NCBI GenBank assembly: GCA_045534775.1
Contig: JAZSKI010000024.1
Coordinates: forward strand, 17,066 to 49,065
From: Clostridia bacterium
Lineage (GTDB): Bacteria; Bacillota; Clostridia; RUG12999
Direction of reading: 5' to 3'
DNA: 32,000 nt
Below the pieces are notes generated by a model. That model saw only the letters and a list, made by a program, of their open reading frames with translations. It did not search any database and was not told the DNA's origin. The number at the start of each line of letters is the position of its first letter. Positions within the stretch are counted from its first letter, which is position 1. A program made the translations under genes and the position numbers. Shown one piece after another: positions 1-32,000 of the stretch.

Positions 1-144
1 CTGCCTGTTTGCAAAACCGGCTTCACAAAAGGCTGTATTGACAAATCAGCTGAGATGGTAATGTGAGTTTGGCAGGGTATGAGGATATGATATAGCAAGG
101 CCGCACCTCTTCTTGCACTTTCAAAAACACTTGAGCGAGGCGTT

Positions 145-180
145 AAAAGGGTGAATTTCCGCAGGAAAATCCACCCTTTT
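145..180 (-). terminator. Rho-independent terminator downstream of the LemA/TPM genes (symmetric, possibly bidirectional)
   Basis: Hairpin GGGTGAATTTCC (149-160) / GGAAAATCCACCC (164-176) with a 3-nt loop. It is flanked by AAAA (145-148) and TTTT (177-180) and lies 13 nt beyond the TPM stop codon (193-195). Confidence 0.6.
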
Positions 181-192
181 ATTTCACATTCA

Positions 193-912
193 TCAAAACC
201 CTCTTGATGCGCCTCCGCCGCCGCTTCTGCCGCCTCCGCCGGAGAATCCTCCGCCGGAAAAACCACCGCCGCCGCTTCTGCCGCCGAAGCCACCGAAGCC
301 GCCGTAGTAACCGCCGCGGTATCCGCCGTAGCCACCTCTTCCTTTTTTGTTGGTATTTAATATAATTATGAGTATGATAAATATTATCACAACAATCATA
401 TCGCCCATACCGTCATCGGTTTCTTCCCCGGCGTACGCTTCCGGGTTTCCTATAGCTTCTAAAATACCCTTATAGAGATTTAAAATGCCCTCGTCAAAAT
501 TATTGGCTCTCAGACTTTCCATAGCTTCCGCATCAATAATTCTGCCGACCTTGGCATCGTTTAAAATTCCTTCCAGCCCATAGCCTACCTCTACACGCAC
601 CTGTCTGTCACCTGTTGAAAGAACAATCAAAACACCGTTATCCTCTTTTTCACTGCCTATGCCCCAGCTACTGAACATATTATAGGCATACATTTCAATA
701 TCCATACCTTCGAGGCTTTCGACGACAGCGACTACTATCTGAGTGCCGTTTCCCTTATCATATTCAGCACTTTTGCTGTTGATATAACTTTCCGTTCCGG
801 GAGAAAGCACCCCTGCGAAATCATTGGCATAGCTTCCCGTATGCTCAGGAATTGCCGATACTGAAATGGTAAGACAAAAGACTGCAATCACAAAACATAT
901 CAGCTTTTTCAT
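193..912 (-). CDS. TPM (DUF477/YgcG-like) domain protein with signal peptide, one TM helix and a Gly/Arg/Tyr/Phe-rich C-terminal tail
   Basis: The ORF track gives 193..930, which starts at TTG. I prefer ATG 912-910, which has AGGAA 7 nt upstream and lies 4 nt after the LemA stop. N-terminal signal sequence MKKLICFVIAVFCLTISVSA, TPM-type core (YANDFAGVLS...IVVAVVESL...GVLIVLS...RVEVGYGLEG), TM IVVIIFIILIIIL, then a ~50-aa GGY/GGF/RSGGGG tail. Confidence 0.85.
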   Translation of the reverse strand: MKKLICFVIAVFCLTISVSAIPEHTGSYANDFAGVLSPGTESYINSKSAEYDKGNGTQIVVAVVESLEGMDIEMYAYNMFSSWGIGSEKEDNGVLIVLSTGDRQVRVEVGYGLEGILNDAKVGRIIDAEAMESLRANNFDEGILNLYKGILEAIGNPEAYAGEETDDGMGDMIVVIIFIILIIILNTNKKGRGGYGGYRGGYYGGFGGFGGRSGGGGFSGGGFSGGGGRSGGGGASRGF

Positions 913-916
913 TACA

Positions 917-1489
917 TTATTCCTGTTCAAAGCTTACGCTCGGTGCGTTTTGCGCCCCTTCGGTCGCTTCAAAATAGCTCATCTGCTCAAGCCCGAAGAA
1001 GCCTGCCATTATATTTCTCGGGAAGGATTTTATCATTTTGTTATAACTGCCTACGGCATCGTTATATTCCCTTCTTGCTACGGCAATACGGTTTTCCGTA
1101 CCTGCCAGCTCGTCCTGGAGCGCTATAAAATTCTGATTGGTTTTAATGTCGGGATAATTTTCCACAACCACCATAAGTCTTGAAAGTGCCGTTTCCAGCT
1201 CACCTGCCGCTTCAATTTTTTCGGCGGTATTTCCCGCGCCTACGTATTTTGCACGGGCTTCGGTTACGGAATTTATTATTTCCTGTTCGTGGTTCATAGC
1301 ACCTTTGACGGTTTCAATTAAATTAGGAATTAAATCCGCACGTCTTTGAAGCTGAGTATCAATATTATAAAACGCCTGCTCAGCTTCCGTCTGTGCCGCT
1401 ATCATTCCGTTATAGGATGAACCGAAAAGTGCCACTATCGCCACAACCGCGGCTATTATTACGCCTATTGTAATCCATATTTTTTTCAA
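917..1489 (-). CDS. lemA: LemA family protein
   Basis: 190 aa with an N-terminal TM helix and LemA-type motifs (NYPDIKTNQNFIALQDELAGTENRIAVARREYNDAV..YN). TTG start at 1489 with AGGAGG 7 nt upstream. Confidence 0.9.
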   Translation of the reverse strand: MKKIWITIGVIIAAVVAIVALFGSSYNGMIAAQTEAEQAFYNIDTQLQRRADLIPNLIETVKGAMNHEQEIINSVTEARAKYVGAGNTAEKIEAAGELETALSRLMVVVENYPDIKTNQNFIALQDELAGTENRIAVARREYNDAVGSYNKMIKSFPRNIMAGFFGLEQMSYFEATEGAQNAPSVSFEQE

Positions 1490-1516
1490 TTTATCGCCTC
1501 CTGAATATAAATATCT

Positions 1517-2905
1517 TTACGCTTCTTTTGCGGGGTCTGCCGCAAAGGCTTCCAGCTTTTGAAGCATTGCCGCTACGTTCTTTTTGAGTATGACATATTC
1601 GCGGACACCGTTTTTATTTAACACATAGTTTCTCTCGTCATAGCTTATATAATCGCACACAAGCTCTGAGCCGTCCTTATAGCTGAATACTATGCTGTAT
1701 TCCGCAGGTCCCGAAGCTGTTCTGCCGTCAGCAAAGCCGTTGCAGCAAAGACCGATTACCTCCTGGTATGCCCGTCTGAAAGCAGTATCATTGGCAGTTG
1801 CACCGTTACAGAAGAATTTTTCGTTACCTTCTTCTCCTTCCATAGTCAGCACAATGCTTTTGCCTTTTCCCGATACGGTTACACCTTTAAGCAGGTCTAT
1901 ATCTATTATATGACAGAATTTTTCTACAAGGCTTAAGGTATCGACCTTAGCCAAGGTATCGTACATCAGGGGGTCCTGAATAAATACGCTGTCTGTTCCG
2001 CCTATATTTGCATAAACCCTTCCATCGTCGTTCTTTTTGCCGTAGTTTACTGCATAAGCGCCGTTTGCATCAACAATTTCAAGAGTTAAAACGGGAACGT
2101 CAAGCCCGTATTCGCCGAATTCTGACCTGTCGTCACAGACGAAATCCAGGGCTGTAACCGTCTGCAGATTCTCAAAGATTTTGCCTAAGTAATCGAGGCT
2201 TACGGCAACCTTTTTAGGTTCTGTCATAACGAGGGTTGTGTTCATTGAGATTTTACTTGCTTCCGCCTCGTCCATATTTATAATATTCGCCACAACTCCG
2301 TCTTTGTTTGAGATTTTAAACCTTTCAAGGCTTTGCCGGTCAAAGGTTATAAGATTTTTGTCACGGAAATCATTAGCGGCGACTTCAAGCGCCAGTGCAT
2401 AGTTATCCGTTGTGGTATATATTATATCATTTATCTTTATAAAATATCCGTTGTCGCCGACTATCTCGTTGCCAAGCTTCAGATTATAGACTGTGCCGTC
2501 CTTCAGCTTCAGCACCGCTTCTGCCGCAGGTACATCAAGCCCGCACTTTTCATCTGTCATATTTTCGAGCTTGCTTCTAACATAGAAATTTGTGAAGCTA
2601 AGGAGTGAATTTTCTATAGCATTACTCGAATATTCCACGTTTCTGCCCTGAACAGTCCATTCCTCGCCGCTCGCCACAACAGTAAACTCATCCTTATCAT
2701 TTTTTATGTAAAGACTTTCAATATCCGAGCTGTCACATTTTATTGCATATTCGCTTGCCGAGCTGGTCTCTTCCTTCTGTGTGTCGGGAGTTTCCTCGGT
2801 TTTTTCAGGGATTTTAAGCACCAGCAGGTACGCACCCGCCAGCAGGGCAAGAGCAAGCACACCGAGAATAATGTTACGTACGAGTCTGTCCTTCAGCCAC
2901 ATCAT
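1517..2905 (-). CDS. DUF4340 domain protein (accessory component of the GldG-type ABC module)
   Basis: 462 aa with a single N-terminal TM helix and a beta-rich body. Its ATG overlaps the upstream stop (ATGA, 2902-2905). Position after a GldG-like gene is the usual DUF4340 context. The family call is from memory of architecture, not from a search. Confidence 0.7.
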   Translation of the reverse strand: MMWLKDRLVRNIILGVLALALLAGAYLLVLKIPEKTEETPDTQKEETSSASEYAIKCDSSDIESLYIKNDKDEFTVVASGEEWTVQGRNVEYSSNAIENSLLSFTNFYVRSKLENMTDEKCGLDVPAAEAVLKLKDGTVYNLKLGNEIVGDNGYFIKINDIIYTTTDNYALALEVAANDFRDKNLITFDRQSLERFKISNKDGVVANIINMDEAEASKISMNTTLVMTEPKKVAVSLDYLGKIFENLQTVTALDFVCDDRSEFGEYGLDVPVLTLEIVDANGAYAVNYGKKNDDGRVYANIGGTDSVFIQDPLMYDTLAKVDTLSLVEKFCHIIDIDLLKGVTVSGKGKSIVLTMEGEEGNEKFFCNGATANDTAFRRAYQEVIGLCCNGFADGRTASGPAEYSIVFSYKDGSELVCDYISYDERNYVLNKNGVREYVILKKNVAAMLQKLEAFAADPAKEA

Positions 2906-4308
2906 AAGTATCTCCTCCTGAGCCAGATTACAAGTCCTGCTATGAGAATTATAAGAGGCATAATAATTACGAGACCGTAGTACATAATCGTAACAGTTGT
3001 ATTGGTAAGCTTAGTGATTTTGCCTTCGGTTATTACCTTAGGTGCTATTCTCAGATTGGTCTGGTTGTTGGTAAGCCAGGTTATAGCTCCCGTTACAAAA
3101 GACATATTGGCTTTACTGCCCGTCATTTCTTCGGGAAGCTCCAGAGCCGTATGACTGCCTATTACCATCAGACGTGAGGTTTTGGGGTTGGTTTTTTCCG
3201 ATATCATGGCAAGGCTCAGCGGACCTGTCAAATCCCCTTCCTCAAGGTCCATACTCTGAGATTCGATATTTTTCTTACCGATTGCCTTCGCCGTTGTGGT
3301 TATTATCGGCGTAACCGTTGCTCGCTGAGTATTGCTGTCAATCATATTAAAGCTGGAGGAACCGTAGAAAATAAGCGGTAACTTCTGGCTTATAATTGTA
3401 TTGTTGATTTCGTGGTTTGCCGTATTGGGAATCATAATAACAGGACTTTGCATAATTCTGCTTTCATCTTTTTCGAGAACCAAATCATAGTTCGGAATTA
3501 CGCCCCATTCGGCAAGATAGCTGTCAAATCTCGGCAGAGGTACCATACCCGGTGTATATACCACCAGCATATTTCCGCCGTTATCCATAAATTTATCAAT
3601 TTTCTCGCATTCCTCCATAGAGAAATCGCCTGTGGGAGTAATAGCGATAAGAAGCTTTGCATCAGCGGGAATATCGTTGTTTACAATATTTACCACCTCG
3701 TTTTTATAGCCCATAGTATCAAGGGTTGCGGTAAGTGCATCCGAATCGTTTTCTCCGTGACCTGTCAGGAAATAAACTGCCGATTCTTCCATCATACCGC
3801 TTACTGTTACAAGAGAATTGGTGAGCTTTGTTTCCAGCTCAAAGTTATAGTTTTCTTCGTCATCGCTGAAGGAAACGCCTGCGGTATATATTGAAGCTGC
3901 GGGAACGATTTTATATTTCTCGCCACACTCCAATATAATGTCGCCTGCCGCAATATTTTCGCCCTTTACCTGATAGCTGTAAAGCATAGTCTGGTTTTCA
4001 TATACATCAATATATTCAACCTTGAAATAAGGGCTCATATTTTCATATTTTTTCATATATTCCCTGGTTATGGGAGAAATGTTTTCTTCTGTTGAAAGAA
4101 CGCTTACCTTAACCTCTTTATCCAGCCTTTTCATTACGTCCTTTGTTTCCTGTGATATGTCGTACTGCTGAGCCGCAGTCATATCAATTTTCAGCGGAAG
4201 CTTGTCCGTCAGGGCTGAAACGATTACATTTACCATTATCACGGCTGCCACAACCACAAGGGTAACAATCCACGAATTAAGCCTGTATTTTATGTTTGAA
4301 CTTTTCAT
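2902..4308 (-). CDS. gldG: GldG-like ABC transporter auxiliary protein (ABC-type uncharacterized transport system)
   Basis: 468 aa with TM helices at both termini (WIVTLVVVAAVIMVNVIV... and YYGLVIIMPLIILIAGLVIWL) and a large extracytoplasmic body. AAGGAGG RBS. It follows ABC-2 permease and ATPase genes. Confidence 0.75.
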   Translation of the reverse strand: MKSSNIKYRLNSWIVTLVVVAAVIMVNVIVSALTDKLPLKIDMTAAQQYDISQETKDVMKRLDKEVKVSVLSTEENISPITREYMKKYENMSPYFKVEYIDVYENQTMLYSYQVKGENIAAGDIILECGEKYKIVPAASIYTAGVSFSDDEENYNFELETKLTNSLVTVSGMMEESAVYFLTGHGENDSDALTATLDTMGYKNEVVNIVNNDIPADAKLLIAITPTGDFSMEECEKIDKFMDNGGNMLVVYTPGMVPLPRFDSYLAEWGVIPNYDLVLEKDESRIMQSPVIMIPNTANHEINNTIISQKLPLIFYGSSSFNMIDSNTQRATVTPIITTTAKAIGKKNIESQSMDLEEGDLTGPLSLAMISEKTNPKTSRLMVIGSHTALELPEEMTGSKANMSFVTGAITWLTNNQTNLRIAPKVITEGKITKLTNTTVTIMYYGLVIIMPLIILIAGLVIWLRRRYL

Positions 4309-4322
4309 GTTTCTTTACCTCC

Positions 4323-5027
4323 TTAGCTGTAGCGTCTTTTTTCTATGTTGCGTGTAGTTAAGAACAGCATTACAAAAATAAAGCTGAAATAATACACTAT
4401 ATTGGACAGATTAAGCAGACCGATACGGAAATCCGTATATCTTGCGAATACCGAGAACCAATTTATCACACTTTTTACAACGGGCTGTGTGATAGATGCT
4501 GTCCAGCTGTCCATAAAATAAATTGCAAACAGTACCATAAAGGTCACAATAGCTGATATCACCTGGCTTTCCGTAAGAGATGATATAAATACTCCTATCG
4601 CAATGAATACCGCCCAAATCAGTACAAAACCGATATATGCACCGATAACCTCGCTTAAGATAGGCTTTCCTATGATAAACAGAATTACGGGATAAATCAG
4701 GGAAACTGCCAGCGTTATGGCAAAAACAGACAGCGCCGCCAGATATTTCCCCAGCACAATTTCCGATATATTAACCGGTGACGTTATAAGGAGCTGGTCT
4801 GTTTTCTTGTTTCGTTCTTCGGAGAAAAGCTGCATGGTAAGTACAGGTACTATAAACAGACATATTACGTTTATGTTAGCTAAAATATAATCCACGTTGG
4901 CTACCTGATAGTATGTAATACTGCTGATGAAGAACATAGCAGCAAGTGCCAGAAAGGGACTCATAAAAATATAGCCTATAGGTGTTAAAAAATAATTTCT
5001 TATTTCTTTTCTGAAAATTGCGTACAT
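4323..5027 (-). CDS. ABC-2 type transporter permease (GldF-like)
   Basis: 234 aa, about six hydrophobic helices. The start ATG shares one base with the ATPase stop (TAATG at 5025-5029). Confidence 0.85.
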   Translation of the reverse strand: MYAIFRKEIRNYFLTPIGYIFMSPFLALAAMFFISSITYYQVANVDYILANINVICLFIVPVLTMQLFSEERNKKTDQLLITSPVNISEIVLGKYLAALSVFAITLAVSLIYPVILFIIGKPILSEVIGAYIGFVLIWAVFIAIGVFISSLTESQVISAIVTFMVLFAIYFMDSWTASITQPVVKSVINWFSVFARYTDFRIGLLNLSNIVYYFSFIFVMLFLTTRNIEKRRYS

Positions 5028-6040
5028 TACTGCTCAGTCTCCTCACTTTGAATTTCTTTGGCTGTTTCGGTCACCATCTCACCGCATTCTTCCTCGTCAT
5101 CAACCGTATGCTCGGCGGTTACGCTGATGAATATTTCCTCTAAGGTCTTTTCCATAGCTTTTATCATAAGAAGGGGTATTTGCTTTGCCGCAAAGAGATT
5201 AAACAAATCATTTCTTATATCCTCTCCGTCCTGGGCTTCTATCAGCACATCAACGGTGCCCTCCTCTTTTTCGCCCAATACGGAAATTGTTTTAAGATTC
5301 TGCAAATCGGCAAGGATATTTTTAACTCTGTATTCGTCGCAAGCGGCACGAATCTGAAATCTTCCGCTTATACCACTGCCTGACAGGTTTTCGATGGTAT
5401 CCATAGCCACAATTTTACCGCGGTTTATAATTACAACGCGGTCACAGACTGCCGTTACCTCCTGCAGGATATGGGTACTGAGTATAATAGTACGTTTTTT
5501 ACCTAGAGCTTTTATAACATTTCTGATTTCGATTATCTGTCTCGGGTCAAGACCTACCGTAGGCTCGTCCAGCACCAGCACCTCAGGGTCGCCTACAAGC
5601 GCCTGTGCAAGACCCACTCTTTGTTTATAGCCTTTTGACAGGTTTTTAATGAGCCTGCCTTTTACGGTATCAACGCCTACCGTTTCCATAACCTCTTTCA
5701 GGTGAGCCTTCCTCGGCAAAGTGGTTTTCTTAAGGTCATAAACGAAATCCAGGTATTCCTCTACCGTCATATCAAAATAAAGCGGCGGAAGCTCGGGCAA
5801 ATATCCGATTTTGGCTTTTGCCTCGTTGGGTTTTTCCAGAATATCAAAGCCGCAAACAGATATATTTCCGCTTGTGGAGGAAATATATCCCGTTAAAATA
5901 TTCATAGTTGTAGATTTTCCCGCACCGTTTGGTCCTAAAAACCCAAGAATCTCACCTTGTTTTACGTCAAATGAAATATCGTTTACGGCTTTGCTTGAGC
6001 CGTATTTTTTCGTCAGATTTTTAATCTCAATTACATTCAT
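5027..6040 (-). CDS. ABC transporter ATP-binding protein (GldA-like) with an acidic C-terminal extension
   Basis: Walker A GPNGAGKST, signature LSKGYKQR, Walker B LVLDEP. The ORF track starts at TTG 6064. I prefer ATG 6040 (MNVIEIKNL...) with AGGGAG 9 nt upstream. That start lies 14 nt inside the end of aspS. Confidence 0.9.
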   Translation of the reverse strand: MNVIEIKNLTKKYGSSKAVNDISFDVKQGEILGFLGPNGAGKSTTMNILTGYISSTSGNISVCGFDILEKPNEAKAKIGYLPELPPLYFDMTVEEYLDFVYDLKKTTLPRKAHLKEVMETVGVDTVKGRLIKNLSKGYKQRVGLAQALVGDPEVLVLDEPTVGLDPRQIIEIRNVIKALGKKRTIILSTHILQEVTAVCDRVVIINRGKIVAMDTIENLSGSGISGRFQIRAACDEYRVKNILADLQNLKTISVLGEKEEGTVDVLIEAQDGEDIRNDLFNLFAAKQIPLLMIKAMEKTLEEIFISVTAEHTVDDEEECGEMVTETAKEIQSEETEQ

Positions 6041-7823
6041 TGCTTTCTTCTCCCTGCAAATCAATTTTTATCGAAAGCTCTGTGAGCTGCGTAGCATCTA
6101 CTACATCAGGAGCATTGGTCATAAGCTCGGATGCGTTTTGTACCTTGGGGAAGGCTATTACGTCACGGATAGAATCCTTACCCAGGAGCAACATTACAAA
6201 ACGGTCAAGTCCGTATGCCATACCGCCGTGGGGAGGTGTGCCGTATTTAAAGGCTTCCATTAAAAATCCAAATCTCTGCCAAGCCTGTTCTTTTGTAAAG
6301 CCTAAGGCTTCAAACATCTTCTGCTGAAGGGAGGAATCATAAATTCTTATACTGCCGCCGCCCAGCTCAACGCCGTTTAATACTATATCATAAGCCTTTG
6401 CACGTGCTTTTGCGGGGTCTTTCGTCATCAGCTCTATATCCTCGTCCATAGGTGAGGTGAAGGGATGATGCTTTGCCACATAACGGTCCTCCTCCTCGCT
6501 GTATTCAAAGAGGGGAAATTCCGTTACCCAAAGGAGGTTGTACTGATTTTTATCAAGCATATCAAATTTCTTTGCCAGATGTAATCTGAGTGCACCCAGG
6601 GCATCATATACAACGCTGTCTTTGTCGGATACTATAAATATTGCATCGCCTGTTTTGGCGTTAGTTTTTGCATAAATTGCTTCCAGCTCTTCTTCCTTAA
6701 GGAATTTCGCAACGGAGGATTTAACGCCCTCTTCGGTTTTTACTATCCACGCAAGTCCTTTTGCACGATAAGTTTTCACGAATTCGCCCAGAGCATCTAT
6801 TTCTTTTCTTGAAAGCTTGGCTCCGAGACCTTCTGCGTTAATGGCACGAACGCTACCGCCGTTTCTGAGATTATCGGAAAATACCTTAAATTCGCTGTCT
6901 TTCAGCACATCAGACAGGTCCACAAGCTCCATAGCGAATCTTGTATCGGGTTTGTCGCTGCCGAATCTGTCCATAGCTTCTTTATAAGGCATTTTCGGCA
7001 AGGGAAGCTGAATATCCACGTCAAGCATTTCCTTAAAAACCCGCTGAATAAACCGTTCATTCAGTTCCATTACGTCCTCAGCACTTACAAAGGACATTTC
7101 AAGGTCAATCTGAGTAAATTCAGGTTGTCTGTCCGCACGCAAATCCTCGTCACGGAAGCATTTTACTATCTGCACATATCTGTCATAGCCCGACAGCATA
7201 AGTAGCTGTTTATACATCTGCGGTGACTGGGGCAGAGCATAAAAGTTACCCGGATGCACACGGCTGGGTACAAGATAATCTCTCGCACCTTCGGGTGTGC
7301 TTTTAACCAGCATGGGAGTTTCTATTTCCAAAAATCCGTTTTCGTCATAAAAATCACGGGCTATTTTAGTTACACGGTGACGTGCTTTCATAGCATTTTG
7401 CAAATCGGGTCGGCGAAGGTCCAGATAACGGTATTTAAGTCTTGTTTCTTCCTTTACGCTTGAGTTTTCTTCTATCTGCACAGGCAGAGCCTCCGATTTA
7501 TTTAATATACGAAGCTCAGTGATTTCAATTTCAATTTCGCCCGTTTTCAGGTTGGGGTTTACTGCGCCGCTCCTTTTGCGTACCGTACCCACCGCCGCCA
7601 AAACGTATTCAAGATGGACGCTTTTTGCCTTTTCGAGTATCTCCTCCGAGGTTTCGGCTACCAGCTGTACTATACCCGTAATGTCACGCAAATCAATGAA
7701 CACCAGACTGCCAATGTCACGCACCTTACCTGCCCAGCCCATAAGAGTTACGGTTTTGCCTATATCCGCCGCCGTCAGCGTTCCGCACATATTTGTACGT
7801 TTCAGTCCCTGTAATGTTTCCAC
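6027..7823 (-). CDS. aspS: Aspartate--tRNA ligase
   Basis: 598 aa, bacterial-type AspRS: N-terminal OB anticodon-binding domain, FRDEDLRADRQPEFTQID motif 2 region, GGGSIRI, and C-terminal GLDR motif 3. GTG start at 7823. Confidence 0.97.
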   Translation of the reverse strand: METLQGLKRTNMCGTLTAADIGKTVTLMGWAGKVRDIGSLVFIDLRDITGIVQLVAETSEEILEKAKSVHLEYVLAAVGTVRKRSGAVNPNLKTGEIEIEITELRILNKSEALPVQIEENSSVKEETRLKYRYLDLRRPDLQNAMKARHRVTKIARDFYDENGFLEIETPMLVKSTPEGARDYLVPSRVHPGNFYALPQSPQMYKQLLMLSGYDRYVQIVKCFRDEDLRADRQPEFTQIDLEMSFVSAEDVMELNERFIQRVFKEMLDVDIQLPLPKMPYKEAMDRFGSDKPDTRFAMELVDLSDVLKDSEFKVFSDNLRNGGSVRAINAEGLGAKLSRKEIDALGEFVKTYRAKGLAWIVKTEEGVKSSVAKFLKEEELEAIYAKTNAKTGDAIFIVSDKDSVVYDALGALRLHLAKKFDMLDKNQYNLLWVTEFPLFEYSEEEDRYVAKHHPFTSPMDEDIELMTKDPAKARAKAYDIVLNGVELGGGSIRIYDSSLQQKMFEALGFTKEQAWQRFGFLMEAFKYGTPPHGGMAYGLDRFVMLLLGKDSIRDVIAFPKVQNASELMTNAPDVVDATQLTELSIKIDLQGEESNECN

Positions 7824-7838
7824 TCAATATCAATCCTT

Positions 7839-9092
7839 TCAGTTTAAATGATTTTTCAAATCCTTTATTTCAACCTCGGTGCTTTCGCCCGTTTCCATAT
7901 TTTTCAGCATACATTTCCCGCTTTCGATTTCGTTATCACCCAAGGCAGTAGTATATTTCGCACCTATTTTATTTGCATATTTCATCTGTGCCTTAAGGCT
8001 TCTGCCCATACAGTCCCGTTGCACCGAAATACCTTCTTTTCGCATATCATAGACTAATTTTATGCCATAGCTTCTCGCCTTTTCGCCAAGCTCACAGATA
8101 AACAAATCAGGTGCCGAATTTTCGGTAAATTCGCGATTTTGTGCTTCAAGGCACAGAATAAGCCGTTCCAGACCCAGACCGAAGCCTATACCCGGAGTTG
8201 GCTTGCCGCCAAGCTGTTCTACCAGCCCGTCATACCTGCCGCCGCCGCAGACCGTACTTTGAGCTCCCAAATCCGTAGATTTAATTTCAAATACGGTTTT
8301 GGTGTAATAGTCAAGTCCACGTACAATTCCTTCGTCTATATTATATTTAATTCCCATAGTATCGAGGTTTGTCCTGAGTCCTTCAAAATGGTCCCTGCAT
8401 TCATCGCAGATATAATCCAGAAGCACAGGGGCATCCTTTACCGCATCCTTACATTCCTGTTCTTTACAGTCAAGTATTCTCATAGGATTTTTATCAAACC
8501 TGGTCTTGCAGGTATAGCAAAGCCTGTCCAGCTTCTCATTTAAGAACTGTTTGAGTTCTTCGTTATATTTTTTTCTGCATACGGGACAGCCGATGGAATT
8601 TATATTCACCGTAAAGTTTTTAAGTCCTATCCTTTGGAGGAAGGTCACTACAAGGGAAATTACCTCTGCATCAAGGCTGTTGTCACTGCTTCCGAAGGCT
8701 TCAATTCCAAACTGTCTGAATTCTCTGTATCTGCCCGCCTGAGGTTTTTCGTTGCGGTAACAGGATATCATATAGTACAGCTTCACGGGAAGAGCGTTTT
8801 CAAGCAGATTATGCTCCAAGACACTTCTTACAACTCCCGCCGTACCTTCGGGGCGGAGAGTTATGCTTCTGCCGCCCTTATCCTCAAAGGTGTACATTTC
8901 CTTTTGTACCACATCGGTGGTATCGCCTACGCCTCTTTGGAACAGATTTGTATATTCAAATACAGGTATTCTTATTTCTTCATAACCGAAGTTTTTGCAA
9001 ATATCTCTGATTATCCCTTCGATATACTGCCATTTTGCCGCATCCTGCGGTAAAATATCATAGGTTCCTTTAAGTGCTTGAATTTTCTCCAA
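7839..9092 (-). CDS. hisS: Histidine--tRNA ligase
   Basis: 417 aa, class II HisRS motifs (LRPEGTA, YRNEKPQAGRYREFRQFG, GGGRYDGL). TTG start with AGGAG 6 nt upstream. Confidence 0.97.
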   Translation of the reverse strand: MEKIQALKGTYDILPQDAAKWQYIEGIIRDICKNFGYEEIRIPVFEYTNLFQRGVGDTTDVVQKEMYTFEDKGGRSITLRPEGTAGVVRSVLEHNLLENALPVKLYYMISCYRNEKPQAGRYREFRQFGIEAFGSSDNSLDAEVISLVVTFLQRIGLKNFTVNINSIGCPVCRKKYNEELKQFLNEKLDRLCYTCKTRFDKNPMRILDCKEQECKDAVKDAPVLLDYICDECRDHFEGLRTNLDTMGIKYNIDEGIVRGLDYYTKTVFEIKSTDLGAQSTVCGGGRYDGLVEQLGGKPTPGIGFGLGLERLILCLEAQNREFTENSAPDLFICELGEKARSYGIKLVYDMRKEGISVQRDCMGRSLKAQMKYANKIGAKYTTALGDNEIESGKCMLKNMETGESTEVEIKDLKNHLN

Positions 9093-9128
9093 TTTTTTCT
9101 CCTGCCTTTATAAAATAATCTGCAAAGC

Positions 9129-10853
9129 CTATTTTACCATAGCTTCTGTTTCAGCCCTCATCTGTGCAAGTATGCCTTCTGCTTCTTCTATGCTTTTGCC
9201 TTTAGCTCCGAAATAGAATTTTATTTTCGGTTCTGTTCCCGAAGGACGTGCCGCTGACCAGCAGTCGTCTTCCATTTCAAAAAGAAGCACGTTGGATTTA
9301 GGTAAAACTATTTCATAAGTCTTTCCGGTTTGAGTATCGGTTTTCACACCTGATGTATAATCGCTTAAATATTTCACTTTTTTACCTGCCAGTTCCTTAG
9401 GCGGATTCTGGCGGAAATTTGACATTATTTCTTTAATTCTCTCAGCTCCCGCCGCACCTTCAATGGTGATGGACATAAGATTTTCTCTATATGTACCGTA
9501 CTTTTCATACAGCTCACAAAGTCCGTCATAAAGCGACATATTTTTCAGCTTATACCACGCCGCCATCTCGGAAATAAGCATAGAAGCTACCACGCCGTCT
9601 TTATCTCTTGCGTGAGTTCCCACCAGATAGCCGTAGCTTTCCTCAAAGCCCAAAAGGTATGTTTTATAGTTGTTGTTCTGTTCAAAATCCTTGATTTTTT
9701 CGCCGATGAACTTAAAGCCCGTCAGCACGTTCATAACATCAATGCCGTAGCTTTTACAGATAGCATCGGTCATATAGCTTGTTACTATGGTCTTGATTAC
9801 AACGCCGTTTTTAGGAAGCGTTCCGCTCAGCTTTTTACTTGAAAGAATATACTCTGTCAAAAGAGCACCTACCATATTACCCGTAAGGGCAATGTACTCC
9901 CCTTCTTTGTTCCTTACCACAACGCCTATTCTGTCGCAGTCGGGGTCAGTACCTATAATGAAATCCACATCTTCTTTTTTCGCCAGCTCTATGGCAAGGT
10001 CGAAGGCTTCTCTGTTTTCGGGGTTAGGTGATTTAACTGTCGGGAAATCGCCGTCAGGCTGTACCTGCTCATCTACCAGCAATACATTTCTAAAGCCCGA
10101 CATTTCGAGGATTTTCCGAACGGGAATATTTCCGCTGCCGTGAAGAGGTGTATATATCATTTTAAAATCGTTTGCCATAACCTCTACCGCTTCGGGGTTT
10201 ATTCGCTGTGATAATACCTCTCTGAGGTATGAATTATCGAACATCTCACCGAACATCACAATTCTGCCGTCAGCCAGAGCTTCGTCAAAATCGCAGGTCT
10301 TTACATCAGCAAATATATCGGTTCTTTCAATTATTTCGAGTACCTTGTCTGCCGCTTCGGGAGACATCTGACTGCCGTCATCGCCGTATACCTTATAGCC
10401 GTTGTATTCGGGCGGATTGTGGCTGGCTGTTATCATAACACCTGCTGCAGCACCGAAATATCTTACGCCGTAGGACAGCTGAGGCACAGGTCTCAGCCTG
10501 TCGGACAGATAGGCTTTTATATTGTTTGCCGCAAGACAAGCTGCTGTTTCTTTGGCAAATAACTGCGAGTTGTTACGGGAATCATATGATATTACAACGC
10601 CCTTTTCCTTTGCTTCTGCTCCCAGGGATGAAATGAAATCCGCCAGTCCCTGGGTTGCTTTTCTTACGGTATAGCTGTTCATTCTGTTGGTACCTGCCGC
10701 CATTATTCCACGGAGACCTGCCGTACCGAACTCCAGACTTTTATAGAACCTTTCTTTTATTTCTTCTTCATTCTCAGCTATTGCACCAAGCTCCGCCCTT
10801 GTTGCCTCATCTGCCATTTCAATCCATCTTGAATATTCTGCTCTGAAATCCAT
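9129..10853 (-). CDS. pgcA: Phosphoglucomutase / phospho-sugar mutase (alpha-D-phosphohexomutase family)
   Basis: 574 aa. Active-site TASHNPPEYNGYK, metal loop GTDPDCDR, sugar loop GFEESYG. GGAGGAG RBS. Confidence 0.92.
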   Translation of the reverse strand: MDFRAEYSRWIEMADEATRAELGAIAENEEEIKERFYKSLEFGTAGLRGIMAAGTNRMNSYTVRKATQGLADFISSLGAEAKEKGVVISYDSRNNSQLFAKETAACLAANNIKAYLSDRLRPVPQLSYGVRYFGAAAGVMITASHNPPEYNGYKVYGDDGSQMSPEAADKVLEIIERTDIFADVKTCDFDEALADGRIVMFGEMFDNSYLREVLSQRINPEAVEVMANDFKMIYTPLHGSGNIPVRKILEMSGFRNVLLVDEQVQPDGDFPTVKSPNPENREAFDLAIELAKKEDVDFIIGTDPDCDRIGVVVRNKEGEYIALTGNMVGALLTEYILSSKKLSGTLPKNGVVIKTIVTSYMTDAICKSYGIDVMNVLTGFKFIGEKIKDFEQNNNYKTYLLGFEESYGYLVGTHARDKDGVVASMLISEMAAWYKLKNMSLYDGLCELYEKYGTYRENLMSITIEGAAGAERIKEIMSNFRQNPPKELAGKKVKYLSDYTSGVKTDTQTGKTYEIVLPKSNVLLFEMEDDCWSAARPSGTEPKIKFYFGAKGKSIEEAEGILAQMRAETEAMVK

Positions 10854-10924
10854 TTAGTTTCTCCTCCTATTATATAATATAAATATTACTAATTTTATAC
10901 AAAGTTGTGAACAAATATGATATT

Positions 10925-12754
10925 TTATTTATATTTTGCTTTCAAGCGAAGGGTATTATCGAGAATACGTTTTCTGATTCTGATATTTTCGGGTGTTACC
11001 TCCAGAAGCTCGTCCTCGGCTATAAATTCTATAGCCTCTTCAAGGCTCATTCTTTTTGGCGGTATCAGTCTCAAAGCTTCGTCACTTCCCGACGCGCGCG
11101 TATTGGTAAGCTGTTTTTTCTTACAGACATTAACGGCTATATCCTCCTGCTTGGGAGACATACCTATTACCATGCCTTCATATACGGGAACGCCGGCACC
11201 GATAAACAGCGTACCTCTGCCCTGGGCATTATAGAGCCCGTAGGTTATGGATTCCCCGCTTTCAAAGGCTATAAGCGAGCCTGTAAGCCTGCTTGTAATC
11301 TCGCCCTTGAAGGGTCTGTAATCATAGAATACGGAATTTAAAATTCCTTCGCCTCTTGTGTCTGTCAGAAACTCGTTTCTGTAACCCAGCAAGCCTCTTG
11401 TGGGAATAATATATTCTATTCTCATACGGTTGCCCACAGGTGACATCTGCACAAGCTCTGCCTTACGGATACCCATTTTCTCCATTACGCTTCCCACCGC
11501 TTCTTCGGGGACATCTATAAGCAGGCGTTCCATAGGCTCGCATTTTTCGCCGTCTATCTCTTTAAACAGCACCCTCGGCGTGCTGACTGCAAATTCATAG
11601 CCCTCACGTCTCATAGTCTCAATTAAAATCGAAAGGTGCATTTCTCCTCTTCCCGACACCTTGAAGCAATCGGTGGTTTCGCCTTCTTCAACCCTCAGCG
11701 AGACATCCTTAAGAAGCTCTTTGAAAAGTCTGTCGTGGAGCTGTCTTGAGGTTACGAATTTTCCTTCCTTTCCCGCAAAGGGGCTGTCGTTTACCTGGAA
11801 GGTCATCTCAAGAGTCGGTTCGCTGATTTTAACAAAGGGCAGAGCCTCCGGATTTGTAACCGCCGTTACCGTATCGCCGATGGTTATGTTTTCAATACCC
11901 GAGAAGCATACTATATCGCCTACCTTAGCCGTCTCTACAGGCACACGATTCAGCCCGTCTATCTGGAACATCTTTACTATCTTACTGCGGTAAGGCTCTT
12001 TTTCGCCGTGGTAGTTACAAACACTCACTTCCGTATTCTGTTTCATCACACCCCGTTCTATTCTGCCGATGGCAATTCTGCCTACATAATCGTTATAGTC
12101 AATAGAAGATACAAGCACCTGCAAATCACCCGTTTCATCACCCTCGGGTGCAGGTATGTAATCTACTATGGTATCAAAAAGCACCTTCATATCCCCACCG
12201 GGTACTCCGGGGTCTTTGGTGGCAATTCCTGCCCTTGCAGAGCAGTATATAAAAGGAGAATCAAGCTGCTTTTCTGTTGCATCCAGCTCCAGAAGAAGCT
12301 CTAAAACCTCGTCCTCCACCTCACCCAGTCTCGCATCAGGTCTGTCGGTTTTATTTACCACTATGATAATTCTGTGACCCAGCTCCAGGGCTTTTTGAAG
12401 TACAAATCTTGTCTGCGGCATAGGGCCTTCCGCCGCATCTACCACCAGAAGCACGCCGTTTACCATTTTCAGCACACGTTCAACCTCGCCGCCGAAATCG
12501 GCGTGTCCCGGTGTATCTATTATATTTATCTTAACATCCTTATAATGGGCGGCGGTGTTTTTTGCGAGAATGGTAATTCCTCTCTCCCTCTCAAGTGCCC
12601 CGTTATCCATAACTCTGTCCTGTACCACCTGGTTTTCCCTGTAAACTCCACCCTGCTTCAAAAGCTCGTCCACAAGAGTGGTTTTTCCATGGTCAACATG
12701 GGCTATAATTGCAATATTTCTTAAGTCTGTCCTCTTCAAATTCAAAATCTCCAA
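10925..12754 (-). CDS. typA: Translational GTPase TypA/BipA
   Basis: AHVDHGKTT (G1), DTPGHADF (G3), NKTD (G4), and an EF-G-like domain order with a BipA C-terminal domain. The ORF track starts at TTG 12754. TTG 12739 ([12 protein letters not shown]...) has GGAG 9 nt upstream and may be the real start. Confidence 0.95.
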
Positions 12755-12813
12755 TCGTTATGATACATTTGTCGGAACGCTTAAAACTGCACATATACAT
12801 ACGTCCCCCTTAT

Positions 12814-12842
12814 ATTATACTACATTCACATCAAATAATCAA
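12814..12842 (-). promoter_or_regulatory. Sigma-A type promoter for typA
   Basis: On the minus strand, TTGATT (12842-12837), a 17-nt spacer, then TATAAT (12819-12814), about 55-70 nt upstream of the typA start. Confidence 0.5.
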
Positions 12843-12873
12843 GTAAATGTCTGATTTTTTTTAATTTATTTTT

Positions 12874-12905
12874 AAAAAAATTCCCCCTTCGGCCGAGAGG
12901 CAAGG
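12874..12905 (-). terminator. Putative intrinsic terminator of the orphan minus-strand transcript
   Basis: GC-rich hairpin CCTT(CG)GCC / GGCAAGG (12886-12905, GAGA/UCUC tetraloop). On the minus strand it is followed by GGGAA and a run of seven U (complement of A7 at 12874-12880). The U-run is offset 5 nt from the stem, so strength is uncertain. Confidence 0.4.
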
Positions 12906-13011
12906 CAAGCATCAAGGTTCTCCAAAATATAGAAATCTTTGATTTCGTTATTTTTTGTAAGGTTCTTATATTTTTACTTCGTAAAATCAATAAGCTTTTC
13001 GCTATTGCTTA

Positions 13012-13130
13012 AAGCTTGATATAATATGAATTCTCGTCACATCAGCGGCATATCAGGTGTACCGGCACATATCGGGTCATTTATGGCATATCGAGAATTC
13101 GTCAGAATTCATATTGACGTTTTCAAGCTT
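13012..13130. repeat. 119-bp imperfect inverted repeat (long hairpin) enclosing three direct GGCA(CA)TATC repeats
   Basis: Left arm AAGCTTGATATAATATGAATTCTCG (13012-13036). Right arm CGAGAATTC-GTCA-GAATTCATATT-GACGTTT-TCAAGCTT (13092-13130). The 8-bp and 10-bp blocks are perfectly complementary. The centre carries GGCATATC (13047-54), GGCACATATC (13064-73) and GGCATATC (13085-92). Confidence 0.75.
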
Positions 13131-13141
13131 CACTTGGAATC

Positions 13142-13170
13142 ATTATATATTGCTTACCCTTATTTGTCAA
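13142..13170 (-). promoter_or_regulatory. Perfect-consensus sigma-A promoter with no annotated gene (orphan; candidate sRNA or distal typA leader)
   Basis: On the minus strand, TTGACA (13170-13165), a 17-nt spacer, then TATAAT (13147-13142). The first downstream CDS on that strand is typA, about 380 nt away, which also has its own promoter. Confidence 0.55.
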
Positions 13171-13235
13171 CACTTTTATATACAATTCATAGCCTTTTTC
13201 GTTAACTTTTTTATTTCACAAAGCAGAAAACATTA

Positions 13236-13264
13236 TTGACATTCAATTTTTACTGTGCTAGAAT
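13236..13264 (+). promoter_or_regulatory. Sigma-A promoter of the aroF leader
   Basis: TTGACA (13236-41), a 17-nt spacer, then TAGAAT (13259-64) with an extended -10 TG (13256-57). It lies about 255 nt upstream of the aroF ATG. Confidence 0.6.
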
Positions 13265-13298
13265 GAAGTCGACAGAAAAATGAAAGGATATGAATACG

Positions 13299-13433
13299 AT
13301 GGCTGCTATGGCAAAATGTTTTTCAAAAGTTAACAGCTTTTATTATTTTCCGAGCTTTTATTATTTTAGAGCTTGGGCTTTTTGTCGTGGAAAAATTCAA
13401 TATGCCGTGAGTAATTCATGTACTGATTTTTAA
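13299..13433 (+). CDS. Putative aromatic-rich leader peptide (44 aa) of a DAHP synthase attenuator
   Basis: Below the 60-aa cutoff of the ORF track; hand translated. The product is MAAMAKCFSKVNSFYYFPSFYYFRAWAFCRGKIQYAVSNSCTDF with stop TAA at 13431-33. Ten of the 15 codons in 13338-13382 are Phe/Tyr/Trp. AAAGGA (13283-88) lies 10 nt upstream. There is also an in-frame ATG at 13290. Confidence 0.45.
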   Translation: MAAMAKCFSKVNSFYYFPSFYYFRAWAFCRGKIQYAVSNSCTDF

Positions 13434-13465
13434 TGTACATTATATTTTAAAAATTGTTTATTTTT

Positions 13466-13496
13466 AAAAGCACTCATGGACGCATGAGTGCTTTTT
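13466..13496 (+). terminator. Intrinsic terminator (attenuator) in the aroF leader
   Basis: Perfect 9-bp stem GCACTCATG (13470-78) / CATGAGTGC (13483-91) with loop GACG. It is preceded by AAAA and followed by TTTTT (13492-96). It ends 9 nt before the aroF AGGAGG RBS (13505-10). Confidence 0.75.
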
Positions 13497-13519
13497 GAGT
13501 TTTCAGGAGGAGATTTGAA

Positions 13520-14536
13520 ATGATTATTATTGTAAAACAAAACGCTACAGACCAGCAGCTGCAGCCCTTATGGGATAAGCTTAACATTCCCGGTATCAGT
13601 ATTCAGGACGTGTCGGGTCATAATACCAGAATTTTTGGTATTGTGGGTGATACCTCCAAAATCGACATCAGCAACATCCAGTCTGAGGAAGCTGTTGAGA
13701 GAATAACGAGAGTTCAGGAGCCTTATAAGAAGGCTAACAGAAAGTTCCATCCCGAGGACAGCATATATAACATTGCCGGAAAGCTGGTTGGCGGGGATAA
13801 GCTTTCCATTATAGCAGGTCCTTGTTCGGTAGAAACAGAGGAGCAGATAATTGAAATCGCAAAGGCTGTAAAAGCGGCAGGTGCTTCCTTCCTTCGCGGA
13901 GGTGCTTTTAAGCCCCGTACATCTCCCTATTCCTTCCAGGGCTTGCATGAAGAGGGGCTTCGTATGCTCGCCGCCGCAAAAGAGGCTACGGGTCTGCCCA
14001 TTGTAACGGAGCTGATGGCGGCTTCTCATATTGACGCTTTTGAAAAATACGGTGTTGACGTTATTCAGATAGGTGCGAGAAACGTACAGAACTTTGAGCT
14101 TTTGAAGGAGTTGGGTCATCTGAATAAGCCTATACTTTTAAAACGCGGTCTTTCCAGCACCCTAGAGGAATTTTTAATGTCCGCCGAATATATTATGGCA
14201 GGCGGTAACGAACGTGTTATCCTCTGTGAACGCGGTATCAGAACATACGAATCCTACACCAGAAACACTCTGGATTTAAGTGCCGTACCCGCTCTGAAGC
14301 GTATGAGTCATTTGCCCGTAATTATCGACCCGTCCCACGCCGCAGGCTTAAGCTGGATGGTTGAACCTCTTGCCAAAGCCGCTGTTGCGGTAGGCGCTGA
14401 CGGTGTTATGGTCGAGGTGCATAATAATCCGCAGAAGGCTCTTTGTGACGGTGCCCAGTCCATCACCCCCGAAGCCTTTGAAACCCTGATAACAAAGCTC
14501 CGTGTAATAGCCGCCATTGAAAACAAAAGCATATAG
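13520..14536 (+). CDS. aroF: 3-deoxy-7-phosphoheptulonate (DAHP) synthase, type I-beta with an N-terminal ACT/ferredoxin-like regulatory domain
   Basis: 338 aa. The KDO8P/DAHP I-beta core has GPCSVE, KPRTSPYSFQG, the GARN..N motif and IIDPSH. About 70 extra N-terminal residues (MIIIVKQNAT...RIFGIVGD...VERITRVQEPYK) resemble the Thermotoga-type regulatory domain. Strong RBS. Confidence 0.93.
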   Translation: MIIIVKQNATDQQLQPLWDKLNIPGISIQDVSGHNTRIFGIVGDTSKIDISNIQSEEAVERITRVQEPYKKANRKFHPEDSIYNIAGKLVGGDKLSIIAGPCSVETEEQIIEIAKAVKAAGASFLRGGAFKPRTSPYSFQGLHEEGLRMLAAAKEATGLPIVTELMAASHIDAFEKYGVDVIQIGARNVQNFELLKELGHLNKPILLKRGLSSTLEEFLMSAEYIMAGGNERVILCERGIRTYESYTRNTLDLSAVPALKRMSHLPVIIDPSHAAGLSWMVEPLAKAAVAVGADGVMVEVHNNPQKALCDGAQSITPEAFETLITKLRVIAAIENKSI

Positions 14537-14751
14537 TCGGGGAACAGCTTTTGTGGTACGCCGAAATTGCAGATGCTACGGTGCATCAGAAATTGCCGCC
14601 CCCTATGCTGTGCAATTTAATCAGCATTTACCCGCGTGGCAGTTATCCGGTAATGTAACTGCACGGTACAGTTAAATCAGGCACCAACGGTATTATTGTT
14701 ATAAATAGTCAGGTGGCTGTTAAAAAAGCCCCGCTAAAGCCCGAGGATGAG

Positions 14752-14804
14752 CCGACCCCCAAAAGTTAGACCAAAAATCTAACGCTTGGGAGGTCGGTTT
14801 TTTT
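14752..14804 (+). terminator. Long-stem intrinsic terminator about 215 nt downstream of aroF
   Basis: CCGACC-CCC-AA..GTTAGA (14752-70) pairs with TCTAAC..TT-GGG-A-GGTCGG (14778-97) and is followed by T7 (14798-14804). Confidence 0.6.
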
Positions 14805-14959
14805 GTAAAAAATTGGCTGAAACCATAGCAAAATCAGCCAATTTGCGGTATAATACAGTTGATGAAAAATATTAATAACTACCGCAATAAACATTATACC
14901 ATATTTTTAAACGGATTAATTTTGCATATCTGAAAACCAGTAGTTTTCCATAAAAACTC

Positions 14960-14990
14960 AAAAAAGGACCTCCTTTTAGAGATCCTTTTT
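14960..14990 (-). terminator. Hairpin with flanking A/T runs (terminator for the convergent minus-strand genes, possibly bidirectional)
   Basis: GGACCTC (14966-72) / GAGATCC (14979-85). The single mismatch becomes a G-U pair on the minus strand. Flanked by A6 (14960-65) and T5 (14986-90). A second hairpin GGGACT/AGTCCC followed by T6 lies at 14999-15024. Confidence 0.45.
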
Positions 14991-15048
14991 CAGTCTTGGG
15001 GACTTTTTAAACAGTCCCTTTTTTAACAGTTTTCTTCAATAAAGGTTA

Positions 15049-15412
15049 TTACGCCACCGGCCCTGCGTGACACAGGCTGTGTCTGAAGCCCGCATAGCAA
15101 TATTTGCCGAAATCTCCGTGAATATCCTTTTCCCCTTCTTCCGGCAGTCGGTCAATTCTGCCACTGCCTTCTATCCAATCCATATTAAAATCTTCCTGAA
15201 AGGTTGTAGCCCCTTTATCCGACATTGCACCGTAATATTCTTTCATTATTCTGATGGCAAGCTCTTTGCCATGGGAGGCTATTGCCGTTAAAATAAAATA
15301 ACTCATAAAGGCAGAAAGTCCTTTTGCTCCGCCTTCTGTGATTGTTTTATACTCCTCATCGGTAAGCTTGCCTATAGCGGCATATTTAAGACCTATGACC
15401 TGTTTTTTCTTT
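15049..15412 (-). pseudogene. C-terminal remnant of a six-hairpin glycosidase (GH78 rhamnosidase-like) gene
   Basis: The open frame runs from a stop at 15413-15 down to 15049, about 121 codons. The only ATG leaves 85 aa (track ORF 15049..15306). The fragment ...GATTFQEDF...FRHSLCHAGPVA recalls the GATT-WE-W ... SLCH-W end of the (alpha/alpha)6 catalytic domains of large (>700 aa) glycosidases. There is no RBS, and it starts 35 nt after the SDR stop. The family call is from memory only. Confidence 0.4.
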
Positions 15413-15449
15413 TAACATATACAGTCCTTGTCACAGAGCATTTATCCTT

Positions 15450-16205
15450 TTATTTTGAAATCAGCTTTTTGCTTCTCTGGATGTGATATACACAGGCGGA
15501 AAGTGCTTTATCGGGCAATAGCTTTGACAGCACTCTTGCGATTTTCATAAGCACTCCCGGTACAATTACAAGCTTACCTTTTAGCAGGCCTTTAACTGCC
15601 GTAGCCGCCACCTTATCCGCTGACATTGAAGGGGCATTAAAATGGACATTTGCAACCTCTCCGAATTCTGTTGCTACGGGTCCGGGACAAAGGACGCTTA
15701 TTTTAACGCCGCTACCTTCCTTTTTAAGCTCGCGGTGTAACGCGTGAGTCAGTCTGTAAATATACGCCTTGGAGGCATAATATGACGAAAAAAGCGGTCC
15801 CGGGAAAAATGCCGCCGAGGAGGCGACATTTAAAATATATCCGTTGTTTTTCTTTTTAAAATCCTTTATAAAGAGCTTCATCAAGGTATGCGTAGCCATA
15901 ACATTTACTTTTATCATATTAAGCTCGGAGGTTAAATCAGTTTCATCAAATTTGCCAAAAACGCCGAAGCCTGCATTGTTTATTAAAACGTCTATATCTC
16001 CGCACATTTCATGGAGCTTTATACAGTTTTCCGTCTCCGACACATCCATGGGTATAATCTCGGTTTTTACGGTGACAGCTTCTGCCACTTCTTTCAGCAG
16101 CTTTTCTCTTCTGCCGACCAGAATCAAATCATAGCCCAATTCAGCCAGCTTAAAGGCTATGCTTTTACCTATTCCGCTGCTTGCGCCTGTTACTAACGCT
16201 TTCAA
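15450..16205 (-). CDS. SDR family oxidoreductase (short-chain dehydrogenase)
   Basis: 251 aa. TGASSGIG cofactor motif, NNAG, catalytic YxxxK (YYASKAY). TTG start with GGAGGAG 5 nt upstream. Confidence 0.9.
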   Translation of the reverse strand: MKALVTGASSGIGKSIAFKLAELGYDLILVGRREKLLKEVAEAVTVKTEIIPMDVSETENCIKLHEMCGDIDVLINNAGFGVFGKFDETDLTSELNMIKVNVMATHTLMKLFIKDFKKKNNGYILNVASSAAFFPGPLFSSYYASKAYIYRLTHALHRELKKEGSGVKISVLCPGPVATEFGEVANVHFNAPSMSADKVAATAVKGLLKGKLVIVPGVLMKIARVLSKLLPDKALSACVYHIQRSKKLISK

Positions 16206-16217
16206 AAAAACTCCTCC

Positions 16218-17603
16218 TCAGACCTGCTCGGACACGTTCATTATAATATCCGACATTACTATGATTGAACCCTTTGAAGGATTGCCCTCCTCATCATACA
16301 TAGGCATCCATTCTACGGTTTTACCAAAGCTTTCTGCCACAAAACGAAGAGGCAGGTATGTTCTGTCGTTGCGGATAAAGGCAGGTACGTCTATAATTTT
16401 TTCCTCGCCGTTTACCATTGCCCTGTCACTACCGATTGTAAGAACAATCTCGCAATCCTCACAGCTGATTGTTACCGTTCCCGTTGAGCCGTCAAAGCCT
16501 ATTGCTTCATCAGGTATTCCGAAGGTATTGGCAAGCTTTCTTACGGGCAGGAAGGTTCTGTCGTTTTCAATTATGGGTTTTTCTTCAAAGGCAATCAGCT
16601 GACCGTTATAAATTACGTTTATTTCATTTTCGTCTATTCCCGGCCCTTGCATTGCTTCGGTAACATCAACGGAGTTTTCCTCTGTCAGCTCAGGCAGCTT
16701 AATCTCATACGTCTCGTCTAAGGCTTTGAATTTATAATCCAGACTTACTACCGCTTTGATTGCCGAGTTTGTTTCATTGAGTTCTTCTGCAACTGTTTCG
16801 CCTACGGCGTTGTATAATGATGCAAGACTTGTATCAATATTAAACACAATTTTCATAGCGATTAAGCTACCGTCCTTATCCACCTCAGCCTCGAAAATGG
16901 CGGCTTCATCCTTGTCCATAAGCTGTGTCTCTGCCAGTGTGTCGGAAAGCTCTTCAAGATCCAAACCCTGAGACGCATCAGACATAAAGCTGTTTGCCGT
17001 CTCGCATATTTCCATAAACAAAGCTTTAGCCTCTTCTTCGTCAAAGATAACGCTGTAGACGTTATCTTCACGCTCGACCTTGATGTTTTCAAACAGTTCA
17101 TCGGGCATTTCGGGAGCCAGCTCTGTTTTTTTCGTTATCTCTTTAATCTGCTCCAAATCCATTATTTTGCTGTAATCAATAACATAATATTTATCCGGAT
17201 CATAGCCGTCTTCTTCTGTGTTGGTTTTCAGAACAAATATATAACGCGGCTCTGTCTGCGCAGTCAGATCCATATCTATCCATATATCCAAATCTACGGG
17301 CTCTTCTGCCACGGTCATATCATAACCCATTTCAGCCATCAGCCTTGTGCCTTCTTCGTTGCCCTTAAGCTTCATGGCTATATTCATACTGAGGTCGGAG
17401 AAAATTTTATTTATTTCCCCATCGGGGTCCAGCGCCTCACTTAAGGGCTGTTTGAGGGAAATACCTGCTTTTACCTCAACCTCTGCGCTTGTGTACTGTG
17501 TTTGAAGTGCTTTTTTCAGACCCTCTCTGTTATCGTCTGCGGCACTTGCCGTAAAGGAAAGCACCATTGCAAGGGCTGTTAAAACCGATAATATCCTTTT
17601 CAT
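16218..17603 (-). CDS. Secreted acidic protein with a C-terminal copper amine oxidase N-terminal-like (stalk) domain
   Basis: 461 aa. Signal peptide MKRILSVLTALAMVLSFTASA, an Asp/Glu-rich body of about 330 aa with unknown fold, and two C-terminal half-repeats NDRTFLPVRKLANTFG and NDRTYLPLRFVAESFG typical of Cu_amine_oxidN1 domains. AAGGAGG RBS. Confidence 0.8.
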   Translation of the reverse strand: MKRILSVLTALAMVLSFTASAADDNREGLKKALQTQYTSAEVEVKAGISLKQPLSEALDPDGEINKIFSDLSMNIAMKLKGNEEGTRLMAEMGYDMTVAEEPVDLDIWIDMDLTAQTEPRYIFVLKTNTEEDGYDPDKYYVIDYSKIMDLEQIKEITKKTELAPEMPDELFENIKVEREDNVYSVIFDEEEAKALFMEICETANSFMSDASQGLDLEELSDTLAETQLMDKDEAAIFEAEVDKDGSLIAMKIVFNIDTSLASLYNAVGETVAEELNETNSAIKAVVSLDYKFKALDETYEIKLPELTEENSVDVTEAMQGPGIDENEINVIYNGQLIAFEEKPIIENDRTFLPVRKLANTFGIPDEAIGFDGSTGTVTISCEDCEIVLTIGSDRAMVNGEEKIIDVPAFIRNDRTYLPLRFVAESFGKTVEWMPMYDEEGNPSKGSIIVMSDIIMNVSEQV

Positions 17604-17618
17604 TTTGCCCCGACCTCC

Positions 17619-18074
17619 TTATTTTCTTTTATCCGCTTTGTTCGCGGCTACAAAATAATAGACAAATTTAACAACTATATAAATTACCGATGTAACGGCA
17701 CCTATTTTCTGACCTCTGAGAGAATTGGTAATATATCTGCCGAGGCTTTCGGAATACTGGTTGGGGATGTATCTTATAAGGCTCATAAGAAGTGCCGCAT
17801 AAATGGCAAAGGATACCACCGCCCAAAGCTTTGTGTTATTGCCTTTTAACGCCAATATTACCGATATTACGGCTACCACTACCGCCACAATAAATATTGT
17901 CGGTATTATATAGTTCCACATAGCACCTGTGATATTTGCAACGGAAAAACCGTTATATATGAGCAGCTGACCTATAAGCAGAGCCATAGCCTCCACCACA
18001 GTTATAAGCAACAGATTTGTGTAGCCTTCTCCTTTGGTTGTTGCTTTGTTTTTATTTGATGCTTTTTTACTCAC
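17619..18074 (-). CDS. Small integral membrane protein, function unknown
   Basis: 151 aa with Lys-rich termini and four predicted TM helices. GTG start with GGAGG 8 nt upstream. I do not recognise a family. Confidence 0.65.
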   Translation of the reverse strand: MSKKASNKNKATTKGEGYTNLLLITVVEAMALLIGQLLIYNGFSVANITGAMWNYIIPTIFIVAVVVAVISVILALKGNNTKLWAVVSFAIYAALLMSLIRYIPNQYSESLGRYITNSLRGQKIGAVTSVIYIVVKFVYYFVAANKADKRK

Positions 18075-18109
18075 TTACTTTACCTCCGATATATATCTGT
18101 ATATATACT

Positions 18110-18138
18110 ATTATATCCCAAAATGAATTTTTAGTCAA
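18110..18138 (-). promoter_or_regulatory. Sigma-A promoter for the membrane protein / stalk-domain protein / SDR unit
   Basis: On the minus strand, TTGACT (18138-33), a 17-nt spacer, then TATAAT (18115-10), about 35 nt upstream of the GTG start. Confidence 0.5.
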
Positions 18139-18164
18139 TATGAAAGTTAAAATTTTTCACAGTC

Positions 18165-19316
18165 TCAGCTGATTAAATCTTCAGGACGGGTATCACTGTA
18201 GCCGAAGGCGTAGAGAAGTGCCTCCACAATACGCTGTGATGCCTTGCCGTCACCATAGGGATTTGCCGCATGAGCCATTTTGTCGTATGCCTCTTTACTT
18301 TCAAGCAATTCCTTGCCGAGAGCATAAATATCTTCTTCCTTGATACCTGCCAGCTTCGCTGTGCCTGCGGCTACGGCTTCGGGACGTTCTGTTTCACTTC
18401 TGAGCACCAATACCGGTTTGCCGAGAGCAGGAGCTTCCTCCTGAAGCCCGCCTGAATCTGTCATTACCATATAGCACCGTTTCATAAGATTATGAAGCTC
18501 GTCTACGTCTACGGGGTCAATGAGATGGACACGGTCGTTACCTGCTAAGATGCTGTTTACCGTATCACGTACCGCCGGATTAAGATGTACGGGGTAAATT
18601 ATCTCAATATCGGGATTTTCATTTACCAGTCGCAGCACTGCACGACAGATGTTTTCAAGAGGCTTACCTAAATTTTCACGTCTGTGAGCCGTCATAAGGA
18701 TTACCCTTTTGCCTTCAAAATCCACGTTTCTGATGCTTTCTGTTTTAAAGGTATAGTCATCTCTTACGGTATAACTTATGGCGTCTATTACAGTATTACC
18801 CGTTATGTAGATGCTGTCTTCGTCAATTTTTTCTCTTAAAAGATTATCCTTATTGGACTGAGTGGGTGAGAAATGGAAATCCGCTATAGCTCCCGTGATT
18901 TTTCTGTTCATTTCCTCAGGAAACGGCGAATATTTATCATAAGTACGAAGTCCCGCTTCCACGTGACCGACCTTGATTTTGTTATAAAACGCCGCCATAG
19001 ACCCTGACAGAGTTGTGGTAGTGTCACCGTGCACCAGCACAACATCGGGTTTTGCTTCGCTCATAACCTCATCAAGACCGTTGAGGGCTCTTGTGGTAAT
19101 TCCTGCAAGAGTCTGTCTTTCCTGCATTATATTAAGGTCATAGTCCGCCTTGATTTTAAACATATCCATTACCATATCCAGCATCTGCCTGTGCTGTGCC
19201 GTGAGGCAAACTATACTTTCGATATTCTCATTTTTCTGCAGTTCAAGTACAAGCGGTGCCATTTTTATGGCTTCGGGACGAGTGCCGAATACTGTCATAA
19301 CCTTTAACTTTTTCAT
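18165..19316 (-). CDS. wecB: UDP-N-acetylglucosamine 2-epimerase (non-hydrolysing)
   Basis: 383 aa. Motifs VFGTRPEAIKMAP, HVEAGLRT, DSGGLQEEAP. AAGGAG RBS. Confidence 0.95.
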   Translation of the reverse strand: MKKLKVMTVFGTRPEAIKMAPLVLELQKNENIESIVCLTAQHRQMLDMVMDMFKIKADYDLNIMQERQTLAGITTRALNGLDEVMSEAKPDVVLVHGDTTTTLSGSMAAFYNKIKVGHVEAGLRTYDKYSPFPEEMNRKITGAIADFHFSPTQSNKDNLLREKIDEDSIYITGNTVIDAISYTVRDDYTFKTESIRNVDFEGKRVILMTAHRRENLGKPLENICRAVLRLVNENPDIEIIYPVHLNPAVRDTVNSILAGNDRVHLIDPVDVDELHNLMKRCYMVMTDSGGLQEEAPALGKPVLVLRSETERPEAVAAGTAKLAGIKEEDIYALGKELLESKEAYDKMAHAANPYGDGKASQRIVEALLYAFGYSDTRPEDLIS

Positions 19317-19336
19317 CTGAAAATCTCCTTCCGAAA

Positions 19337-20386
19337 TTATTTATCTTCGTTTTCTTCTTTTATTTCGTGTTCTTTGCTGTACACGAACATCATTGCTCCT
19401 ATTGCAACGGGTATAATTGCCGCCGCAAAAACCAGGCCCCTTATAATTCCTCTTGCCGCTATTACAACCGCCGTAAGACCCAGCAGGGCACTGGCAGAGT
19501 AAAGAATCACAACCGTCTGTTTCTGGTTAAAGCCCATATCTATCAGCCTGTGATGAAGGTGTCCCCTGTCTGCCGACATTATGGGTTTATGCTTCAAAAT
19601 TCGTCTTATAATGGCAAAAACAGTATCAAAAATCGGTAATGCAAGTATCATAAAGGGAATTACAAAGGCTATAAGTGCATAGCTTTTAAATGCACCTTGA
19701 ATAGTGATACAACCGAGAACAAAGCCTAAGAAGGTCGCTCCCGTATCGCCCATAAATATGGTTGCAGGGTTGGAGTTAAAGGGTAAAAAGCCTATACAAC
19801 AGCCTACAAGTGCCGCCGCAATAAGTGCTACCTCCACGTTTCCCATTATAATGGAAATAAACAGAATTGAAGCAGAGGCTATAAGAGATACGCCTGCCGC
19901 AAGCCCGTCAAGACCGTCAATAAGGTTTACTGCGTTAGTAATTGCCACTATCCACAGTACGGATATTATCTGCGAATAGGGTGAAGGAATATTTATCATG
20001 CCGATAAAGGGCAGATTAATAAATTTTATGGAAAGCCCGCATATAACGGGGATACACGCCGCTGCCAGCTGTACCAGAAATTTAGGCTTTGCCGACAGTG
20101 CTTTCCTGTCATCCATAATACCCATAATCACAATAAGAAGTGTTCCTGCCAATATACCCACAAGCTGAGGCTCTAAGGTAATAAATACAAGAATACTGAC
20201 CACAAACCCGTAGAACATAGCAAGGCCGCCCATTCTCGGTATTGGTTTTTTGTGCATTCTTCTGCCGTCTTTCGGAACATCCACTGCACCGATTTTTCTT
20301 GCTATAATTTTCGCAAAGGGCGTTGCCACAAAGGTAAGTATTATTGACGATGCCAGGATAAATAACAAATTAGTGTTTGTAATCAT
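19337..20386 (-). CDS. tagO: Undecaprenyl-phosphate GlcNAc-1-phosphate transferase (TagO/WecA, MraY-like glycosyltransferase family 4)
   Basis: 349 aa polytopic membrane protein. Motifs MDDRKAL, NAVNLIDGLDGLA, MGDTGA. Confidence 0.9.
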   Translation of the reverse strand: MITNTNLLFILASSIILTFVATPFAKIIARKIGAVDVPKDGRRMHKKPIPRMGGLAMFYGFVVSILVFITLEPQLVGILAGTLLIVIMGIMDDRKALSAKPKFLVQLAAACIPVICGLSIKFINLPFIGMINIPSPYSQIISVLWIVAITNAVNLIDGLDGLAAGVSLIASASILFISIIMGNVEVALIAAALVGCCIGFLPFNSNPATIFMGDTGATFLGFVLGCITIQGAFKSYALIAFVIPFMILALPIFDTVFAIIRRILKHKPIMSADRGHLHHRLIDMGFNQKQTVVILYSASALLGLTAVVIAARGIIRGLVFAAAIIPVAIGAMMFVYSKEHEIKEENEDK

Positions 20387-20398
20387 AAAATCACCTGT

Positions 20399-21394
20399 CT
20401 ATTCAGAAATAAGTCCGACCTTCTTATATACCTTGCGAAGGGTTTTGGTCGCAAGATAGGTCGCTGTCTGTTCGCTCTTTTTATATATCTCCTGCAAATA
20501 GTCTTTATTGGTGAGGAAATACTCATATTTTTCCTGTATGGGTCTCAGTGCCGAAGCTACCGCTTCTCCTACGGCTAATTTGAAATCGCCGTAGCCCTTG
20601 CCGACAAATTCCGCTTCCGTTTCTTCGGGAGTTTTGCCCGTTACCGCACCGTAAATTGAAATCAGGTTATTGATACCGTCCTTACCTTCACGGTATGCAA
20701 CCACAGCCTCGCTGTCGGTAACGGCACGTTTGAATTTACGTATTACGGTATCCGTATCATCGGTCATCAGAATATAGCCGTTGACATTGGTATCGGACTT
20801 AGACATCTTCGACAGGGGGTTCTGAAGGCTCATAACTCTCGCGCCGACTTTAGGAATAAAGCCTTCGGGAATTTTAAACACATCACCGTATATTCCGTTA
20901 AAGCGTTCCGCAATATCGCGACATATTTCAAGATGCTGTTTCTGGTCGTGACCTACAGGCACGAGGTCCGTCTGATAAAGCAGAATATCCGCCGCCATCA
21001 GTACAGGATAGGTAAACAGCCCCGCATTTATATTATTCTCATGTTTTGCTGATTTATCCTTAAACTGCGTCATTCTTGAAAGCTCGCCCATCTGGGTATA
21101 GCAATTAAGCACCCACGCCAGCTCAGCGTGCTGATGCACTCTCGACTGGAAATACAGCAGGCTTTTTTCAGGGTCAACGCCGCAGGCAAGCAAAAGTGCC
21201 ATAAGCTGCAAGGAATTTTTCCTTAAATCCGCAGGTGTCTGACGTACCGTCAGCGAATGTAAATCCGCGATGGAATAAATACATTCATATTCCTCCTGCA
21301 AATCCACCCAGTTTTTTATGGCTCCTATATAATTACCCAGGGTCATTACCCCTGTCGGCTGAATTGCCGAAAATATACGTTTTTTATTTTCCAT
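20399..21394 (-). CDS. trpS: Tryptophan--tRNA ligase
   Basis: 331 aa class I enzyme. QPTG..TLGNYIG (HIGH-like region), KMSKS (SKMSKSD), GHDQKQH. Confidence 0.96.
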   Translation of the reverse strand: MENKKRIFSAIQPTGVMTLGNYIGAIKNWVDLQEEYECIYSIADLHSLTVRQTPADLRKNSLQLMALLLACGVDPEKSLLYFQSRVHQHAELAWVLNCYTQMGELSRMTQFKDKSAKHENNINAGLFTYPVLMAADILLYQTDLVPVGHDQKQHLEICRDIAERFNGIYGDVFKIPEGFIPKVGARVMSLQNPLSKMSKSDTNVNGYILMTDDTDTVIRKFKRAVTDSEAVVAYREGKDGINNLISIYGAVTGKTPEETEAEFVGKGYGDFKLAVGEAVASALRPIQEKYEYFLTNKDYLQEIYKKSEQTATYLATKTLRKVYKKVGLISE

Positions 21395-21409
21395 TTCAAG
21401 CAGTCCCCT

Positions 21410-22585
21410 TTACAGTATTTCGGCAATACGTTTAATAGCCGTTTCAATCTTATCCTCAGGAATAAGTGAATAGTTAAGTCTGAACATATTGCATTTTTTG
21501 TTCATATCCGTCATAAGCGTATTACCTGCCACAAAGATTACGTTATTCTTCTTTGCCTTTTCAAGAATTTCTGCGGCATCGGTGCCTTCCGGTAAGGTAC
21601 ACATAAGGAAAAGACCGCCTTCGGGACGTGTATATGTACAATAATCCGGGAAATATTTATCCATCGCCGCCAGCATTTTTTCGCACTTTCTGCCGTAAAG
21701 CTCGCATATTTTTTTAATATGGTCGTCTATTGAATAGCGTGTCATATATTCAGCCGCCATCATCTGAGTTAAAACCGGCGTATGTACGTCGTTTATCTGT
21801 TTCACAACGCTCATCTTATCCACCAGCTCCTTATGGGCGGTTATCCAGCCTATACGCATTCCGGGTGATAAAATTTTTGAGAAAGACCCGCTGTAAATAA
21901 CTCTGCCTTCCGTATCGTAGGATTTGATTGTTCTGTTATGCTTTCCCTTAAACCGAAGCTCGCCGTAGGGGTTGTCCTCGATAATAAGTACATTATATTT
22001 ATTTGCCAGCTCAACCAGTTTAATTCTCTTCTCCTCCGACATAGTTATTCCCGTAGGATTCTGGAAGGTAGGTATGGTATAAATAAGCTTAATTTTTTCG
22101 GTTTTCAGGATATTTTCAACAGCCGCGGTATCCATACCGTCATCTGAAACGGGAGCGCCGAAAAGCTTTGCATTAAAGGAACGCATCGCGTTAAGAGTGC
22201 CGATGAAGGAAGGCTCTTCCACAATAACTCCGTCACCCTCTTCGAGCAATACGCGAAGTGCCAGGTCAATGCCCTGCTGAGCTCCTGTTACCATAATGGT
22301 TTCGTCATATTCTTTATTACTGTCAATTTTGGACATTCTTTCCTTCACGATATTGCGGAGAGGCTCATAGCCTTCGGTGATACCGTATTGCAGAGCAATA
22401 CCCGGTTTTTCCTCAAGCAGTTCCTTTGCTATTTCTGCCAGCTCTTTATTGGGAAAGCTTTCCACAGCGGGCGAGCCTCCTGCAAGTGAAATTATATCGG
22501 GGTTTGCCATAAGCTTAAACATCTCTCTTATTGACGAGCCCTGCATATCTGCAACTCTGTTTGCGAACATTTCCTTCATATCCAT
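21410..22585 (-). CDS. PLP-dependent aminotransferase (class I/II, 2-aminoadipate/aromatic transaminase-like)
   Basis: The ORF track extends to 22627. I prefer ATG 22585 (MDMKEMFANR...) with AAGGAG 9 nt upstream. It has the PLP-lysine motif SFSKILSPGMRIGW and the NPTG motif. Substrate cannot be told from sequence alone. Confidence 0.85.
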   Translation of the reverse strand: MDMKEMFANRVADMQGSSIREMFKLMANPDIISLAGGSPAVESFPNKELAEIAKELLEEKPGIALQYGITEGYEPLRNIVKERMSKIDSNKEYDETIMVTGAQQGIDLALRVLLEEGDGVIVEEPSFIGTLNAMRSFNAKLFGAPVSDDGMDTAAVENILKTEKIKLIYTIPTFQNPTGITMSEEKRIKLVELANKYNVLIIEDNPYGELRFKGKHNRTIKSYDTEGRVIYSGSFSKILSPGMRIGWITAHKELVDKMSVVKQINDVHTPVLTQMMAAEYMTRYSIDDHIKKICELYGRKCEKMLAAMDKYFPDYCTYTRPEGGLFLMCTLPEGTDAAEILEKAKKNNVIFVAGNTLMTDMNKKCNMFRLNYSLIPEDKIETAIKRIAEIL

Positions 22586-22604
22586 TTTTATCGTCTCCTT
22601 AAAA

Positions 22605-23498
22605 TTAATATTCCTCTTCATAGCCAAAGCTTTTCATCAGATAATTATTATTTCTCCAATCGTCCTTCACCTTGACCCACAGGTTAAGATACACCTGTTT
22701 ATCGGTCATCCTTTCAATATCCCGTCTCGCTTCCATACCTATTGTCTTAAGCATCTCGCCGCCTTTGCCGATTATTATGCCCTTATGGCTTGCTTTTTCG
22801 CAATATATATTGGCGTTAATACGGATGATTTTTTCTTCTTCCTTATAATCTAAAATCTCAACGGCGGTACCGTGGGGAATTTCGTGGTCTAATTTATAAA
22901 GCATTTTTTCTCTTATGATTTCAGCCGTCATCACCCTTTCCTGCATATCCGTCACCATTTCTTCCGGATAAAATTCAGGACCCGGCTCTAAAATCGTTTC
23001 AATCTCTTTTATACAAATCTCAACGCCGCTGCCCGTTCTTGCCGACAGCGGAATTGTCGCCGTAAAGGGAAGCATATCATTATATTCTGTTATCTGTGCA
23101 GGCAGCTTGGTTTTATCCGCACCGTCAATTTTATTTATAACCAGAATCGCAGGTATTCCGCTTTCCTTGATTTTTTCAACTATCTCCCGTTCGGTGGTCG
23201 TTATCTCGCGGCAGGCTTCTGTTACAAAAACTATTACATCCGCCTCATATATACCTGTTTCCGCCGCGTTTACCATATATTCGCCCAGCTTTGTTTTAGG
23301 CTTATGGATACCCGGAGTATCAATAAATATCATCTGACTTTCTTTGGTGGTGCGAATTGCAAGGATTTTATTTCTTGTAGTCTGAGGTTTATTTGATATT
23401 ATCGCAATTTTCTGACCTACCATTTTGTTTGTAAGTGTGGATTTCCCTACGTTTGGTATTCCTACCACCGCAACAAATCCCGATTTGAAGCTATCCAT
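22605..23498 (-). CDS. era: GTPase Era
   Basis: 297 aa. G1 GIPNVGKST, KPQTTR, DTPG, NKID, and a C-terminal KH domain (GKGG). AGGAGG RBS. Confidence 0.96.
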   Translation of the reverse strand: MDSFKSGFVAVVGIPNVGKSTLTNKMVGQKIAIISNKPQTTRNKILAIRTTKESQMIFIDTPGIHKPKTKLGEYMVNAAETGIYEADVIVFVTEACREITTTEREIVEKIKESGIPAILVINKIDGADKTKLPAQITEYNDMLPFTATIPLSARTGSGVEICIKEIETILEPGPEFYPEEMVTDMQERVMTAEIIREKMLYKLDHEIPHGTAVEILDYKEEEKIIRINANIYCEKASHKGIIIGKGGEMLKTIGMEARRDIERMTDKQVYLNLWVKVKDDWRNNNYLMKSFGYEEEY

Positions 23499-23955
23499 TT
23501 TTTCCTCCTGTTTTAAAAATTATTATATAAGCCGCCGCAAGATATGCCGCTACAAGGCATATCATCGCAGGATTTTTAAGCATTTCAAACAGCCGCATTA
23601 TTTTCTCACCGTCATACATTACGACTACGCCGCAAAAGGCCGCGCAAACCGATGCCGCAAGGGTAATCGCCGCCGCTGTATCCTTTGCTTTTTTAGCCCT
23701 CTCGTCATATTCTTTAATAATCGCATCTATGGTATGTTCTACGGCGGTATTGGCAAGCTCTGCCATAATAACCGCAAAGATGCACATTATAACCACCGCA
23801 AGCCTTGCTCCTTTTATTTCCGCAAAAATACAGTACCCCGTTACGGGAGGTATAAACATAAGGGCTGTTCTTAAATTTCTCTCGCTTTTCACCGCACCGT
23901 AAAAGCCGCGTGCGGCGTTTAAAAAGCTTCTGTATACAGATTGTTTTTTAAACAT
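23491..23955 (-). CDS. dgkA: Diacylglycerol/undecaprenol kinase family protein
   Basis: 154 aa with 3-4 TM helices and the DgkA motif ELANTAVEHTID. Its stop overlaps the era start by 8 nt. Confidence 0.8.
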   Translation of the reverse strand: MFKKQSVYRSFLNAARGFYGAVKSERNLRTALMFIPPVTGYCIFAEIKGARLAVVIMCIFAVIMAELANTAVEHTIDAIIKEYDERAKKAKDTAAAITLAASVCAAFCGVVVMYDGEKIMRLFEMLKNPAMICLVAAYLAAAYIIIFKTGGKNG

Positions 23956-23959
23956 ATCA

Positions 23960-24667
23960 TCACCTTATAGGTTTTTTTGATGGTGTTCCCGCCTTTCGGG
24001 GATAGGCGGTGGGACAGGGCTTGACCTTTTTTACCACCACTATATTATGTCTCAGCTCGGTGAAGGGTATTTCCGCCCTGTATATTCCTTCAAGCTCGCC
24101 GCCAAGCACCCTGATTGCCTTTTCTGCGGCGGTGATTTCCTCCTCTGCGGCAGGACCTTTAAGGGCAACAAATTTACCTCCCACCTTCACAAAGGGCAGG
24201 CAATACTCGCAAAGCACCGACATGTTTGCAACGGCTCTTGACACCGCTACATCAAATTTTTCGCGGTATTTCGGGTTGTTGCCTCCGTCTTCCGCACGCA
24301 AATGAACCAATTTCACATTTCCCGTAGCAGTTTCTTTCAACACCTCTTCAATAAAATTCAGTCTTTTTTCAAGGGAATCCAGCAAGGTAAGAGAAATATC
24401 CTCACGCACCAGCCTTATGGGAAGCCCCGGAAAGCCCGCACCACAGCCCACGTCTATAACTGACGCTCCATTTGGTATCATACCTTTTGCCACAGGGGTT
24501 ATACAATCCAGAAAATGCTTGGTTATAACCTCATCGGGGTCTGTGATAGCTGTTAAATTAACCTTTTCATTCCACGAAATAAGAAGCTCCATATATTTTA
24601 TAAAGCTTTCTGCACCGTCTGCTTCGATGCCCAGCTCTTTAAAGCCATTTTTTAACTTTTCAAGCAT
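23960..24667 (-). CDS. rsmG: 16S rRNA (guanine527-N7)-methyltransferase
   Basis: 235 aa, GidB family. SAM motif DVGCGAGFPG and NLT..TDP region. Its start shares one base with the mnmG stop. Confidence 0.95.
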   Translation of the reverse strand: MLEKLKNGFKELGIEADGAESFIKYMELLISWNEKVNLTAITDPDEVITKHFLDCITPVAKGMIPNGASVIDVGCGAGFPGLPIRLVREDISLTLLDSLEKRLNFIEEVLKETATGNVKLVHLRAEDGGNNPKYREKFDVAVSRAVANMSVLCEYCLPFVKVGGKFVALKGPAAEEEITAAEKAIRVLGGELEGIYRAEIPFTELRHNIVVVKKVKPCPTAYPRKAGTPSKKPIR

Positions 24668-26580
24668 TATTTCAGCCCTCTCTGTTCCATATAAATCAGC
24701 AGTACTGCTATATCCGAGGGAGATACTCCCGATACTCTCGAAGCCTGTCCGAGAGATACGGGTTTTATTGCCGCCAGCTTCTGTCTTGCTTCAAGGCGAA
24801 GCCCGTCCATGGACATATAATCCGTATCAGGCGGCAGTTTTTTATTTTCAAGACGTTTCATCTGCTCTACCTGAGCATACTGGCGTTTAATATATCCGTC
24901 ATATTTCAGTCGGATTTCCACCTGCTCGCAGACTTCCTTATCAAGCCTTGGCATATCTATGAGTCTTGACAAATCATCATAGCTCAACTCGGGGCGTTTT
25001 ACAAAATCCTCTGCACGCATACCCGTTTTAACAGTCGTACTACCCTTTTCCTCAAGTAAAGAATTAAGCTTTTCGTTAGGTGACAGCACTATCTTATGAA
25101 GTCTCTCCAGCTCCTGTGCTATCTGCCGCTGTTTTTCCAAAAAGCGTGCGTAGCGTTCATCGTCTATAAGTCCGATTTCGTGACCTGTTTCCGTCAATCT
25201 CTCATCGGCATTATCCTGTCTTAAAATAAGCCTGTATTCACTTCTTGAGGTCATCATACGGTACGGCTCTTTAGTGCCCTTTGTCACCAAATCATCTATC
25301 AATGTCCCGATATACGCCCGGCTTCTGTCAAGGATAACAGGGGGCTGACCCTTTATTTTCCTTGCGGCATTTATTCCCGACATAAGACCCTGCGCCGCCG
25401 CTTCCTCATAGCCCGAGGTGCCGTTAAACTGACCTGCTCCGTACAGTCCCGGATAATCCTTATATTCAAGAGATGCAAACATCTGCGTAGGGTCGCCGCA
25501 GTCATATTCTATGGCATAAGCCGCTCTCATCATAACCACATTCTCAAGCCCCGACATGCTGTGCATAATTTCCATCTGTACCTCCTCGGGAAGGCTTGAG
25601 CTAAGACCCTGAACATACATTTCTTCCGTAGTCATTCCCATAGGTTCAATGAAAATCTGATGTCTGTCCTTATCGGAAAATCTTACCACCTTATCCTCGA
25701 TTGAGGGGCAATATCTCGGTCCGACGCCTTCAATCATACCCGCGTAAAGAGGCGAACGGTGAAGGTTACTTCTGATTATATTATGGGTATTTTCATTTGT
25801 ATAGGTAAGATAGCAGGATACTTTGTTTTCGAGCCCTTCCTGCGGAGTTTCAAAAGAAAAGGGTACTATTTCGTCATCGCCCGTCTGCTCTTCCATTTTT
25901 GTAAAATCCACAGAGGCCCTTTTTACCCTTGCAGGTGTACCCGTTTTAAATCTCATAAGGCGGATGCCTTTTTCTTTGAGACACTGCGACAGACAGTTGG
26001 ACGGGAACATCCCGTCGGGACCACCGCTGTAATCAACCTCGCCTATTATAATCCTGCCTTTAAGATAAGTACCCGTTGCGATAATTGCCGCTTTGCAGGT
26101 ATAAACACCGCCCGTATGGCTGACAACTCCACGGACGCTGTTATCGTCATTAAAAAGAATTTCCACAATCTCCGCCTGACGGATTTCCAGATTATCCTCC
26201 AGCTCCAGGCGATGTTTCATTTCTTCCGTATATTTTCTTCTGTCAATCTGCGCCCGAAGTGAATGCATAGCAGGACCTTTGCCACGGTTCAACATTCTTG
26301 ACTGAATAAAGGTTTTATCGGCAACCTTACCCATCTCGCCGCCCAAAGCATCAATTTCTCTTACCAGATGCCCCTTTGCCGTACCGCCTATATTGGGGTT
26401 GCAGGGCATATTTGCAACGCTGTCAAGATTAATGGCAAACATTACGGTTTTGCATCCCAGCCTCGCCGCCGCAAGGGCCGCCTCGCAGCCCGCGTGACCG
26501 CCGCCGATTACGGCTACATCTATAGTTCCCGCATCAAACCTCGGAACATTATTGGTTATTTCTTTCATTGTCATCAACAT
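24667..26580 (-). CDS. mnmG: tRNA uridine-5-carboxymethylaminomethyl synthesis enzyme MnmG (GidA)
   Basis: 637 aa. N-terminal FAD motif [21 protein letters not shown], and a GidA-associated C-terminal domain. Three closely spaced ATGs at the N-terminus leave the exact start unresolved. Confidence 0.96.
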
Positions 26581-26617
26581 CCGATTTCAAATATTAAAAA
26601 TTTACATACTTAAATTC

Positions 26618-26646
26618 ATTATATCACAAACTGCCAAAAAAATCAA
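26618..26646 (-). promoter_or_regulatory. Sigma-A promoter upstream of mnmG
   Basis: On the minus strand, TTGATT (26646-41), a 17-nt spacer, then TATAAT (26623-18) with an extended -10 TG, about 35 nt upstream of the mnmG ATG. Confidence 0.55.
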
Positions 26647-26713
26647 TAGTTTTGATAAAGTTTTCTTTTTTATTTCGTAAAGCAATTCCTTTAAAGAAAA
26701 GGCGGGACAGCGG

Positions 26714-26745
26714 ACAAAAAAAGGAAGCTCCGCGGAGCTTCCTTT
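26714..26745 (-). terminator. Intrinsic terminator of gdhA
   Basis: Perfect 20-nt palindrome GGAAGCTCCGCGGAGCTTCC (26723-42). On the minus strand it is followed by U7 (complement of A-run 26716-22). It lies 15 nt after the gdhA stop. Confidence 0.8.
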
Positions 26746-26757
26746 CAATTATTTTTA

Positions 26758-28113
26758 TTATACAATACCCTGAGCCATCATAGCGTTTGCTACTTTTTTG
26801 AAGCCTGCGATATTTGCGCCTGCTACCAGGTCATAGCCCAGACCGTTTTCTTCAGCCGCTTCTACGGAAACCTTATGGATATTAACCATAATGGATTTCA
26901 GCTTCGCATCAACCTCTTCGGCTGTCCAAGCGTATCTCATAGAGTTCTGAGCCATTTCAAGAGCAGAAACAGCAACGCCGCCTGCGTTAACAGCCTTTGA
27001 AGGACCAACGATAATGCCCTTGGATTTAAGGAGAGCTACAGCCTCGTTTGTAGTAGGCATATTAGCAACCTCAATATAATATTTTACGCCGTTTGCGATA
27101 ATCTTTTCAGCTTCTGCAACGTCGATTTCGTTCTGAGTTGCACAGGGCATACAAATATCAACCTTTACGCCCCAGGGTTTCTGACCTGCGAAAAATTCGC
27201 AACCGAATTTATCTGCATAATCCTGAGCGCGGTCACGACCTGATGCACGCATTTCAAGAAGATAATCAAATTTTTCTTTTGTTGTAACACCTTCGGGGTC
27301 GTAAACATAACCGTCGGGACCTGAAATTGTAACAACCTTACCGCCAAGCTCTGCAACCTTCATGGTTACGCCCCATGCCACGTTACCAAAGCCTGAAACT
27401 GCAACAGTTTTACCCTTTAAGGTATCGCCCATATGTTTAAGAACCTCGTCTGCATAGTATGTAGCACCAAAGCCTGTAGCTTCGGGTCTTATGAGAGAAC
27501 CGCCGTATTCAAGACCTTTACCTGTAAGTACGCCGTTTTCCCAGCAACCTTTGATTCTCTTATACTGACCGTAGAGGTAACCGATTTCTCTGCCGCCTAC
27601 GCCGATATCACCTGCGGGAACGTCAACATCAGGACCGATATGTCTGTAAAGCTCTGTCATAAACGCCTGACAGAATCTCATAATTTCGCCGTCACTCTTA
27701 CCTCTGGGGTCAAAATCGGAACCGCCCTTGCCGCCGCCGATAGGCAGACCTGTAAGGCTGTTTTTAAAGGTCTGCTCAAAGCCTAAGAATTTAATTACGC
27801 TGGAGCAAACTGTGGGATGGAATCTGAGACCGCCCTTGTAAGGACCTATCGCACTGTTGAACTGTACACGGAAACCCCGGTTAACCTGCACCTTGCCTGC
27901 ATCGTCTACCCAGGAAATACGGAATGTTATCATTCTTTCGGGTTCAACAATTCTTTCCATAAGACCTGCCGCCTCATATTCGGGGTGTTTTTCAATTACG
28001 GGTTCAAGAGATTCAAAAACCTCTGTAACCGTCTGTAAGAATTCTTTTTCGCCGGCGTTACGCTTTTCAACGTCAGCATAAACTCTTTTTAAATATTCAT
28101 TTTTAATTGCCAT
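26758..28113 (-). CDS. gdhA: NADP-specific glutamate dehydrogenase
   Basis: 451 aa. Glu/Leu/Phe/Val dehydrogenase signature LPIGGGKGGSDFDP and dinucleotide fold GFGNVAW. AGGAGG RBS. Confidence 0.96.
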   Translation of the reverse strand: MAIKNEYLKRVYADVEKRNAGEKEFLQTVTEVFESLEPVIEKHPEYEAAGLMERIVEPERMITFRISWVDDAGKVQVNRGFRVQFNSAIGPYKGGLRFHPTVCSSVIKFLGFEQTFKNSLTGLPIGGGKGGSDFDPRGKSDGEIMRFCQAFMTELYRHIGPDVDVPAGDIGVGGREIGYLYGQYKRIKGCWENGVLTGKGLEYGGSLIRPEATGFGATYYADEVLKHMGDTLKGKTVAVSGFGNVAWGVTMKVAELGGKVVTISGPDGYVYDPEGVTTKEKFDYLLEMRASGRDRAQDYADKFGCEFFAGQKPWGVKVDICMPCATQNEIDVAEAEKIIANGVKYYIEVANMPTTNEAVALLKSKGIIVGPSKAVNAGGVAVSALEMAQNSMRYAWTAEEVDAKLKSIMVNIHKVSVEAAEENGLGYDLVAGANIAGFKKVANAMMAQGIV

Positions 28114-28155
28114 TTTTATTACCTCCTAAATTAATTTTTGTACCACAACGTTATA

Positions 28156-28184
28156 ATTATATCATAAAATTGCACACTATGCAA
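28156..28184 (-). promoter_or_regulatory. Sigma-A promoter of gdhA with a palindrome over the -35 box
   Basis: On the minus strand, TTGCAT (28184-79), a 17-nt spacer, then TATAAT (28161-56) with an extended -10 TG. The inverted repeat ATTGCA (28169-74) / TGCAAT (28180-85) overlaps the -35 box. Confidence 0.5.
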
Positions 28185-28254
28185 TATATTTTTTAACATT
28201 TTTTTACTTTTTTTTGCAAAAGTAGTTCTGAAAAATGTATTTTTTCTGTGGTGG

Positions 28255-29118
28255 TTATTCGGTTATCATAGTACCCACGCCGGCATCGGTGAATATTTCA
28301 AGCAAAATACAATGAGGCACTCTGCCGTCTATAATATGAACCCTTTTAACACCATGCTCGATAGCTTCAACGCAGCCTCTTGTTTTAGGTATCATACCGC
28401 CGGCTATGGTCCCGTCAGCTACCTTTTGCTCAACCTCACGGCAGGTCATAGAGAGGATTATGTTTTTGTCTTTATCCAAAATACCTTCAATATCCGTCAG
28501 CATAACCAGCTTTTCCGCCTTCATTGCACTTGCTACGCTACCTGCCACCGTATCGGCGTTGATGTTATAGCTCTGCCCCTCATCATCAATACCTATAGGT
28601 GCTATAACGGGTATATAATCGCCTGTTGCCAGAATATCGAGAGCTTTGGAATTAATTGAAATTATATCGCCTACATAACCTATATCTATCTCGTTACCAT
28701 CGGCATCCTGCGTCATTTTTTTACATTTTATAATATTCCCGTCAATACCGCAGATACCTATACCGTAGCCGCCGTGTTTGTTTATCAGGGCAACTATTTC
28801 CTTGTTTGTCTTACCCACCAGTACCATCTGTGCAATCTTGACAGTTTCCTCGTCGGTTACACGAAGACCGTTTATGAATTTACTTTCAATATTATACTGT
28901 TTAAGTGCACCGGAAATATCAGGACCGCCGCCGTGTACCAGAATTGGGTTCGCACCTACGTATTTCAGAAGAATTATATCCTCCATAACCGTATTTCTCA
29001 GCTCGTCGCTTATCATAGCGTTACCGCCGTATTTAATTACGATGGTTTTCCCTCTCAGCTTCTGTATATAAGGCAGTGCTTCCGTCAGCACCTCCGCCTT
29101 TTTAATTAAATGCTCCAT
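28255..29118 (-). CDS. argB: Acetylglutamate kinase
   Basis: The ORF track extends to 29172. I prefer ATG 29118 ([11 protein letters not shown]...) with AGGAGG 6 nt upstream. Amino-acid kinase family motifs [15 protein letters not shown] and NINAD. Confidence 0.95.
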
Positions 29119-29128
29119 TTTCTGCCTC

Positions 29129-30172
29129 CTACATATAATATCCAACCCGTTCAAGACCCGTATTTTCGGCAAGTCCGAACATAATATTTAAGTTTTGCAC
29201 AGCCTGACCTGCCGCGCCCTTGATTAAATTATCTATACAGGAAATTACTACGGCGCGGTTAAGTCGTTTGTCTACGCTTACGCCTATATCCACGAAATTC
29301 GAGCCTGTCACATAATGACTCTCAGGGAGTGTTCCTTCGTATACCCGCACAAATTGCTCATCTTTATAAAATTCTTTGTAAACCGCCGTCAGCTCTTCTG
29401 CAGATTTATATTCCTTCAGATTAGCATAGCAGGTAGCAAATATTCCGCGTTTCATAGGTACAAGATGAGGTGTAAAGGAAAGTACAATCTTCTCGCCCGA
29501 TACATTTGAAAGCTCCTGCTCAATTTCCGAGGTATGGCGGTGAGTTGCTATTTTATATGCCTTCATAGTGTCTGCACATTCGCAGAAATGATAGGCAGCA
29601 GCCAGCCCTCTGCCTGCACCCGTCACTCCCGATTTTGCATCTATTATGATATTTTTCGTCTCGCAAAGACCCTTTGCCAGAAGGGGCGCAAGACCGAGAA
29701 TTGAACAGGTGGTGTAACATCCGGGGTTACCTATTATATTTGTGGTTTTGATTTTTTCTCTGTGAAGCTCAGGCAGTCCGTAAACTGCTTTTTCAAGAAT
29801 TTCAGGTGCGGGATGGCTGTCGCCGTACCACTCCTCATAGACCTTCACGTCATCATACCGAAAATCCCCGCTGAGGTCAATTATTCTAAGTCCCGCATTA
29901 TATAAATCCGGAATTACCTCTTTAGATGCCCCGTGAGGTAGTGCCGTAAATACCACATCACATTTTTCCTTTGCCATCGCCACATCAAGACCGCTGCATT
30001 CCATATCAAACACACATCTCAGATGAGGATAAACCTCGGAAATTTTCTTTCCTACATAGCTGTTCGATACTATATATGTAATTTCAGTCTCAGGATGGGA
30101 CAGCAGCAGCCTCACCAGCTCTATTCCGGCATAGCCCGTAGCCCCTAAAATGCCCACGCGGATTTTACTCAT
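29129..30172 (-). CDS. argC: N-acetyl-gamma-glutamyl-phosphate reductase
   Basis: 347 aa. N-terminal GATGYAG NAD(P) motif and catalytic Cys in GNPGCYTT. Confidence 0.95.
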
Positions 30173-30194
30173 TTATATCATAACCTTTCAAATT

Positions 30195-30240
30195 TGTATT
30201 ATTATACATTTATAATAGCATATCATTAATAAAAATTCAA
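30195..30240 (-). promoter_or_regulatory. Putative argC promoter with an ARG-box-like palindrome
   Basis: On the minus strand, TTGAAT (30240-35), a 17-nt spacer, then TATTAT (30217-12). Just downstream is the AT-rich palindrome TGTATTATTATACA (30195-30208), loosely like the ArgR/AhrC box TGAAT-wwww-ATTCA. Confidence 0.3.
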
Positions 30241-30258
30241 GTGACTTTTTTAATAAAA

Positions 30259-30331
30259 TTGCGAATTTTGACGATAAAATTTTCACTATTTTCCATAAAT
30301 AAAAGAAGGTATTTACATTTTTTAACAGAAT
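30259..30331 (+). promoter_or_regulatory. Sigma-H-like spoIIA promoter with two near-consensus Spo0A boxes
   Basis: AGGTATT (30307-13), 13 nt, then AGAAT (30327-31) fits the sigma-H pattern AGGAwwT-12/14-RGAAT. TTGCGAA (30259-65) and TGACGAT (30269-75) each match the 0A box TGNCGAA at 6 of 7 positions. Confidence 0.4.
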
Positions 30332-30398
30332 ATATATTTATTGGAAAATAGCAGAGAAGGAATTGTTTATGACTTATTGCAAAAGAAGGGAGAAATTT

Positions 30399-30716
30399 AT
30401 GTTGAATTTACAAATTTCAAGAAAACAAGATAAGCTTATTGTCGGAATTAAAGGAGAAATTGACCATCACAATTCATCTGTTATCCGCCAGAGCGTTGAT
30501 ATAGAAATCAAAAGCGGCGGTATCAGACATCTGGTGTTTGATTTTTCCGCACTTGAGTTTATGGATAGCTCGGGAATCGGAATTCTTATGGGAAGGTATA
30601 AGCTGATGGAGGCTTTAGGCGGCAGAGTCACCGTAAGAGGCGCCTGCACTTCTATTGATAAAATTCTACGGTTATCGGGGCTTGAAAAAATAATCAATAT
30701 TGAAAAAACTGCGTAA
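30399..30716 (+). CDS. spoIIAA: Anti-sigma F factor antagonist SpoIIAA (STAS domain)
   Basis: The ORF track starts at TTG 30363. I prefer ATG 30399 (MLNLQISRKQDKL...) with AAGGGAG 6 nt upstream. STAS fold with the phosphorylatable serine motif FMDSSGIG. It is followed by spoIIAB and sigF. Confidence 0.92.
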   Translation: MLNLQISRKQDKLIVGIKGEIDHHNSSVIRQSVDIEIKSGGIRHLVFDFSALEFMDSSGIGILMGRYKLMEALGGRVTVRGACTSIDKILRLSGLEKIINIEKTA

Positions 30717-30736
30717 ACACGGAAGGAGATTTTTAT

Positions 30737-31192
30737 ATGAACACAACAAATAAAGACAGAATGAAACTGGAATTCCCCGCAGATTCCGTCTATGAATCTT
30801 TCGCAAGGGTTGCGGTAGTATCATTTATTTCAAGGCTTGACCCCACCATAGCCGAAATAAGCGAAATCAAAACTGCCGTATCGGAGGGTGTGACCAACTG
30901 TATTATTCACGGCTACGGTGAAAAGGGCGGCACTATTTACATAGAATGTGAAACAGAAAATAATTCTCTCAGAATTACAATTTCCGATACAGGATGCGGA
31001 ATCAAGGATATAGCGCAGGCACGAACACCTCTTTTTACCACAAATCCCGATGGTGAGCGATCCGGTATGGGCTTTACCGTAATGGAAACCTTTATGGATT
31101 CGGTGGAGGTAAGCTCCCTGCCCGGTGCAGGAACCCGCGTTATAATGACGAAAACCATCGCCTCGGCAGAGGAAGGTGCTAAGTGTGGGTAA
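30737..31192 (+). CDS. spoIIAB: Anti-sigma F factor SpoIIAB (serine protein kinase)
   Basis: 151 aa. GHKL ATPase motifs E..TNCIIHGY, DTGCGI, GMGF. GGAG RBS. Confidence 0.93.
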   Translation: MNTTNKDRMKLEFPADSVYESFARVAVVSFISRLDPTIAEISEIKTAVSEGVTNCIIHGYGEKGGTIYIECETENNSLRITISDTGCGIKDIAQARTPLFTTNPDGERSGMGFTVMETFMDSVEVSSLPGAGTRVIMTKTIASAEEGAKCG

Positions 31193-31895
31193 AGATATTT
31201 TTGCCTTGATAAAAGAAGGACAGTCAGGAGATAAATCGGCTCTTGAGGAAATTATTGTCTTGAATGAAGGCCTAGTATGGAGTATAGTCAAACGGTTTTC
31301 AGGCAGATTTTGCGAAACCGAGGATTTGTATCAGATAGGCTGTATCGGACTGATAAAAGCGGTACAAAAATTTGATTTTTCAAAAAATGTTATGTTTTCA
31401 ACCTACGCCGTTCCTATGATAATGGGCGAAATCCGCAAATTTCTTCGTGATGACGGCAGTATCAAGGTCAGCCGCAGTCTGAAAGAGCTTGCCGTCAGAG
31501 CAAGATATATTTCCGATAAAATAACCGCCGATAAAGGCTCACCGCCTACCCTTTCCGTGTTGGCAAAGGAGCTTGACGTATCTGAGGAAAATCTCTCACA
31601 GGCTTTATCCGCCTCCGCCTGCCCGCTGTCAATATATCAGCCCATAAGCGAGGACGGCGACATTACTGTTATAGATACCATAAACGACGAAGATAATTAC
31701 GAGCTTATTATAGACAAGCTCACCCTCCGCGATGCAACCGCCGAGCTTCCCCACAGAGAGCAAAAGCTGTTGTATATGCGATATTACCGCAACCAGACCC
31801 AGTCCGAGGTAGCAAAACAACTCGGCATCTCTCAGGTACAGGTTTCGAGAATAGAGAAAAAAGTTATTGAAAAATTAAAAAAAGAAATTGTATAA
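31185..31895 (+). CDS. sigF: Sporulation sigma factor SigF
   Basis: Sigma-70 family regions 2-4 (LVWSIVKRF, DLYQIGCIGLIKAVQKFD, STYAVPMIMGEIRKFLRDDG, QSEVAKQLGISQVQVSRIEKK). The ORF track starts at GTG 31176. GTG 31185 has GGAAGG 8 nt upstream and overlaps the spoIIAB stop. Confidence 0.93.
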   Translation: MGKDIFALIKEGQSGDKSALEEIIVLNEGLVWSIVKRFSGRFCETEDLYQIGCIGLIKAVQKFDFSKNVMFSTYAVPMIMGEIRKFLRDDGSIKVSRSLKELAVRARYISDKITADKGSPPTLSVLAKELDVSEENLSQALSASACPLSIYQPISEDGDITVIDTINDEDNYELIIDKLTLRDATAELPHREQKLLYMRYYRNQTQSEVAKQLGISQVQVSRIEKKVIEKLKKEIV

Positions 31896-31912
31896 ATTTT
31901 TTCCAAAACCCC

Positions 31913-31941
31913 TTGACAAACCGCAAAAAAGATGATATAAT
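31913..31941 (+). promoter_or_regulatory. Consensus sigma-A promoter for the tRNA gene(s)
   Basis: TTGACA (31913-18), a 17-nt spacer, then TATAAT (31936-41) with an extended -10 TG (31933-34), 19 nt upstream of the tRNA 5' end. Confidence 0.65.
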
Positions 31942-31959
31942 GTACAGGTCAGTCAATAT

Positions 31960-32000
31960 AGGGGTATAGCTCAGTTGGTAGAGCAGTGGTCTCCAAAACC
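31960..32000 (+). tRNA. trnW: tRNA-Trp (anticodon CCA), 5' part, truncated by the window end
   Basis: AGGGGTA (acceptor), TA, GCTC-AGTTGGTA-GAGC (D arm), A, GTGGT stem, loop CT-CCA-AA, then ACC... The anticodon CCA sits in a canonical 7-nt loop. Confidence 0.85.

What the first reader, a model, noticed from the sequence alone, without database searches (positions are those of the whole stretch)
13236..13519. Candidate ribosome-mediated Phe/Tyr/Trp attenuator (FYYF-FYYF-W-F leader ORF plus terminator) upstream of DAHP synthase
The layout, read directly from the sequence, is as follows. A near-consensus promoter (TTGACA-17-TGcTAGAAT, 13236-64) starts a leader of about 250 nt. The leader contains a 44-codon ORF (13299..13433) encoding MAAMAKCFSKVNSFYYFPSFYYFRAWAFCRGKIQYAVSNSCTDF. 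Ten of the 15 consecutive codons at 13338-13382 are Phe, Tyr or Trp. That stretch is built from a tandem 15-nt direct repeat, AGCTTTTATTATTTT, at 13335-49 and 13353-67. A perfect 9-bp stem followed by U5 (13470-96) comes 37 nt after the ORF stop and ends 9 nt before the aroF RBS. The controlled gene encodes the first committed enzyme of Phe/Tyr/Trp synthesis, so the three residues enriched in the ORF are exactly its end products. CGTGAGT (13406-12) can pair with the terminator 5' arm ACTCATG (13472-78) with one G-U, which gives a possible antiterminator. The octamer GCTTTTTG occurs both at the end of the aromatic run (13377-84) and at the terminator 3' side (13490-97). This is the classic pheL/trpL logic known mainly from Proteobacteria. 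In Firmicutes, aro and trp genes are normally controlled by T-boxes or TRAP, and I find no T-box core here. Caveats: the SD is weak (AAAGGA 10 nt upstream), AT-rich DNA inflates TTT/TAT codons, and a second short frame (13280..13333, MKGYEYDGCYGKMFFKS) is also aromatic-rich. The 15-nt direct repeats could instead be a protein-binding site.
Basis: partly seen in the sequence, partly recalled or inferred. Interest (0 to 1): 0.75.

Follow-up and report, generated by a model that had tools for sequence, protein, structure and literature searches.

The report
Phe/Tyr leader-peptide attenuator before aroF
The stretch in front of the DAHP synthase gene is very probably a switch of a well-known type that raises expression of the first aromatic amino-acid gene when ribosomes stall for lack of phenylalanine or tyrosine, and it belongs to a widespread, unannotated family in Clostridia and relatives.

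Summary
On this window alone the evidence is weak, because similar aromatic-rich stretches occur about 3-7 times in the 32 kb. Comparison with other genomes settles it.

- All six available relatives with 67-90% identical aroF keep the ORF, the terminator and the antiterminator; one 68% relative has no leader.
- All 40 codons of the two aromatic blocks in five relatives stay Phe or Tyr.
- A 1-nt indel shifts the frame downstream but leaves the RNA motif GCCRTGAGT intact.
- Among 81 aroF loci from Bacillota and a few other lineages, 49 have an ATG-started ORF with at least 7 of 12 aromatic codons just upstream. The reverse strand and two flanking control regions have none, and shuffles predict 0.9.
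- All 55 such ORFs (at a threshold of 6) are followed by a terminator, and 50 of 55 have a Shine-Dalgarno motif.
- Each terminator arm pairs best with its own ORF tail.

No Rfam, T-box, Pfam or NCBIfam model matches. The closest precedents are the predicted uORFC-13-1 motif of Acholeplasma and the aroR-aroF leader of Corynebacterium glutamicum. Verdict: real, a new member of a known kind, moderately interesting.

The parts
13236..13264 (+). Leader promoter: -35 TTGACA, 17-nt spacer, extended -10 TGcTAGAAT. The inferred transcription start is near 13271.
   Evidence: 11 of 12 consensus positions plus TG. TTGAC and TGTGnTAnAnT are invariant in the five-way alignment. No other + strand promoter-like site lies between 13265 and 13519.
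13283..13288 (+). Shine-Dalgarno-like AAAGGA of the leader ORF, 10 nt before the ATG at 13299.
   Evidence: Sequence. Relatives have stronger motifs (AAGGTGA, AGGAG) 6-10 nt before a conserved ATGGCA. 50 of 55 family leaders have such a motif, against 11% of control ATGs.
13299..13433 (+). Leader ORF of 44 codons plus stop: MAAMAKCFSKVNSFYYFPSFYYFRAWAFCRGKIQYAVSNSCTDF.
   Evidence: Conserved in L081, L082, L083/L085, L086, L110 and L113. Peptide alignment A3.
13288..13316 (+). Segment 1: the start-codon region and first codons. This is the 5' strand of the long-range helix P1 and of the proposed anti-antiterminator. AUAUGAAU, AUGGC and CUAUGGCAAAA pair with 13414-21, 13404-08 and 13380-90.
   Evidence: The same layout is seen in L082, L083 and L086, and only weakly (4 bp) in L081. 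In L113 I read a different pair of sequences from the L113 sequence (UGAAACUCA with UGAGUUUCA), not folded or scored by any tool. Family-wide enrichment: 17 of 55 at p<=0.05.
13338..13349 (+). Aromatic block 1: TTT TAT TAT TTT (F Y Y F).
   Evidence: In five relatives only TTT, TTC, TAT or TAC occur at these codons.
13350..13376 (+). Hairpin P2: CCGAGCUUU (13350-58) pairs with AGAGCUUGG (13368-76). Its 5' arm and loop together carry aromatic block 2, TTT TAT TAT TTT at 13356-67. The Trp codon 13374-76 is part of the 3' strand.
   Evidence: Conserved as CCRAGCUU(U) with (A)AGCUKGG in relatives. UGG is replaced by GGG in L081 and L082.
13380..13390 (+). 3' strand of P1 (UUUUGUCGUGG), codons F-C-R. 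It includes the last aromatic codon, TTT at 13380-82.
   Evidence: Comparing the helix sequences printed, one position differs on both strands between the window (AUGGCAAAA with UUUUGUCGU) and L086 (AUGACGAAA with UUUCGUCGU).
13405..13412 (+). Segment 2: the antiterminator 5' strand CCGUGAGU, inside the invariant motif AATATGCCRTGAGT.
   Evidence: The motif is kept at the nucleotide level even where a 1-nt indel changes the reading frame (L086).
13466..13504 (+). Intrinsic terminator: 13-bp stem 13466-78 with 13483-95, GACG loop, and a U-rich tail (TTTTTGAGTTTT). Its 5' arm 13472-79 is segment 3, which pairs with segment 2.
   Evidence: -18.4 kcal/mol. Conserved in all relatives. All 55 family leaders have a terminator 20-80 nt after the ORF stop.
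13506..14536 (+). RBS (AGGAGGAG) and coding sequence (13520-14536) of aroF, a type I-beta DAHP synthase with the ferredoxin-like regulatory domain. This is the controlled gene, and it stands alone here rather than in an operon.

Best explanation
This is a ribosome-mediated (leader-peptide) transcription attenuator that sets read-through into aroF according to the supply of charged tRNA-Phe and tRNA-Tyr.

Shown from sequence and comparison: a sigma-70-type promoter starts a leader of about 250 nt. The leader contains a translatable 44-codon ORF with two F-Y-Y-F blocks, and a strong intrinsic terminator lies 24 nt before the aroF start codon. No promoter-like site lies in between. The RNA offers three competing pairings:
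- segment 1 (ribosome-binding site, start codon and first codons, 13288-13316) with the region after the aromatic blocks (13380-13421), which includes segment 2;
- segment 2 (CCGUGAGU, 13405-12) with segment 3 (ACUCAUGG, 13472-79), which is the antiterminator;
- segment 3 with segment 4, which is the terminator.

Inferred mechanism: when Phe and Tyr are plentiful, the ribosome follows RNA polymerase through the ORF. It is on or just past segment 2 while segment 3 emerges, so the terminator forms and transcription stops. If the leader is not translated at all, segment 1 holds segment 2 and the terminator again forms. When charged tRNA-Phe or tRNA-Tyr is scarce, the ribosome stalls in the aromatic blocks. 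These lie in the loop enclosed by segments 1 and 2 and end at least 24 nt before segment 2. The stalled ribosome, and any ribosomes queued on the start region, keep segments 1 and 2 apart. Segment 2 then pairs with segment 3 as it is made, the terminator cannot form, and aroF is transcribed. Hairpin P2 around block 2 may act as a pause site, but this is speculative. The enzyme's ferredoxin-like domain is the Phe/Tyr feedback domain of Thermotoga-type DAHP synthases (my recollection of the literature), so RNA-level and allosteric control would sense the same two amino acids.
For: Anatomy.

Conservation in close relatives:
- Loci L081, L082, L083/L085, L086, L110 and L113 (aroF 67-90% identical) keep the promoter, SD, ORF, P1, P2, antiterminator and terminator.
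- All 40 block codons in five relatives are TTT, TTC, TAT or TAC.
- L086 has a 1-nt deletion that shifts the frame after the blocks, yet AATATGCCATGAGT is kept. In L083 and L086 the stop codon falls within or right after segment 2.

Family level:
- 49 of 81 aroF loci have an ATG-started ORF with at least 7 of 12 aromatic codons within 400 nt upstream. The reverse strand has 0, shuffles predict 0.9, and two control regions of the same loci have 0.
- 55 of 55 leaders have a terminator 20-80 nt after the stop.
- 50 of 55 have an SD-like motif, against 11% of control ATGs.
- The antiterminator strand lies in the last ~15-18 codons of the ORF or within ~25 nt after its stop codon, and differs by lineage in step with the terminator arm: ATGAGT with ACTCAT, AAGGAT with GTCCTT, CWGGRGC with GCTCC.
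- Each locus pairs better with its own terminator arm than with unrelated arms: Wilcoxon p = 4e-6 over 55 loci and 3e-4 over 20 independent arm clusters. The window ranks at 0.07.
- Complementarity between the start region and segment 2 is enriched: 17 of 55 at p<=0.05 against 2.75 expected.

Folding with a masked ribosome footprint, on the transcript truncated before the 3' arm: the antiterminator forms for stalls in block 2 and at F13380. Seven to eight of its 8 pairs form at P = 13359 and 13377, and it is favoured by 1.3-3.6 kcal/mol at most of these positions.

No competing RNA class matches.
Against: - There are no expression data of any kind.
- Equilibrium folding discriminates only modestly. 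Without a ribosome the antiterminator and the state with segment 3 free are nearly equal in energy (-0.3 kcal/mol). Stalls in block 1 or at P = 13371 give little shift.
- A ribosome parked on this window's stop codon would thermodynamically favour the antiterminator by 4.3 kcal/mol, because the stop lies 18 nt after segment 2. The repressed state therefore has to be explained by timing or steric hindrance in this clade, unlike in L083 and L086.
- The full-length leader always folds into the terminator.
- The antiterminator is short (8 bp with one G-U, -11.3 kcal/mol) compared with the terminator (-18.4 kcal/mol).
- The window's SD is weak (AAAGGA, 10-nt spacing).
- The window's own test for pairing between segment 1 and segment 2 is not significant (z = -1.1).
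- Within the window alone, aromatic-rich stop-free stretches are not rare.
- About a third of aroF loci lack a detectable leader ORF. L112 has no leader at all, and L014 has a T-box instead.
Confidence: 0.8

Rival explanations
1. The RNA switch is real, but it is operated by a trans-acting factor rather than by translation. A protein or small molecule would bind the U-rich repeated units or the P1/P2 domain, and the ORF would be incidental to a U/A-rich motif.
For: The P1/P2 domain is a conserved structure. The leader folds far better than its shuffles (z = -5.2). Conserved residues outside the aromatic blocks track RNA pairing rather than peptide function. Outside the blocks, substitutions show no third-position bias.
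Against: In 55 loci the aromatic run is always in frame with an ATG, and in 50 of them an SD-like motif precedes it. Block codons vary only among TTT, TTC, TAT and TAC. The nucleotide sequences of the blocks differ widely across lineages while their aromatic coding is kept. No known riboswitch, T-box or protein-binding leader matches. There are no TRAP-like GAG/UAG repeats.
Confidence: 0.07
2. The ORF encodes a functional small aromatic or hydrophobic protein with its own promoter and terminator. It would be an independent mini-gene that merely sits upstream of aroF.
For: Some copies are already called as genes and deposited as 'hypothetical protein'. The peptide pattern aligns across lineages.
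Against: ORF length ranges from 19 to 70 codons. A frameshift changes the C-terminus in L086 while the RNA motif is kept. The ORF is consistently linked to aroF and to a terminator that leaves no room or signal for a separate aroF promoter (24 nt here). No Pfam or NCBIfam family matches. The ORF tail pairs with the terminator arm in a lineage-specific way.
Confidence: 0.04
3. The leader peptide acts as an arrest peptide that senses free Phe or Tyr in the ribosome exit tunnel, as TnaC does for Trp, rather than sensing charged tRNA through hungry codons.
For: The peptide is unusually long and patterned for a hungry-codon leader. It has two aromatic blocks, with conserved Pro-Ser or Gly spacers and S-A-G and C-x-K positions.
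Against: The conserved non-aromatic positions coincide with the strands of P1 and P2 and change together with their pairing partners. For a biosynthetic gene the logic requires induction on starvation, and hungry codons provide this directly. No residue is invariant across the family.
Confidence: 0.05
4. The combination in this window arose by chance: a T-rich leader that happens to read as Phe and Tyr, next to an ordinary terminator.
For: Within the window, comparable aromatic stretches occur 3-7 times in six frames. Another one lies in the same intergenic region at 12939-13019.
Against: The element is conserved in relatives down to 67% aroF identity. At the family level 49 of 81 loci carry such an ORF, against about 0-1 in every control.
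Confidence: 0.02

Closest known systems
uORFC-13-1 motif (Brewer et al. 2021, RNA Biol, PMC8632094)
   Same: It is a predicted upstream ORF located exclusively before aroF (DAHP synthase). It has -35/-10 elements, an RBS and start codon, U-runs encoding Phe, an adjacent intrinsic terminator and an additional base-paired substructure, and was proposed to work by Phe-dependent translation speed. An Acholeplasmataceae locus in my set (L047) carries a leader of the same pattern as the window's family.
   Different: It was reported only from Acholeplasma and unassigned environmental sequences (24 representatives), and only Phe was noted. It has no Rfam model, so membership could not be tested. The window comes from a Clostridia-like genome. 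Its family is Phe plus Tyr rich and spans Clostridium, Sedimentibacter, Acetobacterium, Sporomusa/Pelosinus, Oscillospiraceae, Lachnospiraceae and Treponemataceae MAGs.
aroR-aroF leader peptide attenuator of Corynebacterium glutamicum (Neshat et al. 2014, as summarised in PMC11802643)
   Same: A leader peptide with aromatic residues (Phe-Tyr-Phe) lies upstream of the DAHP synthase operon. Transcription rises when ribosomes stall at Phe/Tyr codons under Phe limitation. The controlled step and the logic are the same.
   Different: It is from Actinobacteria and has a short F-Y-F motif rather than two blocks of four. No sequence relationship was shown or expected, so it is probably an independent invention. 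It has experimental support, whereas this element has none.
E. coli pheL-pheA, pheM-pheST and trpL attenuators (Rfam Phe_leader, Trp_leader)
   Same: The four-segment logic is the same: leader ORF with regulatory codons, anti-antiterminator, antiterminator and terminator, coupled to translation.
   Different: No Rfam leader model matches, even at E<=10. Here the regulatory codons sit in the loop between segments 1 and 2. Segment 1 is the leader's own ribosome-binding and start region rather than the sequence under the stalled ribosome. The ORF is 2-3 times longer, and it senses two amino acids.
Leader-peptide attenuators already predicted or shown in Firmicutes: His leaders in the B. cereus group, Peptostreptococcaceae and Erysipelotrichales (PMC9413887); the leucine-rich ilv-leu attenuator peptide of S. 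aureus (PMC5794164)
   Same: They are in the same phylum and use the same mechanism class. They show that T-boxes are not the only amino-acid-sensing leaders in Firmicutes.
   Different: They concern different amino acids and operons and are unrelated in sequence.
T-box leaders upstream of aromatic biosynthesis genes
   Same: They occupy the same position and do the same job. One locus in the comparison set (L014, Hathewaya proteolytica) has a T-box directly before aroF.
   Different: The window and its relatives have no T-box match at the gathering or E-value threshold. Sensing here would be through the ribosome, not through direct tRNA binding.

Membership tests
Ribosome-mediated leader-peptide transcription attenuator (trpL/pheL class) | A short translatable ORF with an RBS in the 5' leader of a biosynthetic gene | tested here: met
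   ORF 13299-13433 with AAAGGA 10 nt upstream. The ATGGCA start and stronger SD motifs are conserved in relatives. 50 of 55 family leaders have an SD-like motif, against 11% of control ATGs.
Ribosome-mediated leader-peptide transcription attenuator (trpL/pheL class) | A run of codons for the end product(s) of the controlled pathway, kept by selection | tested here: met
   10 of 15 codons are aromatic. All 40 block codons in five relatives are Phe or Tyr. 49 of 81 loci carry such an ORF, against 0-0.9 in controls. Trp is not conserved.
Ribosome-mediated leader-peptide transcription attenuator (trpL/pheL class) | An intrinsic terminator between the leader ORF and the structural gene, with no promoter in between | tested here: met
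   A 13-bp stem plus U-tract at 13466-13504, 24 nt before the aroF ATG, with no + strand promoter-like site after 13264. 55 of 55 family leaders have one.
Ribosome-mediated leader-peptide transcription attenuator (trpL/pheL class) | An antiterminator pairing that excludes the terminator and is placed so that a translating ribosome controls it | tested here: met
   CCGUGAGU 13405-12 pairs with ACUCAUGG 13472-79. It is conserved, with G-U changing to G-C or A-U in relatives (sequences). In the family this strand lies in the ORF tail or over the stop codon. It is specific for its own terminator arm (p = 4e-6 and 3e-4).
Ribosome-mediated leader-peptide transcription attenuator (trpL/pheL class) | An anti-antiterminator (segment 1 with segment 2) that gives termination by default | tested here: inconclusive
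   The start region pairs with the segment-2 region in the folds of the window, L082, L083 and L086. In L113 I read a different pair of sequences from the sequence itself, unscored. Family-wide enrichment is 17 of 55 at p<=0.05. The window itself gives only z = -1.1, and its energy difference without a ribosome is only -0.3 kcal/mol.
Ribosome-mediated leader-peptide transcription attenuator (trpL/pheL class) | Read-through rises when the cognate charged tRNA is limiting | not testable with these tools
   This needs Term-seq or Northern blots, reporters or in vitro coupled transcription-translation.
Curated Rfam amino-acid leader families (Phe_leader, Trp_leader, His_leader, Thr_leader, Leu_leader, Leu/phe leader) | A match to the family covariance model | tested here: not met
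   cmscan of 12700-13600 at E<=10 returned only terminator-like fragments of unrelated sRNA models. Nothing reached the gathering threshold in the window, and nothing matched the relatives' leaders.
T-box leader (RF00230) | Stem I, specifier loop and T-box core matching the covariance model | tested here: not met
   No hit in the window or in L082, L086, L110 and L113. The model does find true T-boxes in the comparison loci L014 and L017.
uORFC-13-1 motif (PMC8632094) | A uORF with RBS and start codon and Phe-coding U-runs, immediately upstream of a terminator, exclusively before aroF | tested here: met
   The descriptive features from the paper are all present here.
uORFC-13-1 motif (PMC8632094) | Sequence and structure homology to the published consensus or alignment | not testable with these tools
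   There is no Rfam model. The held supplement does not contain the alignment. The only indirect link is that an Acholeplasmataceae locus (L047) aligns with the family at the peptide-pattern level.

The most novel reading that the evidence does not exclude
The window element is one member of a large leader-peptide attenuator family that is largely undescribed. The only published trace I found is 24 Acholeplasma and environmental representatives. This family, rather than the T-box, would be the predominant RNA-level regulator of type I-beta DAHP synthase across Clostridia, Negativicutes and neighbouring lineages. It would also have a distinctive build: two Phe/Tyr blocks held in the loop of a long-range helix whose 5' strand is the leader's own ribosome-binding and start region, so that translation initiation, elongation speed and termination are all read out by a single RNA switch.
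Probability: 0.5. Interest if true: 0.6.

Novelty: new member of a known kind. Interest (0 to 1): 0.45.

Why it matters
- It gives a concrete, testable regulatory mechanism for entry into the shikimate pathway in an uncultured Clostridia-like organism.
- It shows that classical ribosome-mediated attenuation is a common way of controlling aromatic amino-acid synthesis in Bacillota, and not restricted to Proteobacteria. In this set only 1 of 18 leaderless loci scanned had a T-box directly before aroF.
- The family has no Rfam, NCBIfam or Pfam model, and its peptides are deposited as 'hypothetical protein'. A model would improve annotation of hundreds of genomes and prevent spurious small-protein calls.
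- For engineering acetogens and clostridia to produce aromatic compounds, deleting this leader is an obvious way to deregulate the pathway.

Tried and rejected
- Exact-protein look-up of the window's aroF and of its 100% identical database entry found no contig, and the cluster look-up gave no names. The source organism therefore stays unidentified beyond 'Clostridia-like'.
- A metagenome pattern scan for AGCTTTT-N30-45-AATATGCCRTGAGT found again only the contig already held as L086. The other 21 hits were unrelated coding sequence.
- MAFFT alignment of the five close leaders misplaces the 5' strand of P1 by one codon. I did not run the count of structure pairs on it, and instead compared the helices fold by fold.
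- I did not build a covariance model. The lineages differ too much in sequence for a seed of five, and choosing segment 2 by its pairing would have made pair counts circular. I used a cross-locus permutation test instead.
- Single-locus duplex tests against shuffles are weak for the AT-rich Clostridium leaders.
- Equilibrium folding of the full leader, with or without ribosome masks, always returns the terminator. Only truncated transcripts are informative. In one search the row 'P=13404 on seg2' is invalid, because forcing the pairs overrode the mask.
- The 15-nt direct repeat as a protein operator: rejected, because the two units are not conserved as nucleotides in relatives.
- The alternative frame at 13280: rejected, because the ATG at that position is not conserved in the relatives (alignment).
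Full report
**1. The observation**

- The promoter TTGACA-17-TGcTAGAAT at 13236-64 matches 11 of 12 consensus positions plus the TG extension.
- The ORF 13299-13433 encodes MAAMAKCFSKVNSFYYFPSFYYFRAWAFCRGKIQYAVSNSCTDF. Codons 13338-13382 hold 10 aromatic residues out of 15.
- The 15-nt unit AGCTTTTATTATTTT occurs twice, at 100% identity.
- The terminator is a 9-bp G+C core that extends to a perfect 13-bp stem (13466-78 with 13483-95), followed by a U-tract, at -18.4 kcal/mol.
- It ends 24 nt before the start of a type I-beta DAHP synthase that carries the N-terminal ferredoxin-like regulatory domain.
- The 251-nt leader folds far better than its shuffles (z = -5.2).

Taken alone, the aromatic run is not very unusual. 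Stop-free 12-codon stretches with at least 7 aromatic residues occur 7 times in the six frames of the window, and stretches with at least 8 occur 3 times.

**2. Known RNA classes**

Rfam at gathering thresholds finds only a partial tRNA at the window's end. A permissive scan of 12700-13600 (E<=10) returns only fragments of unrelated sRNA models that align to the terminator hairpin. There is no T-box and no curated amino-acid leader. The same holds for four related leaders.

**3. Close relatives**

The species-representative genome collection holds no aroF above 67% identity. The protein database holds entries at 90, 88, 75, 70, 68 and 67% identity, and I fetched their contigs.

- Six of the seven lineages fetched carry a homologous leader. 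The seventh, L112, has only an 80-nt spacer and no leader. A further contig, L087, is cut 105 nt upstream of aroF and is uninformative.
- The promoter (TTGAC, TGTGnTAnAnT), the start ATGGCA, the two aromatic blocks, the motif AATATGCCRTGAGT and the terminator are all conserved.
- In the eight block codons of five sequences, all 40 codons are TTT, TTC, TAT or TAC.
- L086 has a 1-nt deletion after the blocks. It changes the frame and the C-terminus but leaves GCCATGAGT intact. In L083 and L086 the stop codon lies within or immediately after that motif. So the blocks are constrained as codons and the tail is constrained as RNA.
- The Trp codon of the window is GGG in L081 and L082. It sits in the 3' strand of hairpin P2, pairing with the Pro codon, so Trp sensing is not supported.
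- L113 has a TTG start and the peptide MKLNNFAAKFNSFYYFPANFYWFSAGYFCCKKRIFNEF... It bridges the window's clade and the Clostridium-type leaders.

**4. The wider family**

I scanned 81 aroF loci from Clostridium, Sedimentibacter, Acetobacterium, Sporomusa/Pelosinus, Oscillospiraceae, Lachnospiraceae, and Treponemataceae and Acholeplasmataceae MAGs, together with the close relatives and the window itself.

| Test | Result | Control |
|---|---|---|
| ATG-started ORF with >=7 aromatic residues in 12 codons, within 400 nt upstream | 49 of 81 | 0 on the reverse strand; 0.9 expected from dinucleotide shuffles |
| Same test in the -850..-450 region and in a region downstream of aroF | 0 and 0 | control regions of the same loci |
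| Terminator 20-80 nt after the stop (leaders at threshold 6) | 55 of 55 | none run |
| SD-like motif before an in-frame ATG | 50 of 55 | 11% of other ATGs |

- Overall composition of the leader peptides is Phe 14%, Tyr 12.5% and Trp 2%, and a Trp is present in only 31 of 55.
- The peptides share a layout: a basic N-terminus, aromatic block 1, a spacer of 2-4 residues, aromatic block 2, then S-A-G-[YF]-[FL]-x-C-x-K. No residue is invariant.
- The conserved non-aromatic positions coincide with the strands of P1 and P2.

**5. Alternative structures**

The close relatives show the same layout in their folds, most clearly the window, L082, L083 and L086.
- P1 is a long-range helix between the first codons and the codons just after block 2.
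- P2 is a hairpin around block 2.
- The start-codon region pairs with the 5' half of the conserved tail motif (AUGGCA(U) with (A)UGCCAU).
- The tail motif pairs with the terminator's 5' arm, which is the antiterminator.
- The terminator follows.

Comparing the helix sequences printed, P1 differs on both strands at one position between the window and L086. Reading the L113 sequence, the start-region-to-tail pairing appears to use different sequences there (UGAAACUCA with UGAGUUUCA). This is my own reading and no tool scored it.

Across the family the segment that pairs best with the terminator's 5' arm lies in the last ~15-18 codons of the ORF or within ~25 nt after its stop codon, and differs by lineage along with the arm. 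In a cross-locus permutation test with double-centred energies, each locus prefers its own arm over unrelated arms. Wilcoxon p is 4e-6 for 55 loci and 3e-4 for 20 independent arm clusters, and the window ranks at 0.07. Complementarity between the start region and the tail is also enriched (17 of 55 at p<=0.05 against 2.75 expected).

**6. Mechanism**

I inferred the mechanism from folds of the window transcript truncated before the terminator's 3' arm.
- With a 30-nt ribosome footprint masked, the 8-bp antiterminator forms for stalls in block 2 and at F13380. It is favoured there by 1.3-3.6 kcal/mol at most positions.
- Without a ribosome the two states are nearly equal in energy (-0.3 kcal/mol). 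Order of synthesis would then favour the segment 1 to segment 2 pairing and hence termination.
- One weak point remains. A ribosome resting on this window's stop codon, 18 nt beyond segment 2, does not cover segment 2 and thermodynamically favours the antiterminator (-4.3 kcal/mol).
- Repression when amino acids are plentiful must therefore rest on timing, with the ribosome on segment 2 while segment 3 emerges, or on steric hindrance. In L083 and L086 the stop codon is placed as in the classical design.
- The full-length leader always folds into the terminator, as expected for a kinetically controlled switch.
- No + strand promoter-like site lies between 13265 and 13519, so aroF expression has to pass through the terminator.

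**7. Comparison with what is known**

- Ribosome-mediated attenuation at end-product codons is textbook (trpL, pheL).
- For DAHP synthase specifically, C. glutamicum has the aroR leader peptide (F-Y-F), which responds to Phe limitation.
- The Breaker laboratory described a predicted uORF motif, uORFC-13-1, exclusively upstream of aroF in Acholeplasma and unassigned environmental sequences (24 representatives). Its descriptive features fit this element, and an Acholeplasmataceae locus in my set has the family pattern. The published alignment is not available to me.
- Leader-peptide attenuators are also known or predicted in Firmicutes for His and for Ile/Leu/Val.
- I found no paper in the held library describing the Clostridia-wide Phe/Tyr family. 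[quoted passage not shown]
- The leader peptides match no NCBIfam or Pfam model. Where they were called as genes, they are named 'hypothetical protein'.
- Of 18 loci without a detectable aromatic ORF that I scanned with Rfam, only one has a T-box directly before aroF.

**8. Verdict**

The mechanism class is known and a predicted precedent exists for the same gene, so I rate it a new member of a known kind. The added value is the evidence that it belongs to a widespread, unannotated family with a recognisable architecture. Interest is moderate (0.45). I put the confidence in the attenuator explanation at 0.8. What is missing is any expression data.

Noticed in passing
L082:2790-2990 and L086:1800-2000: In two relatives an extra stretch of about 190-200 nt lies between the leader terminator and the aroF RBS. 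It ends in a G+C-rich hairpin followed by GGAATGGAG. No Rfam family matches it. It could be a second regulatory element or an insertion.
   Followed up: partly
window:13023-13115: A perfect 12-nt inverted repeat, AATATGAATTCT with AGAATTCATATT, encloses 69 nt that contain three or four GGCA(C)ATATC-like units. The shorter bipA-aroF spacer of relative L081 (430 nt against 765 nt) leaves little room for this element. It may be a small inserted palindromic element.
   Followed up: partly
window:12884-13170 (minus strand): A perfect 12 of 12 sigma-70 promoter match on the minus strand (13170-13142) points towards bipA/typA, whose coding sequence starts at 12754. A terminator-like hairpin at 12900-12884 and a second promoter-like site at 12842-12814 follow. 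This suggests a minus-strand transcript or leader of about 250 nt. Its fold is not distinctive (z = -1.6).
   Followed up: partly
window:12939-13019: A second T-rich short ORF (MISLFFVRFLYFYFVKSISFSLLLKA) with 7 of 12 aromatic codons lies in the same intergenic region. It has no terminator or gene context, and I treat it as a chance-level match. It shows why the single-sequence evidence was weak.
   Followed up: no
L014:2667-2931: Hathewaya proteolytica has a T-box leader (108.5 bits) directly upstream of aroF instead of an aromatic leader ORF. The same gene family therefore uses different RNA sensors in different lineages.
   Followed up: no
window:13520-15450, compared with L083-L087, L112: In the window (and, from its gene table, L081 and L082) aroF stands alone and is followed by unrelated genes; in L081 the next gene is a TnpV-like one. 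In the 68-75% relatives aroF is followed directly by aroB and aroA. In the window's clade the leader therefore controls only the first pathway step.
   Followed up: no
window:31960-32000: A tRNA gene is cut off by the end of the window (Rfam tRNA, 30.1 bits).
   Followed up: no
L086:1621-1737 and database proteins P0121-P0139: Gene callers have already called several of these leader ORFs as proteins. They are deposited as 'hypothetical protein' in Clostridium, Pelosinus and Sporomusa ovata records. This is an annotation gap that a leader-peptide model would close.
   Followed up: yes
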